64,000 nt of DNA from an uncultured bacterium (GTDB lineage: Bacteria; Chloroflexota; UBA5177; JANWHV01): assembly GCA_963827235.1 (NCBI GenBank), contig CAWHAE010000010.1, positions 320,001 to 384,000 of the forward strand. The letters are read 5' to 3'. Below, piece by piece: positions 1 through 64,000 of this stretch. A model generated the notes under the pieces. That model did not search any database, was not told the DNA's origin, and saw only the letters and a program-made list of their open reading frames with translations. How positions within the stretch are numbered: the first letter of the stretch is position 1; each line of letters begins with the position of its first letter. Made by a program: the position numbers and the translations under genes.

Positions 1-191
1 ACGAGAGCACGCGGCAGGTGTGCCTCCGCTCTGGACAGGCATCGGCTCGGACGGTAGGTCGAGTGCTCTGGCCGTGACGCAGAGTTCAGCCAGGATAGTC
101 GATACTCGCGCCAAGTCGCGGACTGTTCGCAGGCTCGGCTCAAGCTAGCTCCTCGCCAGTCGGACCAGCATGAGTGTTGCGGAGGGTGGAC

Positions 192-1136
192 ATGGCTGGG
201 CTCAACCCTAGTCGACGAGTACGCCAAGTGCCCACCGGCGCAGATGACGGGGCAGTGGGAGCGCTGGCACGTCGGGATGCTATTACCGGCTTGGTCTTCC
301 TTACTCCGAATCTGATCGGGCTCTTCCTGTTCGGCGTATTCCCCCTCATCTTCGTGGCGTTCATCAGCTTCACCCGATGGAGCGACTTCAGCCAGGCGCC
401 GCACTGGATCGGCCTGGCTAACTATGGCTCGCTCAAAGACGATCCCATGTTTTGGAACGCCATCTGGCGAACCGTCGAATTCGTCATGCTTGTCATCCCG
501 CTGCAAACGCTGGTCTCAATCCTGATGGCCATCGCACTCAATCAGCGCTTGCCGTGGATGAGGCTCTACCGGCCGCTGTTCGTAATCCCCTGGATCACGA
601 CGCCCGTGGTAGTCGGCTTCATGTGGAGATGGCTCTACCAGAATGATTTCGGCCTGATTAATACGGTGCTCACCGACATCGGCTTGCCAAGCCCGGACTG
701 GCTTACCGACGACTTCTGGACGCCGCTCTCCATTGTAATCGTGACGGTATGGCAATTCGCCGGCTACAACATGCTCTTCCTTCTCGCGGGGCTGCAAGGC
801 ATACCGGATCACCTGTATGAAGCCGCGGCGATTGATGGGGCTACCGGATTTCGGCAGCATATCCACGTTACCCTGCCGATGCTCAAGCCGGTGATTTACT
901 TCACGATTGTCACGTCCGTTATCGGGTCCTTCCAGATATTCGACGTGGTATACAACCTGTTCGCCGGCCAACCACCCGACTCGGTTCGGGTGTACTACTT
1001 CTACCTCTACCAAAAAGCGTTTGTCTACAGCGGCACCATGGGCAGTGCCTGTGCCATGGCCGTCGTCCTGTTCGTCATACTGGTGGGCGTTACATTGCTC
1101 CAGGCGAGGGTATACGGCGAGAACGACATTGTGTGA
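192..1136 (+). CDS. Carbohydrate ABC transporter permease (MalF/UgpA-like)
   Basis: Multiple TM segments; EAA loop 'LYEAAAIDGA'. ATG 192 follows GGAGG at 181 (ORF track starts at 174). Confidence 0.92.
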   Translation: MAGLNPSRRVRQVPTGADDGAVGALARRDAITGLVFLTPNLIGLFLFGVFPLIFVAFISFTRWSDFSQAPHWIGLANYGSLKDDPMFWNAIWRTVEFVMLVIPLQTLVSILMAIALNQRLPWMRLYRPLFVIPWITTPVVVGFMWRWLYQNDFGLINTVLTDIGLPSPDWLTDDFWTPLSIVIVTVWQFAGYNMLFLLAGLQGIPDHLYEAAAIDGATGFRQHIHVTLPMLKPVIYFTIVTSVIGSFQIFDVVYNLFAGQPPDSVRVYYFYLYQKAFVYSGTMGSACAMAVVLFVILVGVTLLQARVYGENDIV

Positions 1137-1229
1137 GGCGCACGGGTGCATGTTCCGGCGGACCAGCCCTGCCGGGGTGTCGTGCAGCCGCGGCCTGATA
1201 ACCGCCTGTTGTGGGATCGAGGAGCCGCG

Positions 1230-2153
1230 ATGGCAATGGATGGCAGTGCTGACGTCCTGACGAGCGTCACGGCGGAGATGCGGGCTGCGCACCGTCGTTA
1301 CAGAAACCGGAGGCGGCTCGTCCGTTTTGGACGGAACACGATCATCTACGTCGTGATGACCGTTGCGGCACTGGTCTGTCTGGTGCCGTTCATCTGGATG
1401 CTGCTGTCGTCGTTCAAGGACTCCAACGCGATCTTTGACATCCCGCCTGACTGGCTGCCGCCGAGCCCGACCATACAGTCCTACTTGAATGCCTGGAACA
1501 GCTACCCGCAGGACGGTGGCATGTTCGGCCAGTGGTATGTCAACACGGTGCTTCTGGCATCGGTGTGGACGATTGCCAACGTCCTGTTCTGTTCGTTGGC
1601 CGGCTACACGTTTGCCCGCATCCGCTTTCGCGGGCGCGACACGATATTCATGGGCTATCTCGGCACGCTGATGATCCCGCCCATCGTGACGATCATTCCC
1701 CAGTACATCATGGTCAGCAAGCTGGGCTGGGTAGACAGCTACCAGGGCATCCTGTTACCGGGCCTGCTCGGCAACGTGTACGGTACGTTCCTGATGCGCC
1801 AGTTCTTCAGCACGCTGCCCGCCGAGCTGGATGAGTCCGCGCGTATTGACGGAGCCGGCCGGCTGCGTATCTTCTTCCAGATCGCCGTGCCGCTGTCGCT
1901 GCCCGGCGTCGCCACGCTCGCTGTGATCACCTTTGTCAACAGCTGGAACAACTTCCTCTGGCCGCTGCTGGTGACCAATAGCGAAGGCAAGAAGCTGATC
2001 ACGGTTGGCTTGCTAGACTTCTTCGGCCAATCCAATACCAACTGGGCAGATGTGATGGCCGGATCAACACTCGCCGTGTTGCCGCTGGTAGTGCTGTTCT
2101 TTTTGATGCAGCGCTTCATCGTGCAGGGTATCCAGTTCACCGGGCTGAAGTAG
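1230..2153 (+). CDS. Carbohydrate ABC transporter permease (MalG-like)
   Basis: 'ELDESARIDGAG' and 'SWNNFLWPL' motifs. Start placed at ATG 1230 after GGAG (ORF track starts at 1146). Confidence 0.92.
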   Translation: MAMDGSADVLTSVTAEMRAAHRRYRNRRRLVRFGRNTIIYVVMTVAALVCLVPFIWMLLSSFKDSNAIFDIPPDWLPPSPTIQSYLNAWNSYPQDGGMFGQWYVNTVLLASVWTIANVLFCSLAGYTFARIRFRGRDTIFMGYLGTLMIPPIVTIIPQYIMVSKLGWVDSYQGILLPGLLGNVYGTFLMRQFFSTLPAELDESARIDGAGRLRIFFQIAVPLSLPGVATLAVITFVNSWNNFLWPLLVTNSEGKKLITVGLLDFFGQSNTNWADVMAGSTLAVLPLVVLFFLMQRFIVQGIQFTGLK

Positions 2154-2318
2154 GACTGCCCTGCCGCGGTCACGCGGGCTGGCGCGACGCGGGCTCGGAT
2201 ACGCCGGCGGCAGCGGAATACTGCCCGCGGAGAGAAGGGAGGGGGTGGTAGATCGCCGTATCGGTACTGAACGTGAGTTGTCACTAATGGTAATGACAGA
2301 GGTTCATGACCCAACAGT

Positions 2319-3758
2319 GTGACGGAGAAACATCTGATGTCCAACCCCGAAGATCGTGACCAGCGTGAGCTGACACCCGACCCCGAGAAGGAAGCGTGGC
2401 GCCGCCGTTCCAATCGGCGCGAGTTCCTGAAGAAGAGTGGCGTCGTGCTGGCTACCAGTGCCGGTGTACTGGGCAGCCAGGGCTGGGTCGGGCCGCGAGG
2501 CGTGGAAGCAGCGAACACGGTGAACCTGCGCTACACGCTCTGGGATCCCAACCAAGAGCCGTACATGAAGCAGGCGATCAAGCAGTTCACCGACGTCAAT
2601 CCCAACATCAAAGTCTCGGTTGAGCAGTACGACTGGAACCACTACTGGACGAAGATTCAGACCGAGACTGCCGGCAGGAACGCCGCCGACATCCAGTGGG
2701 CACACGTGTCCTGGTGGCCGGGCTGGATGGCGCAAGGCGGCTACTATCTGAACCTGAGCAAGTACATCACACGAGACAAAATCGATCTCGGCATGTACTT
2801 CCCGCAGCTCGTAAACATGTGGAAGGTAAACGGTCAGGAAACGTCTCTGCCCAAAGACTGGGATACCATCTGCGTGTACTACAACAAGAGTCTGCTCTCG
2901 AAGGCAGGCCTGCCCGAGCCGCCCTCCAACTGGTCCTGGAATGCCAAGGATGGTGGCGACTACATGAAGTACATTCTGAAGCTGACAGTCGACAGCAGCG
3001 GGAAGACCGCGGCGGACAGCGGCTTCAACTCCGGCAAGGTCAAGCAGTACGGCATCGATTCCTGGAACACAATTCAGGAGTGCTGGTTGAACTTCGTCTG
3101 GATGAACGGCGGCAGCGGCCTGCTCAAGGGGCCATACAGCAACGTGGTTACGATTGATGAGCCGGAGGCCATTGCGACGTTCCAGTGGCTGCACGACTTG
3201 AACTTCACCTACCATGCATCGCCTCCGGCACAGATCTTCGTCACCGAGAATGGCGAAGAGCCGATGTTCGCAAACCAGAAGATGGCCATGGCCACCAAGG
3301 GCTCCTGGAACAACAATTTCTTCTCCACGTCGATAAAGAATTTCAACTGGGGTGCGGCCTACTTGCCCACCGGTCCGGCGGGCCGTATCAGTACCTTCAA
3401 CGGCTTGTCGCACGTCGTCGCCGCCAGCACACAGCACCCGGAGGAGGCATGGCAGCTGGCCAAGCACATGGACAGCGTGCAGGCTCAAACGCTTATCACC
3501 AGCGCAGGCGTCGTATTCCCATCCATCAAGTCGTTGACCGGTGACTACGTCAAGGCGTTCAACGGCCGAAATCCCACGGGCGTCCAGCACTTTGTCGACG
3601 AGACGGCGCATACCCTGCCGTGGCCGGTGCATCCCAAGTGGACCCAGATCTTCGACGCGGTCAACACCTCGTTGAACACGTTCTGGAATACTTCCGGTGC
3701 GAAGGCGAGTGACGCCATACCGGCACTCGGGAAGAAGCTTCGCTCGATCGTCGCCTAA
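2319..3758 (+). CDS. Sugar ABC transporter substrate-binding protein with Tat signal
   Basis: Twin-arginine 'NRREFLK'; family-1 SBP patterns 'YWTKIQTETAG..AADI' and 'VYYNKSLLSKAGL'; follows two permeases. Confidence 0.9.
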   Translation: MTEKHLMSNPEDRDQRELTPDPEKEAWRRRSNRREFLKKSGVVLATSAGVLGSQGWVGPRGVEAANTVNLRYTLWDPNQEPYMKQAIKQFTDVNPNIKVSVEQYDWNHYWTKIQTETAGRNAADIQWAHVSWWPGWMAQGGYYLNLSKYITRDKIDLGMYFPQLVNMWKVNGQETSLPKDWDTICVYYNKSLLSKAGLPEPPSNWSWNAKDGGDYMKYILKLTVDSSGKTAADSGFNSGKVKQYGIDSWNTIQECWLNFVWMNGGSGLLKGPYSNVVTIDEPEAIATFQWLHDLNFTYHASPPAQIFVTENGEEPMFANQKMAMATKGSWNNNFFSTSIKNFNWGAAYLPTGPAGRISTFNGLSHVVAASTQHPEEAWQLAKHMDSVQAQTLITSAGVVFPSIKSLTGDYVKAFNGRNPTGVQHFVDETAHTLPWPVHPKWTQIFDAVNTSLNTFWNTSGAKASDAIPALGKKLRSIVA

Positions 3759-3778
3759 CATACACTGCCGACTCTACC

Positions 3779-3819
3779 CAGGGGGCAGGGTTCGTGGGGG
3801 TTCACGGACCCGCCCCCTG
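3779..3819 (+). terminator. GC-rich stem-loop after the SBP gene
   Basis: CAGGGGGCAGGGTTCGTG...CACGGACCCGCCCCCTG imperfect inverted repeat about 20 nt after the stop; no U-tract. Confidence 0.55.
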
Positions 3820-3975
3820 TGCGGATACTCTAGATAGATCAACTGCGGTATTCAGCGATGAGGCGGTACATGTCGCCCAGCATGTTGTGCTAAGTCTGCC
3901 GTACCGGAGATTGGCCAGGACGCCGGTGTGCCGCGAGTGCATGACAGCCTGAGGCTTAAGGAGCACTTATTCAGC

Positions 3976-5583
3976 ATGGGTAAGCTGTTGGTCCACGATC
4001 AAGAAGCACGAGAGGCATTGCAACGCGGTATCAACACGCTGACGCGCGCGGTGCGGAGCACGCTCGGGCCTAAAGGCTGCAACGTCGCGCTCGGCAAAGC
4101 GGGCGGACCACCACTCATAACACATGATGGCGTAACGGTTGCCGAGGACATCGACCTCAAGGACGTGCTCGAGAACATGGGCGCTCAGCTGCTGAAGGAA
4201 GCGGCGAGCAAGACGAACGAAGCAGCCGGAGACGGCACTACCACGGCCACCGTGCTGGCCAACTCTCTCGTCAATGAAGGCTTGCGGGCGGTCGCGGCAG
4301 GCGCCGACCCAGTGATCCTCAAGCAGGGAATCGCCGCGGCCACCGCCGCTGTGGTTCAGCACGTCCGCGAGCACAGCAGGCCAGTGGCGGAGCAGAGCGG
4401 CATCGCGGAAATTGCCAGTATTTCGTCCGCGGATCGGGCCATCGGAGCATTGATCGCAGAGGTGCTGCAGAGGGTGGGCGCCGACGGGACTATTACCGTG
4501 GAGGCCGGCAATCGAACGAGCACGGAGGTCAGGTACGTGGAAGGCATGGAGATCGAACAAGGGTTCGTCTCCGCGCACTTCATCACCGATGCGGAGCGGC
4601 GCCAAGCGGTGATCGAAAACCCCCTGGTCTTTGTTACGGATCGAAGACTCACCACTATCGACGATGTGGCGCCACTGCTGGAGATATTGGTCACGGCGGA
4701 CAGGCGAGATGTGCTCATCGTCGCCGACGACGTCATCGGCGATGCCCTTGCCACTCTGGTGGCAAATACGGTGCGTGGCGTGATCCGGTCAGTAGCGATC
4801 AAGGCTCCGTTTCTCGGCGAGAGGCGTTTCGACATACTCATGGACATTGCCACGCTCACGGGCGCTGAGCTGTACAGCACATTGAGCGGCCGCCAGCTCG
4901 ACTATCTCGCCTTCCGCGACCTTGGCTCGGCCACACGCATCATGTCGAATGCGGATACGACCGTGATCGTGGGCGGTGGCGGCTCGGCGGACGCAATACG
5001 CTCCCGGATCAACGCGCTCAAAGTCCAGCTCAGCACGGCAACTAACTTCCACGTGCGCGAACGACTTGAGCAGCGAATCGGCAAGCTGTCCGGCGGCGTG
5101 GCGGTCATTCACGTCGGGGCTTCCAGTGAGGTTGAGATTAAGGAGAAGAAGGCCCGGATAGAAGATGCCCTTGCCGCCGCCCGCGCTGCGGCGGCAGAAG
5201 GCGTCGTTCCCGGCGGTGGAGTGGCCTTGCTCAATGCCACCGCGGCCCTGGACCACCTGGATGCAGAAGGGGATGCCAGGATCGGTGTGAGTCTGCTGCG
5301 CCGTGCCTTGGAGGAGCCGGCGCGCCAGATCGCGCTGAACGGAGGAGGAGACGGGTCCGTAGTCGTAGACGCTATCCGAGCACGACAGGCCGCCGCCCAA
5401 AACAATAACATTGGCTACAACACTATCACCGACGCGTACGAGGATCTTATGGACTCAGGTGTCATAGATTCCGCAAAGGTCACGCGCATAGCCCTGGAGA
5501 ACGCCTCGAGCATCGCGCAGATGGTGCTGACCACGGAGACGCTTGTCGCCGAATGCCGGGGAGCAGCCGGGGCTAGGCCATAG
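3976..5583 (+). CDS. groEL: Chaperonin GroEL paralog (divergent, no adjacent groES)
   Basis: 'TLGPKG', 'ITHDGVTVA', 'GDGTTTATVLA', 'KLSGGVAVI', 'RIEDA', 'VVPGGG'. ATG 3976 (MGKLL) follows AAGGAG. Confidence 0.93.
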   Translation: MGKLLVHDQEAREALQRGINTLTRAVRSTLGPKGCNVALGKAGGPPLITHDGVTVAEDIDLKDVLENMGAQLLKEAASKTNEAAGDGTTTATVLANSLVNEGLRAVAAGADPVILKQGIAAATAAVVQHVREHSRPVAEQSGIAEIASISSADRAIGALIAEVLQRVGADGTITVEAGNRTSTEVRYVEGMEIEQGFVSAHFITDAERRQAVIENPLVFVTDRRLTTIDDVAPLLEILVTADRRDVLIVADDVIGDALATLVANTVRGVIRSVAIKAPFLGERRFDILMDIATLTGAELYSTLSGRQLDYLAFRDLGSATRIMSNADTTVIVGGGGSADAIRSRINALKVQLSTATNFHVRERLEQRIGKLSGGVAVIHVGASSEVEIKEKKARIEDALAAARAAAAEGVVPGGGVALLNATAALDHLDAEGDARIGVSLLRRALEEPARQIALNGGGDGSVVVDAIRARQAAAQNNNIGYNTITDAYEDLMDSGVIDSAKVTRIALENASSIAQMVLTTETLVAECRGAAGARP

Positions 5584-5660
5584 GGCCTCGCAACGTCGGT
5601 GCCGGCCCACGGGCGTGGTCCACAGCAATGCACACCGGCCGATTGGCAGGACGGAAGAGG

Positions 5661-6707
5661 GTGGGACTGGTGGTCACCAGCAACGATGTCGCGCGTCTGG
5701 CGGGAGTCTCCCGAGCCACCGTATCCCGTGTGCTCAACGGCTCGGAGCATACGAGCGCTGAAGCGCGCAAGCGTGTAGGGGAGGCAATTGCGCAGACCGG
5801 CTACGTGCCGGACGCTACCGCCCGCAGCCTCGTCGGGCAGCGCTCGCACACGATTGCGCTCAGTCTCTTCTCCACTGACGCGCAGCATATGCTCTCGTAC
5901 TTCGCCCGAGCTTCCAATTTCTTTTACCACGATTTGCTCGGCAGCGTCGAAGCGGAAGCTTCCGAATCCGGTTATGACATCCTGCTCATGCCGCGTAAGC
6001 ACGACTCGGCCGCCAGCTTCGTACTCGCCGTACGTGCCCGCCGTATCCTCGGCGTGATCATGATGGGGCCAGACCTGTCGGACGAGCGTATCGCCGCCCT
6101 GGGAGAGTCGGGCATACCTACCGTGTGCGTCGACGCACGCGTGCAGGGACCGCGCATGACCTACGTCGAAACGGACAAAATCAGCGGCGCCCAGCAGGCA
6201 ACCTCCCACCTGCTCGACCTCGGCCACCGACGCATCTCCTTCATGGGCGGCCCTAGTGACTCGGTCAATAGCGGCCAGCGGGAGCTCGGCTATCAGCAGG
6301 CCTTCGTCCAGCGTGGGTTGCCCTTCGACGCGTCGCTGGTTCGTCACGCGGGCTATGAGACCGAGGACGGGTATGTCAGCGCCACGAAGCTTCTCTCTGA
6401 GCGCACTGATTTCACTGCCATCGTGGCAGTGAGCGACATGGTAGCGATTGGCGTGCTGCGAGCCTTGTACGATCGCGGCCTGCGGGTGCCCGACGACATG
6501 TCTGTGACGGGATTCGACGACAACATCCTGGCTGGCTACACCATTCCGCCCCTTACCACCGTACGTCAGGACACGCTCATTCTGGGCAAGGGAATCGTGT
6601 CGCGGCTGCGCACCGTCATCGAAGGAGTAGTTGGGCCTCTGCCCCTGATCGTGCCCACCCGGTTGGTCGTGCGGCAGTCAACAGGTCCGCCGCGGGCGCT
6701 CGAGTAG
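5661..6707 (+). CDS. LacI family transcriptional regulator
   Basis: HTH 'DVARLAGVSRATVSRVLN'; C-terminal 'DMSVTGFDD..PLTTVRQ'. Start GTG 5661 or 5670. Confidence 0.93.
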   Translation: MGLVVTSNDVARLAGVSRATVSRVLNGSEHTSAEARKRVGEAIAQTGYVPDATARSLVGQRSHTIALSLFSTDAQHMLSYFARASNFFYHDLLGSVEAEASESGYDILLMPRKHDSAASFVLAVRARRILGVIMMGPDLSDERIAALGESGIPTVCVDARVQGPRMTYVETDKISGAQQATSHLLDLGHRRISFMGGPSDSVNSGQRELGYQQAFVQRGLPFDASLVRHAGYETEDGYVSATKLLSERTDFTAIVAVSDMVAIGVLRALYDRGLRVPDDMSVTGFDDNILAGYTIPPLTTVRQDTLILGKGIVSRLRTVIEGVVGPLPLIVPTRLVVRQSTGPPRALE

Positions 6708-6856
6708 GCGGTCCTTGCTGGATAGTCGCGGCAGGCACGCCGCTCGCCCTGGAGCGAGGCTGCGTGCTCGCGGGGTTCGGCCGTGCCACCGCTGAGCGTT
6801 TGCCTGCTGGCTCGGGTGTGACCGGCCATCGGAACGAGGAGCAAGGAGGTGGCCGG

Positions 6857-8290
6857 TTGCGATCGAGGTTGCAAGCTGCAATTCTTCGACACGGTTCCGC
6901 CCAATGGACAGTGCTTGGCCTGTGCATCGCGATCGGCTTGGCTGCGCGATTGGCGATCTATCACGTCGAAACTGACGACTACAAGTACTTTGTAAGCCGC
7001 TGGTACGAGTTCATATCACAGAACGGCGGATTCCACGCGCTCAAGTACGACCTTTCCAATTACAATCCGCCCTATCTCTATCTCCTCGCCCTGGCAACAT
7101 ATCTACCCCTCTCGGAGCTGGTCGCGATCAAGTCGATCTCTGTTATATTCGATGTCCTACTTGCCTTCTTCACCTACCGGATTCTCAGCCTGAAGTACAG
7201 GCAGAGAGCAGTACCTATCTTCGGCGCCGTGGTCGCATTCCTGGCCCCAACAGTGATCATCAACGGCGCGGCTTGGGGTCAGTGCGATGCCATCTACACG
7301 GCCTTCTGCCTGGGCAGTCTCTACTTCATGCTTCTCGAGAGACCTGTGTGGGCCTGCATCTTCTTTGGCCTGGCGGTCTCATTCAAGCTGCAGGCGATCT
7401 TCTTCTTGCCGGTGCTGGCAGTGCTGCTGCTGCGCGACAGGAAATCGGCACTCTCCGTCGTCTTCGTTCCGCTCACGTGCGCTGTGCTGCTGCTTCCGGC
7501 AATTGCTGAGGGGCGGGACGTTCAGAGCTTGCTGCGCATCTACGTAGATCAAGTGGAAACCGGCGGTATGACGCCAGTGAGCATGCCGCGAACCGCGCAG
7601 CCGCCGGGGCCAGCAAGCAACTTGTACCACTTGAAGAGCAAGTCACTCGTCGGTACGCGCCCCGGCGATGCACTTGGCCGACCGCCCAGCACCAGATTTG
7701 GCGTAGGAAGGCCTCCAGGTGCTGGACCTGAATTCCCGCCCTTCGGTGTCCGCGACGCTGGCGCCGGAGGAGGATCATATCACTTCCCGCCGTCGGCGTT
7801 CACGTTCAACGCGCCGTCGTTCTACCAGTGGATCCCGATCGACTGGCCCGCCTACTGGAAGTGGATTGGCGTAACGCTGGCCGGGCTCTACACCGTTGCT
7901 CTTGGTGCCATTGCCTTCTTGAACAGGAACAGACTCAGGCGCGACATCATCATCACAGCGGCACTGCTGTCGGTCGTGGCGATACCGTTCTTGCTTCCAA
8001 AGATGCACGAGCGGTACTTCTACACCGCCGACGTCCTCTCGATAACCTTTGCATTCTACTTTCCACGCTACTTCTTAACGGCCGCTATCATGCAGCTTTC
8101 GTCGCTGCTAAGCTACGCACCCTACTTCTTCAATCACGATGCGCCTCCAGCGTATCTCCCCTTCGTCTCGCTTGCCGTGCTCCTCCTCATCTTCGTTCTG
8201 GTGATCAAGCTGCTGACATCCCTGTACCCTGATCGCCTTGCTTTGATCCGTCCGCGCCCGCGACTACGAAAGCGGTTAACATGGCCGTGA
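6857..8290 (+). CDS. Polytopic membrane glycosyltransferase (GT-C, GT87/DUF2029-like)
   Basis: 'NYNPPYLY', 'WGQCDAIY', 'FKLQA', 'PKMHERYFY' and many TM segments. TTG 6857 follows AAGGAGG. Confidence 0.75.
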   Translation: MRSRLQAAILRHGSAQWTVLGLCIAIGLAARLAIYHVETDDYKYFVSRWYEFISQNGGFHALKYDLSNYNPPYLYLLALATYLPLSELVAIKSISVIFDVLLAFFTYRILSLKYRQRAVPIFGAVVAFLAPTVIINGAAWGQCDAIYTAFCLGSLYFMLLERPVWACIFFGLAVSFKLQAIFFLPVLAVLLLRDRKSALSVVFVPLTCAVLLLPAIAEGRDVQSLLRIYVDQVETGGMTPVSMPRTAQPPGPASNLYHLKSKSLVGTRPGDALGRPPSTRFGVGRPPGAGPEFPPFGVRDAGAGGGSYHFPPSAFTFNAPSFYQWIPIDWPAYWKWIGVTLAGLYTVALGAIAFLNRNRLRRDIIITAALLSVVAIPFLLPKMHERYFYTADVLSITFAFYFPRYFLTAAIMQLSSLLSYAPYFFNHDAPPAYLPFVSLAVLLLIFVLVIKLLTSLYPDRLALIRPRPRLRKRLTWP

Positions 8291-8348
8291 TGCTGTGGGC
8301 GCGGGCGGTTAGCTCGCGGCGGACACCGCAAGAAAGGATGCCCGTGGC

Positions 8349-10544
8349 ATGATCGTGCACATGATCGGCAACTCCCACATCGACCCGGTGTGGCTCTGGA
8401 CCTGGCCGGCTGGGGTCGACGAAGCTCTGGCGACATTCCGCGCTGCCGCGGACCGCTGCGATGAGTATCCGGAATTCGTCTTCACTCGTGGAGAAGCCTG
8501 GCTCTACCGGCAGGTCCAGATGCTGGACCCGGTGCTCTTCGAGCGTGTTCGGTCGCTGGTGGCTCGCGGGCAATGGCACGTTACCGGCGGCCAGGTTGTG
8601 CAGCCGGATCTGAACGTGCCCACCGAGGCCGGCCTGCGCAGACAGTTCCTGCATGGCTTGCGCTATTTCGAAGCGACATTCGGCGTGCGGCCAACAATCG
8701 GGTACAACGTGGATTCGTTCGGCCACCCAGGGACACTGCCCGACATTCTCGCGTCCGCGGGTTTCACCGGCTATGTATTCGGGCGACCCACGAGTGCGGA
8801 CATGCCGCTGCCTGCAATCACCTTCCGATGGCGCGGCTCGGGCGGGACCGAGATTCTTGCTTCGCGCATCACTCCCTGGTACCTAACACGCTACGACGAT
8901 CTCAGTTCTGCGATTCACGATGCGGTCGCGGCCGCTGATAGTGACCTTGGGCACGTCATGTGCTTCTTCGGCGTGGGTAATCACGGTGGGGGACCTACCA
9001 AGGGACAGATCGAGTACATCCTCCGGCACCGCCACGCCTTCGACGGCGTTGAGCTGCGGTTCAGCACGCCCGCGGCGTTCTTCCAGGCAGTCGCACCGCT
9101 GCGCGATCGGATTCCCCTGATCACGACGGACCTGCAGCTGACGCCACCCGGCGTATACAGCCTGATGCAGGACATCAAGCAGGAGCAGCGGCGCGGCGAG
9201 CACCTGCTCGCGCAGTGCGACAGGTTGATCGAGCAATTGGCCGGCGATGATGCGGCCCAAGCGACTCTCCGTTGTAGGCTGGACGCGGCCTGGGAGGATC
9301 TGGTTTTCACGCAGTTCCACGACATTCTGGGCGGGTCATCGATTCCGTCCGCATGGAGAGCCACGCGCGCCACCCAAGGCAGAGCGCGGATGACCGGCGA
9401 GGAGATAGCGACGGAGGTGACCAGACGATGGGCACGCCGGGACCTGCCTCCCGTGAACAATCAGCAGATCGTCGTCTACAACCCGGACAGCGAGCAGTGG
9501 ACGGGTATCGTGGAGGCGGAGCCATGGCTTGACTTTGAGTACTGGGGGGAGCGCTGGCTGTCCGACATGGACGGTCACCAAATCCCGTGGCAGCTTGTGC
9601 AGGCAGAATCGCCGCAGTTGGTGCCGGGCATCCTATTTCCTGCCAGGCTCGAGCCCGCCGGCCACACACTCGTCCAGATCCGCTCGGAAGTGCGATCCGA
9701 AGTAGAATACATGTCCTCTGATCTGCATGCCTCCACGACGTCGATGAGTAATAGCCAGATTGAGATGACCCTCGGTCCCGCCGGCCTGCAGGCAATCCGT
9801 GTCAAGGGTCTGGAGATGCTCGCCGGCGAGGGTATGGCGCTAGAGATGCGCGAAGACCTGACCGATTGTTGGAGCTTCGGCGCCGGCAGCTACCGGGACC
9901 CGGTGGTTGGGGCGCTCAGGACCGACGGCGAGTGGGTTGTGGCCGAACGAGGACCGTTGCGCGCACGCGCCTTTGTGGAAGGCTGGATCGGCAGTTCGAG
10001 GGTACGCTGGACCGTCTCGCTTCCGCGCGATAGCGCCCAATTCCTCATGGAGCTGGAAGTGCTGTTTGCCGAACGCAATCGCGCCCTCCAACTCAAGGTG
10101 CCACTTGCCTGGCAGCCGTCTCGCTGGGTCACCGGACTGCCGGGCGGGCAAATGGGGCGTGACTCGGGAGCCCGTGAGTGGCCCATGCACGCCTGGGCGC
10201 GCTCGGCGGGCGTAGAGCAGCGCGTTGCCGTGGTTAGTCACGATTGCTATAGCGCCAGTCTGGAAGACGGGTGCTGGCGGTTCACGCTGTTGCGGAGTCC
10301 GCGGATGGCGAATCTACAGGGCAGCTGGGAATCCGAGGTGCCTGAGCCCAACTCGCAGCGCGCGTGGCATACCGACCAGGGCAACCACACGTTTGCGTTC
10401 ATCGTGCTCTGCGGTGGCGACCTATCGGACCAGTTCCTGCAGCGCACGGCACGGCAGACGGCACAGCCGCCCATCGTCTTCAACCGCTATGAAGGTCTGG
10501 ACCGGCCCCCGTGGGGCAGTGTGCCGCCCAAGCACCTGCGCTAA
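8349..10544 (+). CDS. Alpha-mannosidase, glycoside hydrolase family 38
   Basis: Zn motif 'NSHIDPVWLW', nucleophile 'VDSFGH', 'GVGNHGGGP', 'QFHDILGGS', 'TLLRS'. Confidence 0.9.
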   Translation: MIVHMIGNSHIDPVWLWTWPAGVDEALATFRAAADRCDEYPEFVFTRGEAWLYRQVQMLDPVLFERVRSLVARGQWHVTGGQVVQPDLNVPTEAGLRRQFLHGLRYFEATFGVRPTIGYNVDSFGHPGTLPDILASAGFTGYVFGRPTSADMPLPAITFRWRGSGGTEILASRITPWYLTRYDDLSSAIHDAVAAADSDLGHVMCFFGVGNHGGGPTKGQIEYILRHRHAFDGVELRFSTPAAFFQAVAPLRDRIPLITTDLQLTPPGVYSLMQDIKQEQRRGEHLLAQCDRLIEQLAGDDAAQATLRCRLDAAWEDLVFTQFHDILGGSSIPSAWRATRATQGRARMTGEEIATEVTRRWARRDLPPVNNQQIVVYNPDSEQWTGIVEAEPWLDFEYWGERWLSDMDGHQIPWQLVQAESPQLVPGILFPARLEPAGHTLVQIRSEVRSEVEYMSSDLHASTTSMSNSQIEMTLGPAGLQAIRVKGLEMLAGEGMALEMREDLTDCWSFGAGSYRDPVVGALRTDGEWVVAERGPLRARAFVEGWIGSSRVRWTVSLPRDSAQFLMELEVLFAERNRALQLKVPLAWQPSRWVTGLPGGQMGRDSGAREWPMHAWARSAGVEQRVAVVSHDCYSASLEDGCWRFTLLRSPRMANLQGSWESEVPEPNSQRAWHTDQGNHTFAFIVLCGGDLSDQFLQRTARQTAQPPIVFNRYEGLDRPPWGSVPPKHLR

Positions 10545-10548
10545 CTGC

Positions 10549-10848
10549 TAGCACAGCGGCGCTCGGCCTGGCGGTCAGTCCCGACGGCACGCTGCTGGCC
10601 ACCGGGGACGGGTACGGGATGGTCCAGGTGTGGGACCTGGACCCCACGACGCTGGCGCAGCGCGCCTGCCGCGTTGCCAGTCGCAACCTGACGCGCGCGG
10701 AGTGGCGGGCCTATCTGGGCGACCTCCCCTATCAGAGGACCTGCCCCGGCTTGCCCGCGGGGACATGAGCGGCCGACCATCACGATTGGTCTGCTGGATC
10801 TCCTGCCGATCGCCGCCGCGCGCACTGCCCGCGGTCGCGATCATGAAA
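10549..10848 (+). repeat. 300-bp direct repeat, copy 1 (orphan copy of the last WD40 blade, C-terminus and 3' flank of the STAND gene)
   Basis: Aligns ungapped with 16478-16777; 8 mismatches by manual count. Confidence 0.95.
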
Positions 10849-10849
10849 C

Positions 10850-10930
10850 CCGAGGAGGCCCTGAAACGCCGTCTGTCGCGCCAGCATGTGGTACATGGTG
10901 ACCAGTATGGTCTGCGCCACGGCCAGCGAA
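10850..10930 (-). pseudogene. Probable IS110-family transposase C-terminal remnant
   Basis: 'LAVAQTILVTMYHMLARQTAFQ' resembles the IS110 C-terminal 'AVAHSILVIAYHML' motif; no DEDD N-terminal domain present. Confidence 0.45.
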
Positions 10931-11181
10931 GGAGTGCCTATCCGCGTCAGGACGTCGGCCTCTGTAGACACCTATGCCTGAAGCGGACTCATCAAAGACA
11001 ACGGCCCCGGTCTCGCGCCAAGCATGTGGTTGCACCACGTTGCGCTTCCATAGTGAGCAAGCGCGGCATCGTATTTGCATGCAAGCGTCCGGCTGAACCG
11101 CGAGAGGTCTGGACACCCCCGCAGTGGGTGCGGAAGTGACAGATGAAGAGCACGCGATGGGCGCAAGTGTGCCGTCGGCGC

Positions 11182-11207
11182 GCGCAAGGACTTCGAAGTC
11201 CTTGCGC
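11182..11207. repeat. Perfect 26-bp palindrome
   Basis: GCGCAAGGACTTC|GAAGTCCTTGCGC. Confidence 0.9.
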
Positions 11208-11436
11208 AGGGCGCGGCGGCCTGGGAGCGAGCTCCTACTGTCACTGGTGAACGTGTGAGCGGTTGGCGTTGGCGGGCGGCACGGGCTTCGGCAGCATGAG
11301 CTTGTGTGGGTCGGCGCGCTCTGTTTGCCACGGGGCCGTAGCCGGTAGAGCGGATAGCCGGTGCTACCCCTGACCCTGAACGCGCTGCTGGTCAGCGCGG
11401 CCCCGGCTGTCATCGCCCCGCGGGCGGCTACTCGCC

Positions 11437-11757
11437 TCAGTGCCAAAGGGGACAGAGCAGCATGGTGCCGTACCCTGGCCGCGTGCAGGCCGCGAGCGCG
11501 CTCAGGTGGCCCGCCGGCAACTGCACCGAGATCTGCCCGCTTGCGGCCGGGAGCAGAACCCGGTTGCCGAGCGGGTTGAAGCTGCAGGCGACCGGCTGCC
11601 CGCCGGAGAACGTCAAGGGCTCGGGAAAGACGCTGCAGTAAGAGGTGGCGGCGCGTATGGGAGCCGGGTCATGCGCTGCGAGGGCGGGGCTGGCCAGTAG
11701 CCCGGCAGCGAGCAAAGTGGCCAGCGCACGTCGGCTGGGGCGAAGCGTCAAGTTCAT
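11437..11757 (-). CDS. Small secreted protein with 4 Cys, function unknown
   Basis: RBS GAAAGGA; signal peptide 'SRRALATLLAAGLLASPALA'; 106 aa. Confidence 0.7.
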   Translation of the reverse strand: MNLTLRPSRRALATLLAAGLLASPALAAHDPAPIRAATSYCSVFPEPLTFSGGQPVACSFNPLGNRVLLPAASGQISVQLPAGHLSALAACTRPGYGTMLLCPLWH

Positions 11758-12000
11758 GGTCGGATCCTTTCGTTCTTGTCCTTACGGGTGCCGCATGGTG
11801 GTGATCCACCGGGCATCCGTCGTCGCCGTGGGTCATGCGGTGCAGCTGCTGCCTCCCGCTCCCAACGCGGTCTGGCCTCCTTCGACTGATCCTCCTTTCC
11901 CTCGTCTTGCTGGTCGGCTTGGCACGCCCGGCTTGGCAGGAGTACTGCCCGGGACCCTGCGACCAGTCTGCGCTCACCGGCCGGCCCCAACCACGCAAAA

Positions 12001-12032
12001 CCGGCAACGCGACCGGCAAGAGCATCGGCAAG
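12001..12032. promoter_or_regulatory. Three CGGCAA direct repeats at 12-bp period in the divergent promoter
   Basis: CGGCAA at 12002, 12014 and 12026, followed by a TG-C-TATGCT extended -10-like element. Confidence 0.45.
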
Positions 12033-12122
12033 TCTTCCACGGTGTGCTATGCTCGTGCCTGTAGGGCGGAAACGGCCGGTGCACCGCTGCCCCGCTGGGC
12101 GGCAGAGGGACGGGCAGGCGCC

Positions 12123-15100
12123 GTGACCACGCTGTCGGGACCCTCCGAGGACGGGCGCCCGTCTGAGCAGGCGTTCGGCACGCTGTTGCGCGGCTACCGG
12201 CATGCCGCGGGGCTGACTCAGGAAGAGCTGGCCGAGCGGGCCGGTCTCGGAGTGCGCAGCATCAGCGACCTGGAGCGAGGTGCGCCGCACGCGCCGCGCA
12301 AGGACACCGTGGCCCTGCTGGCGGAGGCTTTGGCCCTTGGATTTGCTGAGCGCCGAGCCTTCGAGGCGGCAGCGCGCCGCCTCAGTCGCCCCCCCGTACC
12401 CGACGGAGCAGCTGCCGTAGAGCGGCCCGCGATCTTCGTGTGCTACGCAGGCGAAGATCGCGCCTTCGTGGAACGCCTGCGTGCCGACCTCACCAAGCGC
12501 GGCCTCGCCGACTGGGAGGGACCCCACGGTGCGCCTCCGGGCACCGCCGACTGGGAAGAGGCTGTCCGGGAGGGCATCCGCGCCTGCCAGGCCGTGGTGC
12601 TGGTCGCCTCGCCGGCGGCGCGCCTCTCACGCTTCGTTAAGGGCGAGCTGGCCGTGGCCGAGATGTATCGCCGCCCGATTGTGCCGATCTGGGCCGCCGG
12701 GGAGCAGTGGCTGGACTGCGTGCCGCTCGTCCTGAGCACCGCCCAGTACGTCGATGCCCGCGATCCGCGCTACTCCCAGGCGGTTGAGGAAGCTGCCGCA
12801 GTGCTGAGCGCGCTGGTCGCCGCCATCCCCACCACTGCGCTGAGCAGGCCGGCCGCCGACCGCTCAGGCACTCCGGCGGCCGCGGTGCGCCCGGTTTCCC
12901 CACGCAACCCGTACAAGGGGCTGCGCGCGTTCACCGAGGCGGACGCGGACGACTTCTTCGGGCGTTCCGGCCTGGTCGGCGAGCTGCTCGCGGCGGTCGG
13001 CGATGCCGGCGCGGGGCCGCGCTTCTTGGCCGTGGTCGGCCCCAGCGGCTCGGGCAAGTCCAGTGTCGTGCTGGCCGGCCTCCTGCCTCGCCTGCGGGCC
13101 GGCGCCCTCCCAGGCAGCGCGGGTTGGACCTACCTGCCGCCGCTGCTGCCGGGCGCCCACCCGCTGGAGGCGCTCACTGTTGCCCTGGGCGCCGCCCTGC
13201 CCCTGAGCCTCGCCACGCTGCGCGCCGACCTGGATGCCTCGGAGCGTGGCCTGCACCTGCTGGCGGCCCGCCTCGTGCCCCAGGCAGGCGGCCTCGTGGT
13301 GCTCGTGGTCGACCAGGCCGAGGAGCTGTTCACCCTGACGGCAGAGGAGGAGGAGCGGGAGCAGTTCTTCGCCCTGCTGACGACGGCCGCCGGCGAGCCG
13401 CAGGGCCGCACGCTGGTCGTGCTGACCCTGCGCGCCGACTTCTACGACCGCCCCCTGGCCTACCCGGCGCTCGGCCGGCTGCTGGAGGGGCACAGCAAGG
13501 CGGTGCTGCCCATGGGGCTTGCCGACCTGCGCGCGGCCATCGAGGGACCCGCCGGCCTGGCCGATGTGGGACTGCACTTTGAGGAGCGCCTGGTGGGGGA
13601 CCTGCTCTACGAGGTAGGTGGCCAGCCGGGGGCCCTGCCCCTCCTGCAGTTCACGCTCGATCAGCTCTTCGAGCGACGGCAGGACCACCTGCTGACCCAG
13701 GCGGTCTACGCGGAGCTGGGAGGGGTGCGCGGCGCGCTGGCCCGGCAGGCCGAGCGCACCTACACGCTGCTGCCGTCGGCTGAGCACGGCCGGATGGCCC
13801 GCGCGCTGTTCCTGCGGCTGATCGAGCCGGGGGCCACCGAGCAAGACACCGTCCGCCGCCGCGCCCTGCTGAGCGAGCTGGAGCTGGCCGACCGGCGGCA
13901 GACGGCACTGCTGCGCGCGGTGGTCGATGCCTTCGTGGGGGCCCGGCTGCTCACCACGGCGGAGCATGGGGGCACGACCACCGTGGAGGTGAGCCACGAG
14001 GCGCTGATCCGGGAATGGCAACGGCTGGCGGCCTGGCTGCACGAAGCACGCGAGGACATCCGGCTGCAAGAGGCGATCAGCGCGGATGCGGCGGCATGGG
14101 TCCGGCGGGGCCGTCCGCCCGACAGCCTGTATCGGGGCAGCGTGCTGCAGGAGGCACGGACCTGGGCGGCGCGGAACGTGGCGAGCGCGGAGGAGGTGGC
14201 CTTTCTGGAAGCGGGGGTGGCCGAGGCAGAGCGCCGGGAGGCGGCTGAGCGCGATTCACAGGCGCGCGAGCTGCACCTGGCCCAGGAAGCAGCTGCCGCG
14301 GCCCAGCAGACGGCAGCGGCCAATCGGCGCACCGCCGTACGGTCGCGCGCACTGGCAGGGATGCTGGCACTCTTCCTGCTGGTGTCTGCTGGCCTGAGTG
14401 TGTACGCCTTCAACAAGGCCTCGGATGCCAGCCAGGCCAGGACACGCGCGGCGGCCAGCGCCCGTGAAGCCCAGGCCAATGCACGCGCCGCGAGTCTGGC
14501 CCGTACCACGGCGCTCGGCGAGCGGACCACCGCCCTGGCCGCACTGTCCCGCGAATTGACGCTGCGCGCCGCTGAGTTGCTGGGGAGCCGGACAGGCAGT
14601 CAGACGCAGCTTGCCCTGTTGTTGAGCGCGGAAGCCCTGCACTTGAGCAGCTCAGCAGAGGCGCAGATCAACGTAGTCAGTTTCATCAACCACAACCCAC
14701 GGGTGCGGTCAGTTCTCGGCCCGCAGACCGGCGCCGTGGAGAGCGTGGCCTTCAGCCCCGACGGCACATGGCTGGTCTCACGCAGCAACGTGGGCACGGT
14801 CCAACTGTGGGACGTGGCCGGCGGCCAACCCCTGGCCGCACCCCTCAGCGTGTCCACAAGCACGGTCGAGAGCGTGACCGTCAGCCCCGACGGGAAGACC
14901 CTGGCCCTGAGCAGCGTCGACGGCACCCTGCGGTTCTGGGATGTGGCCCGCCGCCTGCCACACGGCCCGCCCCTCAGGGGGCACATCTTTGGGGATACCC
15001 TGGCCTTCAGCTCCGACGGCACGCTACTCGCCTGCGGCAATGCCGATGGCACGATTCAGGTGTGGGACGTGGTCCGCCTCCAACGCCTTGGCCCGCCCCT

Positions 15101-16697
15101 CGCCGGGCACACCGGCTCCGTGAACAGCATCGCCTTTAGCCCCGACGGCAAGACCCTGGCCTCCGGCGGTGCCGACAACACCATCCGGTTCTGGGACGTG
15201 GCCCGCCGTCAACCCTTGGGTCCGCCCCTCACCGGGCACGCCGGCTCCGTGAACAGCGTCGCCTTCAGCCCCGACGGCAAGACCCTGGCCTCAGGCAGCC
15301 ACGACGACACGATCCGGTTCTGGGACGTGGCCCGCCATCAACCCTTGGGCCAACCGCTGACAGGAGACACCGGCGCAGTGGAGAGCGTGGCCTTCAGCCC
15401 CGACGGCAAGACCATTGCCTCCGGCAGTGCCGACAACACTATCCGGCTGTGGGACGTTGCCCGCCGCCAACCCATGGGTCCGCCCCTCACCGGGCACACC
15501 GGCCCCGTGAACAGCATCGCCTTCAGCCCCGACGGCTCGGCCCTCGTCTCGGGCAGTGCCGACAACACCATCCGGCTCTGGGACGCGGCTGGTCCGCCGT
15601 CGCTTGGTGTGTCCCTGCCCCTCGCCGGGACCACACATGGTGTGAATTCCCTGGCCTTCAGCCCCGACGGCAGGCTGCTGGCCTCCGGCAACATGGACGC
15701 GACCGTCCGGCTGTGGGACATGGCCAGCCGGCACCAGCGGGGTGCCCCCCTCACCGGGCTGACGGGCTTTGTGAACGGCGTGGCCTTCAGCCCCGACGGC
15801 ACGCTGGTGGCCGCCGGCAGCAGGGACGATCACGTTCAGTTCTGGGACGTGGCCAGCGGGCGCCCGCTAGGCGTTCCACTCACCGCGAACACAAACAGCT
15901 TTGGGTATCTGACAGCCGTCAGATTAGGTGGTGTCGATGCCGTGGCCTTCAGCCCCGATGGCACGCTGCTGGCCACCTCCAGCGACGACGGCGAGATCCG
16001 GTTGTGGGACGTGGCCCGCCGCCGGCTTCGCGGGGCGCCCCTCGTCACCAATGGCCAGATTCCGGTGGAGAGTATCACCTTCAGCCCCGACGGGAAGACC
16101 CTCGCCTCCGGCAGCGAAGACGGCACCCTGCGCTTCTGGGACATAGCCCGCCGCCGGCAACTCGGCGCGACCCTGATTGCCAGGGTCGCGCAGGGGGTGG
16201 AAAGTGTCGCCTTCAGCTCCGACGGGAAGACCCTGGCCTCCGGCAGCGATGACGGCACCGTCCAGTTGTGGGACGTGGCCAGCGGGCAGCGGCTCGGCCT
16301 CTCGCTCACAGGGCCCACACAGGCAGTGGCGAACGTGGCCTTCAGCCACGATGGCACGTGGCTGGCCGCGGGCAGCAAGGATGGCACCATCTGGTGCTGG
16401 GACGTGGCCAGCGGCCAACCGTTGGGCGCTCCGCTCATCGCCATCGCCGTGACTCCCTCGAAGGTAGGCGTTTTCATTAGCACGGCGGCGCTCGGCCTGG
16501 CGGTCAGTCCCGACGGCACGCTGCTGGCCACGGGGGACGGGTACGGGATGGTCCAGTTGTGGGACCTGGACCCCACGACGCTGGCGCAGCGCGCCTGCCG
16601 CATTGCCAGTCGCAACCTGACGCGCGCGGAGTGGCGGGCCTATCTGGGCGACCTCCCCTATCAGAAGACCTGCCCCGGCTTGCCCGCGGGGACATGA
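12123..16697 (+). CDS. NLR-like protein: XRE HTH - TIR - nSTAND1-type NTPase - TM - 14 WD40 repeats
   Basis: HTH 'GLTQEELAERAGL..ISDLERG'; TIR 'IFVCYAGED..SRFVKGELAVA'; 'NPYKGLRAF'; Walker A 'GPSGSGKSS'; Walker B 'LVVDQAEE'; 'LRADF'; 'HEALIREW'; TM 'LAGMLALFLLVSAGLSVYAF'; 14 xSxDG..WD repeats. Likely start GTG 12123 (ORF open from 11835). Confidence 0.9.
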   Translation: MTTLSGPSEDGRPSEQAFGTLLRGYRHAAGLTQEELAERAGLGVRSISDLERGAPHAPRKDTVALLAEALALGFAERRAFEAAARRLSRPPVPDGAAAVERPAIFVCYAGEDRAFVERLRADLTKRGLADWEGPHGAPPGTADWEEAVREGIRACQAVVLVASPAARLSRFVKGELAVAEMYRRPIVPIWAAGEQWLDCVPLVLSTAQYVDARDPRYSQAVEEAAAVLSALVAAIPTTALSRPAADRSGTPAAAVRPVSPRNPYKGLRAFTEADADDFFGRSGLVGELLAAVGDAGAGPRFLAVVGPSGSGKSSVVLAGLLPRLRAGALPGSAGWTYLPPLLPGAHPLEALTVALGAALPLSLATLRADLDASERGLHLLAARLVPQAGGLVVLVVDQAEELFTLTAEEEEREQFFALLTTAAGEPQGRTLVVLTLRADFYDRPLAYPALGRLLEGHSKAVLPMGLADLRAAIEGPAGLADVGLHFEERLVGDLLYEVGGQPGALPLLQFTLDQLFERRQDHLLTQAVYAELGGVRGALARQAERTYTLLPSAEHGRMARALFLRLIEPGATEQDTVRRRALLSELELADRRQTALLRAVVDAFVGARLLTTAEHGGTTTVEVSHEALIREWQRLAAWLHEAREDIRLQEAISADAAAWVRRGRPPDSLYRGSVLQEARTWAARNVASAEEVAFLEAGVAEAERREAAERDSQARELHLAQEAAAAAQQTAAANRRTAVRSRALAGMLALFLLVSAGLSVYAFNKASDASQARTRAAASAREAQANARAASLARTTALGERTTALAALSRELTLRAAELLGSRTGSQTQLALLLSAEALHLSSSAEAQINVVSFINHNPRVRSVLGPQTGAVESVAFSPDGTWLVSRSNVGTVQLWDVAGGQPLAAPLSVSTSTVESVTVSPDGKTLALSSVDGTLRFWDVARRLPHGPPLRGHIFGDTLAFSSDGTLLACGNADGTIQVWDVVRLQRLGPPLAGHTGSVNSIAFSPDGKTLASGGADNTIRFWDVARRQPLGPPLTGHAGSVNSVAFSPDGKTLASGSHDDTIRFWDVARHQPLGQPLTGDTGAVESVAFSPDGKTIASGSADNTIRLWDVARRQPMGPPLTGHTGPVNSIAFSPDGSALVSGSADNTIRLWDAAGPPSLGVSLPLAGTTHGVNSLAFSPDGRLLASGNMDATVRLWDMASRHQRGAPLTGLTGFVNGVAFSPDGTLVAAGSRDDHVQFWDVASGRPLGVPLTANTNSFGYLTAVRLGGVDAVAFSPDGTLLATSSDDGEIRLWDVARRRLRGAPLVTNGQIPVESITFSPDGKTLASGSEDGTLRFWDIARRRQLGATLIARVAQGVESVAFSSDGKTLASGSDDGTVQLWDVASGQRLGLSLTGPTQAVANVAFSHDGTWLAAGSKDGTIWCWDVASGQPLGAPLIAIAVTPSKVGVFISTAALGLAVSPDGTLLATGDGYGMVQLWDLDPTTLAQRACRIASRNLTRAEWRAYLGDLPYQKTCPGLPAGT
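14725..16570 (+). repeat. WD40 tandem array, 14 units of about 129 bp
   Basis: GTGAACAGC recurs at 15120 and 15249 (period 129); units 4-7 are highly similar at DNA level. Confidence 0.9.
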
Positions 16698-16777
16698 GCG
16701 GCCGACCATCACGATGGCTCTGCTGGATCTCCTGCCGATCGCCGCCGCGCGCACTGCCCGTGGTCGCGATCATGAAA
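16478..16777 (+). repeat. 300-bp direct repeat, copy 2
   Basis: Matches 10549-10848 at an offset of 5929 bp. Confidence 0.95.
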
Positions 16778-16859
16778 TGAGCGCGTGTCGTTGTGGATGA
16801 CGCGCGCACGAATACGTCGCGACCTGCACGCGATGCGCGAGACGCCGTTGGTGCACCGC

Positions 16860-16934
16860 ATTTCGCCGGCGCATCTGCCCCACATCCTCGAGCCGTTCTA
16901 CCGTGCGGATGCAGCGCGTGCTGGCAGTGGCAGC
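16860..16934 (+). pseudogene. Histidine kinase HATPase_c fragment
   Basis: 'ISPAHLPHILEPFYRADAARAGSGS' matches the F-box/G2 lid region; no other kinase parts nearby. Confidence 0.55.
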
Positions 16935-17014
16935 CACGTCGAGCCCGCACGACTGAGTCCTGACTTTCCAGCGGAAGCCACCTCGACCTGCCGGTCTACG
17001 CGTTTCCCGGCTCC

Positions 17015-17455
17015 TCAGCTGGCCTTCCCGAAGTCGGCGGAGAGCCAGGCTTGGGGCTGTAGGCGGATCAGGATGTCTCCTTGCCCCGCCGTGCTCCCCC
17101 CGTTCTGCTCCACCCACTGATCACCGCCCTCAACGCCCAGGTACCGCCGGGCCAGCGGCCGCAGATCGCGCTCCAGGTCGACTGCGTCAACGGCTACGAT
17201 AGGGCCGGAGACGGCGACGTACCGGTACGGTGGCGTCTCATCCTGCACACAAAGGCTGCACCGGCCCGCCTTGCGGAGCGCGTGCGCCTTGCGCGTGGCC
17301 GTGCCCGTGACGATGTGCACCTCGCCACCTGCGGCGTAGCTGTACCACACGGGAACGGCCAGCGGCGCACGGCCGTCTAGCTCGATACTGAGCACTCCGA
17401 CATGTAAATCCGCAAGGAAAGTCTCGCGCTCCTGCCTGGTCATCATCGTAGTCAC
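17015..17455 (-). CDS. Pyridoxamine 5'-phosphate oxidase-like (split-barrel flavin/F420-binding) protein
   Basis: 'ERETFLADLHVGVLSI..PLAVPVWYSY..SLCVQDETPPYRYV'. GTG 17455 follows GGAGGAG. Confidence 0.85.
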   Translation of the reverse strand: MTTMMTRQERETFLADLHVGVLSIELDGRAPLAVPVWYSYAAGGEVHIVTGTATRKAHALRKAGRCSLCVQDETPPYRYVAVSGPIVAVDAVDLERDLRPLARRYLGVEGGDQWVEQNGGSTAGQGDILIRLQPQAWLSADFGKAS

Positions 17456-17564
17456 TGCCCATCTCCTCCGCGTGCTGCTCCTGCCCCTGCGTGTCGTCAC
17501 CGCTCCCGCCACGGTAGCTACGACAGTGGCACCATCGCGAGCGCCTGCAGCGCTGCAGGCGGTC

Positions 17565-17969
17565 CTATGCTCCGTCCGGCAAGGTTGCCCGCAGCTCGTA
17601 GTAGTGCTCGCCATTGACGACGTCGATCGCCAACGAGCCTGCCAAACCTGCCAGCTGGCCCGTAGCAGAGTCCGGCACAATGGTCACGAGCAGCGTGGCC
17701 ATGCCGCGAGCCATCGTGCCGGTATGTTGCAGGGCGAACGTGCCGCTCCGCCCGAGCAGCGTGCCCGTCACCCGTTCCATCGCCACGTAGCCGGCTGAAC
17801 CCTCCACACTGGTCGTCATTGCCAGCATCTGCCCGTCACTCGTGCCTGCGAGGTCGCCGAAGAACTGCTTGACGAGCACCATCCGGGCCACAGTCGCCTC
17901 GCCAGCGCTCTTGTCAGCATCGGCAGGTGTGATCGTCACGCTGAACGCGCCTTTGCACGTGATCTCCAC
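17565..17969 (-). CDS. DUF3224 family protein
   Basis: 'KQFFGDLAGTS', 'GSAGYVAMERVTGTLLGRSGTFALQH', 'IVPDSATGQLAGL'. Confidence 0.85.
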   Translation of the reverse strand: MEITCKGAFSVTITPADADKSAGEATVARMVLVKQFFGDLAGTSDGQMLAMTTSVEGSAGYVAMERVTGTLLGRSGTFALQHTGTMARGMATLLVTIVPDSATGQLAGLAGSLAIDVVNGEHYYELRATLPDGA

Positions 17970-18224
17970 GTCAGTCTCCCTGTTTCGCCGGCATCAGGAT
18001 GGACTCATGCCTCGAGTATGCCAGGCGCTCAGTCCAATCCCAATGACGTTGACGACGAAGTCCTCTCCGATTCGAGCCCAGTAGAGGCGTGCGCTCTGCT
18101 GGGCGTGGACTTCTCCGTGCGCCAGTTGACATGCACGCCGGGCATGCCCCGGCGGCCCCGTCGATACCAGCTACAGCGCGCTCCGGGCCGGCAACAACGT
18201 GATGCCGAGGCGCGGAAGACTGGG

Positions 18225-18728
18225 CTAGGGCGCGCCAGCCGTGGTGGAGGCCATCGCCTCACCGTACGTCCAGCCATCGAGATCCGGCGGTTCGATGCCG
18301 AGCTGGCTCAGGATGGTCGCCACGTGGGCACGATGTTCGGTAGCGTGGTTGATCGCCTGGATCAGGATGGTGGCCGCCGGGAGAGCATAGGGCTCCCCAC
18401 GCCAGGTCCCGCGCAGGATGCGGCCGGCTGTCTCTTCCTGTGCCGCGACGCACAGCGCCTCCCCGCTGCTGCTGGCGCGCTCGCGGAGCGCGGCAACGCC
18501 CAGGAACGGCCCCTCCGCCCAGGCACGATCAGGCCGCTCGGCCTGGGCGAGCCTGGCCAGGTAGCTTTCCTCGGCCGCCACCAGGTGCACAAGGGTGGCA
18601 CCTAGCGGCCCGAAGGTGCCGGGGACTGCAGTGTCCAGCTGCACCGCGGTCAGGTCCGCGCAGGCGTCCAGCAGACGCAGGTTGGCCCACCGGTTGTGCT
18701 TGAAGAACTCGGCGAGAATCATCGGCAC
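18225..18728 (-). CDS. DinB/YfiT-like protein
   Basis: 'HNRWANLRLLDAC', 'HLVAAEESY', 'NHATEHRAH' His triad; GGAGG RBS. Confidence 0.87.
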   Translation of the reverse strand: MPMILAEFFKHNRWANLRLLDACADLTAVQLDTAVPGTFGPLGATLVHLVAAEESYLARLAQAERPDRAWAEGPFLGVAALRERASSSGEALCVAAQEETAGRILRGTWRGEPYALPAATILIQAINHATEHRAHVATILSQLGIEPPDLDGWTYGEAMASTTAGAP

Positions 18729-19239
18729 TCTACCTCCGTGGTGCGAACGGGCCACAGCCGGGCGCATGTACACGCGAGGGAGTATACCGCACCGGCGCGG
18801 AACGGAGCTCCGGGAGCCAGAGGTCGATGTCGGCGCCTGCTCTCGGGACGGCACCCCGGCGGTAGGCGCCGGAACAGAAGCCGTTGATCCTGCCTGCCCA
18901 CACAGCGCCTGTAGAGACGCCACGAGACGATGACGCCTCAGCTCGCCGCTGCGTCGACCGAACTGAGCCATGAGCACGTGGGGCATACATCACGCCGACC
19001 TTGTAACCGGTGCCCAGTCCACCCAGGATTCCGCGCGCCGAGTCGGTACGTACCTGTGCTGCCGGCGTTCGATCAGGCGAATGTTTCGGCCACCTCGGCT
19101 GCCACCTGCGCCCATTGCCAGAGACGCTGGGGCTCGTACCGCACGGTACTGACGTCTTTCATGATCACTGTCCTGGCGCACCACAGGGATCTGGATCGCG
19201 CTCCTGGCCTATATCGGTGTCGTCATCGGGCTGAGCCTG

Positions 19240-20305
19240 GTGACGGCCGGCGATGCCATCTGGCTGGCCCATGGTGGCAACGCCTTTGATGCGGCCTACG
19301 ACCCGGCGCCGACCAGCGCGACGTACGCGGCGGCAGCCGATCTGTTCCCGGTGGGCAATATCCTCTTGGTGCCGGCCTTGTTGCTCGGCGTGCCCGCCGT
19401 CCTGTACACGCCTTGGGCGTACTGGCGGCGGCCCCATCGCGGGCCCACTGCCGGGACCCGGCGGGAGCAGCGGCTGGCGCGCGGCTTGGAGCTGGGCGCT
19501 GTCGTGGCGGCAGCGAGTCTGGCCGTGCTGGCGCCGGTGGTCGCCACGGTCGCCGACCCGTCGCTAAGCCTACCTGCATCCTCGACGGGGCTCCGGCTGG
19601 CGTTGCTGGACGGCGGCCTGGTGCTCGCGGTCGTCCTGGTCACTACGGGCTTCGCCTTGGATCTGCGCGGTACCCGCTGGGCCAGACAAGGGCGGGTGCT
19701 GCTCTGGATCGGGACGAGCGCCTTGACCGTGGCGAGCCTCCTGGACTCGTGGGCCGGCACGAGCCTCAGTGGCACGACGGGCAGGTACGTGGCCCGCTCC
19801 TTCGCTGACCCGACCGCCTATGGCGGCGTGCTCGACCACTGCGTGGGGGCCGGGAGCTTCGTGCCAGCCGCAGCGACCGCGGCACCGCTGTTGGCGGTCG
19901 TGGTCGAGCACGGGCATGGAGTTGCCGACATGCGGGCCGATTCGTCGCACTACAAGCGGGGCGCAGACGCGCTTGCAAGCGCGAATCAGGAGAACAGGTT
20001 GCGCAGCAACATGCGAGAACCAGCGCCCAGAGCGTGCTGGACCGAGGAGTGCGGTTGAGGCAAGGAGCCTGGCCTTGCTGGAGCACTGGGACGGCTTGGG
20101 TTGGCGGGTGGTAGCGGGTCCCAAGGTCGCAGATGCCTCCAACAGCCTGGCCGGCGTGACGGCGGTATCGGCCCATGATATCTGAGCCGTCGGGTCGAGC
20201 ATGCAGACTCCGCAGCAGTCGGGCTCCTGCCGCGGCGGACCGTGCCCCACGCGGACGCTGATCGAGCACTGGGACGGCATGCGCTGGAGCATCCTCCTGA
20301 GCTAA
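19240..20305 (+). pseudogene. Degraded membrane protein with HWDG-type repeat remnant
   Basis: TM-rich ORF 19240-20058, then in another frame 'LLEHWDG..LAGVTAVSAHDI*AVG..LIEHWDGMRWS' with TGA at 20183 where W is expected. Confidence 0.55.
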
Positions 20306-20367
20306 AGCGATGCCACGTCGAGATCTACATGCCTCGCACGGCGCTGGGACCGCGGCCGTCTGTGTTC

Positions 20368-20421
20368 TTGACAACTCGCGATTCCGTGCTAAACTAGACT
20401 CAGAGATAGAACGTATGTGCT
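20368..20421 (+). promoter_or_regulatory. Sigma70-type promoter with a LexA-box-like site
   Basis: TTGACA(20368)-16 nt-TAAACT with a TG extension; AGAAC-GTAT-GTGCT at 20408-20421. Confidence 0.5.
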
Positions 20422-20835
20422 ACTATCTGCGACACCGGCACCAATGGACGGCGAGCATACCCGTTGGCTCGCGCGCGCCCGCACCGTTGCTCGACGAGTT
20501 GGATGGACCACGCTGGACTGTGCCCGCCGCGCCGGCACGGACCCCTGCCCACCGCCGCCGAACACCGCTGCGCCCGGCTGCACCGCTTGCGCCCGCGCCG
20601 GCCGCCCGCGCTACGGCTGCCCGCGCACTCACGCTGCCGGCCCACGCGGCGCCGTGGATCTCAGATGGTTGCAAATGCTTGTAAATGCTTGTCAGGAACT
20701 TGTCCCGCTGACGCATCCTACTGCTTGCTTATGCTAAGACGGCCCTGGGATCGTGCGTCGTAGCGCAGTTCCAGCTGCACACTCTATTGCGGGTCTGCAG
20801 GTTGGTCCCACTGCCGTGCGACGACGCGTATCGCA

Positions 20836-21924
20836 TCACGGTGCCGGAAACGGCAGCGGGATGGCGTACAGCTTAGCCACCGCGACCAGCCCGCGCGCAA
20901 CTTCCAGGTCGAGACGGACGCCATCGCGCAGCGATCGCTCCATGGTCCGATGCTCTCTCTCGCCGGCAACAAGGATCTCCACCTCCGACTCGGCCCGGGC
21001 GGTGCCCTTGACGCGCAGTATCAAATCCGTGAGCCGGCGCCTAAAAGACGCCGGCTCGTCGAAGGCGGCGATGTTGACTGCCATGAAGAACTGCCCCAGG
21101 TCGCTGGCTCTACTGCCGCGGGCTCGCTGGATGAGCGGCCCGTAGAGTGAGCCCGGCAGCACGGCGCTCAGTATCTCCACCGCCATCGCCAGCCCGTAGC
21201 CCTTGTAGCCGGAGGTAATCGCCAGGCCGCCAAGGGGTAGCAGGCCGCCCGCCAAGCCCTCCTCGGGCGAGTCCGTGGGCCGGCCCTCAGCGTCCAGCGC
21301 CCAGCCGGCAGCCAGCCGCTCACCCCGGCGGCGCGCCACCTCAAGTCTGCCCTGTGGCACCACGGATGTCGCCACGTCCAACACGAAGGCAGGGATGCCT
21401 TCCGTAGGCGCAGCAATGGCGATGGGATTGGTGCCCAGGGCCGGCTGCTTCCCACCGGTGGGCACGACCAGCGGAGGGCTGTTCGTCAGCGAGACGCCAA
21501 TCTGGTCGTGCTCGAGCGCCATCATCGCGTAGTAGCCGGCCATTCCGTAGTGGTTCGAGTGGCGGACGGTCACGATACCGACGTCATGCGCCGCCGCCAT
21601 CTCGATAGCCTGCCGCATGGCGTGCACGCCAGCCGGATGGCCCATACCGTTGCGTGCGTCCAGCACGGTGGTGGCGGCCGACCGGCGCACGACTACCGGC
21701 TGCGCCGTGGCGTCGATCGCCCTCATCTCGATCATGGTGGCGTACCATTTGAGGAGTCCGACGCCGTGCGAAGCAATGCCGCGCATGTCGGCGGCAAGCA
21801 GGACGCGGGCGGTCGTCTCCGCATCATCGCTGCTTTGACCGGCGGCATGCAGTACTCGCGCGGCGAACGCCTGCAACTCGCCGGCAGCCACGCGGATCGA
21901 GGCAGCGTCAGCGAACGAGTCCAT
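20836..21924 (-). CDS. Ldh_2 family (type-2 malate/L-lactate dehydrogenase-like) oxidoreductase
   Basis: 'ADMRGIASHG', 'SNHYGMAGYY', 'LGTNPIA', 'GYKGYGLA'. Confidence 0.92.
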   Translation of the reverse strand: MDSFADAASIRVAAGELQAFAARVLHAAGQSSDDAETTARVLLAADMRGIASHGVGLLKWYATMIEMRAIDATAQPVVVRRSAATTVLDARNGMGHPAGVHAMRQAIEMAAAHDVGIVTVRHSNHYGMAGYYAMMALEHDQIGVSLTNSPPLVVPTGGKQPALGTNPIAIAAPTEGIPAFVLDVATSVVPQGRLEVARRRGERLAAGWALDAEGRPTDSPEEGLAGGLLPLGGLAITSGYKGYGLAMAVEILSAVLPGSLYGPLIQRARGSRASDLGQFFMAVNIAAFDEPASFRRRLTDLILRVKGTARAESEVEILVAGEREHRTMERSLRDGVRLDLEVARGLVAVAKLYAIPLPFPAP

Positions 21925-22506
21925 CTTCTTCCCTTCTTCGCCTTGATTCCGACACTACTTTGTGAGATTCAATCCGATCGCTTCGCCGCAGGATGGCCGC
22001 ACACGGTGACCTTCGTACATATATCGGACCAGTTATCGGCATCCGTTCATTTTTGGGGGCGCCGCCGCGGGCATCGTGCCCGACGCAAGCCAGGTATCGG
22101 CCGCACTGCGCTCCTCGCTCTTGTGGCCCAGACGTATCGGACGCACCACTCAGTTCGGAGCTCCGGTCGCCGACGTTTCCTGCCACACTGAAGGCGATTC
22201 TACCAGGCTTTCCTAGTCCTCATGTATTTGCACGCGCACCAATACGGTATATCCTACGGTTGGTAAATCGGCGTTTGCCGGCTGGGAGGGTCCTGCTCAA
22301 GCCCGGGATGTCGCGTTGGTATCATGCCACGGACTGGGCCGGCACCAGCTTGAGAATGAAGCCGGCGCTGATCGGATTTCTGACTGCCGCCTGGGAACGT
22401 TCTCGGCCAAGCCTAGATTGGGATCGCTGCGCACATCGAAAATGCCCGGACCGTACCGTATGCCGGAATCGTCGTGCCAAGCCAAAGTACAGTTTGCGAG
22501 GCTCCA

Positions 22507-25218
22507 ATGGCGTGTCTGCATGAAGACGAGAGCCGCTCAGTTGCTGGGCGAGATGATGCGCTCGATGCCGCCCTCTCTGTCGAAGAAGCGCGTGAGGAGC
22601 TGATCGCGTACTGGAAGGCACGCCTAGCCGGGGCGCCGGCATTGCTCGAGCTTCCTGCCGACCATCCGCGCAGTGCTCTACCTTCCGGCCCGAGGGCAAC
22701 TGTTCGCTTCGAGATCCCAGAGGGGATGCTCAACCAGGTTCGGGCCCTCGCGAGCGACAACGAAGCTACCCTGTTCATGACGCTGCTGGCGGCATTCGAC
22801 GTGGTGCTCGCGCGCTATAGCGGACAGACGGACGTGTGCGTCTTCGTGGCAGAGAGAGCTCGGGGCGGGATTTGCTGCCCGCCGGAACAGAGGGATACCG
22901 TCGCTACCAACACGCTCGTCTTCCGGCTAGACCTGGAGGGGAATCCCAGCTTTCTCGCGCTGCTGAGCCGCGTTCGCGAGCAGCTCCTGAGCGACGTGAA
23001 GCATCCGGGGCTATCTCTCGCGCAGCTGGTGGAGACACTACGTCCCCAGCTGAGTCCGGCGTACAATCCGCTCGCGCAGGTGCTCGTCATCATGCATGGC
23101 ATGCCGGCATCCGGCTCGGCGACGACGGGCGTGGAACAGCAATCCTCGCAGCCTGACCTGGACGTAGCCAGGCTCGATCTCGTGCTGCGCCTCACAGAGA
23201 CGGCGACCGGGATCGCGGCGGAGCTGGACTATGCCACCGATCTGTTCGAGCACGCGGCGATCGAGCGACTGGCGGCGCATTTTACGATCCTTCTGGGCGG
23301 GATCATCGCCGAGCCGGACAAGCCGATCTGCACGCTGCCGCTGATGACGCCCGTGGAGCGCCATCACGTGCTCATCGAGTGGAATCAGACTGCCAGCCCC
23401 TATCCATCCGAGAGCTGCCTGCACCAGTTGTTCGAAGAGCAGGTGGAACGCACGCCAGAGTCTGTCGCGCTCGTCTTTGGCGGCGAGCAGCTGTCCTATC
23501 GACAACTCGACGAGCGGGGCAATCAACTGGCATTCCGACTCCGGGAGCTCGGGGTTGGTCCAGAGGTTCTCGTCGGACTGTTCATGCAACGGTCGGTCGA
23601 GGCGTTCGTGTCGGTGATCGGCATTCTCAAGGCAGGCGGTGTATGTGTTCCCTTCGACCCTGGCAACCCGGCTGAACGCCTGGCACGCCTGATGGGCGAT
23701 GCGCGGCCGGCCGTCGTGCTCACGCATCGCAGCCTCGCTCACCAGCTTCCCGATCACTCGGCCGCAACCGTCTTCCTCGACGACCGGCTCGCCGACAGCA
23801 CGCTCTCTAGTGGCCGGCGCGTTCAAAGCGGCGTCACATCGCGGAATCTCGCCTACGTGTTCTTCACTTCGGGCTCGACCGGTAAGCCCAAGGGAGTGAT
23901 GCTGCGGCACAGCGGTCTCTGCAACATGGCGACAAGCCTTTCCGAGATGCTCGGGACCGGAACGTCGAGTCGAGTCTCGCAGCTCGCTTCACTCAGCTTC
24001 GTCGCTTCGCTCTGTGAGATATTCTCGGCACTGTCAAAAGGTGCGACTCTCGTCGCGGCCACACCGGACGAAAACCAGCCGGGACTGCCTTTGTGGCGCT
24101 TTCTGCAGCGACAGTCCGTCTCGATGGCGACGTTTGTGCCGTCTGCCCTGGCGGTCATGCCATCCGACCCGTTGCCCGAGCTCGATACGATAACCGTCAT
24201 GGGCGAGAGGTGTCCCGCGGATCTCGTGCGACGGTGGTCTTCCGGCCGCCGATTCTTCATCGGCTACGGCGCGACCGAGGTCAGCGGCCGCGCGATCATG
24301 TGGCAGGCATCGGCCGCCGCCGAGGCTCCGTTGATCGGCCGGCCGCTGCACAACGTTCGCGCATATGTGATGGACGAGTATGGCCAGCCCGTGCCTGCAG
24401 GTCACACCGGCGAGCTCTATGTCGGCGGCCCGGGAGTGGCACGCGGCTACCTGAATCACGACGAGCTCTCGGCTGAGCGCTTCGTCGCCGATCCGTACTG
24501 CGACGTGCCCGGATCGCGACTCTGCCGGGTCGGCGATCTCGTTCGCTATCGGCCGGACGGCAACCTTGAGTATCTGGGTCGAGCCGACCAGCAAGTAAAG
24601 CTGCGTGGTTATCGAATCGAGCTCGGCGAGATATCGGCTGCCTTGCTCGAGCATCCGAGTGTGGCCAGCTGCGCGATAACCACATATGAATTCGCACCGG
24701 GCAGTCCGGACCTCGTGGCGTACGTGGTCGCCCGCTCGGAGCCGCCGCCATCGGCACAAGCTTTGCGCGACTTCTTGCTGCAGAAGTTACCCGTGTTCAT
24801 GGTGCCGGCGAGGTACATGTATCTGGCGGTACTTCCCTTCACCCCAAACGGGAAACTCGATCGCCCGGCGCTTCCACAGCCGGACGAATCGGAGCCGGCG
24901 GGTTCCGGCACGTACGTGCCTCCGCGCACGGAGCTAGAGGAGCACGTGGCCCACGTCTTCGCGGAAGTCCTCGGCCTGGATCGGATCGGGAGAGACGACG
25001 ACTTCTTCCGGCTCGGCGGTCATTCGTTGCTAGCGGCGCGCGCGATGGCAAGGCTCAGCGATTTGTATGGACTGGAGATTCCGCTGGACGTTCTGTTTAC
25101 GCATCCTACGCTTGGCGCGTTCGCAGAGTATGTCGACGCAGTGGCATGGGTACAGGCGCAGGCTTCGTCAAACTCGACGAGCGCCGGCGGTGCAGGACGG
25201 GTCGAGGAGACCATATGA
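22507..25218 (+). CDS. Monomodular NRPS-like protein: partial C domain - A - PCP - C-terminal docking peptide
   Basis: 'YWKARLAG.P.LLELPADHPR' with no HHxxxDG; A3 'TSGSTGKPKG'; A8 'GRADQQVKLRGYRIELGEI'; A10 'NGKLDR'; PCP 'FFRLGGHSL'; ends 'GRVEETI'. Confidence 0.9.
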   Translation: MACLHEDESRSVAGRDDALDAALSVEEAREELIAYWKARLAGAPALLELPADHPRSALPSGPRATVRFEIPEGMLNQVRALASDNEATLFMTLLAAFDVVLARYSGQTDVCVFVAERARGGICCPPEQRDTVATNTLVFRLDLEGNPSFLALLSRVREQLLSDVKHPGLSLAQLVETLRPQLSPAYNPLAQVLVIMHGMPASGSATTGVEQQSSQPDLDVARLDLVLRLTETATGIAAELDYATDLFEHAAIERLAAHFTILLGGIIAEPDKPICTLPLMTPVERHHVLIEWNQTASPYPSESCLHQLFEEQVERTPESVALVFGGEQLSYRQLDERGNQLAFRLRELGVGPEVLVGLFMQRSVEAFVSVIGILKAGGVCVPFDPGNPAERLARLMGDARPAVVLTHRSLAHQLPDHSAATVFLDDRLADSTLSSGRRVQSGVTSRNLAYVFFTSGSTGKPKGVMLRHSGLCNMATSLSEMLGTGTSSRVSQLASLSFVASLCEIFSALSKGATLVAATPDENQPGLPLWRFLQRQSVSMATFVPSALAVMPSDPLPELDTITVMGERCPADLVRRWSSGRRFFIGYGATEVSGRAIMWQASAAAEAPLIGRPLHNVRAYVMDEYGQPVPAGHTGELYVGGPGVARGYLNHDELSAERFVADPYCDVPGSRLCRVGDLVRYRPDGNLEYLGRADQQVKLRGYRIELGEISAALLEHPSVASCAITTYEFAPGSPDLVAYVVARSEPPPSAQALRDFLLQKLPVFMVPARYMYLAVLPFTPNGKLDRPALPQPDESEPAGSGTYVPPRTELEEHVAHVFAEVLGLDRIGRDDDFFRLGGHSLLAARAMARLSDLYGLEIPLDVLFTHPTLGAFAEYVDAVAWVQAQASSNSTSAGGAGRVEETI

Positions 25219-26324
25219 CGCCGTTGGCGCCGGCCGATCTCGACCTTCTGACGCGACTGCGCCAGGCCGACATCAGGCTCTCGGTGGACGGTGAGAGCCT
25301 TCGCGTGAGCGCGCCGGCCGGCGCCGTTACGCCGGAGCTACGCGCCGAACTGGCCCAGCACAAGGCAGAGCTGCTCGCGTTCCTCCGCTCGACCGGTGGC
25401 GAAGGCACGAACCAAGGCGGGCGAGCGCCAATAGTTGAGATTCAGCACGGCGCGGGCAAGGCCCCCTTCTTCTTCCTGCATGGCGACTTCACCGGCGGCG
25501 GATACTACGCACACAGACTCGCGCGCGGCCTCGGCCCGGATCGGCCCTACTACGCGCTGCAGCCCCATGGACTAGACAGCGAAGACCTCCCACGCACCAT
25601 GGAGGCGATGGCGGCGTCGTTCGTCAAGCCGCTGCTTGGAGTGCGGCGGGAGGGGCCGCTGTTGCTCGGCGGGTACTGTGCCGGGGCATGGGTAGCTCTG
25701 GAGCTGGCCCGGCTCTTGACGGCGCGCGGAGAGAACGTGGAGCTCGTCGTCGTCCTGGATCCGCCCATTCAACCGCCGCTCCGAATTCGTCTCGTAAGAA
25801 GGTTGGTCGCTGGAATCGGTGCCGTATTGCGCATCTCTCCGGAGCGCCAGCTGAACGTCTATCTGGCGCTCTGGCGGCGTTATGGAAGGGGGCCCGCGGC
25901 GGCTCGGGGTCATGCGGAGCATCCAGAAGGCCGAGCTCCGTGGCACCGCGCTCTCGACCTGGTGCTGGCGCGACTCTGTGACGCCCCAGGGAATAGCCAG
26001 GGCCGCGCAACGCTGGCTGGGAAAGCCGCGCTGGATAACACCGACATGGGAGCCAAATACGTTTGGGTCCGGGCCCGCTATCGACCCCGAGTGTACGACG
26101 GCCGCGTCACGCTTCTCCAATTCTCGGATCGACCGGTTCGCTACCTGGAGCGACAGGAGAGGTGGTGGCGGTCCCTGGCCCGGCATCTCGAAATCCGCAC
26201 GGTCCCTGGGGATCACGATACCTCGATCACGCAGCACAACGCAGTGCTCGCGGAGCAGCTCCGACTCTGCCTCGAGGAACGATCTCAACCGCCGGCAGGC
26301 GAGCACACGCATCGCGGCGGTTGA
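25215..26324 (+). CDS. Stand-alone thioesterase with TubC_N docking domain and Cys nucleophile
   Basis: N-terminal 'LRQADIRLSVDGESLRVSAPAGAVTPELRAELAQHKAELLAFL'; 'GGYCAG', 'VLDPP', 'PGDH'; ATGA overlap with the NRPS stop. Confidence 0.85.
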   Translation: MTPLAPADLDLLTRLRQADIRLSVDGESLRVSAPAGAVTPELRAELAQHKAELLAFLRSTGGEGTNQGGRAPIVEIQHGAGKAPFFFLHGDFTGGGYYAHRLARGLGPDRPYYALQPHGLDSEDLPRTMEAMAASFVKPLLGVRREGPLLLGGYCAGAWVALELARLLTARGENVELVVVLDPPIQPPLRIRLVRRLVAGIGAVLRISPERQLNVYLALWRRYGRGPAAARGHAEHPEGRAPWHRALDLVLARLCDAPGNSQGRATLAGKAALDNTDMGAKYVWVRARYRPRVYDGRVTLLQFSDRPVRYLERQERWWRSLARHLEIRTVPGDHDTSITQHNAVLAEQLRLCLEERSQPPAGEHTHRGG

Positions 26325-26390
26325 CGACGCACGCACCTGGCGGCCTGTCGGAGAGATGGTGCAGAACGTGATGAACTCGGAGTCGGTCAA

Positions 26391-29300
26391 CTACGCCGAG
26401 TCCCGCACCACCAGGGTGGTGGGAATCGCTCTGTGCGTGTGCGTTTGCGGATCGCCCTCGATGTGTTGCAGGAGCAATCCGGCTGCCAGCTGACCGGTTT
26501 CGTAGGCAGGCGCGCGAACGGTGGTGAGGGCCGGCTCGACAATCTCCGCCTCGTCGATGTCGTCGTACCCGACAACGGCCACGTCCTGAGGTATACGCAC
26601 ACCGCGCCGGCGTAGCGCCCGCATGGCGCCGATAGCCATCAGGTCGTTGGCCGCGCAGACTGCGTCGAAATCGAGACCGCCATCGAGCAAGGTGCGCATC
26701 GCCTGCTCTCCGCCTGCACACTTGAAGTCGGCCTCGACGAGAAGCCGCTGATTGACCGAGACACCGAACTGCCGGTGCGCGGCCAGATAGCCGGAATACC
26801 GGCGTGCGGAGGCCAGTGTGTCGGCCAGACCGCCGATGAACGCTATGTGGCGCCGGCCTTGCCGCAGCAGGTGCTGAACGGCCTGCTCAACTCCGCCGAC
26901 GTCGTCGAGATATATCGACGCCATCTCGACAGTGCCGATCGCAGAGCTGATCACGACGGCCGGCATGTCGTGGCCGGCAAGAGACAGTACATCATCCGTG
27001 GTCAGTCGAAACGGAAAGTAGATAACGCCGGCAGCCAGCTGGAGCGCACTCTCTTCGAGGAAGTAGGCCTCCTTGCCGGCCTCGGCGTCGGTGCTGCCGA
27101 TCATTACGTGGAGGCCGCGTGAGGTGATCGTGTCCTCGACTCCGCGCGCCATCGCAGCGTAGAAGTGATTCGCGACGTCGGGCACGATCACCGAGACCAT
27201 GTGACTGCGTCGTGTTCCCTGGATACGCTCCGAGCCATCTCGCCGATGGTTGCGCGTGGGTGCCGGCTCCTCGACGGGCAGCGGTGTCACCGGAGTGGCG
27301 ACAATTGGGAGACGCAGGCGAAACGTGCTGCCCTGGGGGCCGGTGGATTCGAGATCTACCTCACCGTTCATCGCCCGGGCGAAGCTGCGGGCCAGGTAAA
27401 GCCCCAGACCGGTGCCCACGCGGCCGGCGCGCATCCGGCTGCCGGGCACGCGACCAAACCGGGTGAACAGTTGCTGCCGGCCTTCTTCCGAGACGCCGGT
27501 ACCGAAGTCTCGCACGCCGAGGACGGCGTGGGAGCCTTGCTGGGCCCAGACTACACGAATCGGAGATCCTTCCGGTGAGTACTTGGCCGCATTGTCGATC
27601 AGATTGAGCAGAATCTGCACGGCCGCGATCGGGATCGGCCAGCACCTGCAGGTCGGCCGGGCCTTCGAGATCGATCCTCTGGCCTGGATAGTTCGTGCGA
27701 ATCTCCTCGGCCGCGCGGCCGGCGAGGCTGCCGAGGGCTACGGGCTCCGTCTTGGCCACGATGGCGCCCATCTCCAGGCGACTGAGCAGCAGGAGCTCCT
27801 CGACCAGTCGCTTCTGCCGGTTTGCCGAGGCGACGATGTGATGCAGCATTTTCAGGCGATCCGGATCTCCCAGCCTGCTCCACTGCATCTCCAGCAGCTC
27901 GGCGTAGCCGACGATGGCCGTGAGCGGGGAGCGCAACTCATGACTCACCGTGGCCACGAAGTTGCTGCGCAGCTGCGCCAGGTCCTCGGCGACGGCTGCC
28001 TGGTGGGCGAGGATCTCCTCAGCGCGTTTCAGCTTTGTGATGTCTCGCGAGATCCCCACCAGTCCGACGAAGCGGCCGTCACGCATGATAGGCACTTTCG
28101 TGGACTGGAGCCAGCACGGCCGGTGCGCCACGGCGGCGAGATCCTCCAGCATGCCAATCTGGGGCTGCCCAGTGCGCATGATCTCCTGCTCTGCGTCATA
28201 GATGACCTGGGCAAACTCGCGCGGATAGAAATCAAAGTCAGTCTTACCAATCTCCTGTGCCGGATCTCGATGGCCGACAAAGCTGGCGTGGGCCTGGTTG
28301 GCCCGGATGATTCGCGACTGGCGATCCTTGAAGTAGATGAAGTCCGGCATCGCGTCGAGCAGCGTTTGCAGCAACTGCTCGCTCTCGCGAAGCGCAGCCT
28401 CGGCCCGTACGCGCTCCGTGACGTCTGTGAACACCACCGCGAACTGACCAGGTGCTGGCCGGAATAGGACGAGGTCGTAGTGGCGCCCCAGCTGCTGCTC
28501 ATGGCGCTGGTACGATACCGGATCGCCGGTCAGCACCACATGGCCGGCCACCTCGATCAAGTGCTGCTCGATGGCTGGCTCCAACTGCTTGACGGTCTTG
28601 CCTATTAGCTCGGCGGCTCGTGCACCTGTTATCCGCTCATAGGCAGGGTTGATCTCCAGAAACCGGAAGTCGGCAGGGTTGCCGGCGTCGTCATAGATCA
28701 TCTCGTGCAGGGCAAAGGCCGCGGTCATATGCTCAAACAGCAAGCGATACTTGCGCTCGCTCCGGCGCAGTGCCTCCTCTGCCGCCTTGCGCGCGCTGAT
28801 GTCTTCGACCACGACCACGAAATAGGCCGGAGCACCCGCGCCGTCGCGGACCAGCGATGCCGTGCGATTGACCCAGACAGGGAGTCCCCGCTTGTGTATA
28901 CAGCGCTTCTCGGTACTTACCGACGGGAGCCGGCCTGCCAGAAGGTCGTGCCGGAGCACCAGGTCGGATCCCACGTCTTCGGCGTAGGTGATCTCCTCAA
29001 ATCCTCGCTGCAACAACTCCTCAGCCGTGTAGCCCACGATGGCGCACAGCCGCTGGTTAACGAGCATGAAGCGCCCATCAAGCGCCACGAGGGCGAGGCC
29101 GACCGCGGCCTGCTCGAAAGTGGCCCTGAACCTCCGTTCGCTCTCAGCGAGGGCCGTTTCCGCCTGGTGTAGCGCGGTAATGTCGCGCGTGATGCCCACA
29201 AGACCGGTCACGCTGCCGTCGCGCACGATCGGCATCTTGGTCGCCAGGAGCCAGTACGTCTGAGAACCTTGCACCAACTCCTCGAGCTTGTTGATGCTCG

Positions 29301-29982
29301 GCTCACCCGTGTCTATCAGTCGCCGCTCCGCAGCCATCGTGGCACGGGCGAACTCGGTGGGCAAGAAATCGGCGTCCGTCTTGCCCACGGCCTGCGCCGG
29401 CTCGTCCAGCCCCAAATGTTGAGCATGTGCGCGGTTGACCCGGAAGAAACGTGTGGCTCTGTCCTTGAAGTAGATGGACTCGGGCACCGTGTCCATCAGG
29501 GCTTGGAAGAGGTCGCGTTCGGCGACCAGTTCCTGTTCCATCCGCCGGCGTTCAGTGATATCCTCGAACTCTACGACTACCTCCGTCGGGCGGTCTGCAC
29601 CGGCGGCGGTGATCGGGATGGCAGCAATGTTGAGCCAGCGATAGCGTTGGTCCACGGGATGAAACACGCCTATGACCACGTCGTGGATCTCCTCGCCCGT
29701 GGCAAGGGCGACGCTCGCCGGATGCGTCGCGCCCGGGAAGTCGCTGCCGTCGGGGTGGATGGTACGCCAGCGTGGGTCGACGGACGTCCGCCCTTGCAAC
29801 TGACCGAGTGTCAGACCCAGCAAGCGCTGCGCCGCCTGATTGGCGGTCGTGATGACCCCCTCCGCATCGTGGAAGACCACGCCTAATGACGTATGCTCAA
29901 ACAGAAAGCGATAGCGGCCCCCGTCGTCGCCCGGTGTCTGTTCGGCGTCCGAACGCACTGTCTCTTCGTTCAACCCGCTCAT
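26391..29982 (-). CDS. 5xPAS sensor histidine kinase with C-terminal LacI-type ligand-binding domain; +1 frameshift near 27623
   Basis: Five PAS/PAC units; H-box 'SHELRSPLT'. 'ADPDR' continues in another frame as 'AVQILLNLIDNAAKYS', 'DFGTG', 'GTGLGL', then 'VIVPDVANHFY...VAVVGYDD...LTTVR'. Confidence 0.8.
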
Positions 29983-30427
29983 GTGGGGTACCGTCCATTC
30001 CCCTCGCGTGGAGAGCATGAAGCTGACGATGGCACCCCGGTCCGGCACCGACGCCATCCAGACACGCCTGCCAGACCGCTCGGTGATCTGGAAGCAGGCG
30101 GCCAGCGCGATGCTGGCTCTCTTGACGACGACGCGGGTGCGCCAACTGAGCGGCTCATAGCTCTCCCCACCGTCTCAGAGTGGCCTCTGTGTGATGAGAA
30201 TAGCACTCTCAGCCGTGTATTGGAACGGGTCCCGCGCCTACGGATCAGGGGGAAACGCTGGTACTGTGAAAGTACTCCCAGGAAGGAGGTATACACGCGC
30301 AGCAGGCGATCCGACTACCCAACCCCAACTTCTCCACCCAACTGGGGCAACACCTTGAACATGGCGCAACGTGTCGATTGGGCCCCGATTGACTGCTTGT
30401 GCCGAGCACCTGATGAGGAGTCATGCT

Positions 30428-33094
30428 ATGTCCCGATGGCTGCCCGTCGTACTCTTCGCACTCGTGCTCCAGGTGGCGGTCTCGCCCCTTTCGCGTGGAT
30501 ATCAGGCTGCTCTGGCAAAGCCAGGCCCGGCTCCGGCGAAGCCCGCGGGCACGGCGCGGGTGCTGATGCTGAGCGTGCAGCCTCCCAAGGTCCAGGTCGG
30601 CCGCGACGTCTCGCTCCGTATCCGCGTGGCGGATGACTCGGGCAGGCCCGTGTCGCGCGCCGTGGTCAGCATCACCGGCGCCGATCGCCCTGGCCTGGGC
30701 GTCGCGAACTCCGGCACCTTCAACTTCACCGTGCACGCCGCATTGCTGGGCACGATCGTGGTGCGAGCCAGCCGAGCCGGTTTCTCCCCGGTCACAGTGA
30801 TGGTGCCCATCGTGTCCGGCTCACCGGCTACGGTCGTCGCGATCAAGTCGGGTCTAGCGGTAGTGGTACCGCACGCGAAGGCCCAATCGGGCAAGGTGGG
30901 CACCGACCTCTTCGAGCTCTATCACGCCGTGACTGCCAAGAGCCAATATGCCTCGCTGGTGCTTCGCGACGGCACCATGCTGGACATGAACGCAAATACC
31001 GACGTGGTGATCCACGATCCCTTGCACACCACGCTGAAAGACGGCGAATTGTTCATGGAGGTCGTTCACGGCGAAGCAAGTCACCAGATTCAGGTCGGTA
31101 ATGCAGTGGCTGCCACCAAGGGCACGCGTCTCGACGTAAAGGGAGACTCCAGAACTCAGACGTGGGTGGTGACGGTGATTGAAGGGCAGGTTAGGGTCAC
31201 CAATGTCAAGCTGAAGGGGGCGACGAGCAGCATCCTGGTTGGGTCAGGGCAACAGTGTACCGTGGTAGGCAACTTCCCCCCGAGCAAACCCACAGCGGTG
31301 GACGTGAGCAAAGCGATCGTATGGGTAAACAAGGTGCCAAACACCAACAGTACCACTGTTCCCCCTGTGCTCAACCTTCCGCTGCCGCGCTTCGTATCAC
31401 CCGTTGTGCCTCCTCCACCCGGCGGCACGCCCGCAATCACCATCACACGCTCCCTGTCGAGCACCACCTGGACAGCCGCGAGCGGCCCCTATCTCCTGGA
31501 TGGCGGAGTAACCGTGCTCGCGGGGAGCACGCTGACTATCGAGCCGGGCACCAAGGTGGAGATGGGACCCAACGCCTACCTGTCCGTGCAGGGCACGCTC
31601 CTGGCACAGGGCACCGACGCGGCACCAATCATCTTCACCAGCGCCCTGGCATATCCCAGACCGGGTGACTGGCAGTACATCCGATTCGACGGATCCGGCG
31701 CGGCCGCCAGTGTGTTCGACCACGTGCAGGTCTTCTATGGCGGTGGCGGGGATGGCAACGCTCTCGGCATGCTGTCGCTGACGGGAGGAGCCAATCTCAC
31801 GGTAAGCGACGACGTCTTCAGCCAGGGCGCCGGGCTGGGGATGTCGATTGACGACGCCACTCGCCCCACGGTGACCGACTGCGTCTTTGCCGGGAACGGC
31901 AGCTATGCTCTCGAGGCGCCGGTCGACGACCTCGGGCTGATCACCGGCATCAGCTACGGTCCAGGCCAAGCGGGTATGCAGGTGCGAGGCGGCGCGGTCA
32001 GCCACGATGCCACCTGGCAGCGTCCCGATGTGCCGGTCGAGCTGCTGGGTGGCAGCACCATAGGGGCGGGCGTCAAGGTGACCATCGCGCCCGGCGCTAC
32101 CGTGGCGATGGGCCCCAATGCCTACCTGTCCGTGCAGGGCACGCTCCTGGCACAGGGCACCGACGCGGCACCAATCGTCTTCACCAGTGCCTCGTCACAG
32201 CCCAAGCCTGGTGACTGGCAGTACATTCGATTCGACGGATCCGGCGCCGCCGGCAGCGTGTTCGACCACGTGCAGGTCTTCTATGGCGGTGGCGGGGATG
32301 GCAACGCTCTCGCCATGCTGTCGCTGACGGGAGGAGCCAATCTCACGGTGAGCAACGACGTCTTCAGCCAGGGCGCCGGGCTGGGGATGTCGATTGACGA
32401 CGCGACTCGCCCCACCGTGACCGACTGCATCTTCGCCGGGAACGGCAGCTACGCACTCGAGGCGCCGGTCGACGACCTCGGGCTGATCACCGGCACCAGC
32501 TACGGGCCGGACCAGACGGGCATGCAGGTGCGTGGCGGCGCGGTCAGCCACGATGCCACCTGGCAGTTTCCCGATGTGCCGGTCGAGCTGCTGGGTGGCA
32601 GCACCATAGGGGCGGGCGTCAAGGTGACCATCGCGCCCGGCGCTACCCTGGCGATGGGCCCCAATGCCTACCTGTCCGTGCAGGGCACGCTCCTGGCACA
32701 GGGTACCAGCGCGGCGCCAATCACATTCACCAGTGCCCTGGCATATCCCAAGCCGGGCGATTGGCAAGTCATCCGGTTCGACGGCGCCGGGGCGAGTCCC
32801 AGCGTGCTGGACTATGTGCAGATTCTCTACGGCGGCACCAATGCCGGTGACTTCGGCATGCTGTCCGTGACCGGGGGTGCCAGCCCAACCGTCACGAACT
32901 GCCTAGTCGCCGACGCTGCGAAGATAGCAGTCTGGGTGGGAGACGGCCATCCTACCATCGCTTACTGTAGGTTCCGAGATGATGGCGGCGCGGCAATCAG
33001 CATCCCCGCAGCAGATCCAGCGCGTATTCACGACAACACCTTTGCGTCCGGGCAGGCGGGAGTACAGGTGCGGACTAACGGCGAACCGTTTTGA
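30428..33094 (+). CDS. Secreted protein: signal peptide, Ig-like region, FecR-like domain, beta-helix repeats
   Basis: Signal 'MSRWLPVVLFALVLQ'; 'LRDGTMLDMNANT..AATKGT..VTVIEGQVRV'; repeats 'LTIEPG..LSVQGTLLAQGT..PIIFTS..PGDWQYIRF'. RBS GAGGAG. Confidence 0.75.
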   Translation: MSRWLPVVLFALVLQVAVSPLSRGYQAALAKPGPAPAKPAGTARVLMLSVQPPKVQVGRDVSLRIRVADDSGRPVSRAVVSITGADRPGLGVANSGTFNFTVHAALLGTIVVRASRAGFSPVTVMVPIVSGSPATVVAIKSGLAVVVPHAKAQSGKVGTDLFELYHAVTAKSQYASLVLRDGTMLDMNANTDVVIHDPLHTTLKDGELFMEVVHGEASHQIQVGNAVAATKGTRLDVKGDSRTQTWVVTVIEGQVRVTNVKLKGATSSILVGSGQQCTVVGNFPPSKPTAVDVSKAIVWVNKVPNTNSTTVPPVLNLPLPRFVSPVVPPPPGGTPAITITRSLSSTTWTAASGPYLLDGGVTVLAGSTLTIEPGTKVEMGPNAYLSVQGTLLAQGTDAAPIIFTSALAYPRPGDWQYIRFDGSGAAASVFDHVQVFYGGGGDGNALGMLSLTGGANLTVSDDVFSQGAGLGMSIDDATRPTVTDCVFAGNGSYALEAPVDDLGLITGISYGPGQAGMQVRGGAVSHDATWQRPDVPVELLGGSTIGAGVKVTIAPGATVAMGPNAYLSVQGTLLAQGTDAAPIVFTSASSQPKPGDWQYIRFDGSGAAGSVFDHVQVFYGGGGDGNALAMLSLTGGANLTVSNDVFSQGAGLGMSIDDATRPTVTDCIFAGNGSYALEAPVDDLGLITGTSYGPDQTGMQVRGGAVSHDATWQFPDVPVELLGGSTIGAGVKVTIAPGATLAMGPNAYLSVQGTLLAQGTSAAPITFTSALAYPKPGDWQVIRFDGAGASPSVLDYVQILYGGTNAGDFGMLSVTGGASPTVTNCLVADAAKIAVWVGDGHPTIAYCRFRDDGGAAISIPAADPARIHDNTFASGQAGVQVRTNGEPF
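31530..32830 (+). repeat. Intragenic tandem repeat, 546-bp (182 aa) period, about 2.4 units
   Basis: 'MGPNAYLSVQGTLLAQGT' starts at 31562, 32108 and 32654. Confidence 0.92.
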
Positions 33095-33321
33095 GCCACG
33101 CTGCTGCCGGGCACGGTGCATTTGTTAGCCAGGCAGCACCGACGGACGGCGCTCAAGCGAGCCACTCCGCATCAGGCTACGTGGGTGGTCCCATCGGGGC
33201 AGACTGAGCGCCGTCGGTGGCTTTCGTGCCCACGGAATCGATCATCGCTTCCAGCGAAACCGACTGAAGCTCATGGCCTGTACCAGATGAGGACACGTAG
33301 CGCGAGAGCATCGGTCTCGCG

Positions 33322-34179
33322 CTACGTGAGGGCCTGGCGATAGAGCGCGATGAGCTTGCCCCAGGCGCGCTCAGCAGCCGGCTCATTGTAGATCGGTACG
33401 CCGCGCTCCACCGGCATGTCCGGGATGCACCAGCCGTGCAGAGCGCCCGCATAGACCTCGACTTCCGCGGGTACTTGCGCCGCCGCGAACTCCTCTCGCA
33501 GCCTGTCTTTAGCCTCTGGTTGCCGCGTGTCGTCGTTCGCGGCAATGCCGAAATACATGCGCGCCCTGATCTTGGGAGCGAGCAGATGCGGACTATCCGG
33601 CTTCTCCGTGACCAGGCTGCCGCCGTGGAAGGAGGCTGCGGCCCCTACACGCTGGGGGAGTGCCGCGGCGGTCCTGACCGCCAGCGCACCGCCCATGCAG
33701 TAGCCCTGCGTGCCGATCGGCCTGGCGGTGTCGACCTGAGGCTGTGCATCCAGGAAGGCGATGTAAGCAGTGGCATCCTGTTCCAGGGCACCGGGCGCGT
33801 GCAGCGGCGCGACCAATTGCTGGAGTGCCGCCCGGTCGGCCGGATTCTGGAAGCTGAAGGAGCCGGTCAGGACGGGTGCCCTGGACGAGCGATAGTAGGG
33901 GTTGGGCACCAGCACGGCGTAGCCATCCGCCGCCAGCCGCCTGGCCAGATCCCGCATCACCGGGCGGAGCCCGAATGCGTCCGGCCAGATGAGGACGCCG
34001 GGGTGGGCGCCGGACACCGGGTGCAGGAGGACGGCGTCGCAGAGGCCATCGGGAGTCGGGACCACGACGTCGGCTTCCGCAACCGTCAGCGCTGAACCTA
34101 CCCGTGGCGCGGCGGAGGTGCCGGCGTGCTCGCGGCGCGCATGCTGCGATGCCGGCGTGTCCAGCCCGTCATCTGTCAT
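33322..34179 (-). CDS. Dienelactone hydrolase family protein
   Basis: 'PDAFGLRP', 'GYCMGG', 'SFHGG', 'HGWC'; start uncertain. Confidence 0.9.
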   Translation of the reverse strand: MTDDGLDTPASQHARREHAGTSAAPRVGSALTVAEADVVVPTPDGLCDAVLLHPVSGAHPGVLIWPDAFGLRPVMRDLARRLAADGYAVLVPNPYYRSSRAPVLTGSFSFQNPADRAALQQLVAPLHAPGALEQDATAYIAFLDAQPQVDTARPIGTQGYCMGGALAVRTAAALPQRVGAAASFHGGSLVTEKPDSPHLLAPKIRARMYFGIAANDDTRQPEAKDRLREEFAAAQVPAEVEVYAGALHGWCIPDMPVERGVPIYNEPAAERAWGKLIALYRQALT

Positions 34180-34574
34180 CGATGAACCTTCCCTTTTCAT
34201 AATCGACTGCGCCAGTTCGGCGCCGGCCCGCTCCACGGTGTGGAAGGGGCCCCATCGATCATGCCCCCAATGTTGCCGAATGCCAATCCGGGGTCCGGGC
34301 TTCCGCGCCGCGCCTGCCGGCGCTGTCATGAGGCGCCCCGGCATTGCGGGGCGACGGGCACCAGCGCCAGTGAGGGACCAGCTAACCTTCGCACTTCCCC
34401 ACTGCCCTGGAACAACGCGATGCAGTGCGCGCTGCACCACCGGAAGCGTTGGCGTGTGCCCGCGACTTGTCACCGGGCCAGGCAATTGGAGTACCCACAA
34501 TGGTCGAGCGAGACGAGCTAAGTGCACGCTTCGCCCACATTTGTCCAGTATGGCGATAGACAATAGTGAGAATA

Positions 34575-34583
34575 TGCTATACT
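34575..34583 (+). promoter_or_regulatory. Extended -10 promoter element upstream of the OsmC gene
   Basis: TG-C-TATACT in an AT-rich patch about 45 nt before the ATG. Confidence 0.45.
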
Positions 34584-34626
34584 TGGCTATCAGGTCGCGA
34601 CTACTTCGGAAAGAAGATGAGGTCCC

Positions 34627-35160
34627 ATGGCTGCAGAATCTACGAGCACCACCGTCAATCTGGGCTTCGACCAGCAGCAGCTCGAGGGGCTGATCGCCGC
34701 GGTCAAAGCGCAGCCCGGGGTCGGGAAGACCGTCTGGCAGGCGCGCACACACTGGCTGGGCGGCTTCAGGAGCGAGGCCCACATCCGCGATTTCAGCATC
34801 CAGATGGACGAGCCGCCGCCCTTAGGAGGCTCCAATACGGCACCGAACATGGTCGAGGTGGTGCTCGGCGCCTACGGATCGTGCTTGACCACCGGCTACG
34901 TCATGAACGCGGCGCTCCGCGGCATCAAGCTGGAGTCCGTAGACATCACGCTGGAGGGAGATCTCGACCTCGGCGGATTCTTCGCCCTGTCGCCGGACAC
35001 CCCTCCGGGCTACACCGGTATACGTACCAGCGTGCAGCTGACCGCGCCCGAGGCGACACCTGAGCAGCTAAGGGATCTGCACGAGCACGTTCTGAAGACC
35101 TCTCCGGTGGGATCGATCCTCACGCGGCCCGTCAGCATCGAGACCACGCTGAGTATCTGA
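34627..35160 (+). CDS. OsmC/Ohr family protein
   Basis: 'DEPPPLGGSNTAPN.VE..LGAYGSC', 'LEGDLDL.GF', 'TSPVG'. Confidence 0.88.
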   Translation: MAAESTSTTVNLGFDQQQLEGLIAAVKAQPGVGKTVWQARTHWLGGFRSEAHIRDFSIQMDEPPPLGGSNTAPNMVEVVLGAYGSCLTTGYVMNAALRGIKLESVDITLEGDLDLGGFFALSPDTPPGYTGIRTSVQLTAPEATPEQLRDLHEHVLKTSPVGSILTRPVSIETTLSI

Positions 35161-35966
35161 ATCGGAGCGGCGACCGATCCGGTACTCCGCACCGATAAAG
35201 ACGGACGGGTCGCTCTATCCTGCCGACGTTCGGGTCCGCCGCGCCATGTTCGGCGAGCGGCGGACGGGACGGCATCGCGGCACGGAGGGTAGAACAGCGC
35301 GTGACTCCGTGCGCGTGGACGATCATCACGGTCGCGCTGCACAGCGGTCTCTGCCGAGCAACGGCGGATCGACACGGGCACGGAGCCGCCTCCGGGACCC
35401 TGCCCCAGCCTGCATAACATTGTCCGCCCGCCGACCAGCACCCGCCTGGCCGGCCGCACAGCCGGGACGCGTCGACCAGACGCAGTATTTCGAGTTGCAG
35501 ATCGCCGTCATTGTCCGGCGCATACGCCGATTTCCGGCACGCCGATCAGCGCGCCCGGCGCTCTATCACCAGCCTGGTAGACTGCAAGTAGGGTGCAAAT
35601 GGCGCTCGAGCCCGGCAGCCCTTCGCGGGTGATTTAGCGCGTACCGCCATGGTTTGGGCACAGGTGAGGCGGCATGTGCGAGGCTACGTCGATTCATCCA
35701 TGCCAGCACTGCTGGACGGTCAGGCGCTACGAATCCGACGACCATTCGGTGCAGACTTTCCACCGGATCCGCCATGCTGCCGCGAGCCCGTTCCAGGCTC
35801 TGCGTATCAGCCCCAGTAGTTGAGCTTGCCGGGGCCACCCCAAATGCCGAGTTTTCGGCAGAGGTGAGATTCGATTAACCGGCATTGACGGAACACGGCA
35901 TCGATACTGCGAAGCCTCGCGTGGGCTTCCCAGTCTCGCATCCGGTTCGGAAAGGGTTGGCGGTCC

Positions 35967-37340
35967 ATGCGCTTCTTCTTCGCCATCGTCACCGCGGGGC
36001 TCGTCATCGCAGCAGTCTGCGGACTGGCCAACACCTGGGACGGCAGCTACTACCTGTTCCGCACGCTCGACAGCCGAGTACCATATGTCACGCACCAGCG
36101 CGTGCTGGACTTTGCCCTCAGTGCACCCAGCCTGGCAGCGAGCTATTTCACGGCAGACCTGAGCTCCATCCGCGTCGTCTTTGGCCTTTCGTACATCCTC
36201 TTGCCTTTGGCGTCGCTGGCGGCATGCTGGTGGATCGTGCGCAAGAGAGCACCGGCGCTCTTCGTCTGGCCGGCGCTCGGTATCGGTATCGGCATGGCTC
36301 CGGGAATGCTCAGCCTCACCACCGAGGCAAACGAAGCAGTGGAGCTGTTCTGGCCGGTTCTGCTCAGTTTGCTGATCGGAATGCCTCGGGAAACCATGTG
36401 GCTGGCGGCGACCATGACCGTGCTGACCTTCTTCACTCACCCCACGTCGGCGGCAATCCTCGCCTTCGGAGCCGTGGTAGCGATTGTGGTCGCCTCACGG
36501 CGGAGCGATGAGCGGCCGATACTGGCCGCCTGGGCGCAAGGTTTGGCGCTGCTGGCCATCGCTCGCTACGTGTTCATCCGCCCCGACTCCTATGAGCAAG
36601 GCGAGCTCTCCCTCAGCACCCTGACCGATAGCTTCAAATCCGCCGTAGAAGGGACGCCACTGTGGGCGCTGACTCTGGCCTGGATAGCGGGCGTGCTGAT
36701 CATCGTCGCCCCATTCGCAGCCAGGCGATGGTCGGCGCAGACGGCGATGATGGTGCGATTCTATGGGGCTGCCTGCGCTGTTGTCGCCGGCATGCTGCTC
36801 ATCTACTGGGCGCAGGACCCGTCGAGCTGGGGCAATGAGCTGTCGTTCAAGGGCTGCGTGCTGGCCGTCTCTGTCCCGTTCTTCCTCCTGGCAACCGCCG
36901 ATGCCCTGGCCGGCGTCTCCCTCAACAAAGACCCCCTTGACCAGCGTGAGGGCCGATTCAGAGTGGGGATTGCCCAGGCTGCAGGCGTCGTTCTGTTTGC
37001 TGTGCTGGCGATCCAAGGCACGCAGTTTGCAGGCCTAACCGATCGATTGCGACAGGAGCTGGCGACGAGCAAGTCGCCCTGCCTGGGCATCGACCAACTA
37101 CCGTACCTGCAGCAGACGGGCCTCAATCACTGGTCGCTCTCCAGCCTTGCCCTTCTGGTGCAGCCCGAGAAGCCGCGCGTCATCGTGCTGTTCGACAACA
37201 CCTGCAAACAGGCCGAGCAAACGGGACGGTTTCAATTGATCAATTGGGACTCGGGCAGCTCCAGCACCACCTGGTTTGACCTGTCGCTCGTGCGTTCGCG
37301 CCTTGCCGCTCAGCGCACTGCGATAGCCAAGATCCGGTAG
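35967..37340 (+). CDS. Hypothetical polytopic membrane protein
   Basis: 457-aa ORF with many hydrophobic segments and a soluble C-terminal region with 2 Cys. Confidence 0.7.
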   Translation: MRFFFAIVTAGLVIAAVCGLANTWDGSYYLFRTLDSRVPYVTHQRVLDFALSAPSLAASYFTADLSSIRVVFGLSYILLPLASLAACWWIVRKRAPALFVWPALGIGIGMAPGMLSLTTEANEAVELFWPVLLSLLIGMPRETMWLAATMTVLTFFTHPTSAAILAFGAVVAIVVASRRSDERPILAAWAQGLALLAIARYVFIRPDSYEQGELSLSTLTDSFKSAVEGTPLWALTLAWIAGVLIIVAPFAARRWSAQTAMMVRFYGAACAVVAGMLLIYWAQDPSSWGNELSFKGCVLAVSVPFFLLATADALAGVSLNKDPLDQREGRFRVGIAQAAGVVLFAVLAIQGTQFAGLTDRLRQELATSKSPCLGIDQLPYLQQTGLNHWSLSSLALLVQPEKPRVIVLFDNTCKQAEQTGRFQLINWDSGSSSTTWFDLSLVRSRLAAQRTAIAKIR

Positions 37341-37729
37341 GCGACCGCGCTCGTATGCAACCTACTTCACCGGGGGCGCACAGTCCGGCACGATGCGCGC
37401 GGTGAGACCAGAGGGGTGCTCCTGAGCAGCCCGGATAACAATCCCGGCTGGACCGCACCTGACGCAGGACCGGTAGTCTAGAACCGATGGTCACCGATAG
37501 CGGCGGCGGTATCGTCGCCGCTTCCTCTTGCCGGATGCTCGGCGCTTCCCGTTCCAACCAGGGCGGTGGGCTGCCGCCACAATGACTCAACTGACCCGAG
37601 TTCTGAGCAGTTGATGCGATTGATCCTTGCCGTCCGCCTAAAGTTTTCTGTGCACGTGCCGATAGATGAGTGCAGGTGCCTCCGTGACTCCGTACGGTCG
37701 ACCCACGCGAACGAAAGGAACAAGGCGCG

Positions 37730-39808
37730 ATGTCGTGGTTCAGGAATCTTGGCCTCATGTCCAAGCTGCTTGGAGCGTTCATGACAATGTCTCTCCTCGC
37801 ACTGCTAGTCGGTGCAGCGGGCCTAGTCGGACTCAACAACATCAACAGTCGCGCACAGACGATGGCCGACCGCTCGACGCCGGCCATCGTCGACCTGCTG
37901 ACGCTCCACGACAATATCAACTGGGAGATGCGCGCCATCCGCGGCGAGATTCTCGCTACTACAGCCGCGAAGATTGCCGATGTGAGCGGTGATGCCGTGA
38001 CCGCTCGCGCGAACATGCTGGCGGCTTTCAAGAAGTTCCAGGCGCTGCCCTCCCTGAACGCGGCCGACGCCGGCGCGACCGGGCGGATTGGCACGAACCT
38101 TAGCGACTTCATCACTCAGAGCGCAAAGGTGCAGCAGCTAGCAGCCGTGAACACGCCCGCCGGAAAGGCAGCGGCCTTCCAGCTGTCGGGAGGGCCCCAA
38201 GCCGATGCGATCGATCGCATCGACCCCGACTATCAGCTGCTTCTGACAGACGCTCAGAAAGCCGTCGATACCGCCGCCGCGAACGCGAACACGACGTACC
38301 GCGACGCGCGGCTCGCGCTGGCCATCGTGCTGATCCTGACCGTCCTCTTCGCTATGAGCCTGGGCGTGCTGATAGCCCGATCGCTGGTTCGCCCGCTTGC
38401 CGAGGTAGCCCACTCGTTGAACGCCGCGGCGGGTGGCAGCATCGCCGGCCTGGAGGCCGGCATGCAGGCCCTGGCCAGGGGCGACCTGTCGATGGCCGCT
38501 GCCGCGGCGGCTGTGCCGCCAACCTACACGAGCAGGGACGAAATCGGTCGGACAGCCGACGCCGCGCGCCAGATCGTCGCCAAGATACACGGCACCATCG
38601 ACGCCTACGAAGATGCTCGGGCCGAGCTGGCAGGGATGATTCAGCAGGTAGATCGATCGGCAGAACAGGTGAGCATAGGCGTTGCCCAGCTTGCAGATGC
38701 CACCCAGCAAGTGGGTCTAGCCAGCTCCCAGATCGCCCGGTCGATCGAGGAAGTGGCTCGCGGCGCGGCGGAGCAGTCCAAAGATAGCGCCGCGGCGACC
38801 GCCCAGATGACGAGCCTTGACGTGGCGATCACGCGCGTGTCGAGCGGGGCCAAGATACAGCTTCAGACGGTTGAGCAGACCAACCAGGCCGTCGCCGAGG
38901 TTCAGGAGGCCCTCGAGGCCACAACGCAGAACGTCAGCGCCGTCAACGGCGCGGCCGGTCGGGCTGCAGCCACGGCGAAATCCGGCGGAACGGCCGTGGC
39001 ACAGACCATCTCGAGCATCGACAGTGTGCGGGCTGCCGTGAAGAACAGCGCCGATCATGTCGAGGCGTTGGGCAAAGGTAGTCAGGAAATCGGCCAGATC
39101 GTGGAGGCCATTGACGACATCGCTTCCCAGACCAACCTCCTGGCTCTCAATGCCGCGATTGAAGCGGCTCGCGCCGGGGAGCACGGCAAGGGCTTTACTG
39201 TGGTGGCGGCCGAAGTGCGCAAGCTCGCCGAGCGTTCAAGCAGCGAAACCAAAGAGATCACGCTGCGCATCAATGCCATCCAGCAGCGGGTTACCGAGGT
39301 AGTCCAGGCCATGGCCGCGGGCATCAGGGAGGTGGAACAGAGCGCTACTCTTGGTCGCCAAGCCAGTGCTGCCCTGGAGAGTATCCTCGGTGCGGTGGAG
39401 GAGACCCATACCCAGGCCGCGGCAATCACCGGCGCGGTCGGCACAATGGCCACAGGCATGGCAGCCCTCAGCTCGGCATCGGAGAGACTTGCCGCGGTCG
39501 CCAGGGAGACTACCGATGCGGCCGGGCAGATGCAGGAATCCGCGCAGCTGGTGCGAAGCTCGATCGAAAGCATTGTCGCCGTGAGCGAGGAGAGTGCCGC
39601 TGGGGCCGAGGAGGTCTCGGCATCGACGGAGGAACAGAGCGCCACGGCCGAGCAGATGAGCGCGGGAGCGCAGGAGCTCGCAGCCTTAGCTTCCGGACTG
39701 AAGACACAGGTGGCTCGATTCACGATGGCCAAGTCCGACGGTGTGGCCGCTCGGGAGCATCTTCAAGAGAGCAGCTCGCCGGCAAACCGGCCCAGCAGCG
39801 CTGCCTAA
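37730..39808 (+). CDS. Methyl-accepting chemotaxis protein
   Basis: Two TM segments flanking a helical sensor; HAMP; '[40 protein letters not shown]'. Confidence 0.95.
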
Positions 39809-40456
39809 GCGCATGCCACGCCGGAAGCCACATTGGCAGCGCCCGCCAAGCGCGGAGTACACTCCGCGCCTGGCGGGTTCAACCTCGGCCTGACTTCTGG
39901 TCGTGTCGTGGGACAGCAGTGGCCGCTTCGCTCTGTCAACGTGGAAGGGCCACGCCACGAGCCCCCAGCACCGGGAAGCGATGGACGCGGCCCTGGCTCT
40001 GCTCAAGCGGTAAGGCGCAAGCGAGCTGGTGAGCAACGCGACCGAGGGCGGTGCCATAGCTCCCGAAGACCAGGCCTGGACGGTGCACGACTGGACACCG
40101 CGTGCGTGCGCAGCCGGGCCGAAGCACACCGCGATCGTGATGCCAAAGTCGACCGTGTCGCAAATGGGTATGAGCAAGATCGTGGGTGGTGGAGACACAG
40201 GGCAGAGTGACGCACGCGCCCCATTCACGGATCTTGCATCGGCGTACACCCCATTCATGCGCGCGCCACCCGGGTAAGGTCGTCGCGGAAAAGTGCACTG
40301 TCGGTGAATTGCTATTTACCACAGCTGCGATAGCTGCTATGCTGAATGCAGTAGAGCAAACATCGATGCACTCTGAGTGAACCAGGAACCGTGCGCAGCC
40401 CGAGTGTGCCGGCCGCAGGCACCACCACAACGTCGATTCCGGAAAGGGGTACGACG

Positions 40457-40705
40457 ATGTATCTCGTCAGCAGATTCCGTCAGGTCAGTTTTGTCCGCGG
40501 CCCGCGCATGCGACTGGTGTCTATTCCCGCGGCGCTCGAGGCGCGCTATCCAGAAGGTGCGCGTCTGGAGTCACCACCTGCCGCCGGTGCTCAACGACCC
40601 CAGCTGCAGTGCAGGTGGGACGAGGCGCAGCGGTCCGACGTGTGCCTTGGAGGTGAGCGCTTCCGTGGCAGCGACATGCTCATGCACTGGATGCCGGTCC
40701 ACTGA
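40457..40705 (+). CDS. Small hypothetical protein (82 aa)
   Basis: GGAAAGGGG RBS before ATG 40457, downstream of an AT-rich promoter-like patch; no recognisable domain. Confidence 0.4.
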   Translation: MYLVSRFRQVSFVRGPRMRLVSIPAALEARYPEGARLESPPAAGAQRPQLQCRWDEAQRSDVCLGGERFRGSDMLMHWMPVH

Positions 40706-41008
40706 CACCGGGCTGGGCCTTGGCCTCGCGCAAACAGACGTCGAAGCATGCCGGCGTATACAGTGCCTGTGCTGGCGGTTGTGCTCCCGGCAGCCCACCG
40801 TTGGTGCCGGTTACGGCTTCGTGTCATCGAGCGCTATGACGCCAACGCCGGCACCCTGGGCGATGACCTGCACCACGTCGCCCGGTCCGACCAGCGCGAG
40901 CGTCGCCTGCAAGCCGCCGGTGCCTCGACAACCGCGCGCCATCGGCAGGTCACGTGAGCCGAACGGCACCTGGCAGCCGGGTATGGCGACGGCCTTGAGC
41001 GGGCGTGG

Positions 41009-42607
41009 CTAGTGCAGCGGATCGCCCAGGCGCAGAGTGTCCAGATCCAGGTCGCGCTGAACGCGACGCAGTGCCTCGTCCCCGATCACGTTGCGGTTGC
41101 GCAGTGCCACAAGAGCGCCTCGTTCGGCGTCGAGGAGATCCTTCCGCAGAGCCTTCACCGAGGTGCCGTTGGCTTGCCCCTGGGGCCTGACGCCATCCAG
41201 GCTATCGAGCCGCGCGAGGCGGCGCTCGTAGCGCAGGCGCAGATCGGCGATGAGGTCCTGGGCCGCCTCATCGCCGGCTATCTCGTCACGCGCCGCCCAG
41301 ATTCTGAGGCGTGCCAAAGCCGCTCGTGAGATGGCCAGCCGTGCCAGCCGCTCCTCGCGCTCGACGGTGCCGTCTTCCGCCACCCCCAACCAGCGAATGA
41401 GCGGCGCCAGAGTGAGGCCCTGGCCCACGAGAGTGACCACGATCACGCCAAAGGTCAGGAACACAAGCAGGTCGCGATCGGGAAATGCGCCGTGCATGGC
41501 GGCCGAGGGCAGCGCCAGCGCCGTGGCCAGGGCGATGGCGCCGCGCAAGCCGGCCCACGCCAGGATGCCCTGCTCCGCACTCGTGGGTGCAGGCACCGCC
41601 GCGCCGTTCCGCTGCCTGCGATGGCTGGCGAGAGCGGCACCGGGATAGACCCAGGCTATACGGAGCGCAATCACGATGGCGCTCACCAGGGCTGCTTCGC
41701 CGATCAGCGCGGGGAGCGACCGTCCAGACAGGTCCAGCACGATAGGATGCAGTTGCAGGCCCACCAGGATGAACGTGAGGCCGTTGATCACGAACGTGCC
41801 AAGTTCCCAGATTGCATCGGCCTGAAGACGAGTCTCAGGAGCGATCGCCAGCGGTGAGTGCCGGCCCACATAGAGACCCGCCGAGACGACCGCGAGCACC
41901 CCGGATGCGCCGAGCAGGTCGGCCGGCAAGTAGGCAGCGAAGGGTGTCAACAAGGTCACCACGCCTTCTACCCGGCGATCGGCGATGCGCCGGCGGAGGC
42001 CCAGGACACCAGCGCCAACCAGCAAACCGGCGACGACTCCACCAACCCCGGAGACAACGAATTGCAGGACGGCAGCGGCAAGCGAGAATGAACCGTGTAC
42101 CACGACGCCCACGGCGCTGCCGTACAGCACGAGTGCAGTAGCGTCGTTGACCAGGCTTTCGCCTTCCAGAATGACGACCACGCGCCCCGGTACGCCGAGC
42201 CGAGCCATGATCGAGCCGGCGGCAACCGCATCGGTAGAGGAGACGATGGCACCGAGGACGAAGGAGACCGCCCAGGGCAAGCCCAACAGTACGTGGGCTG
42301 CAAGAGCCACGCCGACCGTCGTCACGATCACCAGGCCGAACGCCAGCGAGGTAATGGGGAACAAGTTGGCCTGGAAGTCACGCCACGAGGTGTGCAGCGC
42401 GTCCCAGTACAGGAGCGGCGGCAGAAAAAGCAGGAACACGAGGTCGGGCTCGAGCACAATGTCCGGCAGCACCCTGTTTGGGACAAAGCCGAGGAGCAGA
42501 CCGCCGAGTACCAGCAGTATGGGATAGGGAATGTCTAGACGGTTGGCCAGCGACACCAGAGCGGCGACTGCTGCAAGCAGAGCCAGCACAAGGGCGATAT
42601 CGTGCAT
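41009..42607 (-). CDS. Na+/H+ antiporter (CPA1, NhaP/YjcE-like)
   Basis: 'FLPPLLY', 'STDAVA', 'LEGESLVNDATAL', 'WAGLRGAI'. Confidence 0.93.
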   Translation of the reverse strand: MHDIALVLALLAAVAALVSLANRLDIPYPILLVLGGLLLGFVPNRVLPDIVLEPDLVFLLFLPPLLYWDALHTSWRDFQANLFPITSLAFGLVIVTTVGVALAAHVLLGLPWAVSFVLGAIVSSTDAVAAGSIMARLGVPGRVVVILEGESLVNDATALVLYGSAVGVVVHGSFSLAAAVLQFVVSGVGGVVAGLLVGAGVLGLRRRIADRRVEGVVTLLTPFAAYLPADLLGASGVLAVVSAGLYVGRHSPLAIAPETRLQADAIWELGTFVINGLTFILVGLQLHPIVLDLSGRSLPALIGEAALVSAIVIALRIAWVYPGAALASHRRQRNGAAVPAPTSAEQGILAWAGLRGAIALATALALPSAAMHGAFPDRDLLVFLTFGVIVVTLVGQGLTLAPLIRWLGVAEDGTVEREERLARLAISRAALARLRIWAARDEIAGDEAAQDLIADLRLRYERRLARLDSLDGVRPQGQANGTSVKALRKDLLDAERGALVALRNRNVIGDEALRRVQRDLDLDTLRLGDPLH

Positions 42608-43002
42608 GCGCGATCTCCACCTCCAGCATACGTGGCCCTGGTGCCACGGACCAGGACGACGGCATCCGGTTCTTGCTGGGCGCCCTGCCGGACCACGTCC
42701 CTGTCGCCGGTCGCAAGGTTGGTCAGGGCCCGATCAGAGTAGTGTGCGCCTATCCCGGCGTCGTGGTAGGATGTGTTCTGGCGCATATTGCACAGTCCGG
42801 TTTGGTTACCGATAGACGAGGCACATGCCTGTTGCGAATGCCGTGGCGGATAGCCGGCTGCGAATGGCGGCCGAGGTTGGCGCGGGCGGTATCAACCTGG
42901 CGTTCGACCGGAGACAATCTCGCGGTGTATATTCGGAGGTATGCGCGGCACAGGGCGTGCTCGCCGGAGATGGTATCAAGCTGGCCATGAGGAATAATCG
43001 AC

Positions 43003-44214
43003 ATGTCGTATGACCAGCGAGAACGCCTTCAGCGGCTCCGTCTTGCGCGCGGCCAGAACAGTGTACGCTTCGAGGCTGCGCAGTCCGGCGACGAGGGAGG
43101 CTGGAGTCCGGCGGTTGCCGCGATGCAGCGGCGGGGCGGCGGTCGAGGCGGCGCATTGATCGCGCTGCTCATCCTGGCGGTGCTGGCAACCGTGGTCCTC
43201 GGGGGCCTCGGCTATGCCGTGCACCAGTTTCACTCGTCGGCGGGAGGGCCGCGCAAGTCGGTCACTTTCGTGGTAGCGCCGGGCGAGAGCGTAAGCACGA
43301 TCAGCGACGCCTTGCAGAAGGACGGCATGGTGTCGAGCAGCCTCATGTTCAGGCTGTACTATCAATTCCTGCGCCCATCGGGCACCATCCAGGCGGGCCC
43401 CCATTTGCTCAACAGCGACATGGCCATGGACGACATCGCGAAGGTCATCCAGTCGCCGCCGGTTGTCGTGGTAGCAACGCCGGTTCCCGTACAGAACCAG
43501 TACAACATTCTGGCCGGAAAACGAGCCGAGGAAATCGCCACCATTCTCAGCAAGTATGACGTCGCGTCATATGACGACATTCTGCATGAGATCTATCACG
43601 GGAAGTACGACTACTGGTTCCTCAAAGGCCTTCCGGCGGGCGCGTCCCTGGAAGGTTTTCTGGCGCCCGGAGAGTACACGTTTCTGCCGCACTCGTCCGC
43701 GCACAGCGTCGTGGCTCTGATGCTGCGCAAGTTCGGCCAAGAGTTCACTCCCGCGATGGTTGCGCAGGCGAAGCGCAGTCACAGGAGCATCTATCAGATC
43801 GTGACGCTGGCCTCGATTATTCAGCGTGAGAACTTCCTGCCGAAGGTGCAGAAGGCGATTGCCGGCGTCTTCTACAACCGTCTGAACGATACCTCCGGCG
43901 TCACGGCGCAGAGGCTCAACTCCACGGCCACGGTGCAGTACGCCACCGGCTACAGCAAGGCAAAGAACACGTGGTGGCCGCCGGACGCCGACCTGGACAC
44001 CTCGATCGACTCCCCGTACAACACCTATCTGCACGCCGGGCTGCCGCCGGGACCAATCAGCAATCCAGGCTTGAGCGCTCTTGAGGCCGCGCTGAACCCG
44101 ACGCCTTCCAAGTGGCTGTTCTTCCAGGTCCTCACGGTCAAGGGCCACGCTCATACCTACTTCTGCGAAACATATGCCTGTTTCCAGAGCCAGGGCGGCG
44201 TCGTTCTGCAGTAG
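43003..44214 (+). CDS. mltG: Endolytic transglycosylase MltG (YceG)
   Basis: N-terminal TM; 'SLEGFLAP', 'LASIIQRE', 'VFYNRL', 'SPYNTY..GLPPGPISNPG'. Confidence 0.92.
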   Translation: MSYDQRERLQRLRLARGQNSVRFEAAQSGDEGGWSPAVAAMQRRGGGRGGALIALLILAVLATVVLGGLGYAVHQFHSSAGGPRKSVTFVVAPGESVSTISDALQKDGMVSSSLMFRLYYQFLRPSGTIQAGPHLLNSDMAMDDIAKVIQSPPVVVVATPVPVQNQYNILAGKRAEEIATILSKYDVASYDDILHEIYHGKYDYWFLKGLPAGASLEGFLAPGEYTFLPHSSAHSVVALMLRKFGQEFTPAMVAQAKRSHRSIYQIVTLASIIQRENFLPKVQKAIAGVFYNRLNDTSGVTAQRLNSTATVQYATGYSKAKNTWWPPDADLDTSIDSPYNTYLHAGLPPGPISNPGLSALEAALNPTPSKWLFFQVLTVKGHAHTYFCETYACFQSQGGVVLQ

Positions 44215-44738
44215 GACCCGCCGGCAGCGAGCCGGATGCCGTCTCAGGCCAAGGTGAAACCTACAGGGGCGAGCGAGGTCCGCGCGTGGCGGCACCTGCA
44301 CGCGGGTGCCCGCAGGATTCGCAAGACGAGCCTTCCAGGCACGCACAGCCGCTACCGGTGCGGGCACGGCTCGTGTTCAACGCCGCCGGCCTGTCCGGAG
44401 CGGCACTCGCGCGTGCAGCCGCGGGCAGGTGCACCCAGTGCTCCCCCGCGGCAGGCGCGAGGGGTCCAACGCTGATAGCGTGCCGGCAGGCACTTGGCAA
44501 CTGCTCGGCATCCTCTCTACATCCTCTTAGCTCGCACTCACCGCGCACTTAGTCCGCTGCTCTAGTCTAGAGCCATGAGGTTCGAATGGCCACGATGGTC
44601 CGCCGAATCTCGGGTTTCCAGCAACACGGTCCGCTCAGTCGGACAACAGTGTGCAGCCGCCAGGGTGAGACGTCAATCCGCAGCCGCGGTTAATGCCTGG
44701 GCGAGTCGCTCGACCGAAACAAGAAAGGATACAGTTCC

Positions 44739-45743
44739 ATGATCGCTACTATGCCGGCTCAGGCTCCGCAACTGGACATTCCTCGTCCCCCCGCGGCGAC
44801 CGCCACGCCGATCGTCTACTCGCTCGTCGCGCCGGTATTCAACGAGGCCGAGACGCTGCGGCAGTTCTACAGCCGCGCGATGTCGGCGCTGGAAGACCTG
44901 GAGCAGCCGTTCGAACTCCTTCTCGTGAACGACGGCAGCAGCGACGGCTCAGATCGAATCATGCGCGAGCTGCAGATGCGCGACTCGCGCGTACGCGTGA
45001 TCGAGCTCTCGCGAAACTTCGGCCACCAGGCCGCTATTACCGCCGGCCTGGCGCAGGCTCGCGGGCAGGCGGTCATCATCATCGACTCCGACCTGCAGGA
45101 TCCGCCGGAGCTGATCCTGGAGATGGCGGAGCGCTGGAAAGAGGGCCTGGAGGTCGTCTACGCGCAGCGAGCGGCGCGCGCCGGCGAGACGCGGTTCAAG
45201 CTGTTCACGGCGGCGCTATTCTACAGGCTGATCGGCCGGCTCACCGACGTGAACATCCCGCGCGATACCGGGGACTTCAGGCTTCTGGACCGCAAGGTCG
45301 TGGACGCACTGGTAGAGCTGCCGGAGAAGCACCGGTTCATGCGCGGGTTGTCGGCGTGGGTCGGATTCCGCCAGGGCGCGGTGCGCTACGAGCGCGCCGA
45401 GCGCTACGCGGGCAGCACCAAGTATCCGCTGCGCAAGATGCTGCGCTTCGCCATGGACGCCGTTACCGGATTCAGCTACATGCCCCTGCAGCTTGCCACG
45501 AGCCTTGGATTCTCACTGGCCGGTCTGAGCCTTCTCGCCATCCTGGTCACCGCGTTACTGCGCCTGGTCGCCGGCGTAGTTGTCGCGCAGGCCACCGCGC
45601 TCATGCTGGCGCTCCTGCTTGGCGGCATCCAGCTTATCTTTCTCGGCGTGATAGGCGAGTACCTGGGCCGGATCTACGACGAAGTGCGCCAGCGCCCGCT
45701 CTATATCGTGCGCGACGTGCTGGAGAGCCCGGTCAAGCAGTGA
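44739..45743 (+). CDS. GT2 polyprenol-phosphate glycosyltransferase (GtrB-like)
   Basis: 'PVFNE', 'NDGSSD', 'SRNFGHQAA', 'DSDLQDPP', 'GEYLGRIY'; two C-terminal TM segments. Confidence 0.92.
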   Translation: MIATMPAQAPQLDIPRPPAATATPIVYSLVAPVFNEAETLRQFYSRAMSALEDLEQPFELLLVNDGSSDGSDRIMRELQMRDSRVRVIELSRNFGHQAAITAGLAQARGQAVIIIDSDLQDPPELILEMAERWKEGLEVVYAQRAARAGETRFKLFTAALFYRLIGRLTDVNIPRDTGDFRLLDRKVVDALVELPEKHRFMRGLSAWVGFRQGAVRYERAERYAGSTKYPLRKMLRFAMDAVTGFSYMPLQLATSLGFSLAGLSLLAILVTALLRLVAGVVVAQATALMLALLLGGIQLIFLGVIGEYLGRIYDEVRQRPLYIVRDVLESPVKQ

Positions 45744-46036
45744 AGCCGGTTGTCGTTGAATATGGCCTCGTACCATGGCCGTGCGCGGACACAGCATCAG
45801 AGGGCTGCAACAGAAGCCCATCGATGGGCGCCACTTCGGCAGGCCGTGGGCGAGATGCGCGAACAGGCGCCGGCGGCCTCGTGCGGTGCAGACGGCAGCG
45901 CGCCCGCTCGCCCACGTAGCCGAGCGAGCAGGCGTCGGGTATCTTAAGCACCGAGCAGACCGGCAGGGACGCGGGAGCCCGGGCTGGTTTCCCGGCATCG
46001 CGCGACGATGGGCAGCGGCCCAGGGGAGAATGCGTC

Positions 46037-46912
46037 ATGGAACGCGGGTTGCGGGCTGGCGAGCAAGCGAGCGCGGACGGCGGTGTCCCGTCCGGACCCG
46101 CCGCGATCCTGGTAATCGGTGCGCATCCTGACGATGCGGACGAAGGAGCGGGCGGGTTGGCGGCCCTGTGCGTGAGGGCAGGTCATCGCGTGCAGTTTGT
46201 GTCGCTTACCAACGGCGACGCCGGGCACTTCCAGACGGGTGGCGCAGCACTGGCGCGGCGCCGCCGAGAGGAAGCGCGGCGATCCGGGGCCGTGCTGGGC
46301 ATAGAGTATACGGTGCTCGATATCCACGACGGCGCGCTCGAGCCCAGCCTGGCCAATCGCCGCATCGTGATCGACCTGATCTGCCGGGCGCGGCCGGATC
46401 TCGTGCTGACCCACCGGCCGAACGACTATCATCCCGACCACCGCTACACGGCGGCGCTCGTACAGGACGCGGCATACATGGTGACCGTGCCCGAGGCCGT
46501 GGGCCTCACCCCGGCGCTTGCCGAGATGCCATGCATCGCCTACATGAGCGACACCTTTCGCCGTCCCTACCCGTTTACTCCCGAGATCGTGATAGATATC
46601 GACGACGTGCTCGCCCTCAAGATGGACATGCTGCACCAGCACGGCTCGCAAATGTACGAGTGGCTGCCGTATTCGCGTGGGCAGCTTGGGCAGGTACCCT
46701 CCGGCGAGGCCGACCGGCGCGCCTGGCTCACTTCTCTGTACGCGCCGGTCTCCGCAGCCGTCGCCGATCGCTACCGCCTACAGCTCGTCGAGCTCTACGG
46801 AGCCACGCGAGGAGAGCGCGTCCGCTATGCCGAAGCATTCGAGATCTGCGAGTACGGTGCGCCGCTCACGCCGGAGCTGCGGCGCAGGCTGTTTCCTTTC
46901 CTGCCGGAATAG
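46037..46912 (+). CDS. PIG-L family deacetylase
   Basis: 'AHPDD', 'RREEA', 'HPDH'. Confidence 0.9.
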   Translation: MERGLRAGEQASADGGVPSGPAAILVIGAHPDDADEGAGGLAALCVRAGHRVQFVSLTNGDAGHFQTGGAALARRRREEARRSGAVLGIEYTVLDIHDGALEPSLANRRIVIDLICRARPDLVLTHRPNDYHPDHRYTAALVQDAAYMVTVPEAVGLTPALAEMPCIAYMSDTFRRPYPFTPEIVIDIDDVLALKMDMLHQHGSQMYEWLPYSRGQLGQVPSGEADRRAWLTSLYAPVSAAVADRYRLQLVELYGATRGERVRYAEAFEICEYGAPLTPELRRRLFPFLPE

Positions 46913-46945
46913 CAGGGTCTCACTACGCCGATCGCCGCGTCTCCG

Positions 46946-48286
46946 TCACGCGGCGAAGGGCTCGCCCGAGCGTGCGGTCGCGGTTCTCAGCTTGCGCAGG
47001 TGCCCGCATTCATCCAGGTCGAACAGCTCCCTCGCGTTCTGCTGCATCAGCCTGGGCACCAGGTCGACTGCCTCAGCCGCGGTCAGCCAGCCATCGGCCA
47101 GCAGCCGCTCCAGAGCGAGAGCCAGCCCCTGCTTAGCCAGCACCGCATGGCCGGCCACGTTTTCTACGGTGGCGTAGTCGCCGCCGAAGCAGAGTACTTT
47201 GTTTGCCGGTGCCGCGAGCAGATACTCGGTCAGGAAGCGCACCCCGGCAGCCGGGTTGAGAATCCACGCCCAGCAGAGATCGACGTAGGCGTTGCGGTAG
47301 TGCTTGGCCAGGGCAATGAACTCGTCCTGGTAGGGATAGCCGATATGCATCAGCACGAAGCGAGCATCCGGGAAATCCTGCAACAGCGAGCAGAGATCCG
47401 AGGCGTTCTGCCGCACGCGATGCAGCGGCATCACGCCGGTACCCGAGTAGTAGCCGCAATGGAGCTTGACGGGCAGTCCCGCGGTGACTGCCTTGCCCAA
47501 GCAATAGCGCATCAGGTGATCCTCGAGTGCTCGACGCTCATCTTTTGCCAGCAGATCTCCACGTGAGAAGCGGGCAAAGAGCGGTGCAGCCGCGTGGGCG
47601 GGCACATCCTCGAACGCCAGCCGGCGAGTGTAGGCGGCGAGGCTCTTGGCGGCGACGGCTCGGGGCCCGAATCGCGCGAAGGCCCAGTCGATCACCTCGT
47701 GCCACCCCTGCAGATCGCTCGCCGCCAGCCCGCTCAACCGGCACATGCCGGCAATGTCCAGCTCGGTGGTGAACGGTAGGAAACTGAGATCCTGCAGGAG
47801 GTATGCGGGCTCGGTGGTCTCACACATGGGTGCCGTCTCCAGCGAGTTGACCTGGCAGGTGAGCACGCCTGCGCGTCGCAGGATATCGGCGTAATGTCCG
47901 GGCCGCACTCCACCAGCCGCGAGCTCGACGCCGATCCGCTCGCAGGCGGCGACGTCCCATTGCTGCACGCCGTAGAGGACCCTGGCAGTCTCGGCCACCG
48001 CGCGCATGTAGCCCGTGTGGCGTGTGCGCTCCCACCAGGGGCGCAGCAGCTCCCACTTGGCGGCCACTCCTACTTCCGGATCGAAAAGGCGTGTCCGCTC
48101 CCGAGCCGGCATCCCGGCTGCCGTGAGGTCGTCCACCGCGTAGTGTGCAAAGAGCAGCGCGAAGTCGGTGCACGGTTGCAGCGTGGGGTGTCCGCCCGCG
48201 CCGCGCGCCCTCGTCGCTGGTTCCAGCAGGTGCTCGTGCGTGTCAATCCACGCCGAGCCCGCGATTGTTTCTCGCAGCACGTTCAT
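46946..48286 (-). CDS. Amidohydrolase family protein
   Basis: 'IDTHEH', 'KLHCG', 'LMHIGYP', 'FGGD'; ATG 48286 follows GGAGG. Confidence 0.85.
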   Translation of the reverse strand: MNVLRETIAGSAWIDTHEHLLEPATRARGAGGHPTLQPCTDFALLFAHYAVDDLTAAGMPARERTRLFDPEVGVAAKWELLRPWWERTRHTGYMRAVAETARVLYGVQQWDVAACERIGVELAAGGVRPGHYADILRRAGVLTCQVNSLETAPMCETTEPAYLLQDLSFLPFTTELDIAGMCRLSGLAASDLQGWHEVIDWAFARFGPRAVAAKSLAAYTRRLAFEDVPAHAAAPLFARFSRGDLLAKDERRALEDHLMRYCLGKAVTAGLPVKLHCGYYSGTGVMPLHRVRQNASDLCSLLQDFPDARFVLMHIGYPYQDEFIALAKHYRNAYVDLCWAWILNPAAGVRFLTEYLLAAPANKVLCFGGDYATVENVAGHAVLAKQGLALALERLLADGWLTAAEAVDLVPRLMQQNARELFDLDECGHLRKLRTATARSGEPFAA

Positions 48287-49032
48287 CTCTTCAGCCTCCC
48301 GCATTCCGGTGCATTGCCAGGTCGCCGGACTTGACGGTGCATAGCCTCCGGCCGCGGCCGACGGATTTCCGGGTCGCTCGACCCAGGTGACGGCCGATCG
48401 TCGAGCTCCCGCTGCGCCCACCCCGGCTGCAGACCAAGCCTTGCCAGACACCTTGTGATCGCCGCCGGCCGTTGCAGGCGGCAGGGAGCCGTCACCCCCC
48501 AATCGGCGTTCACGCAGGAGTTTGGCCTCATGCATCCGGGCCGTTCAGGACAGAGACTAAAGCCGCGGGCCGGCGATGTCAAGCAATGCTGCTGGGAAGG
48601 CTTTCCGACGCCGGATCTTGCGCGCTGATCCTCTGCCGGATCCCATATGATGTGGTCCGGACTGCCCGGCGCCTTGTGGAACCGGGCGGCCTACTGCGCA
48701 TGGTCGCTACACGCGGACGGTCGGCGCTAACAGAGGCGAGCGCAGGCGAAAGACACTGCCCCTGGTGCGCGTGCTCTCCATACTGCCTACCAACGTCTAC
48801 CGGGCGCGCGACGGGCCTGACCAGTTACGCCGGCTCCGGCAGGGCGCAGGCGATGCGGATAACTTCGGTCATTCTGCAGGGGAGGATCGCGACAGCGCGG
48901 ATGCCTGCTGGGTCTGCATGACGGTGCCAAAGCCGCTCGGCGCGCCCGTCGAGCAGCGGTTGAGCGCCGACTGCCGGCAGGCACATGGGCATGATGCGGT
49001 ACCGTATCATGATGGCCGGAGGACACGCGGAG

Positions 49033-49794
49033 ATGCTGAATCCGAAAGAGCGCTTCTCGACTCGTGTCGAAAACTACGTGCGCTACCGGCCCGGCTATCC
49101 GCCGGCCGTGATCGACGTGCTGCGCCGCCAATGCGGGCTGGACGGTTCCTGGGTGGTCGCGGACGTCGGCTCCGGACCGGGCAACCTGGCGCGGCTGTTC
49201 CTGGATAACGGCAACGCGGTGGTGGGCGTGGAGCCGAATCGCGAGATGCGTGAGGCCGGGCAGCGTCTATTGGCCGGCTATCCACGCTTCACCAGCGTGT
49301 CCGGATCGGCCGAAACCACTCTGCTCGACGACGCCTCGGTGGACCTCGTCGTGGCGGGGCAAGCGTTTCACTGGTTCGACCGAGACCGCTGTAAGCCGGA
49401 GTTTCGACGCATTCTGCGGGGGAAGCGCTGGACAGCACTGGTCTGGAACGATCGGCGCACCGGGACCACTCCGTTCCTGGCGGCCTATGAGCGGCTTCTC
49501 GAACGCTATGCGACTGACTACGCGACAGTCCGGCACCGGAACGTGACGAGCGACGAGGTGCTCGGCGCTTTCTTCGCTCCCCGTGAGCCGGCCAGCGCGT
49601 CCTTCCCCAACAGGCAGAGTTTCGACTTCGATGGGCTGAAGGGCCGCCTGCTGTCGTCATCCTACGCGCCGGAACCAGGCCGGCCCGGTTACGAGGCGAT
49701 GCTGGCTGACCTCCGGGCGGCGTTCGACACCTACCAGTCCGGCGGGACGGTCAGCTTTGACTACGACACCCAGGTGTATTACGGCCAGATCTGA
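49033..49794 (+). CDS. Class I SAM-dependent methyltransferase
   Basis: 'YRPGYP', 'ADVGSGPG', 'QAFHWFD'. Confidence 0.9.
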   Translation: MLNPKERFSTRVENYVRYRPGYPPAVIDVLRRQCGLDGSWVVADVGSGPGNLARLFLDNGNAVVGVEPNREMREAGQRLLAGYPRFTSVSGSAETTLLDDASVDLVVAGQAFHWFDRDRCKPEFRRILRGKRWTALVWNDRRTGTTPFLAAYERLLERYATDYATVRHRNVTSDEVLGAFFAPREPASASFPNRQSFDFDGLKGRLLSSSYAPEPGRPGYEAMLADLRAAFDTYQSGGTVSFDYDTQVYYGQI

Positions 49795-49966
49795 GCCCAC
49801 GATCGGCCAGCCTGTCGACCCTATACGGTTTAGAGAAGCAGGAAACAGACTCAGGTCTCGCGGACGGGCGCAATCAATCCGGCGGATGGCGACACCGGCA
49901 TGCGGGTACCCAGAGCCTCCCCGCGCTGAAGCGCGCGGGGCATCAGGAGCATCGATGGTCGACGGG

Positions 49967-50851
49967 CTACCGTAAATTGCTCTCCCGAAGAGCTATCTGC
50001 AGGGCTTGCGCAAATGGCGTGCGGCGTCCGAGACGGCGTTGCTCAGCCCGCGCGCAATCCAGCCGGCAGTCGTGAGGTCGCGGGGCAGCGGCAGCAGGGG
50101 CCGGATCCGGCCGGAGGTGCGCGGTAGAGACGCCCAGGACCTGCCCCATGATCCGGGCCATCGCATACCTGGTCAGGCGCTCGTCGCCGCACCAGTGCCA
50201 GATGCCACTCATGTCCTGTCCTGCCAGACGCAGGTCGATCATCTGCCGGCAAAGCACGGCGAGATCGTCCACGTACGTTGGATAGCGCTGCTGCCAGTCG
50301 TCCAGTGCCTTCGGTTGTCCGCCGCGCACGTCGTGCAGGAGTCCGGTGACCGAGCACTCCTCCGCGTACTCAACTCGACCGTACAGGAGGCCGACGCGAA
50401 GCACTGCAGTGTCACCGGACTGCGAAAGGACCGCGCGCTCGCCGTCGAGCTTGGTCCGTCCATAGAGATTGAGCGGGCGCGTCGTATCGTCCGGACTGTA
50501 CGGCGGCCGCGTGCCGTCGAATACGTAATCGGTCGACAAGAACAGCAGCCACGAGCCGAGAGTGCGGGCATGGCGAGCTAGGGCGGAGGTGGCCTCGACG
50601 TTCAGCGCTCTGGTGCCCTCGGGATCGCGCTCGCCCGCGTCGGGCCGACGTTGGGCCGCGCCGTGCACGATCACCTCGGGACGCTGCTCGTCGAGGTAGG
50701 CTGCGGTGGCATCCCGGTCCAGCAGGTCGAGCTTTGTCAGGCCGGCTGCTGCTCGGGTGAGGGCAGTGCCGGCCGGCCGGTATGCCGCCAGCTCGCGCAT
50801 CAGCGCTCTGCCCAGCAGCCCGCTGGCCCCGGTTACCACCACTCTTGCCAT
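49967..50851 (-). CDS. RmlD/MAT2B-like extended SDR oxidoreductase
   Basis: 'TGASGLLG', 'STDYVFDG', 'YGRTK', 'PTYVDD'. Confidence 0.88.
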   Translation of the reverse strand: MARVVVTGASGLLGRALMRELAAYRPAGTALTRAAAGLTKLDLLDRDATAAYLDEQRPEVIVHGAAQRRPDAGERDPEGTRALNVEATSALARHARTLGSWLLFLSTDYVFDGTRPPYSPDDTTRPLNLYGRTKLDGERAVLSQSGDTAVLRVGLLYGRVEYAEECSVTGLLHDVRGGQPKALDDWQQRYPTYVDDLAVLCRQMIDLRLAGQDMSGIWHWCGDERLTRYAMARIMGQVLGVSTAHLRPDPAPAAAAPRPHDCRLDCARAEQRRLGRRTPFAQALQIALRESNLR

Positions 50852-51178
50852 GCCGCTCCCTCCCCTCGCTCCGGCCGAGCTCACAGGCAGCCGCGCCGGA
50901 CGTGATACGATTGCTGTGCCGGCTCAGCGCGGACGCCGCGACGTCGCACCCGCCGGCATTGTCAGCTGCAGCACAGGGCTCACCGTAGCCGCCGCCGACT
51001 GGAGATACGCCGCAGTGCACGGCTCACGCTATTGTCTCACTCGAGTTCACGATACCAGTACGGCGGCATTCGTCGCCGCGACCGGGGAGCGACCGCCGGA
51101 TCGAGCCGGACTGCTCGCCGCGAAGCTCCGCGGGATGCCGGGCAGGTGCGCGCCGGCGCTGCCTGCCCTGCGCCGCCG

Positions 51179-52117
51179 GTGAGCGTGTCGCGAGGATTCG
51201 GCTGGCCCGACGCCGGCGTGCTGTTCGCGTCAGCGCTGTGGGGCCTCAACTACACGGCGGTCAAGGTCGGGTTGGAAGATCTGCCGCCGACCGTATTTGG
51301 CAGCCTGCGATTCGTCATCGCCACCGTGCTGCTCTTCGCTCTGCTTGCCGTGACCGAGCGAGGCGCTAAAGTGGCCCGAGCAGACGGCGGGCGGCTGCTG
51401 CTGATGGGCGCGCTGTCCATCGGCGTCAATCAGATCCTGTTTCTCGACGGACTGCGCCGTACCAGTGCCTCGGTCGGAGCCATCACTTTTGCCTGCGCCT
51501 CGGCCTTCACCATCCTGCTGGCAGTCTTTCTCCTGGGCGAGCGCGCTGGCCGGCGGCTCTGGCTCGGCATCGCACTGGCCAGCACCGGCATCGCCATCAT
51601 CGTGGGTCAGGGTTCCGCCGGCGGTGCGCAGGCAGCGCTGGGCGACGTGGAGATCTTCTTCAGCGCGCTGGCCGTAGGACTCACGTCGCTTCTTGCCAAA
51701 GACGTGCTTCAGCGGTACTCCGCTCTTCGCGTGACTGCCTGGTGCTCGTTCTGGGGTCTGTGCTGCCTGCTGCCGTTCGGCGCCATCGCGCTGCCCACAG
51801 TCCATTGGTCGAGCGTGCACCTGCACGCCTGGACCGCCCTTGGCTTCACCTCTGTCGGTGCCTCCGTGATCACCCTCATCCTCTGGTACGCCGGGATCGC
51901 CCGTATCGGCGTGACGCGTGCGACTGCCTACGGCTACTTGCAGCCCATCCTCGGAGTCGTATTCGCCGCAGTGTTGCTGGGCGACCATCTGACGGCGCGC
52001 CAGCTTGTCGGTGGTGCTGTGGCGCTCGTCGGGACGTGGCTGGCCAGTGCTGCGACGATCGCACCGGCCCGTTTACCGGAGGTAGCGGAGCCGGAGCAGC
52101 GCCCCGGTGTCGCGTAG
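51179..52117 (+). CDS. DMT/EamA family transporter
   Basis: About 10 TM segments; 'LWGLNY.AVK', 'LQPILGV'; start uncertain (ORF open from 51032). Confidence 0.88.
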   Translation: MSVSRGFGWPDAGVLFASALWGLNYTAVKVGLEDLPPTVFGSLRFVIATVLLFALLAVTERGAKVARADGGRLLLMGALSIGVNQILFLDGLRRTSASVGAITFACASAFTILLAVFLLGERAGRRLWLGIALASTGIAIIVGQGSAGGAQAALGDVEIFFSALAVGLTSLLAKDVLQRYSALRVTAWCSFWGLCCLLPFGAIALPTVHWSSVHLHAWTALGFTSVGASVITLILWYAGIARIGVTRATAYGYLQPILGVVFAAVLLGDHLTARQLVGGAVALVGTWLASAATIAPARLPEVAEPEQRPGVA

Positions 52118-52360
52118 CGTGCGCTTGGCCGCGCCCCGCCCCGCGCCTGCAAGACAGTCCCCGCCGTGTCGACGGCTCGCGGGCGCGGGGCGTCGTGCCC
52201 GCCTAAGTCCAACGCGGTTCACATAAGGAAGAAACTGGGCAAGCGCGGACGCTAGCGCACTCAAGTCCGCGCTTGGCGAGCCGATGCGTCTCCCCGCGGT
52301 GAACCGCAGGGCATCAAGCGCGCGCCGATGCGTCTCCCCGCTAAGTACACCGTATTCCGC

Positions 52361-53365
52361 CTAAGCCACCCGCGCAGGCGGCGAGATCGTCTTGCCGGGA
52401 TCGCGCTCCGCGAGGCCGCCCACGGCCTGCTCGATGCGCGACAGGACGGCCGAATCCAGCTTCACCTCGACGGCCTTTGCATTGGAGCGGATCTGCTCCG
52501 GACGCGAGGCTCCAATGATCGCTGACGCTACGTGCTCGTTGTGAAGCACCCAGGCCAGGGCGAGCTGGGCCATGGTCAGGCCCAGCTCGCCGGCAATCGG
52601 CTGCAGGTTTTGCACGCCGGCCAGGATCTCATCCGACAGCAGCCTGCTGATAAAGGTAGCGCCGCCCTTCGCGTCCGTCGCGCGGCTGCCTTCAGGCAAT
52701 GGCGCGCCAGGCTTGTACTTCCCGCTCAGCACGCCCTGCGCGATCGGGGAGAAGACGATCTGCGAGATGCCCAGCTCCGCCGAGGTTGGTATGACCTGGG
52801 CTTCGATCACGCGCCATAGCAGGGAATACTGTGGCTGATTCGAGATGAGCTGGAAGCCAAGCTGCTTCGCCAGTCCCTGCCCGGCGCGAATCTGCTCGGC
52901 GGTCCACTCGCTGACGCCGATATACAGTGCTTTGCCCTGCCGCACGACGTCGGCAAATGCCTGCATGGTCTCCTCGAGCGGCGTTTCGAAGTCGAAGCGG
53001 TGCGCCTGGTACAGGTCGACGTAGCCGGTGCGCAAGCGCGTCAACGAGGCGTCAATGGACTCGAAGATATGTTTGCGGGAGAGTCCTGTATCGTTGTGGC
53101 CGCCCGGCCCTGTCGGCCAATACACCTTGGTGAAGATCTCGAGCGACTGCCTGCGCTCACCCTTCAATGCATCGCCAAGCACCTCCTCGGCGGCACCATT
53201 CGCGTAGCCGTCCGCCGTATCGAACGAGGAAATGCCCGCTTCGAGCGCCGCCCGGACGCATTCTTTCGCCGTGGCGCTCTCGATCTGAGATCCGTGCGTG
53301 ATCCAGTTGCCGTAGGTGAGGGCGGAGATCTTCAGCCCGCTCTTGCCGAGGTACCTGTATTCCAC
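52361..53365 (-). CDS. Aldo/keto reductase (Kv-beta-like)
   Basis: 'YRYLGKSGLKIS', 'FDTADGY', 'DLYQAH', 'GVSEW', 'SPIAQGVL'. Confidence 0.92.
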   Translation of the reverse strand: MEYRYLGKSGLKISALTYGNWITHGSQIESATAKECVRAALEAGISSFDTADGYANGAAEEVLGDALKGERRQSLEIFTKVYWPTGPGGHNDTGLSRKHIFESIDASLTRLRTGYVDLYQAHRFDFETPLEETMQAFADVVRQGKALYIGVSEWTAEQIRAGQGLAKQLGFQLISNQPQYSLLWRVIEAQVIPTSAELGISQIVFSPIAQGVLSGKYKPGAPLPEGSRATDAKGGATFISRLLSDEILAGVQNLQPIAGELGLTMAQLALAWVLHNEHVASAIIGASRPEQIRSNAKAVEVKLDSAVLSRIEQAVGGLAERDPGKTISPPARVA

Positions 53366-53838
53366 GGTCGATTGGTCCTTTCTGGCGGCTTTCGCCTGCA
53401 CGGGCGCGGATACGACTTGCCGCGGCCGTGGAAAGAGTGATATGCGACGATTTTCGGTGCAGACACGAATAAGGATACTCCGGCTGCCTCAAGTCAGGGC
53501 CGAACGCGGTGTCCGGCACGGCCAGTCTCCTGTTCGATTTCACGGCTCGGCACCGACGCGGTGGCCCGAAGCCAACGCGGTATACTGCCGGAAAGGGCAG
53601 AGTAGCCGGCCTCGTCGGCCGCACTCGAGCAGCGCGCGGCGGCGTCTGAGCCGTGCTTCGGCGAGAGGCCGGAGCACCGATGGAGCTGCCCGAGAAGTCG
53701 CATCTCGCGGACGATCCTACCAGCCACGGCGTCATGCGCTCGAGCCACAACGGCATGGCCTTTGCTCGGCGCGCGACATCTACGTATGACGATGAACGCG
53801 CAGAACCTGCGCGTGCCGGCGAAAGGGAGCCCACAGCG

Positions 53839-54975
53839 ATGATGACACACCGGGAACGAACGATGGCGGCCTTGAGCTATCGACCTTACGATCGATTGCC
53901 ACTGATCCATTTCGGCTTTTGGAAGGAGACGCTCCAGAAATGGCACGGCGAGGGACACCTCACGGCTGAAGAGGCAGCGGGCTGGGAGGACGGCAACCGG
54001 TTCGACCGGCTCATCTCCGCGAAGCTCGGCTTTGACTTCAACTGGATGAACTCGATTTTTCCCTGGTTCGATCGCTACGGGATCGGCCTGGTGCCGCCCT
54101 TTGAGCAGCGCCTGATCGAGGAACGGCCGGACGGCACGCGGCTGCTCCAGAACGTCGACGGCGTGGTCGTGATGAAGAAGGCAGGAGCAGTGTCCATTCC
54201 TGCCGAGGTGGATCACCTGCTCAAGGATAGAGCGAGCTGGGAGGCACAGTACCTGCCGCGGCTGCAGTATTCGCGGGAGCGGGTAGACGAACGGGCGCTG
54301 GAGAGGATGCGCGACGAGGCGAAGGAAGAAGACCTTCCGCTCGGCATATACTGCGGCAGCATGATCGGCCGCGTTCGGGAGTGGTGCGGCCTGGTCGGCC
54401 TGAGCTACATCGCCGCGGACGACGAAGGCCTGTTCTATGAGATGATCGACACCTATGCGGATCTGTGCTTCCAGGTGGCGGAGCAGGTACTGGCCACCGG
54501 CATACACTTCGACTTCGCGCACTTCTGGGAAGACATCTGCTTTAAGGGCGGCCCGCTGGTGAACCCGCGCATGTTCGATCGCAAGATCGGTCCGCACTAT
54601 GCGCGTATCGTGAACCTGCTGCACGAGCACGGCATCAGCATCGTGTCTCTGGACTGCGACGGCAAGATCGACCGGCTGCTGCCGACGTGGCTCAACGCCG
54701 GGGTGAACACGATGTGCCCTATCGAAGTCGGCACCTGGGGCGCCAGCATCGGGCCGTGGCGCGAACAGTACGGCACCCAGATCCGGGGAGTGGGCGGCCT
54801 AGCGAAGCACGTGTTTGCCCAGGATCGCGACGCGGTCGACGCCGAGATTCGGCGGTTGAAGCCGCTCATCGAGCTCGGCGGCTATGTTCCCTGCCCCGAC
54901 CACCGGCTGCCACCGGATGCGGAGTGGGAGAACGTGCGGTACTATTGCGTGCGCATGCGCGAGCAGTTTGGCTAG
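53839..54975 (+). CDS. Uroporphyrinogen decarboxylase / MtaA-CmuA family protein
   Basis: 'FWEDICFKGGPL', 'DCDG', 'PIEVG', 'GGYVPCPDH'. Confidence 0.8.
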   Translation: MMTHRERTMAALSYRPYDRLPLIHFGFWKETLQKWHGEGHLTAEEAAGWEDGNRFDRLISAKLGFDFNWMNSIFPWFDRYGIGLVPPFEQRLIEERPDGTRLLQNVDGVVVMKKAGAVSIPAEVDHLLKDRASWEAQYLPRLQYSRERVDERALERMRDEAKEEDLPLGIYCGSMIGRVREWCGLVGLSYIAADDEGLFYEMIDTYADLCFQVAEQVLATGIHFDFAHFWEDICFKGGPLVNPRMFDRKIGPHYARIVNLLHEHGISIVSLDCDGKIDRLLPTWLNAGVNTMCPIEVGTWGASIGPWREQYGTQIRGVGGLAKHVFAQDRDAVDAEIRRLKPLIELGGYVPCPDHRLPPDAEWENVRYYCVRMREQFG

Positions 54976-56750
54976 ATGCCGGTGCCGAGTCCCTGGCCGG
55001 CCAACAGCTGAGCTACCTCGCCGGCGGTGGCCAGCGAGCACGCCTTCGCGGCCAGGTCGCGCAACCGGTTGTAGTCCAGCGTTCTCAGGCGATCGCGAAC
55101 CGGGAGCAGACGAGCGGGTCCAACGCTCAGCTCGTCGACTCCGAGGCCGACCAGAAGGGGCATCTCCTGCAGGTTGCCTGCCGACTCGCCGCAAGCGCCG
55201 ACCGGGCACTGGGCCGCATGGGCCGCCTCTACCACCATGTGCACCAATCGAAGCACGGCTGGATGCTGGAAGCGACAGAGATCCGCCACGCGCGAATTGC
55301 CGCGGTCGCAGGCCAGCGTGTACTGCACCAGATCGTTGGTGCCGATGCTCAGGAAATCCGCCTCGCGCGCCAGTGCCCCGGCGATCAGCGCCGCTGCCGG
55401 CACTTCGATCATGGCGCCTATCTTCAAGGGTGCCGCGAGGATCGGATGCAGATCGGCGCACACGGCCTCGACTGCTCGGCGAGCCCGGATGAACTCGTCG
55501 AGCGTCGTGATCATGGGGAACATGAGACGCAGCTCGGTACCACACAGCGATGAAGCGCGAAGCAGGGCGCGAGCCTGCGCGGCAAACAGCGCCGGCTCGT
55601 CCAGCAGTATTCTGATGCCGCGCCAGCCCAGAAACGGGTTAGCTTCATGCCCGAAGTGCAGGAACGGGAGCGGCTTGTCGCCGCCGGCGTCCATCGCTCG
55701 TACGACGACTGGGCGAGTGCCGACTTCCCGCAGGACAGCGGCATACGCTTCGCTCAAGGCGTCTTCGCCGGGTGCCTCACCGTCTCCGGTACCCAGTGTC
55801 GCCAGCAGGAATTCGGTGCGCAGCACGCCCACGCCCTCTGCCCCGTTTGCCACGGCCAGCCTCGCCTCGGCGACGCTGCTGGCGTTGGCTGCCAGCTCCA
55901 CCCGATGTCCGTCCGACGTATGGTAGGGCGGTGGGGGCAGGTCCTCCGAGCGCGTCTGGCCCGCGGCGCCGGCCCGACCGCGTTCCAGGTGCGCGAGGCG
56001 TTCCGCGTCAGTGGGCTCGACGAGCACCAGGCCGGCGCTGCCGTCGACGAGCAGGTCGGTGCCGGTTTCGATCGCGCCAAGCGCGGCGGCTACTCCGACA
56101 ACGAGGGGAATACCAAGGCCGCGCACCAGGATTGCAGTGTGCGCGGTTGCGGTGCCCTCCGCCAGCACGATGCCCTGCACGTGCTCCCGCTGCAGGGCGG
56201 CGATGCTGCTCGGCGCCAAGTCCTTGGCGACGAGGACGTGGGGAGCGGTAGGAAAATGCGGCCTGCGGGCGCCGGCGGCACCGGCTAGAACGTGCAGAAC
56301 TCGCCGTTCGACGTCGCGCAGGTCGGCGGAGCGGGCGCACAGATAGGGATCAGGCAAGGCCTCGAGCTCAGAGGCCGCCGCCTCCAGCACGGACGTAACG
56401 CCGATCTCAGCCGTGCGGCCTTGCTCGGTGATTGCCTCGTACATGGGACCGAGCAGCGAGGGATCCTGCAAGAACAGGGCGTGTACCTCGAAGATCGCGG
56501 CCTCGTCGGCACCGACCTGCGCGCGCATGCGACTGGTGAGCTCCTCCAGATCGTGAATGGTACTCGCCAGCGCCACGTCCAGGCGGTGGCGCTCTGCTTC
56601 CCGCGCTTCGCCCGCCGGCACCAGCTCACGCCTGACCTCTCCCATGGTGGTCGCCGGGTCCGGATGGCCGAGCACGAACGCGACTCCGTATCCTATGCCG
56701 GGAGAGGCAGCGATGCCGGTCAGTCGCCGCGTCCTGTTCATCTCCGTCAC
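54972..56750 (-). CDS. ptsI: PTS enzyme I (PEP-protein phosphotransferase)
   Basis: 'GIAASPG', phospho-His 'TAHTAI', 'DAGGDK', 'NPFLGWRG', 'SIGTNDLVQY', 'CGE'. Confidence 0.93.
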   Translation of the reverse strand: MTEMNRTRRLTGIAASPGIGYGVAFVLGHPDPATTMGEVRRELVPAGEAREAERHRLDVALASTIHDLEELTSRMRAQVGADEAAIFEVHALFLQDPSLLGPMYEAITEQGRTAEIGVTSVLEAAASELEALPDPYLCARSADLRDVERRVLHVLAGAAGARRPHFPTAPHVLVAKDLAPSSIAALQREHVQGIVLAEGTATAHTAILVRGLGIPLVVGVAAALGAIETGTDLLVDGSAGLVLVEPTDAERLAHLERGRAGAAGQTRSEDLPPPPYHTSDGHRVELAANASSVAEARLAVANGAEGVGVLRTEFLLATLGTGDGEAPGEDALSEAYAAVLREVGTRPVVVRAMDAGGDKPLPFLHFGHEANPFLGWRGIRILLDEPALFAAQARALLRASSLCGTELRLMFPMITTLDEFIRARRAVEAVCADLHPILAAPLKIGAMIEVPAAALIAGALAREADFLSIGTNDLVQYTLACDRGNSRVADLCRFQHPAVLRLVHMVVEAAHAAQCPVGACGESAGNLQEMPLLVGLGVDELSVGPARLLPVRDRLRTLDYNRLRDLAAKACSLATAGEVAQLLAGQGLGTGI

Positions 56751-56755
56751 CCTGC

Positions 56756-57403
56756 CTAGTCGCGGAGGCTCTCCGCCAACGTCTGGAACAGGTACATCGT
56801 GCTGGTGGCACCTGGATCCTGGTGGCCGGCGCTCCTCTCGGCCAGGTAGCTAGCGCGGCCCTTGGTAGCTATCAGTGGTATGGTAGCGCCGGCACCGTAC
56901 TCGGCGGCGCCGGCGCTCGTTGCCGCAATCTCACCGAGCGGCTGCCCCCGCCGCAACGCCGATTGAAAGGCATCTACCGCCGGCCAAAAGGCGTCGAGCA
57001 TCGTCTTCTCGCCTCGACCGCTCCTGCCACGCGCCGCAACTCCCTCGCAGGCCAGGTCGAGTGCGGCGCCGAGCTCGGCGGCGCTCGCCGAGCTCTTCCC
57101 GGCCAGCGCGCCGCCCATGCGCAGGAAGGCGGTGCCGTAGAGAGGTCCGCTGGCCCCCCCGACGCTGGAAATCAGGGTAGTGCCGATCAGCCTGAACAGG
57201 GTGCCCAGATCTTCGGCTTCCGTGGCCTCGAGCTTCTGCACCACGGCGGTGAACCCGCGGTCCATGTTGATGCCGTGGTCGGCATCGCCGATCGCGGAAT
57301 CGAGATCGGTCAAGTACTCCTTGTTCTGCCGCAGGCGTTCGGCGAACCGGCGCATCCAGGCCGTCGCCCGGCTCACGCTCATGCAGTTGGAGCCTGGCGT
57401 CAT
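56756..57403 (-). CDS. dhaL: Dihydroxyacetone kinase ADP-binding subunit
   Basis: 'LDSAIGDADHGINMDRGF', 'GGASGPLYG', 'KGRASYL', 'DPGA'. Confidence 0.95.
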   Translation of the reverse strand: MTPGSNCMSVSRATAWMRRFAERLRQNKEYLTDLDSAIGDADHGINMDRGFTAVVQKLEATEAEDLGTLFRLIGTTLISSVGGASGPLYGTAFLRMGGALAGKSSASAAELGAALDLACEGVAARGRSGRGEKTMLDAFWPAVDAFQSALRRGQPLGEIAATSAGAAEYGAGATIPLIATKGRASYLAERSAGHQDPGATSTMYLFQTLAESLRD

Positions 57404-57407
57404 CTGA

Positions 57408-57713
57408 TCACTTCTCGCCAAAGCCGCTCTCCAGGAGCGCCCTCACGGCATCGAGGGCCGCTTCGGCGTCCTCGCCCTCGACGTGTATGCGCAGAGTATC
57501 CCCTTGCCGCGCGGCCAGGCGGAGCAGATCCATCAGGCTGCGGGTGCTGGCCGCACCGTTTGGCGTGTGCAGAGTGACGGCGGATCGGAAGCGGGCGCAC
57601 TCCTTGACCAGTGCAGCAGCCGAGCGGGCATGGAGGCCCGCCTTATTCGGCACCACGACTACCGCCTCAAGAGCGTTGGCTCCGTCGCCTGCACTGCTAT
57701 TCTGTCGTTCCAT
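57408..57713 (-). CDS. ptsH: HPr phosphocarrier protein
   Basis: 'GLHARSAA' (His15) and 'RSLMDLL' (Ser46 region). Confidence 0.9.
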   Translation of the reverse strand: MERQNSSAGDGANALEAVVVVPNKAGLHARSAAALVKECARFRSAVTLHTPNGAASTRSLMDLLRLAARQGDTLRIHVEGEDAEAALDAVRALLESGFGEK

Positions 57714-57769
57714 TGCCGTCGTGTGGTTCCTCCAGTGGCGCGCGTCCGTGGAGGGGCGCGTACTAGCAA

Positions 57770-58186
57770 TCAGGTCGACTGGGTCGACGCCGGCGGTAGG
57801 TTCTTGGGAAATCGCCTGGCCTCGTCCGCCGACGCGGCGATCTGGGCCAGTGTGAGTCCCATGCCCGCGTTCACGGCAGCCAGGACCGCACCCTCGACCA
57901 GCGGGGCGTCACTCACCACCACGCGCCGGCGCTGGTCCGGCGTGAGCCGCTCCACGGCAACCTCGGTGCTCATTACCGCGCTGCCCAGGTCGACGAAGAC
58001 CAGGGTGCCGTCGGGATTGTCCAGCTCAAGCAGTGCCCGATTAATCTTCTCTACGCTCGTGCCCAGCCCTCCTTCCGGAGCGCCTCCGGCAGCGCGCACC
58101 GGCACGCTGGGCTGCATTTGGGCGAGCAGCTCGGCGAGCCCGGCTGCAAGGCGGCTGCTGTGCGACACAATGACAATCCCTATCAC
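57770..58186 (-). CDS. dhaM: DhaM (EIIA-Man-like) phosphotransferase subunit
   Basis: 'IVIVSHS', 'GLGTS', 'DLGSA', 'DAPLVEG'. Confidence 0.92.
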   Translation of the reverse strand: MIGIVIVSHSSRLAAGLAELLAQMQPSVPVRAAGGAPEGGLGTSVEKINRALLELDNPDGTLVFVDLGSAVMSTEVAVERLTPDQRRRVVVSDAPLVEGAVLAAVNAGMGLTLAQIAASADEARRFPKNLPPASTQST

Positions 58187-58231
58187 GGCTTACGCTCCTC
58201 AATCATGCCCGACCACCCTTCAGATTCCGAG

Positions 58232-59245
58232 CTATCGTATCGGACCATGCTCCCAGGACAGGGCGGAGGTTCGCACCGGCGCATCCCACAGGCGGATGAG
58301 CTCGTCGTCGAGCTTCAGCAAGGTGAAGGAGCAACCGGCCATGTCCAGCGAGGTGATGTAGTTGCCCACCAGGCAACGCACGATCGAGATCTCACGCTCT
58401 TCCAGGAGCTGGTCGAGCAGGCCGAACATCAGGTACAGCTCGATCAACGGGGTACCGCCCATGCCGTTCACGAGAGCCAACACCCGATCGCCGGTCCGGA
58501 AAGGCAGATCTTCCAGAATCGGCACGGCTAGAAGTCCGGTGATCTCTCTCGCGCTCTTGAGCGACTCGCGACGGCGGCCCGGCTCTCCGTGGATGCCGAT
58601 GCCCACCTCCATCTCGTCGTCGGCCAGCGCGAAGGTAGGTTTGCCGGCTGCAGGTACCGTGCAGCTGGTCAGGGCCATGCCCATGCTCCGACCCTGAGCG
58701 ACGACTTTTCGCGCCACGACGGCGACCTCATCGAGGGCGGCGCCTTCCGCGGCGCGGGCACCGGCGATCTTTTCCACAAGCACTGTCACGCCGACACCGC
58801 GACGACCCGCGGTGTAAAGGCTATCTTTGACTGCCACGTCGTCGTTGGTGATCACGGTCTCCACGGGGATGTCCTCGGCGGCGGCGAGCTCCGCGGCCAT
58901 CTCGAAGTTCATCACGTCGCCGGAGTAGTTCTTGACGATGTGCAGGACGCCCGCGCCGGCGTTCACGGCCCGGCTCGCGGCGAGCACCTGATCCGGCACC
59001 GGTGAGGTGAAGATAGCGCCGGCACAGGCAGCGTCGAGCATGCCGGGCCCAACGAAGCCACCGTGGAGGGGCTCGTGGCCGCTGCCGCCGCCGGAGATAA
59101 TGCCCACCTTGCCTGAGACAGGAGCGTCGCGGCGGACAACCAGGTGGTTCTGGAAGTCGATGCGCAGGAGCTCGGGATGGGCCGCCGCCATCCCCTGCAG
59201 CGCCTCGTCTACCACAGCGCCGGCAGCGTTGATCAGCTTCTTCAT
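58232..59245 (-). CDS. dhaK: Dihydroxyacetone kinase DhaK subunit
   Basis: 'MKKLIN', 'SGGGSGHEP', 'KNYSGD', 'GIHGEPG'. Confidence 0.95.
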
Positions 59246-59491
59246 CGTAGGGGTCTCCTCATGGTGCACATCTACTGTACCGCTCCGCCGCCGTCGCTCG
59301 CCATCCCGGGCAGGACGCTTCGAGCAGGTGCGATCGTAGCGTGCGACCGGGGCCCATGGCGGCACGCCGGCACCGAGGTGTCGGTATCATTCCTCCTGAG
59401 TTGCCCGGCGTGTCTCCCATCGTCGAAAGCCGCCGGACCGGCGCGGCACTGAGCCCGGTTCCACGGCATCGGCGATAGAGGATGCTAGCTG

Positions 59492-61024
59492 CTAGTTGTG
59501 CGCGCCGGCATCCCCAGGCTGCGCGGTTCCAGACGGCGCCTGAACGCGGCGCAGCGCCAGGCCAAGCACGGCGGCTGCCAGGGTGAAGGCGACCACGACG
59601 TGGAATGTGTCGTCGAATGCCGCGGCCGCTGCCGCGCTCAGTAACCGCTGCACGTACACGGGGTCCTGCGCCTGGCTCGCGTGTGCGGCGAGCACCTGCT
59701 TGGCGGCGTCGACGTGCATGGTGGAGCGCGAGGAAATCAGGGTGGACAATAGCGCTACCACCAGCGACGCCACAACCAGCTCCGAAGCAGTGGTCAGAGC
59801 GCTGACACTGTCGGCGAGAGCGCGAGGTGCCGTGTTGAACGTCTGCGTCATCAGTGGCATGACCAGAAGGCCGGCGCCGGCGCCAAAGAAGGCCAACGGG
59901 CCGATAAGGTCCCAGCCCTGGGTCGTGTTGCTGATTGTTGCCAGCCAGAGGCACCCGATCGTCATGACGGCGCCGCCCGCTACTACCAGTGGCCGAGCTC
60001 CGAGGCGGTTGAACAAGAGGCCACCCAGGGGCAGAAACACCGAGGCAGCTACGACCTGGGGCAGGAGCGAAAGCCCGGTATCGAGTGCGCCGTATCCTCG
60101 TACCTGCTGCAGGAACAGCGGTACCGCGAACAGGCCGCTGAAAACGGTGGCGTATCCAGCCCATTGGGCGACCATGGCCACGTCGAACTCCGGTGCGCCG
60201 AAGACGCGCAGCTCGACCAACGGGTTTTCCGTATGCAGCTCGGCGAAGATGAAGGAGACCAGCGCGATGGTCCCAGCCGCGAGGCCGCCGATCGTGTTGG
60301 CTGAGGACCAGCTCGTGGCGCCCTCTGATATACCGTACACCAGGCAAGCGAAGGCCATGGGTGCCAGTATCATGCCGGGCAGGTCGAATGCCGTTTGCGC
60401 CCGTCGAGCCACGGCCGGCATCGTGAGCAGACCCAGCAGCACGGCAATGACGCCGATCGGCACGTTGACCAGGAAGATCCAGCGCCAGCTCACGTCCTGC
60501 ACGAGCCAGCCGCCGAGGACCGGCCCCAGTGCGGGTGCGACCAGGACGGGCATACCCAGTATGGCGGCCACGATGCCTATCTTCTCGGGCGGCGCCAGCC
60601 GGTAAACGTAGGCCAGACCGATTGGAAAGACCATGCCGCCGCCTATGCCCTGCATCACTCGAAAGGCGATGAGCATGCCGCTACCCTGCGCGGCGGCGCA
60701 CAGCCCCGAGAAGAGGGTGAAGACGGTAATGGCGACGAGGAGCGTCGGCCTGGGACCGAAGCGCTCGGCTAGCCAACCGGCCAGCGGGACGGCCGTAGCC
60801 ATGGCCAGTGTGTAGCCGGTGATCACCCACTGGACGGTTGAAAGCGGATCGTGAAACTGCGCAACCAGCGTGGGTATGGCGACGTTCGTGGCCGTGGAGT
60901 CCAGCACCACCATGAACACGCCGACCACGATGGCCACGAGCGGTGCCAGCATGCCGCGCAGAGTGAGTGCAGGCGACTCTTCCTTCACAGGCGCCGGGAT
61001 AGCGTGGATTGCTTGCGAGGTCAT
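59492..61024 (-). CDS. DHA2 (EmrB/QacA) MFS efflux transporter
   Basis: 'LDSTATNVA', 'GWLAERFG', 'GPVLGG..WRWIFLVNVP'; about 14 TM segments. Confidence 0.92.
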   Translation of the reverse strand: MTSQAIHAIPAPVKEESPALTLRGMLAPLVAIVVGVFMVVLDSTATNVAIPTLVAQFHDPLSTVQWVITGYTLAMATAVPLAGWLAERFGPRPTLLVAITVFTLFSGLCAAAQGSGMLIAFRVMQGIGGGMVFPIGLAYVYRLAPPEKIGIVAAILGMPVLVAPALGPVLGGWLVQDVSWRWIFLVNVPIGVIAVLLGLLTMPAVARRAQTAFDLPGMILAPMAFACLVYGISEGATSWSSANTIGGLAAGTIALVSFIFAELHTENPLVELRVFGAPEFDVAMVAQWAGYATVFSGLFAVPLFLQQVRGYGALDTGLSLLPQVVAASVFLPLGGLLFNRLGARPLVVAGGAVMTIGCLWLATISNTTQGWDLIGPLAFFGAGAGLLVMPLMTQTFNTAPRALADSVSALTTASELVVASLVVALLSTLISSRSTMHVDAAKQVLAAHASQAQDPVYVQRLLSAAAAAAFDDTFHVVVAFTLAAAVLGLALRRVQAPSGTAQPGDAGAHN

Positions 61025-61332
61025 CCCAGATGTCCTTTCCGAACTGGAATGTGAGCTTGGCACGGGCGAGCAGACGCCGGTGTGACGACGCCGGCTGCCG
61101 TGGCCGTGGGCGTTCGTCTCGGGTGGAAGTGGTGGAGAGCGAGTCAGTGTCTACTCATGCACACACTCCTTCGGGACGGATACCGTCGGGCCGGCCCGCT
61201 CGAGCACTGGCTCGGGCGATGGAAATGTGAGCCGCAGGACGACCTGTGCGCATTCTCACGACCGATCGGTTGATATACTTATGCTATGTATCGGAACTTG
61301 CTTACTGTTACGAGACTTCCAGCTATATATGA

Positions 61333-61365
61333 GATAGTTACTATCATAACGATAGAGTCTATATC
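61333..61365. promoter_or_regulatory. Putative TetR operator(s)
   Basis: GATAGT-T-ACTATC palindrome (61333-61345) and GATA-N7-TATC (61351-61365) in the AT-rich divergent MFS/TetR gap. Confidence 0.55.
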
Positions 61366-61448
61366 ATGTTCTGTATGCTGTCAAGCGGGCCGCGTGCCCG
61401 GTTCGCGCCGGAAGCGGCTTCACTGCCACGGCGGAAGAAGGAGGACCA

Positions 61449-62036
61449 ATGGAACCCATGGTTCGCGAGCGGCCGGATCGACGGGTGCGTCGTACGCAGA
61501 TGGCGCTTGCCAAAGCACTGATCGCGCTCACCCTCGAGCGCGGCTACGACGCGATCAGTGTTCGCGACATCACCGAGCGCGCGGACGTGGGCTACGCTAC
61601 GTTCTTCCGCCACTTCTCGGACAAGGACGCCCTGCTCGCCGACGTGCTGCAGGTGGTGCTGGAAGAGCTTCCGGCCGAGCTGACGCGATCGGCATTCATG
61701 CCTGACGCAGCGGGTGCCATATTCGTATTCGAATACGTTCGGCAGCACAGCGAGATCGTGGGTGTGCTCTTGCGCACCCCCGCGGTGCGGCAGAACGTGC
61801 TCGACATGTGTCTGACCATCGCGCGGGCTAAACAGGATCTGAACGCAGACGGGATCGTGCCTGCCGAGGTCGCGGCATACTACACGGTCTCGGCAGCGCT
61901 CGTGCTCATCGATTGGTGGCTCGCACAGGGCATGCCCTACACACCGGAGCGGATGGGCGAGATCGCCTACGAGCTGCTTATCCGTCCCCGCCAGGCAGCG
62001 GCGTTGGAGGCGGAAGCCGGGCCTCTGCCGTGTTGA
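61449..62036 (+). CDS. TetR/AcrR family regulator
   Basis: 'DRRVRRT', HTH 'ISVRDITERADVGYATFFRHFSDK'. Confidence 0.93.
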   Translation: MEPMVRERPDRRVRRTQMALAKALIALTLERGYDAISVRDITERADVGYATFFRHFSDKDALLADVLQVVLEELPAELTRSAFMPDAAGAIFVFEYVRQHSEIVGVLLRTPAVRQNVLDMCLTIARAKQDLNADGIVPAEVAAYYTVSAALVLIDWWLAQGMPYTPERMGEIAYELLIRPRQAAALEAEAGPLPC

Positions 62037-62103
62037 CCGGCAACCCGGTTCGTGCGCGAGTCAACGGTCGCCTTTCGGCATCCGGCCTATGCGCGCGCCA
62101 GCC

Positions 62104-62132
62104 TTGACAGCGGGCACTTTCCGATATAGTAT
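62104..62132 (+). promoter_or_regulatory. Sigma70 promoter upstream of plsY
   Basis: TTGACA-17 nt-TAGTAT. Confidence 0.65.
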
Positions 62133-62237
62133 CGCTCGTATAGTTCCAGGTGGGTCATATGGAATGACGTGACTACCACATGCGCAATGCCGGTCGCCGA
62201 GACCGCGCGGCAGGAACCACGCACTGGAGAACGTGAA

Positions 62238-62861
62238 GTGGAAATCGGTCGGTACGTGTTGGCGATCCTGGCCGGATATGTCCTTGGCTCGATTCCAAGT
62301 GGTCTCCTGATCGGCCGGTTGTGGCGAGGCGTCGACATTCGCGACTTCGGCAGCGGCAAGACCGGCGCCACGAACGTGCTGCGTACGCTGGGCGCCTTTC
62401 CCGCCGCGCTCGTAGCCGGCATGGACGTCGGCAAGGGGCTGGCAGCGTTGCTGGTCGCCCACATGCTCACTCAAAGCGTGGCCGCTGCCAGCCTATCGGG
62501 CCTTGCCGCCGCACTTGGACACAATTGGCCCGTCTTTGCGAGCTTTCGCGGAGGGCGTGGCGTACTCGTTTCCTTCGCCATCTGCTGGGTGCTCTGCTGG
62601 CCGGCCGCTCTGATTGGCACGTGCATCGGCGTCCTGATTATCGCCACGAGCCGCATCGTATCGCTGGGCGTACTGATCGGCGTCGCCCTGGCGGCAGCGT
62701 CGGCGATACCGGCTGTTGCCGTGCAGCACGCATCACCCTGGGTGCTGGTGTACGCCCTGGTGAGCGCTGCGCTGATCGTCGTGCGTCACTGGGACAACAT
62801 CGAGCGCCTGCGCGCCGGTACCGAGCGCAAGCTGGGGCAACCGGCCCGTCCTGTCGCGTAG
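62238..62861 (+). CDS. plsY: Glycerol-3-phosphate acyltransferase PlsY
   Basis: 'YVLGSIPSG', '[12 protein letters not shown]', 'GHNWPVF..FRGGRG', '[11 protein letters not shown]'. Confidence 0.95.
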
Positions 62862-63059
62862 GAGCTGCGTCGCGGATCGCGGCTACTCGATCGCATCGAG
62901 GGCGACATTGGACGATGCGACCCAACTCCCGGTGCTATACCGAAGCCACGGTCAAACCCGCAGGCTCTGCTCGAGCGCGCCGGTGGACTCACGGAGGCGG
63001 GCAGGAAGCCAGTGGTCCCGGGCTGGGGTCACATCCGCGGATCCCGGCGTGGCTTGCCT

Positions 63060-64000
63060 TCAGGCGCCTGCGCAGCAGTCCGGCAGGAGGCCCACGGCGA
63101 CCACATCTTCCAACGCCGCGACGACGTCCGGGTCAAACCGGCTGCCCGAGGCATGCCGTATCTCGGCCACCGCCTCCTCCGGCGTCATCGCGTCCTCGGA
63201 GGGGCCGTGCGTGGTGAGGGCATCGTACTCATCCACTACGGCTACGATACGCGCGGCCAGAGGGATGTCCTCTTCGGCCAGACCGTCCGGATATCCCTTG
63301 CCGTCCCAGCGCTCGTGGTGAGCGCGGATGACCGGCGCCAGGCCGCGCAGTGCCGGGACGCGACCGACCACTTCGGCGCCGGTAGCCGAATGGCGGCACA
63401 AGATGGCCCGTTCCTCGGCGGTGTGTGGTTCCGGCATCCGGAGGACTGCGTCGGGCATGGCGACCATGCCCACGTCGTGGAGCCGCGCGGCCATCTTCAC
63501 CATGTGCGCGTCTCCGGTATCAAGATGCAGCACCCGGGCGATGCAGAGTGCCAGCTCGGCCGCGCAGATCGTATGCCGGGCGGTGCAGGAATCCCGAGCG
63601 TCGACCAATGCTGCCAGTGCTTCCACGGTGCCGGTTACCGTGGCTTCTTCTCGCGAGCCGTCATTCCCGGCCTGCCCTGCTGAGTCGCCGGCCACGCGCA
63701 CTCGATTGCGTCCCAGGTGCTTGGCGTCATACATGGCTCGGTCGGCGGCCTCCACCAGTGTTTCACTCCTGGTGCCGTCGGCGGGATAGACCGCGACGCC
63801 GATCGAGCAGGTCAGATGAATGCCGCCGGCGGCTGGAAAGGAGTGAGCAGACACGGCGGCGCGCACCCGCTCGGCGGCCTGAGCCGCCTGCGTGTCGGTC
63901 TCCGGAAGGAGCATCAAGAATTCCTCGCCGCCCCACCGCCCCACCGTGTCGGTGCCGCGCAGGCCCCTGCGCATGACGGTTGCCAGATCGCGCAAAATCA
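63060..64000 (-). CDS. GGDEF + HD-GYP domain protein (5' end outside the window)
   Basis: 'RWGGEEF', 'ADRAMY.AK..GRN', 'LHDVG', 'HHERWDGKGYP'. Confidence 0.9.
   Translation of the reverse strand, partial: ILRDLATVMRRGLRGTDTVGRWGGEEFLMLLPETDTQAAQAAERVRAAVSAHSFPAAGGIHLTCSIGVAVYPADGTRSETLVEAADRAMYDAKHLGRNRVRVAGDSAGQAGNDGSREEATVTGTVEALAALVDARDSCTARHTICAAELALCIARVLHLDTGDAHMVKMAARLHDVGMVAMPDAVLRMPEPHTAEERAILCRHSATGAEVVGRVPALRGLAPVIRAHHERWDGKGYPDGLAEEDIPLAARIVAVVDEYDALTTHGPSEDAMTPEEAVAEIRHASGSRFDPDVVAALEDVVAVGLLPDCCAGA

Follow-up and report, generated by a model that had tools for sequence, protein, structure and literature searches.

A predicted single-pass nSTAND1 receptor joining a helix-turn-helix, a TIR domain and two WD40 propellers in a Chloroflexota genome

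Introduction

What does a bacterium gain from a single protein that joins a DNA-binding domain, a TIR domain and a STAND NTPase to a long array of WD40 repeats, and on which side of the membrane would such a protein sense? The question is raised by the gene at 12123..16697 (+ strand) of the window, by which we mean the whole stretch of 64,000 nucleotides that was analysed. The initial annotation read the product as XRE-TIR-STAND-coiled region-TM-14 WD40, with a double propeller outside the cytoplasm. Here, we follow this reading domain by domain, and compare the gene with its paralogues and with its wider family.

Results

The gene lies within an enclosing open frame at 11835-16697 and is one intact gene of 1,524 codons, from a GTG start to a TGA stop, with all motifs intact. 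GTG 12123 is the likely start, with GAGGGA 12-17 nt upstream, and residues 1-760, counted from this codon, are 98% covered by close homologues. The third-position GC content (GC3) is 86%. As judged from comparison with the paralogues, all parts of the receptor are under purifying selection, dN/dS being below 0.5 in every region (0.25-0.49). Region-wide values of 0.32-0.49 for the sensor and 0.21-0.36 for the NTPase do not point to positive selection acting on it. From its N-terminus the protein is composed of a helix-turn-helix (HTH), a TIR domain, an nSTAND1 NTPase, a stalk, a single hydrophobic helix, a linker, two seven-bladed WD40 propellers and a tail with a Cys pair. The domain order first proposed is borne out by the hydrophobicity peak and by Pfam models, which matched all four of HTH_31, TIR_2, nSTAND1 and WD40. 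The receptor is a giant bacterial relative of the plant and animal immune receptors.

The XRE-type HTH (residues 17-79; 12171..12359, + strand) is matched by HTH_31 over these residues (49.7 bits, cut-off 27, E 4.6e-13), by HTH_3 (44.5 bits, cut-off 23, E 1.6e-11) and by the PADLOC capH model (E 4.6e-6). Its profile also matched solved XRE repressors and controller proteins in a PDB profile search, and AlphaFold2 modelled five helices over residues 18-88 with a pLDDT of 86-98. The HTH profile of the paralogues matches 50 open frames in the host genome, 40 of which have a P-loop within 450 aa, and all five of the HTH plus P-loop frames that were sampled are HTH-AAA_16-TPR (MalT-like) proteins. 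About 40 STAND-type NTPases of the host genome have this HTH type as their stock output, so that it is most probably a true transcriptional module; the divergent promoter region of the gene itself is a possible target. Ahead of the TIR, relatives have Trypsin_2, caspase, Pkinase, EAD8 or a second TIR in this slot. Five representatives are HTH-nSTAND1 proteins without room for a TIR, and HTH-only nSTAND1-TM-WD40 relatives are present as well.

The TIR domain (residues 104-222; 12432..12788, + strand) is matched by TIR_2 over residues 104-222 with 63.5 bits (cut-off 28, E 3.3e-17). A single-sequence phmmer search of the domain against the PDB gave chance barstar matches only (E 0.1-0.75) and was uninformative, so that a profile was needed; the profile search matched AbTIR (1.8e-8) and PdTIR (2.4e-8), Glu aligned to Glu. 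AlphaFold2 gave a pLDDT above 90 over most of residues 104-235, and Foldseek matched this model to SARM1 (6.4e-6) and AbTir (2.2e-4), as well as to MAL, MyD88, SPARTA, TLR1 and TRR-2. The predicted TIR fold therefore stands, on the TIR_2 match, the confident model and the Foldseek matches including SARM1. The Glu of the motif singled out by the initial annotation (residues 169-179) is Glu175 (codon 12645-12647), and the profile alignment indeed puts it at the AbTIR/PdTIR catalytic position, in the “..YEL/KEL” motif of both proteins (alpha-C region); the aromatic residue that precedes it also aligns with AbTIR. We take the aligned Glu of AbTIR to be its catalytic residue. The position is Glu in 107 of the 121 TIR domains of relatives, and it was lost in 9 of the 121. 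Of 121 near relatives, 120 pair their nSTAND1 with a TIR. The ThsB_TIR model gave 13.8 bits, below its cut-off of 21.2. TIR domains can also have a scaffold role; with its AbTIR/SARM1-like Glu the present domain looks to be of the enzyme type and not a pure scaffold, and it may act as an NADase.

The NTPase (residues 263-666; 12909..14120, + strand) matches PF20703 with 384.1 bits (cut-off 27.1, E 1.4e-114) over positions 1-378 of the 379 of the model. Both its Walker A (GPSGSGKS, residues 306-313; 13038-13061) and its Walker B (VLVVDQAEE, residues 393-401; 13299-13325) are intact. A search with this NTPase reached 43,245 cluster representatives at E<=1e-3, and the nSTAND1 family is indeed huge and already catalogued computationally. 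The host genome alone holds at least 10 full-length nSTAND1 paralogues, besides broken ones and fragments; HTH-TIR-nSTAND1 is found in seven further copies, eight with the window gene. The full architecture was found in 36 of the 253 relatives examined and dozens occur in metagenomes, where JGI has named some relatives “WD40 repeat protein/XRE transcriptional regulator”. The idea that the architecture is rare is contradicted by these further copies and metagenomic relatives, yet the statement that no protein with the full architecture has been characterised holds: none was found in the parts of the literature searched, and there nSTAND1 proteins are described only computationally.

Among the paralogues the sensor has diverged further (47-49% identity) than the NTPase (67%), and identity is 50% in the linker that follows the hydrophobic segment. 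Two broken paralogues were recognized, one cut off at the membrane segment, which leaves a frame of 774 aa, and the other with an in-frame TGA. At E<=1e-30 the nSTAND1 family was found in three of four genomes of the same genus versus one of 16 genomes from other genera of the same class. By these sequence comparisons, the receptor gene belongs to a lineage-specific expansion with repertoire-like evolution.

Between the NTPase and the propellers lie a helical, Arg-rich stalk (residues 667-742; 14121..14348, + strand), modelled as one long helix with a pLDDT of 63-83 and leading into the membrane segment, a predicted transmembrane helix (residues 743-764; 14349..14414, + strand) and an Ala-rich helical linker (residues 766-866; 14418..14720, + strand), in which helices of low confidence were modelled. 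No Pfam family matched this part (residues 643-862). The predicted membrane helix is uncharged, is flanked by R742 and K765 and contains the one 19-mer in the whole sequence that is strongly hydrophobic (Kyte-Doolittle 2.07; next best 1.71), the value being the lowest among the paralogues (others 2.26-2.92). The net charge of its flanks is +4 on the N side (last 15 residues of the stalk) versus +2 on the C side. An N-terminal signal peptide is absent from the receptor. In the AlphaFold2 model of residues 694-1524 the segment, the linker and the tail have a pLDDT of 35-50 (about 40 and no helix drawn for the segment), and due to this low confidence outside the propellers the model says nothing on topology. 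Cys density, considered as a sign of outside location, does not differ before and after the segment (0.48 per 100 aa in each part), hence there is no disulfide signal beyond the Cys pair of the tail.

The segment was also compared across the family. A single hydrophobic segment lies 400-445 aa past Walker A in 114 of the 121 relatives of near length, and at the same position in 127 of the 150 representatives at 50% identity; its sequence drifts across the family and its hydrophobicity is kept. Taking 15 residues on each side (n=123), the mean flank charge is +3.36 on the N side versus -0.04 on the C side, with N exceeding C in 119 of the 123. The type of C-terminal module correlates with the presence or absence of the segment. 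All ten representatives with a HisKA/HATPase, GAF or PAS C-terminus are without it, and none of the 26 segment-bearing representatives scanned has such a module; their C-termini carry FGE-sulfatase (13), Beta_helix (1), TSP3_bac (1), CHAT+TPR (1) or nothing known (10). The CHAT+TPR of the one representative is not obviously an exported module. A choice-of-anchor Q domain above the cut-off was found in 6 of 14 relatives scanned, and one representative combines a weaker, Arg-Arg-led segment with SBP_bac_8, an extracellular solute-binding domain. In 17 of 250 relatives, mostly before propellers, a twin-arginine-like TRRxVL with a Gly/Ala-rich segment lies at the position of the membrane segment. 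Segment position, flank charge and C-terminal modules thus indirectly favour an N-in/C-out single-pass topology, well supported by this comparison, in which the sensor would lie outside, as was proposed for the double propeller from the start.

The sensor consists of 14 WD40 repeats of 42-54 residues in two seven-bladed propellers (residues 867-1488; 14721..16586, + strand), seen as 14 Pfam stretches (E 1.5e-133) and visible at the nucleotide level as a tandem repeat of 129 bp. The blades are the only confident part of the 694-1524 model (pLDDT 80-96), and Foldseek matched them to 2ymu (2.3e-54, 40% identity) and Apaf-1 (4.7e-40). Apaf-1-like WD40 repeats are best known from cytosolic proteins. 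The protein ends in a conserved tail (16587..16694, + strand) with two Cys about 27 residues apart in the pattern C..NRNLT..EW..Y....PY..TC, to which no Pfam family was matched. The strict pattern is found in 32 of the 49 WD40-bearing relatives and near-variants in others, and most paralogues carry the tail.

Upstream of the gene, a -10-like element, TGCTATGCT (12045..12053, + strand), lies about 70 nt before the start, and TGnTAnnnT or GGTAnnnT elements are found 84-155 nt upstream of the HTH in eight of the nine other paralogues. The element is a candidate promoter of the receptor gene; a consensus scan for sigma-70 promoters and for terminators, by contrast, returned no sites, the promoter scan covering 11600-12200. 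A 14-nt inverted repeat, 86% complementary, brackets the element. Three CCGGCAA copies at 12-nt spacing upstream were considered as an operator and rejected, 32 of 200 shuffles reaching this count; similar repeats upstream of two paralogues were not significant either (37 and 15 of 200 shuffles), and six further promoters had none. Neither a tRNA nor an Rfam family was detected in the upstream region. Among sequencing runs, no RNA run is listed as containing the window, and one DNA run covers a small share of it.

Farther upstream, a copy of the last 220 nt of the gene plus the 80 nt downstream of it was found, forming a 300-nt direct repeat (10549..10848 and 16478..16777, both + strand; 97% identical, spacing 5,929) whose upstream copy is readable as an 85-aa ORF (10511-10768). 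The 365-bp intergenic region (11758-12122) is shared with a divergent gene (11437..11757, - strand; GC3 83%). Its 106-aa product carries a signal peptide, and four of its Cys are invariant. Two metagenomic homologues (69% and 56% identity) conserve both features, and no paralogue of it lies beside other nSTAND1 genes. The gene neighbours (GH38, the small secreted protein, PNPOx and DinB) are housekeeping or metabolic and form no defence island. No conserved operon partner was detected, for at E<=1e-8 none of the ORFs adjoining the window gene has homologues next to the paralogues; the orthologous locus was not recovered in four same-genus genomes, where the GH38 flank was not found.

Discussion

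Taken together, we favour, with somewhat more confidence than doubt, a membrane receptor, single-pass and N-in/C-out, that belongs to the nSTAND1 group among the STAND/NLR-like NTPases. Its hydrophobic helix would span the membrane and leave the propellers outside the cytoplasm, where they could not keep the NTPase inactive through direct contact, the way sensors of cytosolic NLRs do. Receptors may cluster once the propellers bind a ligand or the cell envelope is altered, upon which the nSTAND1 modules would oligomerise with NTP at the inner face. The TIR domains brought together in this way could assemble into an active form that consumes NAD+ or makes a signal by means of Glu175, and the same oligomerisation might alter the action of the N-terminal XRE HTH on DNA. 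Such a receptor would have a dual output, transcription and TIR, and perhaps an immune role; defence, sensing of kin or neighbours in a filamentous community and envelope surveillance are all candidate roles.

A different account would make the protein a membrane-tethered STAND transcription regulator, combining MalT/AfsR-like logic with ToxR/CadC-like topology, its TIR serving as a scaffold or minor module in environmental or cell-cell signalling. Several observations are consistent with it: about 40 STAND-type NTPases of the genome begin with this HTH type (HTH-AAA_16-MalT-like TPR in all five sampled), HTH-only relatives exist, the histidine-kinase modules at the end of relatives devoid of the membrane segment belong to signalling, the surrounding genes are housekeeping ones and the intergenic region is shared with a gene for a small secreted protein. 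However, 107 of 121 TIR domains retain the catalytic Glu, the solved sequences closest to the TIR of the window receptor are NAD+ hydrolases, and in near relatives nSTAND1 is constantly paired with a TIR (120 of 121). In addition, proteases and kinases elsewhere fill the slot of the HTH, as they do in conflict systems according to the consulted parts of PMC8195603. We regard this account as the strongest competitor, albeit an unlikely one.

Even less probable is a cytosolic NLR/Avs-like sensor, whose helix would only anchor it to the membrane, lie buried or serve oligomerisation, and whose propellers would stay in the cytoplasm and bind an intracellular protein, e.g. of a phage. The resemblance of the propellers to Apaf-1, the lack of an N-terminal signal peptide and the absence of a confident AlphaFold2 helix at the segment agree with such a sensor, and the characterised bacterial STAND sensors all act inside cells as far as the consulted portion of PMC13581612 describes them. 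Nevertheless, a single uncharged segment of 22 residues that spans the bilayer must put large domains on opposite sides, and the position of the segment, the charge asymmetry of its flanks and its pairing with modules, in which cytoplasmic and exported types are mutually exclusive, hold over 150 representatives. As for a decaying or non-functional paralogue, a leftover of domain shuffling without present function, the two broken paralogues and further fragments in the genome and the 300-nt remnant of the gene's own 3′ end upstream could hint at it, but a 1,524-codon frame with every motif intact, dN/dS below 0.5 in each region and a GC3 of 86% make it hardly credible.

The membrane-receptor reading can be carried further, and here we are tentative, for the wider proposal seems to us possible though rather doubtful. 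A bacterial NLR-like branch may sense from the outside in, nSTAND1 proteins carrying exchangeable sensors at the outer face: WD40 propellers, C-type-lectin-like FGE domains, beta-helices and solute-binding domains, some of them perhaps exported folded via an internal twin-arginine signal anchor. Phage particles, surface molecules of neighbours or envelope damage could in this way be recognised before entry into the cell. The host would then possess a repertoire of at least ten receptors, eight of which would answer doubly through HTH and TIR as hybrids of NLRs and Toll-like receptors; the HTH programme would possibly include the divergent secreted four-Cys protein, and the TIR would provide NAD+-based signalling or suicide.

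The receptor is a variant of the computationally catalogued nSTAND1 kind, its additions being the HTH before the TIR and the conserved membrane segment. A single-pass plan with an outward sensor is not stated for nSTAND1 in the main-text portions of the literature searched; supplementary tables may list transmembrane segments. If most of the nSTAND1 clade spans the membrane with an outer sensor, it would represent a large unstudied class of bacterial surface pattern receptors, coupled to TIR, protease, kinase or transcriptional outputs, in which STAND activation must proceed without auto-inhibition between sensor and NTPase. The window gene is a clean, intact example with an added DNA-binding output, and similar genes make up an entire repertoire in its genome; it is therefore a good construct for work on topology, NADase activity and DNA binding.

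Among known systems, the closest are the nSTAND1 proteins of conflict systems, for which the consulted parts of Kaur, Iyer, Burroughs and Aravind (eLife 2021, PMC8195603) describe an N-terminal effector (TIR, trypsin, caspase, kinase or EAD), the NTPase and a C-terminal sensor (FGE-sulfatase/FGS or repeats), with several gene copies per genome in multicellular lineages. Their sensors are treated there as binders of invader molecules, and a membrane helix after the NTPase is not mentioned in those parts. The window receptor shares their NTPase clade (PF20703) and their effector-NTPase-sensor plan, to which it adds the XRE HTH before the TIR and the conserved single membrane segment. The antiviral STAND proteins Avs1-5 and bNACHT, some with TIR effectors and WD40 or FGE-sulfatase sensors, have the tripartite sensor-STAND-effector logic in common with it; in the consulted portions of Kibby et al. 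(bioRxiv 2022.07.19.500537) and of the Nature 2026 paper (PMC13581612) they are cytosolic and sense phage proteins inside cells, and they use a NACHT or Avs NTPase, unlike the nSTAND1 of the window receptor. In the consulted part of their work, Kibby et al. also mention a class that has several TM regions and might perceive signals in the periplasm, the single-pass plan being absent there. Of the six PADLOC families that the receptor matched, none is an Avs, bNACHT, NLR or Thoeris model.

For the TIR, the best sequence and fold matches are AbTIR, PdTIR, Thoeris ThsB, SPARTA and Cat1. It differs from Thoeris, SPARTA and Cat1 in having no ThsA-like partner, Argonaute or CRISPR context, and its activation would come from the fused STAND module. 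In MalT and AfsR a STAND NTPase is likewise coupled to a DNA-binding output, the HTH of MalT being C-terminal and of LuxR type, and in ToxR/CadC and RodZ a cytoplasmic N-terminal DNA-binding domain (a winged helix in ToxR/CadC) precedes a single membrane helix, beyond which a domain lies outside. The window receptor would combine the STAND-DNA-binding coupling of the former with the membrane-tethered layout of the latter, and it shares its HTH type with about 30 HTH-AAA_16-MalT-like-TPR proteins of the host genome (five of five sampled); we know of no member that joins the two plans or carries a TIR. Finally, Toll-like receptors have a repeat-built sensor outside, one membrane helix and a TIR inside, and are activated by ligand-induced clustering. 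The window receptor would parallel this arrangement of outside repeats, one helix and inside TIR, a resemblance of logic only: Toll-like receptors are N-out/C-in with LRRs and a C-terminal TIR, whereas the window receptor would be N-in/C-out with WD40 repeats, an N-terminal TIR and an added NTPase and HTH.

Domain organization of the receptor

The receptor lies in an open frame at 11835–16697 (+), whose most likely start, judging from the sequence, is GTG 12123; GAGGGA is located 12–17 nt 5′ of this codon and, counted from it, residues 1–760 are covered to 98% by the best database relatives. The product of 1,524 residues (GC3 86%) carries HTH_31 (residues 17–79; 49.7 bits, Pfam cut-off 27), TIR_2 (104–222; 63.5 bits, cut-off 28), nSTAND1 (263–666; 384 bits, cut-off 27.1) with intact Walker A (306–313) and Walker B (393–401) motifs, and 14 WD40 stretches, and the Pfam scan assigned no family to residues 643–862 or to the C-terminal tail. 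Residues 867–1488 form fourteen repeats of 42–54 residues each, which the DNA mirrors in a 129-bp tandem repeat. In an AlphaFold2 model of residues 694–1524 the propeller blades reach pLDDT 80–96, and the closest structure is the 14-bladed bacterial 2ymu (E 2.3e-54, 40% identity), with Apaf-1 as the next match. The initial annotation had proposed a membrane-spanning XRE-TIR-STAND receptor with 14 WD40 repeats and two effectors; by Pfam, repeats and hydrophobicity its domain order was borne out in every part, from HTH, TIR and nSTAND1 through the hydrophobic segment to the 14 WD40 repeats.

TIR and HTH domains

A PDB search with the single TIR sequence failed to detect TIR structures. A profile built from the N-termini of ten paralogues (nSTAND1 genes of the source genome) matched AbTIR (1.8e-8) and PdTIR (2.4e-8), together with Cat1, Roq1, RUN1 and SARM1. 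Glu175 aligns to the Glu of the AbTIR/PdTIR motif, which we take to be the catalytic residue, and the Phe four residues upstream aligns to the AbTIR Trp. The model of residues 1–270 (mean pLDDT 79.7, above 90 across most of the TIR) matched structures of SARM1, MAL, MyD88, SPARTA, AbTir and PdTIR, the SARM1 E642A mutant entry being among the matches. In the TIR domains of 121 relatives, the Glu175 column holds Glu in 107, has it one position earlier in 5 and has lost it in 9. Both the TIR fold and the Glu at the usual catalytic position, as first read from the sequence, thereby hold, and because of the fold matches, the alignment and the retention of Glu among relatives, the domain looks enzyme-competent.

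In relatives, the slot N-terminal to the TIR is occupied by Trypsin_2, an EACC1-type caspase, a protein kinase, EAD8 or a second TIR, and we equate it with the effector/adaptor slot of conflict systems described in part of the text of Kaur et al. (PMC8195603); HTH domains are counted among effector modules in a portion of Kaur et al. 2020 (PMC7159879). A paralogue-HTH profile matched 50 open frames of the source genome, 40 of them with a P-loop within 450 residues, and all five of the P-loop frames sampled were HTH-AAA_16-MalT-like-TPR. Moreover, five HTH-nSTAND1 representatives have only ~85–115 residues ahead of the NTPase, so that a TIR cannot fit. Given these frames and forms, the HTH is, by sequence comparison, what this lineage routinely fits to STAND switches as an output or regulatory module, and a transcriptional role in the receptor is plausible. 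Upstream of the gene, a -10-like TGCTATGCT, similar in kind to the elements of the paralogues, is surrounded by an imperfect inverted repeat; no operator emerged from a search of this region, whose repeats were not significant, and a consensus promoter scan was empty. About 30 loci of the source genome (e.g. L091-L095) are XRE-HTH-AAA_16-MalT-like-TPR genes of 800–1,200 aa with the receptor's HTH type, and in same-genus genomes the HTH coding stretch gives dozens of DNA matches at 70–80% identity.

The receptor could also be a membrane-tethered STAND transcription regulator in which the TIR serves as a scaffold, a reading that would accord with the HTH-nSTAND1 forms and with the relatives lacking Glu; set beside the fold and Glu175, we find it unlikely and favour a TIR that is itself an effector.

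Membrane segment and topology

The family comparison of the membrane segment is the strongest evidence of the whole analysis. Residues 743–764 are uncharged, directly preceded by RRTAVRSR, and provide the receptor's sole strongly hydrophobic 19-mer (Kyte-Doolittle 2.07; runner-up 1.71). The segment recurs at the same position in eight of eight other full-length paralogues (2.26–2.92), and a hydrophobic peak lies 400–445 residues past Walker A in 114 of 121 near-length relatives. When the NTPase was searched exhaustively with HMMER, 43,245 hits passed E<=1e-3, of which 16,913 reached E<=1e-30; the segment, claimed as transmembrane by the initial annotation, was found in the same place in 127 of the best 150 representatives at 50% identity. 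Family-wide, its hydrophobicity is kept and its sequence drifts. The 15-residue flanks of 123 representatives have a mean net charge of +3.36 on the N side and -0.04 on the C side, with the N flank exceeding the C flank in 119.

All ten representatives with a C-terminal histidine-kinase core, GAF or PAS domain are devoid of the segment, and none of the 26 segment-bearing representatives scanned has such a domain; the C-terminus of these is FGE-sulfatase (13), Beta_helix (1), bacterial TSP3 repeats (1) or CHAT+TPR (1), and in 10 it is unrecognised. In one representative, whose segment is weaker and led by Arg-Arg, the C-terminus is an extracellular solute-binding domain, and an NCBIfam scan placed a choice-of-anchor Q domain, presumably a label of surface or secreted proteins, above cut-off at the C-terminal end of 6 of 14 relatives. 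In 17 of 250 relatives, mostly preceding propellers, the segment position is taken by a twin-arginine-like TRRxVL and a Gly/Ala-rich stretch, ~600–900 residues in (carriers include P0059, P0086, P0092, P0111, P0141, P0149, P0204 and P0240), a combination that might act as a Tat signal anchor within the protein and export the folded propeller.

Several observations speak against an outside sensor: the receptor's segment scores lowest among the paralogues, its AlphaFold2 pLDDT is ~40, Cys density shows no difference between the two sides, and the CHAT+TPR representative is an awkward fit. Given the positional conservation, flank charges and C-terminal domains, we hold the alternative of a cytosolic sensor, the helix being no true span, to be quite improbable, and an N-in/C-out topology is the probable one.

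Paralogues and spread

In the source genome (8.0 Mb, 21 contigs) nSTAND1 has 35 matches, ten of them full-length in frames of 774–1,671 aa; the nine besides the receptor are HTH-TIR-nSTAND1 (seven) and TIR-nSTAND1 (two), and 11 of 15 TIR_2 matches lie inside nSTAND1 genes. Some paralogues are damaged, with one frame ending at the membrane segment, one containing an in-frame TGA, and fragments; that the receptor is itself decaying is scarcely credible, as its dN/dS against paralogues is 0.25–0.49 in every region, which marks a living gene. Mean identity among the seven HTH-type paralogues is 67% in the NTPase and 47–49% in the propellers. Traces of paralogue birth-and-death in this genome (G000, with contigs C9, C10 and C12) lie at C10:46327-58572, C12:983185-993117, C10:6508-8829 and C12:1205794-1209412, with two full genes spaced 2.7 kb and another locus with extra NTPase fragments downstream. 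For the recent pair of loci L006/L009, dS of the WD40 part is 0.22, half that elsewhere (0.42–0.50), which hints at gene conversion.

The full HTH-TIR-TM-WD40 plan occurs in 36 of 253 proteins, a set picked by likeness to the receptor and so not a natural frequency; in one-genome-per-species contigs the match starts at the HTH in only 2 of 80 related loci. These 80 comprise 56 from Chloroflexota, which supplies all best matches, 22 from Actinomycetota and 2 others, which makes a Chloroflexota host probable. At E<=1e-30, the nSTAND1 family was found in three of four same-genus genomes (12, 3 and 1 matches) and in only one of 16 same-class genomes from other genera, a spread that, on these searches, is a patchy, lineage-specific expansion. 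In relatives P0151, P0157, P0163, P0195, P0238, P0254, P0078 and P0082, TIR-nSTAND1 is combined with a C-terminal HisKA/HisKA_3 and HATPase_c, in some with intervening GAF or PAS domains, and the membrane segment is lacking. We know of no description of a TIR-STAND-histidine-kinase fusion.

Genomic neighbourhood

The receptor locus is not a defence island: upstream lie genes for a chaperonin, a LacI regulator, a GT87 glycosyltransferase and a GH38 mannosidase, and downstream PNPOx-like, DinB, Ldh_2 and NRPS genes, including an NRPS module (Condensation, AMP-binding, PP-binding) at 22474–25218 (+), 6 kb away. Comparison with the neighbours of the paralogues revealed none in common. Two 300-nt direct repeats of 97% identity flank the gene and its upstream region, at 10549–10848, beginning 4 nt past the GH38 stop, and at 16478–16777, comprising the receptor's final 220 nt and 80 nt beyond. 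The upstream copy is what remains of the last blade and tail with 80 nt of DNA from beyond the gene; it could stem from duplication plus deletion, mark an insertion or act as donor in conversion. A ~165-nt segment within 10997–11171 recurs at 70–78% identity at C10:62858, C9:290464 and C9:237123, and matched no tRNA or Rfam family.

A divergent gene at 11437–11757 (-) has a coding-like GC3 of 83%; its 106-aa product carries four invariant Cys and a signal peptide (SRR...PALAA/HD) and has two metagenomic homologues. This secreted protein may be a target of the receptor HTH, or else an outside partner or ligand. Several paralogues, and one related locus, likewise have secreted-protein genes within ~1 kb, and the products of these genes are mutually unrelated apart from one pair (E 1e-39), L005 (G000:C12:981484-982119) and L008 (G000:C10:58789-59373), of ~200 aa and 41.5% identity, beside different paralogues. 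With counts that have no background rate, a meaningful pairing of secreted genes with receptors is only a lead.

Proposed activation and known systems

With its sensor beyond the membrane, the NTPase could not be clamped by it as in cytosolic NLRs, so that activation is most easily pictured as clustering of receptors by a ligand. The signal would be relayed via stalk, helix and linker; NTP-dependent nSTAND1 oligomerisation at the inner membrane face might then assemble the TIR active sites and shift HTH occupancy on DNA.

Kaur et al. 2021 (PMC8195603) named nSTAND1 and, in part of their text, interpreted effector-NTPase-FGS proteins as invader sensors. Passages of Doré et al. 2024 predict a cytoplasmic or periplasmic location for some DGR-diversified STAND targets, and a portion of Kibby et al. 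(bioRxiv 2022.07.19.500537) describes a NACHT class with multiple TM regions as possible sensors of periplasmic signals. A 2026 STAND survey (PMC13581612) places recognition inside cells and, as far as its main text goes, uses no word starting with "membrane". In our literature search, which excluded supplements, a single-pass, outward-sensor nSTAND1 plan was not stated and no tested member was found. Real, intact and well built, the receptor exemplifies a very large family that is catalogued from computation and untested by experiment; its novelty would be a conserved membrane span with an outward sensor, supported by the family comparison and not proven, plus the extra HTH.
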